From Octopus vulgaris (Eukaryota), in assembly GCA_951406725.2 (NCBI GenBank), contig OX597821.1:37572001-37636000 (forward strand): a stretch of DNA of 64,000 bases, read 5' to 3'. Position 1 is the stretch's first letter. Each line of letters opens with the position of its first letter. Below are positions 1-64,000 of this stretch, piece after piece. The notes beneath the pieces were generated by a model that was given only the letters and a program-made list of their open reading frames with translations, did no database searches and had not been told where the DNA came from. The position numbers and the translations under genes were made by a program.

Positions 1-78
1 AGTGCGTAACTGGTACTTAATTTATCGACCCCGAAAGGATGAAAGGCGAAGTCAACCTCGGCGGAGTTTGAACTCATT
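1..78 (-). mobile_element. tRNA-derived SINE, family A (Meta/MESC-like core), partial at window edge
   Basis: Core actggtacttaatttatcgaccccgaaaggatgaaaggcgaagtcaacctcggcgga shared with more than 10 copies in the window. Confidence 0.85.
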
Positions 79-541
79 ACAGAAAGAACTTTGTCCTACA
101 CACATTTTGCCTCCAAGCAAACTCCGTCCCTTCGCTGTCTTCACCCCACCCATTGAATTACGTCTTCGATCCCTCCATTCTTTGTAGGGCTGTGTGCTTA
201 ATACCACCAATCCCCTCTCACAATGGGTATGGAACCTGTTACTGATGCCTTTTCATAAGGCCCTTCTCCGCACCTAACAACCTGTCTTTCTTCATGGATG
301 CAGGACATCGACCATCTCACTGGATGTCAAACTCTAACCTGCTTAGCCCTCACACTGTTGACATGTACGTCGTGACCTGCCGTCACCAGGTTAAACAGTT
401 TCCATTTTCAGAATGGTTCCCGCCTACATAAACTTCTTTGTCGATCACATCTTTTCCCACTACACTGGTCCCACTCCAGAATTATAGGGTAGCTACATTG
501 ATCACAGTTTCCTCACTACCCCTCTTTTTCATGCATAAATA

Positions 542-821
542 TACTTTTAATTAGCAATCTATTCGGTTGACTTATTTTATAATATTGAACATATTTTATA
601 GATATTGATCTATGCTTGTCTTTTCCTTTATATATTGTTCAAGGACGTTGGTTAAAAGATTCATGCTTGTTTTTATTAAGCTTCATTTTGGTGTGGTATC
701 ATGTTTGTGACATAGATTGAGAAACTGTCTAGTAGTCTACGTTCGTTGTATAGTCTATATATTTTAAGTCCTTGTTTTGCTGATTCTTGGGTTAGTGTTA
801 TCGTGTCGAGTATCGGTGGTT
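542..821 (-). repeat. 280-bp direct duplicate of 1634-1913 (PLE 3' end / pseudo-LTR-like)
   Basis: Near-identical at offset 1092; minus strand encodes ...RRLLDSFSI.VTNMIPHQNEA*. Confidence 0.85.
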
Positions 822-1633
822 TTAAAATTACTGGCCTGGTGCTAAAATTTGAAATCAATATTTCAATGATCTAGAACCTTTCTCGTCTCCACACCTTTCT
901 TAATCACTCTCCTTTTTCGGCTCCGCCTCTCCCTTTTCTGAGAAAAAACTCTCTCGTCTACATTCATCGTCCAGAACAGATATACTCATTCATTTTATTC
1001 CTCTAAGTCTACCTTGGTTTCCACCTGACATCTTCACTAGCAGCAGAGCTTATTCTGTCTGTTTTCCGTCGCCAGTTCGTTCCCCTTTAATTATATTTAC
1101 ATTACTTATGTCAAAGTTCGCTCGATTCACTCGGCAGATTCCTTCGAGTTTGAAATTTGATAACCACCTGCCCAATAAACTTTAAATGCTTATTTGCCTT
1201 CTGATTCTCAATGAGGAATTAAAAACCTTTGCAATATTTCAAAAGTTCACTCCTGCCTGATGATCAGCACAGAGAGAATCCAGAGTAACGTTTATGTTTT
1301 TAATGTTTTTCAGTTTCATTGAAACCTTACATTTAACTCTGCCTTTAGTATTCGATTACAATTTTCCTTAGGTTGACTACAATTTTCCTTCCACGCTCGT
1401 TCATTCATATATTTCATCATGAGTTATTCTCAGGTAACAAGCGCGTAGGCCGTTTCATGAATAATGGATTATTTAGTTTGTTTGCAGTTGGGACATTTTA
1501 TTAGTTACTTGTTTTAGTTAGGTAGTTTTTGCCTTGTCTTTATTGATCATATATCTTATAAATAATTTTTAATTTAATTTGATTCTAATTCCATTTTTAT
1601 TTAAAATTTTTATTCTTTTTACAATTATTTTTT

Positions 1634-2260
1634 TACTTTTAATTAGCAATCTATTCGGTTGACTTATTTTATAATATTGAACATATTTTATAGATATTGA
1701 TCTATGCTTGTCTTTTCCTTTATATATTGTTCAAGGACGTTGGTTAATAGATCCACGCTAGTTTTTATTAAGCTTCATTTTGGTGTGGTATCATGTTTGT
1801 GACATTGATTGAGAAACTGTCTAGTAGTCTACGTTCGTTGTATAGTCTATATATTTTAAGTCCTTGGTTTGCTGATTCTTGGGTTAGTGTTATCGTGTCG
1901 AGTATCGGTGGTTGAATAGTTTTTCCTTAGAATGTTTAGTTCCCTTCTTCGTTTGTATTATAATTTCAGGATCACAATGTACTTTCTGGGAGTGTTTCGT
2001 TTTATAGGTTACATACTATTTTGTAAGCCTGAGTTAATCTTAATCGTTTGTTTTGATGTTGCTGCTTGTGGCAATTGGCAGATGTTGATGCAATGGACAT
2101 ACTTTGTTATTGTTTCGCTTCTGCTGATTACAGTTGATTCTCTCAGGCAGCGTTTATGTTGCGAACGCTGTTGACGCCGCCGGATTGAATGGTCCTGCCC
2201 AGGTGTCGAAACCATCCTGATTTCGTTTGGCAGCTGATAATGAGAATACATATTCGTTAT
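1634..2260 (-). pseudogene. Penelope-like element GIY-YIG endonuclease remnant
   Basis: Minus-strand peptides GQDHSIRRRQQRSQHKRCLR (cf. GQT.R....R..EH) and ERRLLDSFSIN (cf. R..LES..I); stops and frameshifts. Confidence 0.55.
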
Positions 2261-2798
2261 GCTTGCTTGTGAATGTTTTTTTATGTCCTAGCCTCGTAAT
2301 TCTGAATTGTCCTCCATTCTAGTAAAGTTGTGCTTGTGGATTCATGGTTTATGGAGATTATTTACTTTGAGATTGGTTGTTTTTCTTCATAGATAATCAT
2401 ATTAAGTCTAGATAACGTTTAGATATTGATGCTTCTTTTTTTTTGTTGTTGTTGGAGGGGGGGTTCTGTGGCACACACACACACACATGCATGTATGTCT
2501 TACGCTTAGGCATTGTGATACTAACAACCTAGCATAGAATTCAATATGCATGCGCATCAGAAGGAAGCGTTGGTCGAGTACAGAATGGTAATAAGAAGAA
2601 AAATGAGATGACAAAAGAATAAAGAGTTATCTTATGAACTTCATTTGCTTACAGCCGTTTCTTCTATAAAATGTAGTGGGATCATAGTTGAGTGCATGAG
2701 TGTGATATATTACACATACACATTCACACTGGGTACATACATGTATATATTCTGTTTCTACCTTTCACATACAAATACACGCTGTATCGCTCTGCTAT

Positions 2799-2878
<80 letters not shown>

Positions 2879-2922
2879 GTATGTTTGTATTTATGTGTGT
2901 ACGTGCGTGTGTATATATGGGC

Positions 2923-2961
<39 letters not shown>

Positions 2962-3236
2962 CGCCCATATATACACACGCACGTACACACATAAATACAA
3001 ACATACACGAAAACAGAGGAGAAACGTAGCCATGTGCTTGACACTGCTCTGCTGATTAAAAGAAGGTATGTAAAAATATATTACGTTAATTGGTAAATAT
3101 GGAACGAAAAATATGTAGTTGTCAGTAATAAATATTGGGGTCACTGTGATCAACTAATAATCTCCGAAGGCGGTGCCTAAACATAACCACCGTCTAATGA
3201 ATGAGACTAATAGAAGAATAACCATAAGTATGTATG

Positions 3237-3280
<44 letters not shown>

Positions 3281-3281
3281 C

Positions 3282-3315
<34 letters not shown>

Positions 3316-3951
3316 AAATTAGTTTCTTTGAGATTTACGGTTTCCTTTCGTATAATCCAAACCACTCATTAAACAAATTGGCGAGCCTTGCACTTACGTA
3401 ATGCGTATGCATGACACTTTTGTACATAAGAGCTCGTATTTCCTTATTGTTTATATGTGTATGTAAAGCATATGCACTTGCATTCATTCCAGGAATCTCA
3501 AAAGGAGAATTCCTGAAGGATTTTACTAATCCACTCTATCTATAAGATACAAATGAGTTTGTTTTATTATTTCTTGGAAAATCCCAGCATTTCTAGACGT
3601 TTACACTCATCTCTTGTTACAAAACGCGGAGCTCCTTTGTCAATTAGTATTCATGAAAATCTTGAATGCATATATAAGAGTTGTAGATTTTTCCTCAGTT
3701 CGTCTCAGCCATTCTTTTCTCCACTGTGTATATTGCCAACAATCCGCGAGATAACTATGCCCGAAACAATATTCGTGAATATAATCGCTGAGAGACGACA
3801 TTCATATATTCATAATATATTTGGAGTCTATAAACGCAGACTAATATCTACAATCCCTGAACCCTTTTCCTCTAAGACAATCATTTCCTTTTTATCACGG
3901 GGAAAGGTTGTGGAACCGAATCTCTGGCAGAATGTGGTACGTATCTCTAAT

Positions 3952-4186
3952 CCTATTTCTTTACTACCCACAAGGGGCTAAACACAGAGAGGACAAACAA
4001 GGACAGACAAACGGATTAAGTCGAATATATCGACCCCAGTGCGTAACTGGTACTTATTTAATCGATCCCGAAAGGATGAAAGGCAAAGTCGACCTCAGCG
4101 GAATTTGAACTCAGAACGGAGCGGCAGACGAAATACTGCAAAGCGCTTCGCCCGGCGTGCTAACGTTTCTGCCAGCTTGCCGCCTT
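3952..4186 (-). mobile_element. Full-length family A SINE
   Basis: Minus strand: A-box-like TGGCAGAAACGTTAG, B box GAGTTCAAATTCC, core, tail ...gtagtaaagaaatagg; tctctaatcct repeated on both flanks (TSD-like). Confidence 0.9.
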
Positions 4187-4553
4187 ATGTCTCTAATCCT
4201 GAAACTCGTTTAGTGGGGTAGGGTTATACGAAAGTGTGGGTGTGAACTGCGATATCGCTCACCACCAAAAATAAGTACAGCCACACTCAAGGCCGCTGAA
4301 TCACAAGCCCTTCCTTCTTATCTTAACAGTTGTGATACAAAAAGAGAAGCTGAGGGTAAACATTTCCTTTGAGTGTTTATCACTTACCTCTCTCACCAAC
4401 ACTCCTGCTTTCTACTGACACTTTCCTCCCACTCCTTCTGTCTGTAATCTGACTCACCACATCATAACCCGACACAGAGGCCTTACCAACATTCATATTC
4501 TGGCTCGACTTGATAAATCTGGTCAATAAAAGTAGTGCTTCGAATCATCTGCG

Positions 4554-4622
<69 letters not shown>

Positions 4623-4664
4623 TCGCTGCAGTTTACTTCATGGTAGTAAGTAATGATCACAAAT

Positions 4665-4880
4665 TTCTAGCATAGGCACAAGGGCAAAGGTTTTGAGGGA
4701 AAGGAACCGTGGCTTATGCCAGCCAACCTTAGCATGTGATTGGATTGCTGTTTTATTTTATCGATCCCGATATCAATGAACGGCGAAGTCGACCCTGGTG
4801 AGATTTGAACTGAAAACGTAAAGAGAGAGAGCTTAAACTGCAGATTAATTTTCCTCGACCGCTCTGACGATTCTGCCAAA
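4665..4880 (-). mobile_element. Degenerate family A SINE (older tail type)
   Basis: ataggcacaagg tail and atcgatcccga...aagtcgaccctggtgagatttgaact core. Confidence 0.65.
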
Positions 4881-4939
4881 GAATAATTAACCGCCGATAA
4901 AATAATCAAATTTACCAATTTGTTAATTATTACACTTGA

Positions 4940-4940
<1 letters not shown>

Positions 4941-4993
<53 letters not shown>

Positions 4994-4998
4994 CACTA

Positions 4999-5050
<52 letters not shown>

Positions 5051-5067
5051 CACCACTACTACCACTA

Positions 5068-5116
<49 letters not shown>

Positions 5117-5166
5117 CACCACCACCACCATTACTACTACTACTACTACTACTACTACTACCACTA

Positions 5167-5223
<57 letters not shown>

Positions 5224-5238
5224 GCACCACCACCACTA

Positions 5239-5311
<73 letters not shown>

Positions 5312-5318
5312 CACCACC

Positions 5319-5394
<76 letters not shown>
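4941..5394. repeat. Compound (TAC)n/(CAC)n triplet microsatellite
   Basis: Seen directly; explains the poly-T/V/S/L ORFs. Confidence 0.97.
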
Positions 5395-5508
5395 TCATAG
5401 TACTGAAGCAGTATCGTCTGCTTTCCCGATATAATCACACAAAAAAAAATCAACTGCTACTGTTATAACTTGATTACTACAACTGTATTCACTCAGTTGT
5501 TACTGCCA

Positions 5509-5589
<81 letters not shown>

Positions 5590-5914
5590 ACACAAAGAGA
5601 ATGTCTCGCCTAGTTTTATTTTTCCCAGCAGTCAACTGCAAACCGAATTAAAATTTTCCTCCCACCGGACTTTATTCGTTGAGTTGCGTGGTGGTGGTGG
5701 TGTTCATTCCGTTCCTGTGACTCTTAATCTGGACTTACGAGAGAGCGTGAGTAGCCTCGTCGAAACGACAAACTTTAATGTTCTTAGAGAAAGGCATGTA
5801 TGCTACAACAGCCATTCTTCCACCTCTCAGAAGCTTTCCTGTTGCTTTTATTGCTATCACTAAAACTTCTGAGACACAAGGCCTGAACGTTTCTTTTATT
5901 TTATTGAATCCTTT

Positions 5915-6350
5915 CGTACTCCAGGCACAAGGCCCGAAATTTTTGGGGAGGGGGGCAGTTGATTAGATCGAACTCAGTACGCAACTGGTACTTATTTAAT
6001 CGACCCCGAAAGGATGAAAGGCAAAGCCGACTTCGGCGGAATTTGAACTCAGAACGTAAAGGCAGACGAAATACCTATTTCGTTACTACCAACAAGGGGC
6101 TAAACACAGAGAGGACAAACAAGAACAGACAAACGGATTAAGTCGATTACATCGACCCCAGTGCGTAACTGGTACTTAATTTATCGACCCCGAAAGGATG
6201 AAAAGCAAAGTCGACCTCAGCGGAATTTGAACTCAGAACGTAAAGGCAGACGAAATACTGCTAAGCATTTCGCCCGGCGTGCTAACATTTCTGTCAGCTC
6301 GCCCCTGAAAGGATGAAAGTCAAACTAGACCTCGGCGGGATTTGAACTCA
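5915..6350 (-). mobile_element. Cluster of three nested or abutting family A SINE pieces
   Basis: gaaaggatgaaa core at about 6008, 6192 and 6307; near-full copy at 6074-6303. Confidence 0.85.
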
Positions 6351-6486
6351 TTACAGAAAGAACTTTGTACAACGATGGAAATTTAGCTGCTATTTCTAGC
6401 AGATCGTTGATGTTGTTGCTGAGAATCGAATTGGTTTGTAATCGATTAAGTCCCCCACCTCCACGAATTTGTGGGTCTTCTGAGAA

Positions 6487-6523
<37 letters not shown>

Positions 6524-6609
6524 TACTACTTTTACTGCCGCCACCGCCGCTACTTTTACTCCCGCCACCGCTGCCGCTGCTGCTGGCGCTACCTCCGCCG
6601 CCGCCGCCG

Positions 6610-6692
<83 letters not shown>

Positions 6693-7204
6693 GCTGCTGC
6701 GACTTCTGATATCGCTGCTATTACGTCATAACCTCTGCCATTGTCAGCAGCGTTTTCGCAAGTGATAGGTGTGTGTCTATTAGTACACTTGTGAGTGTGT
6801 GTGTGTGTGTATGCGCCTGTGTGTGTGTGCGTGTGTGCCTGTGTATGTGTGTGCGTGTGTACGTGTATGTATGGGGTGGGTAGCTTCTGTGTATACGAGC
6901 GTGTCATGTGTGGGTGGGTGTTTGAATAAGCGTATAATTGGGTCTCTTTGTTCGCCATTGCATGGTCGAGTGCGTATGTAGGCGTGCATGCGTGTAAGCG
7001 TGTATGCATATGTGTGTGCGTTTGTACGTATTCGTGTGTGTGTGTGTGTGTGCGCGCACGTGCGCATGTTATAGAAGCGCGCGCGCGCATACGGGTGCAT
7101 TGTTATTGTCTGGTCCGAAGTCGGCTTTGGTCGACCAGGCTGGCGGTGGCGATGGGGTGGAGGCAGACGGCCAGGTGCAGTCTATATCTTTCATCTTTTT
7201 TTAA

Positions 7205-7400
7205 AAACTTGTTTCAGTCATTAGACTGCGGCCATGCTGCGGCACTACGCTTTGAAGAAGTTTTACTCGAACGAATCGATTGCAGTCCTTTTCCTTGTTT
7301 TCTTATTCTATCGGTCTTCAGCCGAACCGCTAAGTTACGGGTACGTTAACACGCCAAGGTTGTCAAGCAGTGGTGGGGGGCAAACAGACGCAAAAGACAC

Positions 7401-7454
<54 letters not shown>

Positions 7455-7578
7455 TCACTATCTCTCTTTCTCTCTCTCTTTCCTTCTCTCTCTTTCATTC
7501 TCTCTTTCTTCCTCTCTCTGTCTCTCTCACACACACACTCACATACAACAAGCTTCTTTCAGTTTCCATCTAACAAAG
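7205..7578 (-). mobile_element. CORE-SINE, family B (OR2-like), 5'-truncated
   Basis: Tail cttgtttcagtcattagactgcggccatgctg, gccgaaccgctaagttacggg, internal (CA)n; matches 43783-44172. Confidence 0.8.
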
Positions 7579-7599
7579 CCCTTCACAGCCCACGCCTGC

Positions 7600-7862
7600 C
7601 CCGGCTGTGTGGTAAGAAGTCAACTTCCCAACCACATGGTTCCAGGTTCAGCCCCACCAATTAGCGCCTTGGGCAAGTGTCTTCTAGTCTCAGGCTGACC
7701 AAAGCCTTGTGAGGATTTGGTAGACAGAAACTGAAAGAAGTTCCTCCTATATCTATGTGTATATGCCTTTGTATCCGTTTTTGTTCCCCACCACTACTTG
7801 TCAACCGGTGTTGGTGTGTTTACATCCTTGTAACCCAGCGGTTTGGCAACACAGACTGATAA
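7600..7862 (+). mobile_element. CORE-SINE, family B, 3'-truncated
   Basis: tRNA-like head ggctgtgtggtaagaag...ggttcagcccc, CORE motif ccttgggcaagtgtcttct. Confidence 0.8.
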
Positions 7863-8075
7863 AACACATACAAGACTCTATGCTTGGAATGACCAATTAT
7901 AAACACTACGGGAACTCACTCACGAGGTACAGGAAACTTATATATATACACCATTCTGCTTAAATAATGGAACTGCAGATACAATATCCTTACGTATCTC
8001 ACGTCTGTTTTCATTCCTCCACTTTACTCTGTATTTCATATCTTCTCTAGAATAACTATTACTTTTCTCGCACCA

Positions 8076-8122
8076 TCTCCGATGAAGAGATATATAAAAT
8101 ATTCCCGAAACAACTGTAAGAC
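8076..8122 (+). ncRNA. Minimal type-I hammerhead-like motif, degenerate (U4C)
   Basis: tct-CCGATGA-a-gagatat/atattccc-GAAAC-aact-GTA-aga. Confidence 0.5.
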
Positions 8123-8187
8123 ATTCTCTTTATAAAAGTTTTGAAAACTATTCACAGCCTTGGACTTTTTTTTATCTCATTCTGTTA

Positions 8188-8239
<52 letters not shown>

Positions 8240-8553
8240 ACACACACACACACGCGCGCGCGCACACACACACACACACACACATATATATTGATTTCAT
8301 TTAAAATTTTGGCACAAAGGCAGCAATTTCGGGGCATTACATCGACGCCAGTGCTCGACTGGTACTTACTTTATCGACACCGAGAAGTTGAAAGTGGTAA
8401 ATCATTTTACCTTTGCCCATATAATACAGCAAATGAATTGATTGCATCGCAATCCTTAACATTTATGTATTAACTTTGTTGGGTACTTCACTAGCAGTAT
8501 ATTGGATATATGTTATCCCATGGAGGGTTGCATTTACAACCCCTATCTCAATT

Positions 8554-8594
<41 letters not shown>

Positions 8595-8597
<3 letters not shown>

Positions 8598-9026
8598 TTT
8601 GACCTAGCTTGACACAAACAGCTAGCAGTCATCACCACAGCTGGCTTTGTCATTACCTCTATTCGCCAAAAATACACACACACACACACACACACACGCA
8701 CGCACAAACACACTTGTCATCTTGCACACACACACATAGGCATTCCCTTCTTTTTTGAACTCTCTTGCATTATAAAACCATTTTTCAACTACCTCCAAAT
8801 TCTGTTCTTTTCAACATGTGATCTCTTAAGCACCACCAGCTCAAATATTGTCTCCTCTGTCTTCCCTCCTTGGGATCTTTCCTTCTCCTTGTTTCCGACG
8901 AAGAGCTCCGCTCGAAACGTTAAACCCTCCTTCCCTTCTTTCCTGAGCGTCAATAATACTTTAATTGTTCCACGTCCTGCGTTGCTGTGTTTTTTTCTCC
9001 TTTTTTCTGTGTTTTCTTGTTTGGAT

Positions 9027-9029
<3 letters not shown>
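8595..9029 (+). mobile_element. Short HHR-bearing PLE pLTR-type fragment inside (TA)n
   Basis: (TA)n on both sides; holds the HHR at 8891; downstream ttcctgagcg..aatac..tccac also found in the 45031-45223 element. Confidence 0.6.
8891..8925 (+). ncRNA. Minimal type-I hammerhead motif (U4C, palindromic stem III)
   Basis: gttt-CCGACGA-a-gagc-tcc-gctc-GAAAC-GTT-aaac; stem I gttt/aaac, stem II gagc/gctc. Confidence 0.7.
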
Positions 9030-9066
<37 letters not shown>

Positions 9067-9091
9067 GTATGTGTGTGTGATGTGTGCGTGT

Positions 9092-9452
9092 GGAGGCGCA
9101 ATGACCCAGTGGTTTGGGCAGTGGACTGGCGGTCGTAGGATCGCGGTTTCGATTCCCAACCGGGCGTTGTGAGTATTTATTGTGCGAAAACTCCTAAAGC
9201 TCCACGAAGCTCCGACAGGGGGTGGTGGTGGCGAACCCTGCTGTACTCTTTCACCACAACTTTCTCTCACTCTTTCTTCCTGTTTCTGTTGTACCTGTAT
9301 TTCAAAGGGCCAGCCTTGTCACACTCTGTGTCACTCTGAACCTCTCTGTGAACTACATTAAGGGCACACGTGTCTGTGAAGTGCTCAACTACTTGCACGT
9401 TAATTTCACGAGCGGGCTGTTCCGTTGGTCGGATCAACTGGAACCTCGTCGC
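9092..9452 (+). mobile_element. tRNA-derived SINE, family C (OR1-like)
   Basis: A-box-like tgacccagtgg, B box ggtttcgattccc; 3' part resembles 63880-63955. Confidence 0.7.
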
Positions 9453-9695
9453 ACACATACTCTACTTCTAACCACACATGCAATGATTAGTGTGCAATGT
9501 TTATAGTCTGGTTATGTTCTACAATTCTACTCTCCTTTCTACCATAGGCACAAGGCCTTACAATTCTACTATTCAGCCTCTTTCTGTCTCCAGCTGGTTC
9601 TACTGAGGACCGCAGCACTTGCAGACCACTTGGTTCATCTACACTAATCGCTAACAGTGGAGGGAGCAGGTTTTAGGAGTGCAGAGAGGAAGCGG

Positions 9696-9735
<40 letters not shown>

Positions 9736-9959
9736 CGAAGATGGAGGAGTGAAAGACAAAGAGGGAGAAAGAGGGAGAGCAAGTTTGTGAAGCTGCTGAC
9801 ATTGTGACCGTGTTTTATCTTTTATGTTCTTTTTTCTGGGCTAAGCAAGAACAATAGTATAGAGAAACTACGTGTGTATGTGTGTGTGTGTTTGAATGCA
9901 TGTTGTGTAGGTGTATGTGTGTGTATATGTGTATTTCTATTGTCCTGTGTGTTTGTGTG

Positions 9960-10600
9960 GAATTTTATGAAGTCGTGGTTATGAAATTTGTGGTTTGATT
10001 ATAGAGTTGTGTCTCCTCCGGTTGTATCCTTCCCTGGAGTTTGGATTTATATCTCTACATGTGGGATACTTTTTATGGTTAATCGGAAGGTGTGCGGCTG
10101 CATCTCCGACTGTTTAGACCCCCTACAAACCAGTTAGATCGATGAGGACGATATTACTCTTACCTGGCGGGAAAACATAGGAAGGTAATAAATTCCAGAG
10201 AGTAGCATCACTGGAGTGGAATGTTTGTAAAATATGTTCGGTACATTGTTTTTGAAGTGAGTCACAACAGGGATTTCAAGAAAGGAGAGGCAGGTGTTTT
10301 GGCTAACTCAGAAGCAGATAATGTACAGCATTATGTTAGTGTAGAAGAATAGAAGTCGCTATAGCAGCAGTTGAATGTGGCGATTGAAAAGCGCAGCTCG
10401 TGTATGAGTGTAGAGATGTTGGAGATTCCTTTTACAGGTGTGTTCTGAAGCGCTTATATAGCATAAATAGAGTGCAAGATTAAGTTTACTGGATTTATTA
10501 AGGACATTACCTGGACGTTTTAGTATTTCTAATAATTCATTGCAGCAAAGTTTACAGCCACACTTATCATTTGTATAGAGTAAGATATGCTTGATTATGC
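9960..10600 (-). pseudogene. Highly decayed retroelement RT remnant, possibly Penelope-like
   Basis: Minus-strand YFTNIP (cf. LYTNIP) and SIPHVEI (cf. IPFLDV) fragments; many stops. Confidence 0.3.
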
Positions 10601-10650
10601 TCCAGGTAATATGGAATTCAACATTTTTATCCGGTTTAAAATCTTACCTG

Positions 10651-10731
10651 CTTAAAATTTTACCTGATGATGGTAATGTTTTATGACTATATTAAATAAA
10701 ATTTTACTGAAACAGCTGTTGCCAATTTTAA
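10651..10731 (+). ncRNA. Type-I hammerhead motif, canonical core, long stem II
   Basis: CTGATGA 10664-10670; stem II ggtaa..gttttat/ataaaat..ttact; GAAAC-agct-GTT; stem I ttaaaatt/aattttaa with an internal mismatch. Confidence 0.65.
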
Positions 10732-10875
10732 ACATTTATACACACACACGTACACATAATTGATAACGACAGAAGCAGTATTAATATCAAAAGGTTATGT
10801 TCATCTCCCACTAAAAGTGATTGTCGTGTGAGAACACAAAACACTACGTTATTTACCATGGGAGAACCTCTTGTA

Positions 10876-10931
10876 TGGACTTGCCATTGACAAGGCTTCG
10901 GAAGCCGAAATCACGTGATCTGGCAGTTCCG
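10876..10931 (+). ncRNA. Type-I hammerhead with U3-A8 core
   Basis: tggacttgcca-TTGACAA-ggctt-cgg-aagcc-GAAA-tcacgtga-TC-tggcagttccg; all three stems pair; predicted cut after C10920. Confidence 0.8.
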
Positions 10932-11189
10932 GTGGCCACAGCGGACGATTATCACCCGTCAGCGACACAAACACGGATGCTTATATGCACCACAAGTCCA
11001 TACGAGAGGTTCTCTCAGATAAATAACATGACATCCTGTGTTCTAACACAACCTCCATTTGAAGCACTTCTGCTTATTCCACGATTACAATCCAGTATGC
11101 ATTTGCTGTCGTTGTATTGCTATGAGGTACATATTAGAGTTGAAAATTCTGGGAATATTGATTGCAGAGTTATATAACAAAACAGTAAG

Positions 11190-11780
11190 TTGGGTTCTGT
11201 GCCAAAATGAAAAGAAGTACAGGAACACTATCGCCCTGGAATATTCCCTTTGAAATGCTTGTACTATCAGAATCAGTTATTCTGTTCTCGGTTCTAAGGG
11301 TAAGAATTGTTGTCCATGCCTTTGTGAGTCTCTCTATAGCAGTAATTAAAGTAGTAGGTACCTTTGCCAGATGTAGGCACTTCAACAACCATGAATGAAG
11401 GATAGAGTCGAATGCATTCTTATAGTCGAGCCATTCTGTCACAAGGTTTCTACGTTGTTTTCTTACTTCAGATAGTACAGCTTTGTTTATTAAAAGTTGT
11501 TCGACATATCCTCACACTCACTTCTTTCTACCAACCTGTTCAAGGGAATCTTATACAAGGACACAGATCGTGTCGTATAGCCAGCTGGAGACGATGTCTC
11601 CTGGGGCTAAATTACAGCAACATTCGTCCTGAACCAGGTCTGCCATGTTATGTTAGCAAAAATCTTTACTCCATCACCCTATCTATTAGAATATTGAATA
11701 TTCTTATACATCGCTTGTCACTATGCTCTTCCATTTTCTTCTTAATTCTACCCTTCTCTTACATTTGGTGCAGAATTATC
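11190..11780 (-). pseudogene. R4/Dong-clade LINE reverse transcriptase fragment
   Basis: EQLLINKAVLSEVRKQRRNLVTEWLDYKNAFDSILHSWL ... KGIFQGDSVPVLLFIL. Confidence 0.85.
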
Positions 11781-11789
11781 AACCATGTC

Positions 11790-12290
11790 ATCTAACCAAT
11801 GTCTTGAACGTCTTTGGAAAGATCTCATCCGACCTCTTGAATGTTACAAGACAAATGCACAAGTTCCCCTGCTGTCTCTGAGAGTCTTGTCACGTGTTCG
11901 GCCCAGCAGAACTCGTGCTTTCAGTATTCTGCGATCATATAATTCACTCCATTCCGTTTGGGACTCTCCGCTTCTCCGATTTGCTTCTCAATTCCTAGCA
12001 TTGGTCTTTGCATGTGTTACAACCAGTCACTGTTCTTTCTTCTTCGCACTGGTACACATCTCATTTGCATATAAGAGTTCAAGTAGGACGGTACCTTTGA
12101 AAAGATTTACCAATTTTTTCAATTGTCCAACAGCGACGTGAATGCATCTTTGATATTTCACTCTGCTCTGATTCTCTTGGAGATTTCAGCGTTCATACCT
12201 TGGTATATATTTACTGTTTGTCCGAAGAAGACATACTTCTCCTTCGCTTCCTTCCGGTCATCTCCTCCCACCACAGTATGGTCTTGTGTG
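11790..12290 (-). pseudogene. RTE-clade LINE C-terminal fragment
   Basis: YVFFGQTVN...EISKRIRAE and WAEHVTR (cf. YVYLGQ...EI.RRI, WAGHV.R). Confidence 0.6.
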
Positions 12291-12582
12291 CTGTGTTTCG
12301 GGTCCGCTTGTATTTTCACGCACGGCTCATTTTGAGGCCTACTGTTGAATACTGGGTGTCCAATTCTCTCAACATGATTTGAAGCTGACCGGATTTTAGT
12401 ACGATGAGAACGATACAACGTTCGATTCGGAGGTATGTTAGTAGCTCATTACCACCTTTCCAATCCATGTGTCTGATGACAATTTCAAGATATGCCGTGG
12501 AGAGCTTTGGAGAGATTTTCGGAGAGATGGAATCGTCTTGTTTAGTTCCTTTCTCGACTGAAATTATCCTGGGTGATGACTA

Positions 12583-12818
12583 CCTATTTCTTTATTACCC
12601 ACAAGGGGCTAAACATAGAAGGGACAAACAAGGACAGACATAGGTATTAAGCCGATTACATCGACCCCAGTGCGGAGTTGGTACTTAATTTATCGAGCCC
12701 GAAAGGATGAAAGGCAAAGTCGACTTCGGCGGAATTTGAACTCAGAACGTAGCGGCAGACGAAATACTGCTGAGCATTTCGCCCGGCGTGCTAACGTTTC
12801 TGCTAGCTCGCCGCCTTA
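12583..12818 (-). mobile_element. Full-length family A SINE with TSD
   Basis: ctgggtgatgactacc at 12569-12584 and 12820-12835. Confidence 0.92.
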
Positions 12819-14167
12819 TCTGGGTGATGACTACCGTCATATCGGTGGTACATCCCAGGTTCACTATCCAGACAAGTTTGACGCAGTGTGCCTCGGTTCT
12901 TTGCTCTCTCTGGAGACTTCAATGCGTTCCCGTTGACACTATAGAAGTCCATTTCTTAATCAATGCAAATGACACAAAAAAGCAACTGATACACTTTTGC
13001 TCGTTCTAGAAGTTGAGTTCGAGGGAACAGGCAGCTTTTTTTTTTACAAGAACTGTAATACGACAGACCACATACAGCTGCACGCTCGCAGCGCACACAC
13101 AATCAAACTGTTTTAAGTAATACGTATGTGTGTGTGTTCTGAAATGATATTGCAATAACGAAACAACACATTGACAATGACCAGCAAGGATTTATTTTTC
13201 AACTTAGAAGTGGTTAAATCACCGTTCATGGTGAATGTGAGGACGACCAAACACGTTGTTTTGTTGTCTATGAAACCCCTATTAATGGCTGCCCGAGGCA
13301 ACAATTCTTTGTTTACTAATATAGATATACTCTACGCAGTGTATTGAGTCCTTTTTCTTTTGCACATACATGCATTTGTGTGTGTATACATACATACATA
13401 CATACATACATACATACATACATACATACGTACATACATACATACACACACACGCATATATGCACACACGTATACACATACATGCGTACAAACATGCACA
13501 CACACGCACCTATACACACACAAATACACACAAACACACAGACATATATGCGTGCGTTTGTATGCAGATTTGTGCATGTGTATATGTATGTGTAAATATA
13601 TATTTTACATTAAGGACGTGTATAATACTGTTTGTTTCACTCGTCTCATTGTTTAGGTACATACCTTGTTTCTTATTCTTTCATTCTTCATTTATTCCTG
13701 TATTCCATTTATCTACGCACACTTCACTTACTGCTGCTACTTCTGCAGCTAGTGCTGCTGCTGTTGTTCTTGTTGCTGTTGTTGTCGGTCTTACCATCCA
13801 ACCTCACACACTCGTAGATGTTTGTATGTATGTACGTGCCGAGAGCTAAGTGATCATTTCCATTTCACAGATATCGGAAATAACCCAACTCTTTTCGCCC
13901 GTCTTCTTCAGCGGGAATCCTTCAACCAAACATTACATCTCTTCTCTCTCTCTTCTCTCCTTCTCTCTCGCTCTCCCTATCTCTCTCGCTCTCTCTCTCT
14001 ATCTCCCACTCTCATTCTGTCTTTCTACAATCCCTTACCTTCACTTCTCTCTCCGTTCCATTATTTCTACTAACCCTAACTTTGTTTCTTTCTCCTTCTC
14101 CTCTCTTCTTTCGCCTCTCTCCCAATCACTCCTCTTCTCGCCCCTCTTTCACATTCCCTCTCTCCTT

Positions 14168-14202
<35 letters not shown>

Positions 14203-14639
14203 ACTCTCATTCTGTCTTTCCTTCACTTCTCTCTCCGTTCCATTATTTCTACTAACCCTAACTTTGTTTCTTTCTCCTTCACCGCTCTTCTTCCGCCTCC
14301 CCCAATCACTCCTCTTTCACATTTTCTCTATCCCTTCACCTCTCTCTCTCTCTCTCTCATCCTTTCACCCTCTTCCACTTCCACTAATTTATTGTCGCAC
14401 TTATTTTCTTTCCCCGTTTCTCTCTTAAAATTACCCCACCCCACACCCCCACCCCAACTCGCTCTCTCTCTTTCTTCCTTTCTCTCTTATTCATTCTTTC
14501 TCTCTCACCGCAATTACCCCCTCCCCCCCCCCTCTTCCAAAGCTTTCATTTCCTATTCCTGTTTTTTTTTTCGTTAGAAATTGCTTTGCCTTTCCTTATT
14601 CCTATCTTTATATCATCTCGACGTACAACACCATTTGCC

Positions 14640-14693
<54 letters not shown>

Positions 14694-14974
14694 ATTATTC
14701 AACTTCACACACACTCTACATCATCCACCCTTCATATTCGATAAACACACACACACACACACACATACACACACACAGATATACACACACACACACACAC
14801 GTGCACTTATGTTTTCTACAGCAATTTTAATAGACCTTCTCTCTCTGTGTCTCTCTGTCTCTCTCTATCTCTCTCTATCTCTCTCTGCCTGTCTGTCTCT
14901 GTCTCTATCTCTCTCTGTCTGTCTGTCTCTCTCCTATATTCAAGCGTACGTTAATGGAGAAATACATACCGAAA

Positions 14975-15265
14975 TATACACACACGTGCGAACGCACACA
15001 CGCACACATACATATAAGCACACGCACACATACATATACACACACGTGCGAGCGCACACACGCACACATACATATAAGCACACGCACACATACATATACA
15101 CACACGTGCGAGCGCACACACGCACACATACATATAAGCACACGCACACATACATATACACACACGTGCGAGCGCACACACGCACACATACATATACACA
15201 CACGCACACATACATATACACACACGTACGAGCGCACACACGCACACATACATATACACACACGT
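14975..15265. repeat. 60-bp minisatellite built from CA/TA/CG microsatellite units
   Basis: Sequence at 15001, 15061, 15121 and 15181 is nearly identical. Confidence 0.9.
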
Positions 15266-16114
15266 GCTAGCGCACACACGCACACATACATATACACACA
15301 CGCACAAATACATATACACACACGCACACATACATATACACACACGCACACATACATATACACACACGCACACATACATATACACACACGCAACACATGC
15401 ATATACACACACGTGCGAGCGCACACACGCACACATACATAAACATACACTTGCGAGCGCACACAAGCACACATACATATACACGCACATATGTGTATAT
15501 ATACATGTGCATATAATCCCTTATTGCAGGTATAAATGTAACTTCTACGCACTAACCGTCAAGAGTTGCTTACTGTTATATTTACATGGCGGATAAAAAT
15601 CACTATATTTGTCATAAGACTCCTTTAGGGTTTATCTATTAATGTTGAGCTAAAAACCCTTCGGGTATTTTTAAAAATATGCATGGAAAACGACTGAATA
15701 CATGATGGTTGAAATCTATAGAAAATAGGGTTTTTCTCTCGCCTCTGTGAGTCGTAAGAAGATTAAATTGGTTAAAGTTATATTCAATCAGAAACCACAT
15801 TTCAGAAAAGAATTCGATTTTGCATTTTTCTTTTCAATTTTGATCTGATTTACCGTTTGTCTAATACTGAATCGCAATTTATGTAATCTAAGTGCTTGTT
15901 TGAGGTAAGCCATACTTCGAAATTAGTATTTCTTCATCTGTTTTTTTTTTTTATTAGAATTTTGGGATTCCTGAAATGGTGAAGCACGACATACGAATAT
16001 CAAATTTCTTAATCCAGTACAAATTCTGGACACTAAAATTGACCAATCTCTGTTTACTTTGACCAAGTTTGTACACTGGAAACGGCCCAACCTATTTGTT
16101 GAAGAACAAACAAT

Positions 16115-16227
16115 GACAGACGAACGGATTAAGTCCATTATATCGACCCCAGTGTGTAACTGGTACTTTATTTATCGACCCCGAGAGGATGAAAGGCAAA
16201 GTCGACCTCGGCGGAATTTGAACTCAG
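16115..16227 (-). mobile_element. Headless family A SINE (left arm of inverted pair)
   Basis: Core and part of the tail; breaks just after the B box. Confidence 0.85.
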
Positions 16228-16400
16228 CTGTTACGTTCTGAGCTCAAATTCTGCCGAGGTCGACTTTGTCTTTCATCCTTTCAGGGTCGATAAATTAAGT
16301 ACCAGTTACACAGTGAGGTCGATATAATCGACTTAATCCGTTTGTCTGTCCTTGTTTGTCCTCTCTGTGTTTAGCCCCTTGTGGGTAGTAAAGAAATAGG
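16228..16400 (+). mobile_element. 5'-truncated family A SINE (right arm)
   Basis: B box through tail gtagtaaagaaatagg. Confidence 0.88.
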
Positions 16401-16677
16401 TATGTAGTTATGCTAAGTGCACTACGGTGAAAGATAGTTCTTGTCAAACAACGACCTAAAAAGTGCAGAGGGATCAAATTAAGAAACGAATTGATGGAGT
16501 AGGGGTCAATAAGTGAAAAATTAGGCTGAGGAATATGAATTAAGGAAGAAAGAATGAATGAAAAATCATTCGTGGCTCGGACTCATTCTCAGTGATTTCT
16601 TTATTCACACAGATTTGAAGACGGAAATATTGACCATCACTGGCAAAAACTAGCATCCCACCACTACGACAACAGCA

Positions 16678-16715
<38 letters not shown>

Positions 16716-16746
16716 CACGACGACGACGACGACCACCACCACCACC

Positions 16747-16821
<75 letters not shown>

Positions 16822-16822
<1 letters not shown>

Positions 16823-17560
16823 GTATTTTTTTCTTGATGATCTCTGACCACTATATCTGGCCTATTGGCCTTAATTTCTCTATCTGTGTGTATTGGCATA
16901 TCTCATAATATGGTTGCTTTCTCATTTTCTGTGACCTTTTCTGGCGTATTCCTATATCATCTTTTTTCTGTTGTTATTTCATAGTGTTGGTATAGCTTCC
17001 TGTTGATATAGATCCCAACTCTGTCGTGTCTGCGAATATATTCCTTCTTAGCCAGGACTGAGCAGCCAGAGATAATATGATTTATTGTTTCTTGTCCATC
17101 TCCACATATTCTGCAGTTACTTGCTATGTTTCTTTTCATTATATGTGTTTGGTAATTTCTGGAGAGGAGGCTTTGGTCTTGTGCTGCAATTAAAAATCCT
17201 TTAGTATCCGCTTTGAGTCCTGAGCTTCTCAAGCATTGCTGGAATTTTGCTTTGTCTATTTCTTTTGCGTTTAAGTTTAACCCAGTATATGCCATGAAGG
17301 GGCTTTCCATGCCATCTTTTTTATCATGGTCCGTTGCTGTTCTAGTCTTAGTTTGGATTTTAATTGCTTTACAGATTTTGTTGCTTCTTTTTCCTCATAG
17401 TTGTTAAGTAGTATGACTTCTTGTTTGCATTTGTCAGCTTCCTGAAAGACTGAAAACAGTTTTTTGTTTTCTTTGTGTTTTGTGGTTATTTGTATTAGCT
17501 TTCCTTGCTTCTGAAGTAGTTGTTTTTGCAGTCCTATGGTGGTTATTTTGTAATTGTTTT
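16822..17560 (-). pseudogene. R4/Dong-type LINE C-terminus (CCHC, RHD, RLE PD motif)
   Basis: AAQDQSL...CRICGDGQETINHIISGC...YIRRHDRVG; TDREIKANRPDIVV. Confidence 0.88.
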
Positions 17561-17644
17561 CTAGCTGTATATATTTCTAGCTATATATCATCATCATCAT
17601 CATCATCATCATTATTATTATTAATATTATTGTTATACTTTCGT

Positions 17645-18105
17645 ATTACCCACTTCAAATCGTCATAGTTGTTTATTTTCCTTCTTTCACATTGATCCTG
17701 TTGTCACCTGGGCATGCTATGTCGATTATCATGCATGTTCTTTCGTTTTTATTCACCATAACAATATCCGGTTTCCGATATCTGGTCAGGTGGTCGCACT
17801 GGATCATTGCATCCCACAGGATTTTGCAATTCTCATTCTTAGAGACTCCTTTTGAGGTTTGCTCATACCATGTCTTTGCTCTTTGTAGGCTATGATTTCC
17901 ACAGAGCTCCCAATAGATCATTCTTGCCACATTGTCACGGCGTCTTTTGTATTCGCTTTATGCCATTTCGGGCATTTGCTAACCATGTGCAATGTCGTTT
18001 CACCCCTATCACCACACATTCGGTATTTGTTGTTGTCGGTAGTGTTGACTATTCTGTACTTCACATAATTGGTCCTTAACGCTTGTTCCTGAGCTGCAAA
18101 AAAGA
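17645..18105 (-). pseudogene. Second R4/Dong-type subfamily C-terminus
   Basis: AAQEQALRTNY...MCGDRGETTLHMVSKC; KILWD...RKPDIV...CMIIDIACPGD. Confidence 0.85.
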
Positions 18106-18839
18106 ACGGGCAGAAACAAATTGAGGCGCGTTGGAGCCAGAGGCCTCTGCATGGACAGTATATACTTCGAAGCCGAAGTGGCTTAGAAGTTCCGGTCTGA
18201 AAGTAGAAACTGAAGGTTTCATATTGTCGGCACAAGATCAAATCTTGCTTACCAAAAACTACCAGTCTAACGTTCTTCACAGCGGTTCTGACCCTAAATG
18301 GTGATTTTGCGATATATTTGATGAAACACTAGACTGTCGCGTCTCGGGATGTCCTGTGCTGACACCAAACGGATACAAAAATTGCTACGATAGGATAGGA
18401 CAGTATTTACATTGGAAAATATGTAAATAATACAAAATCAACAACCCTGCTTACTGCTATGAACATCATCCTGAGCCAGTCGTTGAAGGTAAAGATGTCA
18501 GTATCCTCTGGGATTTTCCAGTCAACACTAACAGAACGATCCAGGCTAATCAACCAGACATAGTCATTAAAGATAGGGAAGAAAATACTTGTAGACAAAT
18601 AAATGTAAGTGTTCCCACGGATAAAAATGCATCCGTAAAGGAATTTGACAAATTAAATAAATATAACATAAGGGGGATCAGCCATCTGAATGTGGCTAGG
18701 GTCAGGGCGGGGTGGTGGGGGGTGTTACTGATGCATTTAGCCCCAGGCGAACATCAACGTCACCAGAAGGGCTGACACCATCTCGGTGTCCTTGCCAGCC
18801 TGCAAAGGGAGATCAGCCTCCCCGAAGATACGGATACTA

Positions 18840-18882
18840 CACACGGACCGGTTTCGAGGTTATTGCCTCTTGTCAACGTATG
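18840..18882 (-). ncRNA. Type-I hammerhead, U3-A8 core (unit 1)
   Basis: Minus: catacg-TTGACAA-gagg-caataa-cctc-GAAAC-cg-GTC-cgtgtg. Confidence 0.8.
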
Positions 18883-19200
18883 GTAAGCACCGCTCTTCGT
18901 TGAGGGACTTCCCCTACAGGCTGGATATATAGGGATTTTCACAGTAACCACAGTCACTGGCGTAGAAAATCCGTTCGAAAACAATAATAAATCTCTGAGC
19001 GAGATATAAACAGTAACTGCTCTATAACATAAGGGGGATCAGCCATCTGAATGTTGCTAGGGTCAGGGCGGGGTGGTGGGGGGTGTTACTGATGCATTTA
19101 GCCCCAGGCGAACATCAACGTCACCAGAAGGGCTGACACCATCTCGGTGTCCTTGCCAGCCTGCAAAGGGAGATCAGCCTCCCCGAAGATACGGATACTA

Positions 19201-19243
19201 CACACGGACCGGTTTCGAGGTTATTGCCTCTTGTCAACGTATG
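19201..19243 (-). ncRNA. Type-I hammerhead, U3-A8 core (unit 2)
   Basis: Identical to 18840-18882. Confidence 0.8.
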
Positions 19244-20447
19244 GTAAGCACCACTCTTCGTTGAGGGACTTCCCCTACAGGCTGGATATATAGGGATTTT
19301 CACAGTAACCACAGTCACTGGCGTAGAAAATCCGTTCGAAAACAATAATAAATCTCTGAGCGAGATATAAATAAATATAAGGATCTGGAAATTGAAATAC
19401 AAAATATGTGGCATCTTAAAGCGAGAACCGTTCCTATTATTGTGGGTGCCCTAGTTATGATAAGAAAGACCCTATCAATTTAAATGTCTGTGTTCTATTA
19501 CATGAAGGTATTTCGCTACTGCCTCTGCCGCTTTCCCCCCCCCCCAAGCTTTCAGTCATACTGTAACATCTCATAACCTTCACTCGCCCTAGGACTGGGT
19601 GTGTCGCGGCAAGTGATTGTAACAAACATGCAGATTAAAAGGAAATGATGATGATGTGCGTGCTTTAGGTGTATTACTAGGGTGAAAGAAAAGAGATAAA
19701 CTAAAAATTAAATAAAATCGTCTTCCAAAAAATACTTAAAGTGAAGGGAGACTGAAGATGGAAAAAGAGAGAAGAGACATAAGCTGGCAGATAGACAGAC
19801 AGACAGGGAGTAGAATGGGGAAAGGTGGGGGGTAAAAAAGGGTAGTAAGGAGTTTGTAGATGAGAGTGAATCAGAATGTATAAAAATTAAACAAAAAAAT
19901 TAAGGCATCTTCTTATATTTAAAACTGGACAGCATTAAACTGGAGGTTATCATTTTTAAGCGAAACAGTGGTATTTTGGCTGGTTCTTGTTTATTTTTAT
20001 TATTGTTATTTTTTTTTTGTTTTGTTGTTTAATGCTAGCAACGTTAGATTCTTAGCTGACATCATGATATTTGAAATACTGCTTCACTATTTACACACCA
20101 TGATATTTAATTTTTCTCTTATATTTGTTTCGTTTTTTATTGTAATTTATCCGTTTTTAATATTTCTGCAGAGTCAACCACAAAACTGCATTTCAGTTTC
20201 CGAGTTCTTTTGATGCTTAAAATTTCATTATGGCAATGACATCTCTCAATCGCAACCTTATCTTCGTCATGTTTTCAGCTCACGAAATATTTTTTCCCAG
20301 TTCCTCTACGTCTTTAACTGCAGATACGGAACATTCTGGGAAAATGTGGTTGCCTATTGTAGGCAGAAAATTCATCGGAATGTTCGATCATCAATAAAGT
20401 AAAAGTATTAATATTCTAATGCCTGAGATTTTGGGGGAGATTTGGTG

Positions 20448-20514
<67 letters not shown>

Positions 20515-21078
20515 TTGTGGCTCTTATGGCTTCACAGTGGCTCTCATGGCTTCTGATCTTAACTGATTGGAAGTGTTATCATGTACATTGTTTTGTCTTG
20601 GTATAAAAGATGGGCTACAGTAAATATTCTGCTCAATACCACATATTTGCTTGTCAGTTGTTTGACCTTAACCACTTGACCATGTCCCTTAGTGGCTGAC
20701 CATATGTGCTCCTCTGATCACGAGCAGAAGTAGTGGGGGAGCATCATAGCCATGTGTTGAAAGGAATTCTTAGAGGTTTGGATAATTCACCTTTCGAAAC
20801 ATGGGTGGTTCTTTCAACATCCTTAAAAAATCCTTATTTAGGGACCTATTGAGCGGGATGGGCTACTGGACCAGAAGAAAATTCTAACTGGGTCCTACCT
20901 GCAAGGTCATGCGCTGTTTATCTTGATATGAGATCACCATGTCGCGCACATATGGCTGTGATGCATGTGCCTAGTGTACCCTTATCAGACGGGTAGTCAT
21001 GATGGATATACTGGGCTTCGTATATTTCACCCCAGTGTCACTTTGATGGCATGCACTGCTCTCTCACTCAATAATAAT
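20515..21078 (+). mobile_element. Probable 3' end/UTR of a (TAA)n-targeting LINE
   Basis: Complex sequence starting at the end of a (TAA)n array and ending ...cactcaataataat; the Dong-type assignment is inference. Confidence 0.45.
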
Positions 21079-21083
21079 TTCAT

Positions 21084-21835
21084 TTATTGACCGCCAGGAC
21101 CGACATATAGGGGACAATAGAGTCGACGGGGACAAATGAGGGATTTCTGGAAGTTATCCATCGTCCCAGGCTCGAAAGTCCTCCTGAACAGATTGGTCAG
21201 TTCGACTTCGTCGACACCCAGAGCCTCTCCGAGTGCATCATCGCACTTTCCCACTACTAACCCTCTACAGAACTCAAGAGTGGATGTCTCACTGACCGAT
21301 TTGCCCGTCTGGTAGAGCGCAGTGAGTGCCTGGCAACATTCCAGGTGCCAGTCACCCTGTCTGGGTCTCTTCTTGACCCAGGACTGCAGTTCAGTCAAGG
21401 AGACGAGCTGGGGAAAGGCCTGTTTCACAAACGGCGACTACACCTGTTCCTCGTTTAGACAGAATATCTGGAGGTGCCGGAGGTTTTGCACATGTCTACG
21501 CATCATTAGCCACGACATGCCCAGCCCTCCGCGTGGAAGATGCTGGCAGTAGATGAACCACTTCACCAACGGAACCTGTGCCCTTCAGAAGAATTTGAAG
21601 AGGAGGCGCGAACGGGGTAAAGGCACGACGGTCTGGCGGTAGTAGATGACGGACGCATTCGCCACCTCCGCACGACTTTTCAGTAACAGCTTTCTCGCAG
21701 CTTATTTCTGGGTGAAACTGGCTACCCTGCTTGTCATCTCGTCCCAATTCTTATCCACCCGGAGGTCTGGCAAGCCGTCGAGGTATGGACTGAAATCCGC
21801 TATCATCCCTGACTCGCCATCCCCACCGAATAACC
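21084..21835 (-). pseudogene. Tx1/L1-type ORF2 fragment
   Basis: DKNWDEMTSRV..KSRAEVANASVIYYR..GGLGMSWL; homologous to the 24420-24670 translation. Confidence 0.75.
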
Positions 21836-21845
21836 GAGCAACGCA

Positions 21846-21975
21846 CTTTCAATTTCTGTCTACCAAATGCACTCTCAAGGATTTGGTCGGCTATAAAATA
21901 CACTTGCCCAGTGTGCCGCACTGTGGGACTGAACCCAGAATCACACGGTTGGGAAGCAAACTTCTTACCACACAG
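21846..21975 (-). mobile_element. Family B SINE head fragment
   Basis: cacttgcccagtgtgccgcactgtgggactgaaccc...cttcttaccacacag. Confidence 0.75.
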
Positions 21976-22004
21976 ACACGGAGAAGTAAGAACCATCCTA
22001 TCCG

Positions 22005-22060
<56 letters not shown>

Positions 22061-22332
22061 AGAGAGAGAGAGAGTGGGAGGGAGGTAGAGAAAAAGGGAG
22101 AAGGCGTGAGTGTGTGAGGGAAAGAAGGGGAGAATATAGGGGAGAGGAAGAGTGAGAAAATGAGGGGGGGATGAGATAGATAGAAGGCGAGAGGGGGGAC
22201 GAAAGAAAGAGAAAGAGAGAAAGAGGGAGAAGGCGTGAGTGTGTGAGAGAAAAAACGGAGAGTATAGGGGAGAGGAAGAGCGAGGAAATCAGGGGGGAAT
22301 GAGATAGATAGAAGGCGAGAGGGGTCGAAAGA

Positions 22333-22374
<42 letters not shown>

Positions 22375-22758
22375 GAGAGAACACGAAGGAGAAGGAGATG
22401 GTTCTGATCAAACACGACAGAATGGAGATCGAAGGAAATTGTGTTTGTGTGTTTGGTTAGGAAAACTGCATTTGGTGTGAGAATGTGTGTGTATGTGTTT
22501 GTGCGTGTGTACGCGTGCGTGTGTGTGAGTATGAGTATGTGTGTTTGTGTGCACGCGCGCAGGCGTGAGTGTATGTCCGCGCGCGCGCGTGCATATGTGA
22601 GAGAGAAAGAGAGAGAGAATGTGAGAGAGAAGGAGAGCGAGAGAGAGAGAGAGAGTGAGAGATGGTGATAGAAACAGATGAGTGAGGAGTGTTCGTGTGG
22701 CTGTCAATGAATGTGCGCGCGCGTGTGTGTTTGTGTGCGCGCGAATATTGGTGTGCGT

Positions 22759-22800
<42 letters not shown>

Positions 22801-23285
22801 CAACGTGAATTCGTACCTGTGAATGTGTGCGTGTGTGTGCGTGCGCTTGTTAATGCAAACAAGTCTTGTCTAAAGAGAAGCATAAACAAACAGGCCTGTA
22901 GGATCAACCTCGTAGAAATAGCAGCGAAATCTCAAATAAAGAAAGAACACATCTCATTTTAAACAGAAGAATTGGTCTCGGATGGAATGTCGTGGATCTG
23001 CTCCAGGTCAACCAATAACAGCAGCAGTAGCGTGAGTCACTGAACTTTTGGCATTTGACTCTTCAACACACAACATCCGGCCATGTTGTTTATCATTTTC
23101 ACCCGTCACACTTGGCAGGGGTGGTCATCGGGTGGATAGGGTGCTTACAGTGGTTCATATAAAAATACTCTTTTCTATACACACACATGCGCGCGTGCGC
23201 ACATAAACAGAAACATTTACTCACAGACAAACTCGTTGTTCCTGTCAACAAAGCAGTATTTAAACTTCTAATATCATGTTAACCG

Positions 23286-24763
23286 TTGTCTATAAAGTCT
23301 TTAACTGACCAGCAGGGGCGCAAGATTTATGGACAGGAAATGATGCAAAAGGCCTTTCACCAACATTACGCTCGGTTGTTCGGGGAGAGCAGCGCGCTTG
23401 AGCGTGGGGAGCCCTTAAAGTACTTCCTAGCCGGTGGGCCGCGACTCTCAGCACGGGAAGCGGAATGCTGTGAAGGACCGATTACTCCTGCGGAGGTAAA
23501 AGAGGTGCTGGCCGAGTGCGCCGGGGACAAGGCACCGGGACTCGATGGTCTACCCTATGAGTTTTATCGTATATGCCGGACTTGTTTGGGGACCTACTGG
23601 CCAACGTGTACACAAACTGGCAACAGAATGGGTGGATTCCCAGCTCTGTGAGTCGGGGAGTGGTGACGCTGATCCAGAAGGATCCGAGCAAGGGGGATAA
23701 TATTAGTAACTATAGGCCCATAACTCTACTTGACGTAGAGCTAAAGAGTTTGGCCGGGACGTTATCCAAAAGGTTGACGCGTGTTGCGGAAAAACTTGTA
23801 GGCAGGTTGATCCAGGACAATCTTCACCTTATATGCTACACCTTAGACAGGTTGGGTAAATTAACCAGCAAAGGTGGGACAATGGTCCGTTTAGAACAAA
23901 GTAAAGCGTTTGATAGGGTAGACCACCAGTACCTGGCGGCGGTCCTCGAAGCGGCTGGGCTGGGCCTGGACTTCCGTAGGCGGATCTCCGCCTTGTATAG
24001 CGTCATCAAATCCACCGTCCAGATAAACGGCTACTTGTTGGAGCCATTTTCGATCAAGCGTTCAGTTCGTCGAAGCTGTTCCCTGTCTCCGCTTCTGTAT
24101 GTGTTGGCTCTTGAGCCATTGCTGCGGAAGTTGGACAAGTTGGGAGGCAACCCTAATGAAATCGGATGCGGTAAGTCGGTCTCCACTTATGCGGATGAAG
24201 TTACCTTCATCGTGTCCAATGAAGCGCAGCTACCTTGTGTAGAGGACGCTATTAAAGGATACGAGGCAGTGGCAGGGGCAAAAGTTAACAAGGACAAGTC
24301 CATCGGCTTGTGCCCCGGCACCTGGAGGAGCAAGTCGATATCGTCCAGTGTCGTGGGTCACTGGACAGACAGACCTGTAAAGTTGATTGGAGTTTGGTTT
24401 GGACCGGACTCCCAGACGGAGAAGAATTGGAGCGAGGTGGCAGACAAGGTGGAGGTTCTAGTCCGGACTCGGTCCGGAATGGCTCTGTCCTTGAAAGGAA
24501 GAGCGGAGGTGGTAGAGGTGTTTATTGCATCTGTCATCACCTACCGCCTGACCGTTGTCACTTGCATCGATTCGTGGCTAAACAAGTTGGAACGCCTCCT
24601 CTACCGCTTTTTGTGGAAGGGAGGAAACCCACTTGTGAGGCGCTTTGTTTGCTACCAGGAATCGCTAAAGGGAGAGCAAGATAGGGCTGGAGAGGAGAAT
24701 CCTGTCGTGAAGTGTGTTCGAGAAACGATGGAAGGCTGTGATAAGAAAGGTGGGTGCTCGTAA
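23286..24763 (+). pseudogene. Tx1/L1-clade LINE reverse transcriptase, frameshifted and internally deleted
   Basis: KAPGLDGLPYEFY, NYRPITLL, SKAFDRVDH, SLSPLLYVLALEPLL, YADE (normally YADD); frameshift near 23570. Confidence 0.92.
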
Positions 24764-25163
24764 CCCAACTTAATCGACATTGGAAGAAGAAGAAGAAGAA
24801 GAAGAAGAAGAAGAAGAAGAAGAAGAAGAAGAAGAAGAAGGGATAGCCGCTGGGCCTTTCAGGCTGCCGGGTGTATCCCCTCTTAAAAAAAATTGAGTCA
24901 ACATATATTAAGAAAGGTGGGTGCTATTAACCCTACTTAATCAGCATTGGGAGGGAAAAAAAAAGGAAAGGGGTAGCCGCTGGGCCTTTTAGGTGATTGG
25001 ACATAATCCCCTCCCCAAAAGGAGGAAAAAAAGACTATATAATATAGAATTCATCTTTTCATAAAAAAATTTAAATAGGGTTCATTTGAACTCGCATCAA
25101 CTTCGTTTGTATGTGTTGTCCTGTGCTGTACTATCTACATGATACATTATTGTCTTAAAAAAT

Positions 25164-26384
25164 TCAGTTAGCAAGCCACGCCTTTTTTTCCTGCGATACG
25201 TCGATATCGTCATTTTTGCTCGCCTATGTTATGTGTGTTTATTTCTGTCTGTTCCTTGTTTATTTGTGTTATTGTGAAAAATCTTGATTGGATTTGAACT
25301 GTTGTCTTTTGACAAACAGTAATTTTCGCCGTTCAGGGTGGAAAATTTCTGTTAATTCTCTATTTGAAAATTTATTGTGAAATATTGTGAACTGTTGTGT
25401 ATTTTTAAAAATTTTTACGGGTAATTTATTCTGAAAATTTTTGTGTCATTCGTGACAAGTTTGTGAAAATTCGTTATGGAATTTAACATCTCTTCTAAGA
25501 AGGATATTCCCGAGATGGGGAAAGGAAATCAAACTGTTAATAACGAGGATACTAGGGAGAAACAGGGTTTTTCAGCCGCGGTGGATGTTAAAGAACGACG
25601 GAGGGGAGGCTAATTGTAAGCCCGGCCGCCACACCTAGAAAAAGGCCAGCGACCACATCAAGTAACGAGAAGGATGGAGAGGAAGGCGGATTTGTGCAGC
25701 CTCTCTCCAAACCCAAACTGTAAGTACGCCTTTTCAAAATTTTTGTACCATGTTGATTAACTTAGGGTGCATGAATGTGCATGGTCTGGGGTCGAAATGG
25801 AAACAAGCTTGTTTCTTGCACGACCTCAGGTCACATGATACGAGGCGGTAGCAGGGGCAAAAGTTAACAAGGACAAGTCCATCAGCTTGCGCCTCGGCTG
25901 AATCTATTATAAAGATTGTACCGCCAATGTATGTTTTCTCTGTACAGTTAGTTGCTGCATTGAAAGAATATGTTTGGAAGACTAAAATACAAGGATTCGT
26001 GACGGGATCCTTTATCTCTGGCCCTGGTTTTCTACTTTACCTCAGATACCATCTGAAGAACAAGATAGGGCTGGAGAGGAGAATCCTGTCACAAAGTGTG
26101 TTCGAGGAAAGATTGGAAGGCTGTGTTAAGAAAGGTGGGTGCTATTAACCCTACTTAATCAGCATTGGGAGGGGAAAAGAAAAGGAAAGGGGTAGCCGCT
26201 GGGCCTTTTAGGTTACCGGGCATGATCCCCTCCCCAAAAGGAGGAAAAAAGACTATATAATATAGAATTCGTCTTTTCACTAAAATTTTTAAATAGGGTT
26301 CATTTGAACTCGCATCAACTTCGTTTGTATGTGTTGTCCTGTGCTGTACTATCTATGTGTGACATTATTGTCTTAATAAAAAAT
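25164..26384 (+). mobile_element. Internally deleted Tx1-type copy 2
   Basis: Leader shared with 26385 onward; APE start MLINLGCMNVHGLGSKWK near 25751; piece of 24260-24320 repeated at about 25840; same 3' UTR as copy 1. Confidence 0.8.
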
Positions 26385-27659
26385 TCAGTTAGCAAGCCAC
26401 GCCTTTTTCTTCTGCGATACGTCGATATCGACATTTTTGCTAGCCTATGTTATGTGTGTTTATTTCTGTCTGTTCCTTGTTTATTTGTGTTATTGTGAAA
26501 AATCTTGATTGGATTTGAACTGTTGTCTTTTGATAAACAGTAATTTTCGCCCTTCAGGGTGGAAAATTTCTGTTAATTCTCTATTTGAAAATTTATTGTG
26601 AAAAATTGTGAACTGTTGTTTTTTTCTTTTTACTCTCTTCGCTTAATTTATTCTGAAAATTTTTGCGTCATTCGTTATGGAATTTAATATGAACTCAGGT
26701 CACATGTTATAGATGTATGCATAGTAACTGAGTCCAAGATGAGTGGACCACAAGCGTTCTCGCCTATCTTGAATGGCTGTGAGAAATTTATTTCTCCTAG
26801 CCGACAAGGAGGTGGGTGGGCGTGGCGGTCTTATTCAGGAAGAACTTGGACGTACAGGTAAGTACAGTCTTTCTAGACCCAGAAGGTAGGCTGGTTGTCC
26901 TGGATGTGACACATGTGAGTAAACAGTCCTTCAGGCTGGTAGCTGTCTACACTACTAAGGAGGGTAGACAGTCTGGTTTTTATCGAGACCTGGAGCACTG
27001 TCTCGTGACGTCATCAACGATAGTTCTGTTAGGCGACTTTAAATCTATCTTCGATGCACGGGTGGATAGTCTTGGCTCGACTGATAGAAAGGGAAACCCT
27101 GGCCTCAAGGGTTTCCTAGAGAGCTTTAATCTAGTAGACCATTACAGACTGGATGTGCCGTTCGTTCCACAGTGGACGTGGAGTAATAACGACGGCTCAC
27201 GCAGATCTTACATGGATGGGGTATTCGTTAGAGATAGAGATAGGGATACTTTTAGTTGTCCACAATTTTGTATTGTACCTTACACAGATCACAAATTTGT
27301 AATGTGTGAGGTACATATAGATAAATGTCATAGACAGGGACCCGGGTACTGGAAGATGAAGCGAATGCCGTCGCGAAGTGTGTTTGAGGAAAGATGGAAG
27401 TCTGTATTAAGAAATGTGGGTGCTAGTAATCCTCCTTAATCTGCATTGGGAGAAAAAATAGGAAAGGGGTATCTGCTGGGCCTTTTAAATAACCGGGCAT
27501 AATCTCCTCCCCAGAAAGGAAAATAAAAACGACTATAATATAAAATTCATCTTTTCATTAAAATTTTTAAATAAGGTTCATTCGAACTCACATTAACTTT
27601 ATTTGTATGTATTGTCCTGTGCTATATCATCTATATGTGACATTATTGTCTTACAAAAT
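26385..27659 (+). mobile_element. Internally deleted Tx1-type copy 3 with APE endonuclease domain
   Basis: ORF 26816-27439: GVAVLF, DPEGR, LLGDF, WTWSN, TDHK, GPGYWKM, then a jump to the C-terminus and 3' UTR. Confidence 0.88.
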
Positions 27660-27680
27660 TCAGCTAGCAAGCCATGCTAC

Positions 27681-27723
27681 TCCAGACTGATGATGAGCAA
27701 TGGCTCTGAAACTAGTCTGTGGA
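27681..27723 (+). ncRNA. Minimal type-I hammerhead motif, canonical core
   Basis: tccaga-CTGATGA-t-gagc-aatg-gctc-t-GAAAC-ta-GTC-tgtgga. Confidence 0.7.
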
Positions 27724-27929
27724 TTTGGGCTTTGCTGGGTGGAGGTGCTTATCTCCCCCTTTGAAAACATAAGAACACAGAAAATGTGTCATGGTCAACT
27801 GGAAACTGTGTTTCCTGGTGCTAAATATCAGTAGCATTCTTCCCTTTCATGGGACTGTAACATTAAGTTGACAACATACCATCACTTTATCGTGCTGCTA
27901 CTGCGTAAATCTCTCTGAGAGATTTAGAA

Positions 27930-27992
<63 letters not shown>

Positions 27993-28250
27993 AATATTTT
28001 GGATTAATGGGTATATGTCGATCGTGTGTTGAAGTCTTGATTAGAGCACTGGCACAGTTTGGGCTACCTGATGCCATCCGCAGGTGGAGGGGTATATTTC
28101 CGTTGGATCTACTTCAGGAACTCCGCAACTCGAGTTGTAGTGTTTTAGGGTAACGTTTAGCGAATGAACCATAATATAATTGCACTTTGGAAATAAACAA
28201 TGGAATTCTCTTTTCTTTTATGATAATCTTAATATGTATTTTATGATAAG

Positions 28251-28702
28251 ACTAGCAGTATCGCCCGGCGTTGCTCGGGTTTGTAAGGGAAATAACTATA
28301 TAAGCATTTTTAGAGAGTTATAGCCAAAAAATTGCAAAAAAATGGGGAAAAAATGGAAAAAAAATGATGGTAAATTTTTTTAAAAATCGTTGACTCATCG
28401 TAGACATTTTTAGAGAGTTACTTCCCTTATATAATAGCGAAAAATGCATTAAAACTTTAAAAAAATGATGGTAATTTTTTTTTAAAATCGTAGACTCATC
28501 GTAGACGCGCGCTAATACCCAGGAGGGCTCGATATGAATCACGACCATAAGATACCCGGTTTTGGTTAAACTGCACTGCAAAATGTGGGAGTAGTTAGGA
28601 ATCTAAATCGTAGGAGACAGACACACAACTTGACTTTTATATATCTACTAGCAGTATCGCCCGGCGTTGCTCGGGCGATACTGCTAGTAAAGATATATAA
28701 AA
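28251..28702 (+). mobile_element. Helentron-associated (HINE/DINE-like) non-autonomous element with fold-back end
   Basis: Starts ACTAGCAGTATCGCCCGGCGTTGCTCGGG (subterminal hairpin), internal direct repeats, ends ttttatatat; the 5' end recurs at 28647. Confidence 0.6.
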
Positions 28703-29192
28703 AAATGAATGTACGTCTGTATACTCTTTGGCATGTAGGTAACTGGACATTCGTTTACACGAAGGTCATACACTACGTGACTGACACCCCACCTCCACAA
28801 AAGAACAAAAACATTACAGTTAAATATTTGAAAATGTAAGTGATTAGAATATTAATTCATTTAGAGTATGTTAATTTGTACAATATTCTTATAAACTAAA
28901 TAAATAATCAATAAATAAAAGGCGTCCTCCCGGGAAAAAAATTTAAGAGTAAATATTTGATGTTAGCTTCTGTGTTGGAATGTTTTTTTCACCCGTATTT
29001 CAAAGCCTGAGCCATTTTCCGAATTACTTGGATGCCAACATTCTCTAGCGACTTAAAATTTGGCGACAACTTTTTTGAAGGAAGTTATTCAAACTACAGC
29101 TGGTTCAAGTGATTGTTTTCGTTTGGGTATTTATAGATCCGGTCAGGCGAGAGTGCCACAGCTATACCTGCACATATATAATAGCTAGCTAG

Positions 29193-29264
<72 letters not shown>

Positions 29265-29319
29265 ATGTCTGTATGTCTGTCTGTCTGTCTGTCTGGTGGC
29301 TGAACGAACGAAAGCAATC

Positions 29320-29960
29320 AACATAAGTAGCTAGAGGGTAGGTATTTAACAAGTTGACCCAGTGCACGTGATTCAAAGTTTTGTAGGTACAGATGAGCGC
29401 CTACATCTTTAGATGTACGGAGACAGAGTACGGAGAATTTCGAGATGGATTCTGGGAGGGAATATCTGGGGCCGCCATTGGTCAGTTCAGTAGAACATTG
29501 GATAGAATCTGGGTGGGTTGCGTGTTTGTTTTTGTTATTACATGCAATGTGGAAGCTCTGTTCTCTCAGCACGAGTCGTTAAGTTAAACATTATGTGCAT
29601 TAAAGCATTTATAATAGTTATGGGTTCTTAGGAAACTCTGCCTAGATAGAGACACGAGGCTTCTAGACACATCAGGGGATTCATCAAGATTGAACAGAAG
29701 ATTATTTTTCTCTAAGTGTAGATAGGTTCTCCTTTTACGCTAATTTATTGGTAAATTAAGACGTTGTTGTAAGAAGGCATAACTCTGTTGAAGATCTATC
29801 ATTGCGTTAATATACTGGCGATTCTTCTGCTGATACCTGTGGCTAGGTTTCTAATAACAGCTGGGGGTTTGTTGAAGTTCCTGTGGAAGCAAGCAGTATC
29901 CGAGTTCGGTTTTCTGCAAGAATACTAATTGCTTGCGTGTGAGATTTTGAGTAAAATCCA
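29320..29960 (-). pseudogene. Decayed Penelope-like RT remnant
   Basis: Minus: TELCLLTT (cf. ELCL..TYF) and AHLYLQNFESRAL (cf. ANLYMEHFE..AL). Confidence 0.45.
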
Positions 29961-30561
29961 GTAAATTAGACCGAAATTTTCGAAGATGTTTATAAAGTAC
30001 ATCCCGAATTCATGCATGAGATGGCCGTTCCTTAAAGTTACCATGCCATCGTCTGTTTACAAAACTGTGTCCAGAACAAATATCTCGACAAAATCAGAGA
30101 CCGCGACCACGTCGTAATTCTTCATGGATGCATCGAACAATGACCCTCTCTTCTTCGGAATCACTGAAAAACAGGGGTGACCTCCAAAACGTTCAGGATG
30201 CTACTCATGATGTTGTTATTGTTGTTGCTGTTTTAAGTGCATTACTACAAGAGTTACTCTGGGATCCTGAATTAAATGCCGATGCACTTTTGAAATTGGA
30301 ATAGAAGTTATGAATAATAATGAATATAAAAGACAGAGGAAAAAAAATGAAGTTATTGATTGAAGGTTGGGGTGTGTGTGATTTAGATGGCAGTAAGAGA
30401 TAGGATGGTGTGAGGAGAGAGTTTGAAAGAGAGACGGTGTTAGGTAGCCGAGGATAACTAGAGAGAGAGAGAGAGAGGGGGAAAGAAGGAAGGAGAGAGG
30501 GGAAGAGAAGGAGGGAGAGAGTATGAACTTATTGTAGAGAAGATGAGAAAAGTTTGAATGA

Positions 30562-30632
<71 letters not shown>

Positions 30633-30935
30633 CTCTCTCTCTCTTTCTCCCTCTCACGCCCGCGCGCACTTATATACGGCTTTGTATACACGTACACGCA
30701 TGTCTGTGTGTATTAGTGCATTGGAACGAAACTCTTGGTTCCTGAGTGACTCACTCACATGTATCATTCATGCGTTCATTCACACACACATACGTACACA
30801 CATACACACACACATACGTACACACATACACCCACATATACATCCACACATACACATACACACGCACACACATACATAATGTGTACGTGAGTATTAAATA
30901 TAGTTTCATATATATGTGTATGCGTGCGTGTGCGC

Positions 30936-30990
<55 letters not shown>

Positions 30991-31159
30991 CAGGTCGTAT
31001 ATGCGTGTACATGTATGTGTCATTATATGCTGTCTGCGATAAATTTGAAGAAGGAAACACTGTGTTAGGAGAGAAAGAAGGAAAAATAGCAGAACAGAAA
31101 AATGAGTTGATACTGGGAGTGGGGTGGGGGTAGAGAGAATGAGGTGTTAGAGAGAGAGA

Positions 31160-31198
<39 letters not shown>

Positions 31199-31399
31199 GA
31201 AAAACTGGAAGTGTGGTTGATGGTGGCTGTGGGGGGGGGGGTAGGGGTAGAGGTAGGGAAGAGGAATTGTGAGAAAAACTAATGACGTTCAGAGATGGAA
31301 TAAGAAGAATGTATTCGTTTTACATTTGTCTCGAAAAATATAAGTAGGGTTGTTAAGACAAATCAAATAGGAAAAACTAAGAAGAAGATGATGATGATG

Positions 31400-31439
<40 letters not shown>

Positions 31440-31742
31440 TAATAATGATAATAATAATAATAAATGTAAATTAAAAAAAAAAAAAGAAATGAAGTTATTG
31501 ATATGAACCAGAGGGTAATTTAGATTGTAGGAAGAGATAAAATGATGAGAAAGATGGAAAAGAACAGAAAAAAGCGCGAGGTGTATGGATGGTGAAGAAT
31601 AATATAAATGTGAGAGTAAAGGAGCTATAAACAGTGTGGGGTTAATAGAGAGAAAAGTGAATCTAGGGAGAGGAATTTAGAAGCACGAACACACATACGC
31701 ATACTTAGATAAGAACACACGCAAGTAAGGACACACACACAC

Positions 31743-32333
<591 letters not shown>

Positions 32334-33028
32334 GTATCTATTTATGTCACACGTAGAGTGCAACAAGCTTGTGCGAAATAACCTCTCTCTCTCTGTTGTG
32401 TCTGCTTGTCTCTTTTGACTTTCTCTCTCTCTCTCTCTCTCTACTTGTCTCTTCCTCTTTCGCTCTCTCTGTTCCTCTCTCTTCAAGCGAACAAGTGAGC
32501 GTCGGAGCGATCTTTCATCTTTTGCTAGAAATAGTATCTAACCCTCCCTAAACGCACACCCTACCATCTGGAAAAGTGGAAGGGCACATTGCATAAAATT
32601 GTTGTGGGTAATTGTAAAAAGTCGAAATGGTCACGGCTGAAGAGGTTTGTTTAACCAGCGTTGAACAGTGGCTGAACAAGAACGACAACAACAACAACAA
32701 ATAAAAAAGTTCCCATCTCTCCTTGTGTGTTTTTATGCACATACCATATACCCACAAATACACACGCATACATAAAATGAATGGCTAAAGTGTGCGGGTG
32801 TGGGGGGTGGTGAAAGAGTTGAAGCGACAAGGAAAGAATGGAAGGAGAGATAGATTGACATTGGTGAGATGGGAAAGGAGGAAGAGGAGGAGGAGGTGGA
32901 GGAGACTGGTTACAAGGTAAGTAAAGATTAGGATGAGATGAGAGAGAGAAAGCGAGGAGGAGGAGGAGGATGGAAGGAAAAAGTGGTTATTGAGCGGGAA
33001 AACAAAGTCTAAATGTTTGACGTAACGT

Positions 33029-33094
<66 letters not shown>

Positions 33095-33097
<3 letters not shown>

Positions 33098-33326
33098 CTT
33101 TACTACCCACAAGGGGCTAAACATAGAGGGGACAAACAAGGACAGCGAAACGGATTAAGTCGATTATATCGACCCTAGTGCGTAACTGGTACTTAATTTA
33201 TCGACCCCGAAAGGATGAAAGGCAAAGTCGACCTCGGCGGAATTTGAACTCAGAACGTAACGGCAGACGTAATACGGCTATGCATTTCGCCCGGTGTGCT
33301 AACGTTTCTGCCAGCTCACTGCCTTC
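33095..33326 (-). mobile_element. Full-length family A SINE inside (TA)n
   Basis: Complete head, core and tail; (TA)n on both flanks. Confidence 0.92.
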
Positions 33327-33341
33327 ATATATATATACAGG

Positions 33342-33411
<70 letters not shown>

Positions 33412-33412
33412 G

Positions 33413-33455
<43 letters not shown>

Positions 33456-33648
33456 GATAGATAGATAGAGAAAGGGGTTTATTCCTTAGGTACAGCTAGA
33501 ATGAGATTGTGTCTAGCAGTATTCACACACACGCGTGCGTCACTCCAAGCATAAGTGTACACATGCTTTGTAGGGGCCTCAGGTACACATATGCACTTGA
33601 GGTGACATATATAAATGGGTACCTGATGTTCACATATGCTCTCCTGTG

Positions 33649-33716
<68 letters not shown>

Positions 33717-34039
33717 CTCTCTCTCTCTCTCACACACATGCATCCATACACACACTCACACACACACGCACAGACACACACTTATTCAATATTTGAGAAA
33801 TTAAAAAAAATGACAAAATCTAATTAATAGTAAATATTATTCTCCGAAAGACATTCTACAGTCACAACAAAAATGGTAAAAGTGGGAAAATGAAAGATTT
33901 GCTTTTAAAAATGAAATGATAAATAAAAGATGAATAAAATTTTTCTCTATAGATACTCTAGATAATTATTATAGTTTGGATGTCCATGAATATAAGTGTA
34001 CTCTAAGTGTACTCTATAAGTGTATTCTATAAGTGTATT

Positions 34040-35240
34040 CTATATGTGTTGGTGGCATGAGATAGAAGAGGAAAAGAGTCGTTCGTTCAAATCTCGTGAA
34101 GATGTTGAATAATGTGGTGTTGTTTGTGTCTCTTGGAGTGTGATGGCCCGTGTTGGACGGAAATGCCGAATGAGGGCTAATGAAATGTATTGAGAAAGAT
34201 GGATAAACTGGTTGTTCAGAGTTCGTTGGATAACGTTGCGATCGTGTTTGCGGGAGTGATTCTCTTGGTGACGACCTCGTTCACCGAGGCAGAGGGGTCT
34301 GTGGGGGTTTAAATGCAATAGAGTACATAGAATGTGCAGCTGAAGTTTTGGATAACGAAGTTGAAGGATTGGGGTTTGGTCCCTCTTAATGCTGTACAGG
34401 GAGGTGTGATATATGCAGGCAGCGCATTTGTTGGGCATCGATGGGAGATAGTGAGTAAATGGTTATAGGAATTGTCATCTTTGTTGCAGGAGAAGACAGG
34501 TGGTATGGCGGCTATGAAGTGAGAGTAGAAATTAGAATTTTCAGAGGAGTTTCTTTTTAAATGGTAGGATGCTTGAATAAAAAGGTGAAGGAGAGAGGTT
34601 TCTAGGCTGTAGGTGTGAGAGTAGAAATTAGAATTTTCAGAGGAGTTTCTTTTTAAATGGTAGGATGCTTGAATGAAAAGGTGAAGGAGAGAGGTTTCTA
34701 GACTGTAGGTGTGAGAGTAGAGGACATAAAAGGGTAGAAGACCAGTATTTCGTTGATGGGGGTTCCACTGGAGTGTGAATAAAATACGTATCAAATCTTT
34801 ACAGGATTTAAGAAGCAGCGTGACGTTTTTTCAAATCTGGAATTGAAATTGGTATGACTGAAATGAGAAAAGAAATAACTGTGAAAGAAATGGCAATCAG
34901 TGGGATTATAGTGGAAGGAAATGAGAAAATAGAAGTTGATGATTGTGAGAAAGATATCTTGGGAAGTGAGAGAGATGTCAGATACGGTAGAAGAGTCTGG
35001 CACGAGTTGGGGCAGAAGATGATGCAATGTAACTACTGTTTGGGGAGAGTAGTGACAGCACTGATGGTAGTCGTTAATTTAGGGCGTGTTATCTGTGAAA
35101 TGGCAAAAATGTCTCAGTTTCACCTACAGAAACGCTTGGGTAGCTTTGGATCAAAGTTGTACCCATTGTATCCCGTTAAATTGTTTCTAAAATTCACCAG
35201 AACCATGGACGGAATTGAGTGACAGACTCAGTTTGGTGAC
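34040..35240 (-). pseudogene. Penelope-like remnant (GIY-YIG region) with a 96-bp in-frame tandem duplication
   Basis: HRCPTNALPAYI...QNFSCTFYVLYCI (cf. F.C.S.NVIYCI); duplication at 34521 and 34617. Confidence 0.55.
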
Positions 35241-35243
35241 AGG

Positions 35244-36748
35244 GAAGATGCTAATGATGCTGAGTACAGGCAGTGAAGGGGAAGATGCTAATGATGCTGA
35301 GTACGGGCAGTGAAGGGGAAGATGCTAATGATGCTGAGTACGGGCAGTGAAGGCGAAGATGCTAATGATGCTGAGTACGGGCAGTGAAGGTGAAGACGCT
35401 AATGATGCTGAGTACGGGCAGTGATGGGGAAGATGCTAATGATGCTGAGTACGGGCAGTGAAAGGGAAGACGCTAATGATGCTGAGTATGGGCAGTGAAG
35501 GGGAAGATGCTAATGATGCTGAGTACGGGCAGTGAAGGGGAAGATGCTAATGATGCTGAGTACGGGCAGTGAAGAGGAAGATAATAATGATGCTGAGTAC
35601 GGGCAGTGAAGGGGAAGATGCTAATGATGCTGAGTACGGGCAGTGAGGGGGAAGATGCTAATGATGCTGAGTACGGGCAGTGATGGGGAAGACGCTAATG
35701 ATGCTGAGTACGGGCAGTGATGGGGAAGACGCTAATGATGCTGAGTACGGGCAGTGAAGGGGAAGATGCTAATGATGCTGAGTACGGGCAGTGATGGGGA
35801 AGATGCTAATGAATCTGAGTAAGGGCAGTGAAGGGGAAGACGCTAATGATGCTGAGTACGGGCAGTGAGGGGGAAGATGCTAATGATGCTGAGTACGGGC
35901 AGTGAAGGGGAAGATGCTAATGATGCTGAGTATGGGCAGTGAAGGGGAAGATGCTAATGATGCTGAGTACGGGCAGTGAAGGGGAAGATGCTAATGATGC
36001 TGAGTACGGGCAGTGAAGGGGAAGATGCTAATGATGCTGAGTACGGGCAGTGAAGAGGAAGATAATAATGATGCTGAGTACGGGCAGTGAAGGGGAAGAT
36101 GCTAATGATGCTGAGTACGGGCAGTGATGGGGAAGATGCTAATGATGCTGAGTACGGGCAGTGATGGGGAAGACGCTAATGATGCTGAGTACGGGCAGTG
36201 ATGGGGAAGACGCTAATGATGCTGAGTACGGGCAGTGAGTGGGAAGATGCTAATGATGCTGAGTACGGGCAGTGAAGGGGAAGATGCTAATGATGCTGAG
36301 TACGGGCAGTGAAGGGGAAGATGCTAATGATGCTGAGTACGGGCAGTGAAAGGGAAGATGCTAATGATGCTGAGTACGGGCAGTGAAGGGGAAGACGCTA
36401 ATGATGCTGAGTACAGGCAGTGAAGGGGAAGATGCTAATGATGCTGAGTACGGGCAGTGAAGGGGAAGATGCTAATGATGCTGAGTACGGGCAGTGAAGG
36501 GGAAGACGCTAATGATGCTGAGTACGGGCAGTGAAGGGGAAGATGCTAATGATGCTGAGTACGGACAGTGAAGAGAAAGACGCTAATGATGCTGAGTACG
36601 GGCAGTGAAGGGGAAGATGCTAATGATGCTGAGTACGGACAGTGAAGGGAAAGACGCTAATGATGCTGAGTACGGGCAGTGAAGGAGAAGACGCTAATGA
36701 TGCTGAGTACGGGCAGTGAAGGCGAAGGTGTAACTGACGCTGAGTACG
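35244..36748. repeat. 37-bp minisatellite, 40 full units plus 1 diverged unit
   Basis: Unit GAAGATGCTAATGATGCTGAGTACGGGCAGTGAAGGG; unit 40 starts at 36687 = 35244 + 39 x 37. Confidence 0.97.
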
Positions 36749-37382
36749 AAATACGTCACATAAATACTTCCTAACGATGCTATGTCAACATAAATACAAC
36801 GTGTTCAATGAATTATATATTTCATAATTATAGTTTGAATATTTTTTTTATCAAAACACCAGATGTATTATGTCATTTCATAAACAAATAATTTCAAATA
36901 CATTTAAACTGAGGCAAATTCTATAGGTTTCTTTCCATTTAACAAAGTTATAGATCTAATTTTTTTGAGTTAGTTTGGTAAATTTCTCCTCTTTCTGCTA
37001 GCTTCACTTTCAGGGAGGGTTCTACCAGTAAATTTCACCTTCAAAGTGAGACGGGTCTAATAATACATGGATATTCGTGAAAAAATAAAAAAGAAAAAAA
37101 GGTAAAAAAAACCCCACCATGTGAAAATAATAGGAGAGTGTTTTTTTTTGTCTTTTGTACTGATCTTTTGTGCCTACGTAACTTCTTAGATGGCTTAAGC
37201 TGGTCTCTTAAAATTATTGGTTCTTGAAGTCATCTTGTAAATTTTGAGAGTTACAGAATACCTACATATTTTTTTTTTTGAAGTAGAATCTTTTCAACCG
37301 ATTTAGTCTGTTGCCACCTTTTATCATATTTTTGACAAAAAAATGAAAATTACTAACTTGTAAGAAATTTGTAGCAGATTTA

Positions 37383-37550
37383 AGGTGGCGTGTAGGTAGA
37401 ATCGTTTGCACACCGGACAACATGCTATGCGGCATTTCGTCCGTCCTTACGTACTGAATTCAAATCCCGCCGAGGTTGACTTTGCCTTTCATCATTTAGA
37501 ACGTATCCCCTCCCCTAAAATTGCTGGCTTTGTGCCAACATCTGAAACCA
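37383..37550 (+). mobile_element. Degenerate family A SINE
   Basis: aaggtggcg..gaattcaaatcccgccgaggttgactttgcctttcatc. Confidence 0.7.
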
Positions 37551-53678: not shown

Positions 53679-53785
<107 letters not shown>

Positions 53786-54528
53786 AAGCATGTGTGTGTG
53801 TTTGTATGTATAAATATGTGCATGATGTGAATGAATATAACTTGTTACACAGAAAATTCAAAGAGGTGTTGCCATGAAATCTAGCGTTGGTTGAATGTTT
53901 CGCTGTGTTGAAGATTCGAACCCGTTTTCTTCTGTTGATGTCCGCCCCCCTCTCTCTCTGTGATGGTTCCTCGTATTTTTTTTTCTGTTTCCGAAAACAC
54001 AAGACAACTTTGAGAACGACGACTAAATATCCAACTCTCTCTCTATGCTGGCACGGAATAAACGCCCGCACTTTATCTGGATGAGTGAAACGCAGAGGAA
54101 AAAGCGGATATAATGTAAGCAGAATGCTTGAAGGTGTGTGTGAGTGGGGGATGGTAAGGGCAGTGGTTCAGCCCCACTTATATGACCGGTAGTCGTTATT
54201 TACTCCACTTGAGACGAAGTCTTCTGCCCCCCGAGGAATTTGGACTCAATCCCCGAAAGATAAAATCTAAATAAATGAGGAAGTTGTCTGGTGTGGGAGG
54301 GCGAAGAATTTGGTGAAATATCAGATGGTTGGACGGAATAAGTATTAGTTGGAAGAATAAAGGAAGACTGTCTAACAGTAGACGAGTGTGTGTGAGAGGT
54401 GTGTGGCAGTGGGGGGACGGCATGCTGGAGGAACGAAAACTGTAGAGAGAGGGAGGGTGAGAGGAAATAAAAAGAGAGGGGGTGGGAGAGACCGGGAAAG
54501 GGTGGGAGAGACCGGGAAAGAGTGGGAG

Positions 54529-54800
54529 TGAGAGAAAGAGGCTGAGAGAGAGAAAGAGAGGATGAAAGGATGAGAGAGAAAGAGGCTGAGAGAGAGGGAG
54601 AAAGAGAGGATGGAGAGAAAGAGGCTGAGAGAGAGGATGAGAGAGAAAGAGGCTGAGAGAGAGGGAGAAAGAGAGGATGAGAGAGAAAGAGGCTGAGAGA
54701 GAGATAGAAAGAGAGGATGAGAGAGAAAGAGGCTGAGAGAGAGGGAGAAAGAGAGGATGAGAGAGAAAGAGGCTGAGAGAGAGAGAGAAAGAGAGGATGA
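54529..54800. repeat. About 40-bp purine-rich minisatellite
   Basis: gagaggatgagagagaaagaggctgagagagagggagaaa repeated. Confidence 0.85.
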
Positions 54801-54982
54801 GAGGATGAGAGAGAGTGAGAGAAAAAAGAAGGCATTAATGGCAGCGAGGGAAGAGTTTAGGAAGTGAAGAAGGTTTTGTCTGCGAGAAATTGTAACATTG
54901 AAGATTGAAGGAAAGAGAAAAAAAATGGGAGTAAGGGTAAAGAGCGGGGGATGGAAGGATAAAGATTAGTTTAAGAGGGAGG

Positions 54983-55034
<52 letters not shown>

Positions 55035-55144
55035 TGAGATTTCGTAAACTGAAGTGAGGAGAGAAAAGAGAGGAAGAAATATTGAAGGAAGGGAGGAGGA
55101 GAGACACAAAAAGTCTGACACTGAATAAAAAATGTTGTGTGCCG

Positions 55145-55218
<74 letters not shown>

Positions 55219-55439
55219 AAATACACACACATGCGTATATATATAATGCAAAGAGAAAGAGAGAGAGAGAGAGAGAGAGTGTGTGAGAGAGAGAGTGAGA
55301 GAGAGAGATTATACCAGGTAAGATATTAGCGAAGACAAAAAAGAGGGAATATGATGGTAGTAGCAGTGGTATACAATAGTGTGAGTGAATGAGTAGGTTT
55401 AGGGTTAAGTTGAAGGGAATAAAGTGAAAAGAGAAACTA

Positions 55440-55484
<45 letters not shown>

Positions 55485-55604
55485 ATGAAGAAAAAAGAAA
55501 GTAAAAGGAAAGACGAGACGTTTATGAGTGTTTTTAAGTGAGGAAAGTAGAAGAGAAAAATATTGAAAGAGTGAAGAGACAATAAGTGGCAGAAGTAGAA
55601 AAGG

Positions 55605-55663
<59 letters not shown>

Positions 55664-55791
55664 CGGGCGGTGAAATAGAAAGGAAACAATATATGAAAGA
55701 AAGGGAAGGATATATATAAATATATATATATATATGAGAAGGAGAGAAAGAGAGAGAAGTACAAAGGGAACGGTATATAATGAGAGAGAGC

Positions 55792-55829
<38 letters not shown>

Positions 55830-56163
55830 TTGTTGAAGAGGGGAAACAATATAAAAAGTAAAGAGGACAAAAAAGTGAGGAAGAGGAGAAATGGTGTTTG
55901 AGACTCGTCCACAGACGGGGACAAAAACATTCTCTGCATAGAGGACAACTTGTATATTATTTCACTCCCTCTCTCTCAATTATATAAAATATAATACACA
56001 CACACACATATACACAAGTATACGTTACACACACACACATATATATATGTATATACATATACACCCACCAATGTATTGCGCGCTAAAAACCTGACACACA
56101 GACACACAAGAAACTGCGAGAGAGAAAGTGTGGAGAAAGCCCTTCAACCACGCATGCGTATTG

Positions 56164-56168
56164 TCAGT
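56164..56168 (+). promoter_or_regulatory. Candidate initiator (TCAGT) for the exon at 56413
   Basis: TCAGT near the start of a repeat-free island about 250 bp upstream of the ATG; motif is short. Confidence 0.2.
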
Positions 56169-56412
56169 GTGTGCTGCTTTCTGTGTTGGTTCGTCTGCTG
56201 AGCGAAGTAACACGGCACCAGTCTTACAACTCCACAAACACAGGATACAACAACATTGACGGCTTCTTATTCTACCCTCTTACACAGTGTTTGGTCGGTT
56301 TCAAATCGGATGCCAAATACTGACCCCTCCTGATGTGACCTTCTTTATTTTTTTTGTTTTATATTATTTTTTTCCATTTTTTTTCTCTGTTACACTACAA
56401 TGTGGAGGAAAG

Positions 56413-56488
56413 ATGGCTACCGGAATGAACTTCATCTTTATGGAATTTTCTTTGGTTTTACTTTTATGGATGTTTACCCACCCCACCG
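56413..56488 (+). CDS. Candidate first coding exon: signal peptide of an unidentified secreted or membrane protein
   Basis: aagATGG context; MATGMNFIFMEFSLVLLLWMFTHPT+G; donor CCG|GTAAGT in phase 1; unique sequence. Confidence 0.55.
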
Positions 56489-56775
56489 GTAAGTTGTTCC
56501 TTCAGCTCTGTTGGTTTCAATACCGAAATATATTCTTACATACACCCATTTCAACACTACTTCACGCGCACAACTTTTTACCAAGCAATTCCAACTTCTA
56601 CAACTGACTCCAAATTCTTCAGTTTTTTTTTTATCTCTTCTCCTTCCCCCCACCTCATGTATTCTTACTTCCAGACTCTTTCAAAGTAGAACATTTCAAA
56701 GAAACATTCCTCAAATAAATAAATCCTACACGAAAAGGATACAACTTCATACTGCTGCACAAATGAAAATAGATA

Positions 56776-56829
<54 letters not shown>

Positions 56830-57439
56830 ACCTGTGGATCGAAATGACTTTGTGTGTATATATACAAACAAAATGTGTGTATATGTGTATCTATGCATGT
56901 GTGAACATAAGTATATAAACAGAGAGAGAGAGAGAGGGAGAGAGAGAGAGAGAGAGGAAAGGGGGATAGAGCTCTGTGTTACTGTGCTTACAAGTGTGTG
57001 TGGGTGGGTGGGAAGATGGAAGGTGGTGGGGTAAGGTGGGAGTGTATATTGCACAATGTACAAATATCTATGGATGAATGTGTGTGTGTGTGTAATATGT
57101 ATATATGTGTATATTATATAAAGGAGTATGTGTGTATACACACACACATATATGCGTGTTCATGTATATATATATTTGTATGCATATGTAAATGTATACA
57201 TAGATCTGTATATATATATATATATATATATATTCACATCTACATAAATTTATCTCTCTCTATATTTATTTGTATATATTTACGTATATGTTTATTTATG
57301 TGAACACACACACACACACACACACAAACACACACAGATATTAAACATTTTGAAGGTATGTGTGTGTAAAGAGGTATATGAGACTATATGTATATATTTG
57401 TTTGTACATAAAGAGGTATGCCTATTTCTGTATATGTAG

Positions 57440-57506
<67 letters not shown>

Positions 57507-57870
57507 GTGTGTTAACATACAAGTTTGTGTGTGTGTTTGTATAGGCATGTGTGTGTGTGTGTGCATGTGTATGTGTGTGTATCTTTAGTTGTTTGTGTAG
57601 ATACACGTGAATGTGCATCTGCATGTTTGCATTTGTTTGTGTGTATGTATTTATGCATAGAAGTTTATAGATGTATGATGTGTGTGTATATACATAGAAG
57701 TTTATATATAATCTGTTCACAAATACATTTGTGTATATATGTATTTATATCTATACGTATTGGTATGTGCATACGTATGTATATGTATGCATGTATATGC
57801 ATATATATATATATATATATGCATAAATGCATCATTTTGTATAATATGTATGCTGATAAATATGGATATA

Positions 57871-57914
<44 letters not shown>

Positions 57915-58448
57915 CGTATATACGTATGATTAGTATCTGACATAAGTATTTGCTTATACATATATTTTGTGTGTTTATATGTGTGTGACTATATATATAC
58001 ACACCCATATATATATAAATGTTCATATATAAATGTAAGTACTTATATATGCATTTGTATATACATTAATGCATTCGTATCCTTATATGTAAGTCACACA
58101 CACACACACACACGCACGCACGCGCACACACACACATATAAGTGTGTTATGTATAAACATATAAATGCGTGTATATTTAGCTCATATATGTATGTATCAA
58201 TTACTTTTGTCGGTCTGTATGCACTAATTTACATCGATATCGTATATATGCCTGAATATACAAAAATATATGTGGATGTGTGTAGGTATATAGATGCATA
58301 ATATGCATTGACAGAAATACTTCTGTAAGCCTATGTATGTAAACATTTGCACAGATATTTCGATATATGCATATTCATCTAGTTCTCTCTTAATGTGTGT
58401 GTGTGTGTGTGTGAGTCTGTCTGTCTTTGCGTATGTGTATGTTTGTGT

Positions 58449-58495
<47 letters not shown>

Positions 58496-59217
58496 CACAG
58501 ATATTAAGAGGGAACTAAATTGATATGCATTCATTCGAGTATCTACTTATCAACATATATATTTGTGTGTGTGTATGTGTGTATATATAAACATATGTGC
58601 GTATGTACGTATTTATGTACATATCAACAGAAATAGATCAGCCTGTATATGTACTCATTGAAAAACACACACACACACACACACACACACATAAATACAA
58701 ATGATAGATTACGGCTGGGTCACTTCAGGTATCAAGGCATTGCCAGCAATCTTCAGGCCCGTTGCTTTAATTTCACTGTAAACGCACGGAAGTTTTTCCC
58801 GGCAGACCCTTCATAAAGACTTAGATATGGCGTTTGCAGACAGACCCTGCAATTTACCCGACCCTACACGTACTGAGTGCCATTTGTTTCTTTGTGGATA
58901 GGTTGGTAGATGTGTGTGTGTGTGTGTGTATGTGTATGTATACATGCATGCACACACGCACACACACATACATATATGTATATGCGTGCTTACATATGCT
59001 TGTGTGTATGTATGTATCTGAGCGTGTGCATATAGGTATATATATATATACATATATATAATATATATACATATATATATACATATATATATAATATATA
59101 TACATATATATATACATATATATATACATATATATGCATATATACATATATATACATATATACATATATATACATATACATATATATATATATGCATATA
59201 TATATATATACATATAC

Positions 59218-59250
<33 letters not shown>

Positions 59251-59310
59251 CATACATATATATATATATACATACATATATATATGTATATATATATATA
59301 TATATGTATG

Positions 59311-59343
<33 letters not shown>

Positions 59344-59873
59344 GTAGGTGTGTGTAAAGCGTATTCATATATATACATGAAGATAAATCTACATACACAC
59401 TCACACATATATAAGAATGTGTATTTATGTATGTCTTATACGTATATATGTATGTGCATTGTGTATATGTATATACATACAAGACTATCTATGTATATTA
59501 CATGCATCTCTCTCTCTCTCGATGTATACATATATACATACATACACGCATATGTACATATATAGATAGATATAAATAGATAGATATACAGACAAGTATA
59601 CGCATGCAACATATATAGGCGTTTATACACACACATCTATAAATGTGAGTATGTTTTCTTTATTCTTTCTGCTTTCAAAATTGAAGAAAATCTTTTGATT
59701 CTTCTTTGAATTCTTGACACCATCTTGAGAGAACTTTTTCGTCATTTCTTGTATAGACGTTGGACTGATGATTCTGAGTGTTTGTATGTAGACTACGTAC
59801 ACACACACACACACACATACACACACACACACACATACACACACACACATACACATATCTGTGTTTGCGTGTT

Positions 59874-59909
<36 letters not shown>

Positions 59910-59933
59910 TATATGTATATATTTATGTCTATA

Positions 59934-59976
<43 letters not shown>

Positions 59977-60008
59977 TTATATAGAAAGGGTATATAGATT
60001 TATATATA

Positions 60009-60046
<38 letters not shown>

Positions 60047-60270
60047 AGTTATTGTTATATTTACTTGAAGGAGCGGGCGGCGGCCATGCTGGTGCACCGC
60101 CGTGAACGTTTTTGTTTTATCAAATGAACCGCAATGGTTATAATTCTATATTCTATCGTTATCTTTTTAACAATCCGCTAATTAAGTAGGGTCCAAGCAA
60201 CATTTTAGAATTTCATGAAGCTGATGGCCAAGCGCAAAGCCACCCGCACACTACCACACACCCCGCACTT

Positions 60271-60380
<110 letters not shown>

Positions 60381-60689
60381 TCTCTGTCATACACACAGGG
60401 CTATGTATTTACCACTGGCTTCCTTCATTCCCTAACTCAAATCCTTTAGTAAAGCATTGTTCGATTCTGGGACCTGGAAGACATCCGTGGTGTCGCTAAA
60501 CCTCAGGCTACAAAGTTGCAATGCGAATTTCTTAGCAACACAACCATACATGCACAGCTATACATAGAATTATATATATATATATATGTATTTATGTGTG
60601 TGTGTGTGTGTGTGCGTAATAAGTATGTGTATAAATATATTTTATATATATAGGTACAATATGTATATGTAATATATATATATATATAT

Positions 60690-60840
60690 ATGTCCCGTTT
60701 CTGTTGTAACTTAGCGGTTCGCCAAAGCAACGGTAGAATAAGTGCTAGGCTTTCAAAGAATAACTTCTGGTGTCGATTTGTTCGACTAAAGGCAATGCTC
60801 CAGCATGGCTGCAGTCAAATAACTGAAACAAGTAAAAGAA
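60690..60840 (+). mobile_element. Family B SINE 3' half
   Basis: gtaacttagcggttcgccaaag...ctccagcatggctgcagtcaaataactgaaacaagtaaaagaa. Confidence 0.8.
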
Positions 60841-60916
60841 TATATATATATACATGTACATATATATACACATATATATATATCCCAATATATATATATG
60901 TAATGTATATATATTA

Positions 60917-60961
<45 letters not shown>

Positions 60962-63423
60962 GTGTCTATATGTATATGTAATGTTCCTATATATATATAT
61001 GTGTATATATGTACATATATATTCTTAAATATATATATATATGTGTGTATGTGTGTATATGTATATATATAATCTTATATATTTGTATATTCAAATACAT
61101 TCGCGCGTGAGTCTAAGTATATATACGTACATCTGTCTGTCTGTCTGTCTGTCTGTCTACATGTATCCACTGCCCTAAGTGTCATTCAAACCGCAAGGTA
61201 CCACTACCTTTCTCAAACAACTGTTTTCCTGGTCCTTATTTGATATCTTTGGTTCTTTTGAACCAATTTCGCTGGTGATCAAGTTGGAAATTATTTTTAA
61301 ATTGCATTGTTTCTGAAATATTCTTCCCAAAATATTGCCTCTGACGTGAATCTGTGGCTCTTGAGCTTGTGATTTAAGGAAAATGAATTAAATTTTTCCT
61401 CTGCAAATGTAGTTGGAAGAATACAGCTGAAGTGAAAGATTCATTAACTGTGCGTCATATCTTGCTCAGTTTGAATCCGAGGATAAAATATGTAGCCCTC
61501 CTCCATTTGTATATAAGAAACGGGAAGAAGCCTGTGCTGTTGGAAATAAAAGTAAAGAATGGTAACGAATTCTGTTAATATCGAAAATATTAGCTTTAAT
61601 CCCTACAAGCAATGATGCTACACACAATGAACCCATCCACACTATGTGAAGTGCAAAACGAACAGTTTAAATGGATTGCCATCATCCAACAGTATCACAT
61701 GTTAATAAATACCCAGTGACTTCTTGGATAACACAAATCTGCAAAGTGAACTGGCGTTCATAGTTTCCATCTGTAGAAAGGTGTTATCTAATCAACTGCA
61801 GATATTTTTTGAAAGATTCTTCAAGAAGGGTAAAATATTTTGAAGATGAAGGTAGGTCAAGTACATCCTGAGAATTAAAAACGAAACATTCTCTCTGTGA
61901 GAACGATTTATGAGGCGATAGAAGCTAACCATCTTAAAGGAAAATGGCTTAAATAAATGCCATTTAGAACAGTTTTCGTCCAGATACCTTAGACTTTACA
62001 AGTGGATATTGAAACTGTTGTTTATTCACTTGTAGAATATGGTGTAATGCAAATCTTTGAAGAAGACCTTCGGCAAAAACTGATCATTGCATTAGAAAAT
62101 ATGTGATGCCATAGCTTCTACGATATCGGAATAGTTAGAAAACGGAGTATTACTCCATGGGTATTTAACAGGCAAATCCTGTTACTGTAACGAATTACGA
62201 TCTTTCAAAATATAGGATATTTCTGAGAGAATATTACAGGGAACTGTTTTGGAACCATTCGTATTTCTAATAATTCTCTCGGATATTCGTCCACTAGCTA
62301 GACCGATACGGCAACTGAAGTTCCGATGATGTAGAAAGCAAGATGATGTCGGTGCAATATAAGAGTGGGTTTCCTTGAAACTTCAATCATGACACCATCA
62401 GCCGACTCACATGAGGCAGAAGACATTGCAGTATCATAACCTGTGTGTAGCATAGGAAGAAAATTAATAAGGATGCACATAGTACTAAGATGGCAGCAAT
62501 ATGCAGAGATGACTGACAGAAAGGATTCTGAGAACGCTTGCAGCCAAGATAATAGGAAACAACGTCAGTGCTGTGAAAGACATTTGTTTTTCAGTCGGTA
62601 TGATTTTTGTCGCCAAATATTGTCAAAGCTTACAGTGGAAATCGAAGCAATCAAACGCTTTTACTGATGTGATTGCATCACTGCTGTTGAGTGTGATTTC
62701 TGAAACGATGACTTCCTTAAAACTCGATCGCCGAGAGCGAACGATGAGAGGGTGTCCAATGATACACACCTCTACATACGCGCACGCACACTCACACACA
62801 TACATACACACACACATGTATGTGTGCGGAATTTACTGCAAATCGTGCATTAACCATTTTCCACGAACTTGAAGGCGTTGCATGGTAGAAATGAACAGCA
62901 ACGATATATCGGAACTTATGAATGACAGCAGACAGCGACAAAAATATGAAAAAAAGATCGTTGTTAGGACACTTTAATTATAGAACTCCCTCACCAAGGG
63001 GCTAACACAGGACTAATCAATCGCACGTAAGAGTCCCAAGGGCTGGAAAGACACTCGCACACACATACACATACTGTAGATGACACATCTGGGAGCAGTG
63101 ATATTAAAATCACTAATTAATTAAGATGATTAATTAATCATATGTTTCAACAAGAAAGTCGGTTGCAACGGATTTGATTGTAGAGTAAAACCGCGTTAAC
63201 ACTGCACCCACCGACGAAAAGAAAGAGATTAAATGTGTGTGTGTGTACGTATATATACTCGTATATGTGAATGACATGTATAAGTGGATTCTTAAATGCA
63301 CCTCTCTCTCCCTCTTTCGCATATATATATATATATATGTATATATATATGTATATATATGTGTATATATATATGTATATATATGTGTATATATATATGT
63401 GTATATGTGTATATATATATGTG

Positions 63424-63455
<32 letters not shown>

Positions 63456-63685
63456 TATACATATATGTACATATATATATGTGCATATATATATATATGT
63501 ACACATGTGTATATATACATATGTGTGTATTATGGGTGTGTGTATGTGTGTGTACAGTATATTAGATTATAAATGCATATACTTTTATAATGTTTTATAT
63601 ATATACATATATATATATATGATTATGCGTATATACGTACATGCCTATGAAGATATATATACATACACAGTCACATATATAAATG

Positions 63686-63733
<48 letters not shown>

Positions 63734-63811
63734 TGCATTATATATAAATATATTTGAATATGTATGTATGCCCATACTTATATGTATATATATGCATCTG
63801 TATGTATGTAT

Positions 63812-63958
63812 GGATGGCTAAGTGGTTAGGGGTATTTAGCTTACTCTCATAAGGGTGCGCACGTGTGGGGAGTTTTTAGCCACCTGCAAGTTAGTCACAC
63901 GAGCAGATTGTTCTGTTGATATCGGATCACCCAGAATCCTCGTCGTCGTAACCGATGG
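63812..63958 (+). mobile_element. Internally deleted family C SINE
   Basis: A box tggctaagtggttagg; 3' part similar to 9390-9452. Confidence 0.5.
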
Positions 63959-64000
63959 GGGGGGGGGGGAAGTTAATCACCCGCACGTATACGCACACAC

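Follow-up and report, generated by a model that had tools for sequence, protein, structure and literature searches.

An old retrozyme-kind hammerhead repeat in an octopus genome, and a hairpin probably derived from its inverted downstream duplicate

The window analyzed herein, i.e., the whole stretch of 64,000 nucleotides of Octopus vulgaris DNA, belongs to a microsatellite-rich genome of 2.8 Gb and contains a decayed copy of a circularly permuted repeat of 345 nt with a type I hammerhead, of the non-LTR retrozyme kind. Very probably, this copy is old, and the long hairpin surrounding its hammerhead is an inverted duplicate of the downstream part of the element, likely generated during insertion by the enzymes of a Penelope-like element (PLE), rather than a selected switch. 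The repeat unit, its circular permutation, the head-to-head layout at this and 22 other loci, and the covariation within the ribozyme are direct observations. The initial annotation of the region had described a possible switchable ribozyme, in which the hairpin sequesters stem I of the hammerhead and cleavage would be possible only co-transcriptionally before being locked off, as in viroid and retrozyme RNAs.

The type I hammerhead motif is read directly from the sequence at 10876-10931 on the plus strand. Stem I is formed by 10876-10886 and 10921-10931 (11 positions, with one C-U mismatch and two G-U pairs), and the remaining parts comprise the catalytic core strand with U3 and A8 (10887-10893, assigned from the sequence and from the family counts of the 3-8 pair), stem-loop II (10894-10906), the GAAA (10907-10910), palindromic stem III (10910-10919), and a UH site, with cleavage predicted by the hammerhead consensus between 10920 (C17) and 10921, after AUC. 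Three helices thus surround a core with a Watson-Crick 3-8 pair, stem I being open, and the hammerhead is not the lowest-energy fold of the window copy. The 10-nt palindrome would form 3 bp with a 4-nt loop in a monomer and 10 bp in a dimer. A strict hammerhead descriptor yielded three matches in the window vs. 0.01 per shuffled window (100 shuffles), and the complete motif of the initial annotation, with an 11-position stem I containing one mismatch and an AUC site, is confirmed by both sequence and descriptor. Rfam returned no match at the gathering score, nor at E ≤ 5 over 10000-20000, which provides no support in either direction. Stem-loop II is altered in the window copy: alignment with the consensus reveals three substitutions and one deletion, the native loop is gone, and the pairing of the stem is retained. 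A 32-nt pattern across this stem is unique in the genome at two or fewer mismatches, and no subfamily sharing it was found at this tolerance. In the consensus, stem I contains a 3×1 internal loop and loop II has 6 nt, whereas the window copy has a 1×1 mismatch and a changed loop; because the native bases of loops 1 and 2 are lost, the window hammerhead would likely cut slowly, if transcribed at all. Furthermore, the copy is unable to release a unit circle because it has only one hammerhead. Among the assembled contigs listed for two runs guessed to be RNA, repeat pieces were found, none of them from the hammerhead locus, a result that speaks neither for nor against its expression.

Dispersed homologs of the region were found in the genome (56 matches from the 40 of 619 candidates that were scored), the main matches having 71–83% identity. 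Reconstruction from 55 loci gave the 345-nt unit, whose numbering begins at the cleavage site. After five homolog searches, and once repeated places had been taken out, the family set comprises 100 distinct loci (one search added 13 of its 25 loci and another 11 of its 30, the remainder being treated as repeats). The unit is non-coding, carries one type I hammerhead, and lies within the approximately 150–450 nt of non-LTR retrozymes. The copies cross the cleavage site at 92/100 loci, have varied start points in the unit, and include a piece longer than one unit at 45/100 loci, as would be expected from reverse transcription of circular or multimeric RNA. Most copies have only one hammerhead, two hammerheads one unit apart being found at 2/100 loci (L166 and L172), and the window copy is a sub-unit fragment; no long tandem arrays were seen among the 100 loci. 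The link to retrozymes drawn previously is therefore upheld by the 345-nt unit and by its permuted and longer-than-unit copies. The median identity of the copies to the consensus is 81%, and the family is therefore old. A 5′-truncation hotspot just upstream of the core was also considered and dropped, many of the apparent ends belonging to a subfamily with a different upstream sequence.

Copy-to-copy covariation supports the hammerhead at its 3-8 pair and in stems I and II. In 96 family segments, the combinations at positions 3 and 8 are U-A (68), C-G (nine), C-A (13), and U-G (three); pair 2 of stem II is swapped between G-C (51) and C-G (18), with five mixed, and pair 4 of stem I between G-C (38) and A-U (20). 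The corresponding p-values (7e-5 for the 3-8 pair, 2e-12 for stem II pair 2, and 1e-3 for stem I pair 4) are descriptive only, since the copies are related and the counts reflect few master variants, and the signal persists in the 76 segments left after removal of the motif-selected loci. The view that U3-A8 is compensatory is accordingly borne out by the family and by published cases (PMC3088659; PMC4209133). C3-A8 mismatched cores were additionally observed in 10/63 segments; position 7 is C in eight of these ten, a pattern compatible with CpG decay starting from a C3-G8 master. In an alignment of 37 copies, 82.6% of the cells of the hammerhead and its rod are paired vs. 34–51% in slid controls, although the counted structure came from the consensus and is thereby favored over these controls; its covariation score was matched by 0/500 shuffles. 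RNAalifold recovered stem II alone from the 37 copies because the old copies are decayed. In the family consensus fold, stem I is lengthened into a rod of approximately 40 bp, and the rod of a second subfamily, of different sequence, keeps the pairing. The lock resembling that of viroid and retrozyme RNAs is not reproduced by this fold, which lengthens stem I and does not block it, in agreement with the unblocked hammerheads published for most animal retrozyme circles (PMC7229834).

The hairpin itself is present as claimed, with its inner and outer helices. The inverted repeat arms at 10859-10883 and 10993-11017 (25 nt) are 92% complementary, the outer helices 10848-10855/11020-11027 and 10826-10838/11037-11049 occur in the minimum free energy (MFE) fold of 10820-11055, and this fold has z = −8.6, with equally good folds in 0/200 shuffles. 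However, the feature is larger than the 10826-11049 first assigned to it and consists of two pieces of the unit in opposite orientations. The inverted 5′-truncated piece (10756-10883, minus strand; unit positions 73-200 from the cleavage site) has 88% identity to the family consensus over 128 nt, lacks a hammerhead, and is the source of the 5′ arm of the hairpin, reading the unit from 200 back to 73. The sense piece (10882-11060, plus strand) covers unit positions 306-345 and then 1-141, crosses the cleavage site, and has an identity of 87% with the consensus across 181 nt and of 71–83% with other genomic copies; in the alignments, the 3′ arm of the hairpin (10993-11052, plus strand) corresponds to unit positions 73-133, which belong to the ordinary repeat. 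At the inversion junction, the end of the inverted arm (10876-10883, plus strand), comparison with the native upstream sequence reveals a 2-nt overlap and a 5-nt match to the replaced native 5′ strand of stem I. The inverted arm thus substitutes for the native upstream strand of the rod, resulting in a chimeric stem I, which pairs so well because the arm end resembles the native stem I strand. A short AC-rich microsatellite (10738-10757) beside the end of the inverted arm is the likely insertion target. The junction is not an assembly artefact, since 10641-11007 is crossed without gaps by a contig from a run bearing a different organism label.

Regarding the claim that hairpin and hammerhead exclude each other, the long helix occupies eight of the 11 stem I positions, and mutual exclusion holds for the full stem I in the fold model but not for a 6-bp stem I, which is retained in a constrained fold alongside a long helix shortened by 3 bp. 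The cost of folding the window hammerhead is 5.2–6.8 kcal/mol without the far arm and 8.8 kcal/mol with it, compared with 1.6 kcal/mol for the consensus in its rod and 5.8 kcal/mol in a longer context. A young 361-nt retrozyme family, introduced below, scores 8.0 kcal/mol under a like constraint and tertiary contacts are outside the model, so that folding cost is a weak predictor of activity, and these modelled costs do not show that the window hammerhead is inactive.

The initial annotation can be restated in an evolutionary form, in which a chance PLE-type inversion was later kept by the host as a co-transcriptional switch in a passing transcript, the hairpin locking off the hammerhead after cutting. 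Such retention would suit the intact core, which is found in the window copy and in 19/63 family segments overall, the retained pairing of the altered stem II, and the removal of the distal stem I by the far arm in the fold model. In that model, however, the probability of the distal stem I falls from 0.78 when the transcript ends at 10935 to 0.004 when it ends at 10950, so that this part is already lost before the far arm is synthesized, stem II has a probability of at most 0.053 at all transcript ends, and the far arm contributes just 2–4 kcal/mol on top of a cost of 5–7 kcal/mol. The window copy also diverges less from the consensus than the family average predicts, both in the hammerhead (4 differences in 50 nt vs. 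9.8 expected) and in the inner arms (1 difference over 22 nt vs. 3.5 and 2 over 20 nt vs. 3.1), as well as over the whole sense piece (24 in 181 vs. 34.5), although some of the loci behind the consensus were chosen because they resemble the window, and the family is a mixture of subfamilies; together with the paired stem II, this low divergence would be compatible with weak constraint. The junction is likewise kept in the differently labelled organism, where it has five differences over 367 nt and the flanking contigs of that run have 18 over 873 nt, but these changes are too few to show constraint. The homologs speak against a conserved switch more directly. At the 23 loci with inversions, 16 hammerheads at 14 loci are alignable, and the 5′ strand of stem I pairs with the far arm over eight bases in the window copy, compared with zero or one in the other 15 hammerheads, i.e., the layout exists in 1/16. 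The two arms have drifted apart, with 48/60 positions identical and each approximately 13% from the consensus, and the competing hairpin helix is not kept across the homologs, in which the hammerhead covaries. An evolved switch is consequently not sustained, the 5′ arm being the element's own downstream part, inverted and fused to the sense piece within stem I through a short microhomology, and later retention by the host appears very improbable.

Across the family, head-to-head inversions occur at 23/100 loci, with scattered junctions, and tail-to-tail inversions at 0/100; the window query is biased toward inverted copies, and a sample selected by the core motif only gives 6/26 head-to-head. 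A long, imperfect inverted repeat with arms of about 60 bp is also what a MITE with terminal inverted repeats would display, the hammerhead then being a chance look-alike, and a plain MITE had been named as the alternative to the ribozyme. Nevertheless, 77/100 loci have no adjacent inverted piece, the arm ends vary instead of forming fixed terminal repeats in all copies, and the homologs retain a hammerhead that covaries, making a MITE exceedingly unlikely. The 3′ ends of the 345-nt family are concentrated at unit positions 140-179 (52/131) and 190-215 (50/131), two preferred ends about 45 nt apart, and microsatellites lie beyond 25/131 of these ends vs. 223/2000 random flanks (19% vs. 11%), a weak enrichment. 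Dual 3′ ends and inverted 5′ copies match PLE insertions, to judge from the footprint, for which partial tandems, an inverted 5′-truncated copy, a 30–40 bp tail, and microsatellite targets have been described (10.1101/2021.04.23.441226).

The footprint is clearer in the young family, of which a dimer is located at 18662-19371 on the minus strand of the window, comprising the 361-nt unit twice and two U3-A8 type I hammerheads with cores at 19237 and 18876. This family is unrelated to the 345-nt family; 103 matches were obtained from the 40 of 1964 candidates that were scored, many in arrays, and the best copies are 95–99% identical. As a source of active circles, it is a stronger candidate than the 345-nt window copy. 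In a sample of 20 loci, 18 of them distinct, an end at position 182-184 is found in 18/18, an inverted 5′-truncated head-to-head piece in 10/18, its other end at 225-229, and about 15 of the 18 adjoin (TA)n as judged by eye; a tail at one end and a microsatellite target are thus clear in the young family, whereas the 345-nt family has two end clusters and weak enrichment. In 10/10 inversions of the young family, the outer ends are fixed approximately 43 nt apart. That regularity, together with the strict polarity of the 345-nt family (23 head-to-head vs. 0 tail-to-tail), argues against inversion after insertion, through fold-back repair or recombination of neighbouring copies instead of during reverse transcription; the short microhomologies at the junctions are used by repair pathways too, but such an origin is hardly to be expected.

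The genome contains elements with reverse transcriptase (RT) plus a GIY-YIG endonuclease at the C-terminal end. One PLE family of this type (L117 and the related L115-L140) has (TA)n targets, a 781-aa open frame at at least 16 places, an optional tail of approximately 35 nt, and a U3-A8 hammerhead-like motif close to the 3′ end. By pattern matching, a U3-A8 core motif is present near the end in 19/30 GIY-YIG loci, mostly followed by (TA)n and in five cases with an extra tail. A third kind of type I hammerhead is found at L129 (position 27, plus strand), again with a U3-A8 core, and U3-A8 cores seem to be common in the genome. A broken PLE fragment with RT and endonuclease (L034, 147-988, minus strand) lies approximately 500 nt past the 3′ end of a 361-nt array; both adjoin (TA)n, which may reflect shared targeting rather than linkage.

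PLE pseudo-LTRs bear type I hammerheads, U3-A8 included, as in Cercyon of Schistosoma (PMC4209133), and in Xenopus retrozymes are related to pseudo-LTRs (2026 preprint, 10.64898/2026.07.22.740005); since the inversion layout is also the same, the repeat could be the pseudo-LTR of an autonomous PLE and its copies the 5′-truncated 3′ ends of that element, not an independent retrozyme. The copies here, however, run round into their own unit and not into an open reading frame, as exemplified by the 45/100 that exceed one unit. No RT or endonuclease was found within 1.5 kb of 66 family loci with the longest frames of nine GIY-YIG loci as queries, the short matches in this search tracing to the N-terminal 40 residues of a single frame, which also match the window elsewhere and are apparently a common repeat. 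Neither retrozyme family has sequence homology to the 30 GIY-YIG loci sampled, and in these loci and the 1.5-kb flanks the repeat was not found as part of a PLE. The pseudo-LTR reading is accordingly considered improbable. Because no sequence homology joins the retrozyme families to PLE loci, mobilization by PLEs is deduced from the insertion footprint.

For an old retrozyme copy inverted in the course of a PLE-type insertion, the following sequence of events is proposed. Ancestral tandem transcripts would have cut themselves at each hammerhead, and the resulting unit-length RNA would have been closed into a circle. The RT and GIY-YIG endonuclease of a PLE may then have cut the target twice and primed two cDNAs approximately 45 nt apart, the first of which would have run through the cleavage site and halted 5 nt past the core, and the second halted at unit position 73. 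The two cDNAs would then have been joined by their 5′ ends at a short microhomology, which by chance lay in the 5′ strand of stem I, and both the chimeric stem I and an arm able to pair with stem I would have resulted.

Several further features lie elsewhere in the window. A very high-copy short repeat at 11553-11660, possibly a SINE, has a summed contig depth approximately 10,000 times that of the single-copy flank in run X1 and is deep in both guessed-RNA runs too. Retrotransposon fragments occur at 23561-24763 (plus), 26801-27439 (plus), and 16957-17394 (minus), with RVT_1 above the cut-off and endonuclease and zf-RVT below it, and a host gene search with 14 of the 103 long frames of the window yielded RT and endonuclease fragments only. 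A 37-nt minisatellite of about 41 copies (94%) spans 35242-36748. A strong hairpin at 16187-16278 has a weak miRNA-model match under the cut-off and is likely a common repeat, similar sequence recurring in the flanks of many loci.

These observations have three implications. Hairpins over animal retrozyme hammerheads are possible by-products of insertion and should be compared with the family before being called switches; PLE-type insertion footprints are present in two unrelated retrozyme families of one genome; and the young 361-nt family and the coexisting PLEs with long frames constitute a usable pair for a direct test of mobilization. The mover of animal retrozymes has previously been argued from co-occurrence and pseudo-LTR homology (PMC7229834; PMC7761336; 10.64898/2026.07.22.740005), PLEs being named as the likely movers (PMC7229834). 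In the literature searched, covering few subscription papers and no supplements, neither these families nor inversion footprints of retrozymes were described.

Compared with known systems, the 345-nt family is an ordinary case of a known kind. Like the animal non-LTR retrozymes (Cervera and de la Peña, 2020, PMC7229834), of approximately 350–390 bp in mussel, it has a non-coding unit (345 nt) with one type I hammerhead, a self-paired predicted circle in which stems I and II remain formed, copies longer than the unit, and many dispersed monomers. It differs from them in its age, in the scarcity of two-hammerhead loci, and in having U3-A8 as the majority core; its inverted 5′ pieces have no counterpart mentioned in the available text of PMC7229834. 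Like those of PLEs (Craig et al., 10.1101/2021.04.23.441226), the insertions are 5′-truncated, include partial tandems, begin with an inverted 5′-truncated copy, have their tail at one end only, and lie at microsatellite targets, whereas the retrozyme repeat, unlike PLEs, has no open reading frame and no homology to the sampled PLE loci, and its tail is approximately 43–45 nt vs. the 30–40 bp stated for PLEs. In viroid and plant LTR-retrozyme RNAs, as here, a complementary segment is able to pair with bases of the hammerhead stems; most animal retrozyme circles, unlike those of viroids and plant retrozymes, are predicted with the hammerhead unblocked (PMC7229834), and the block that is general in the latter occurs here in one copy and outside the unit fold of the family. 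Finally, the U3-A8 core is an already published natural variant, active in vitro (Perreault et al., 2011, PMC3088659; PMC4209133), and a palindromic helix III with a dimer model has been described as well (PMC4209133). The hammerheads of the 345-nt family share with the published U3-A8 examples the identical compensatory change at the 3-8 pair and differ from them in that the type I motif is complete and its stem III palindromic, and in the presence of both U3-A8 and C3-G8 cores within one family.
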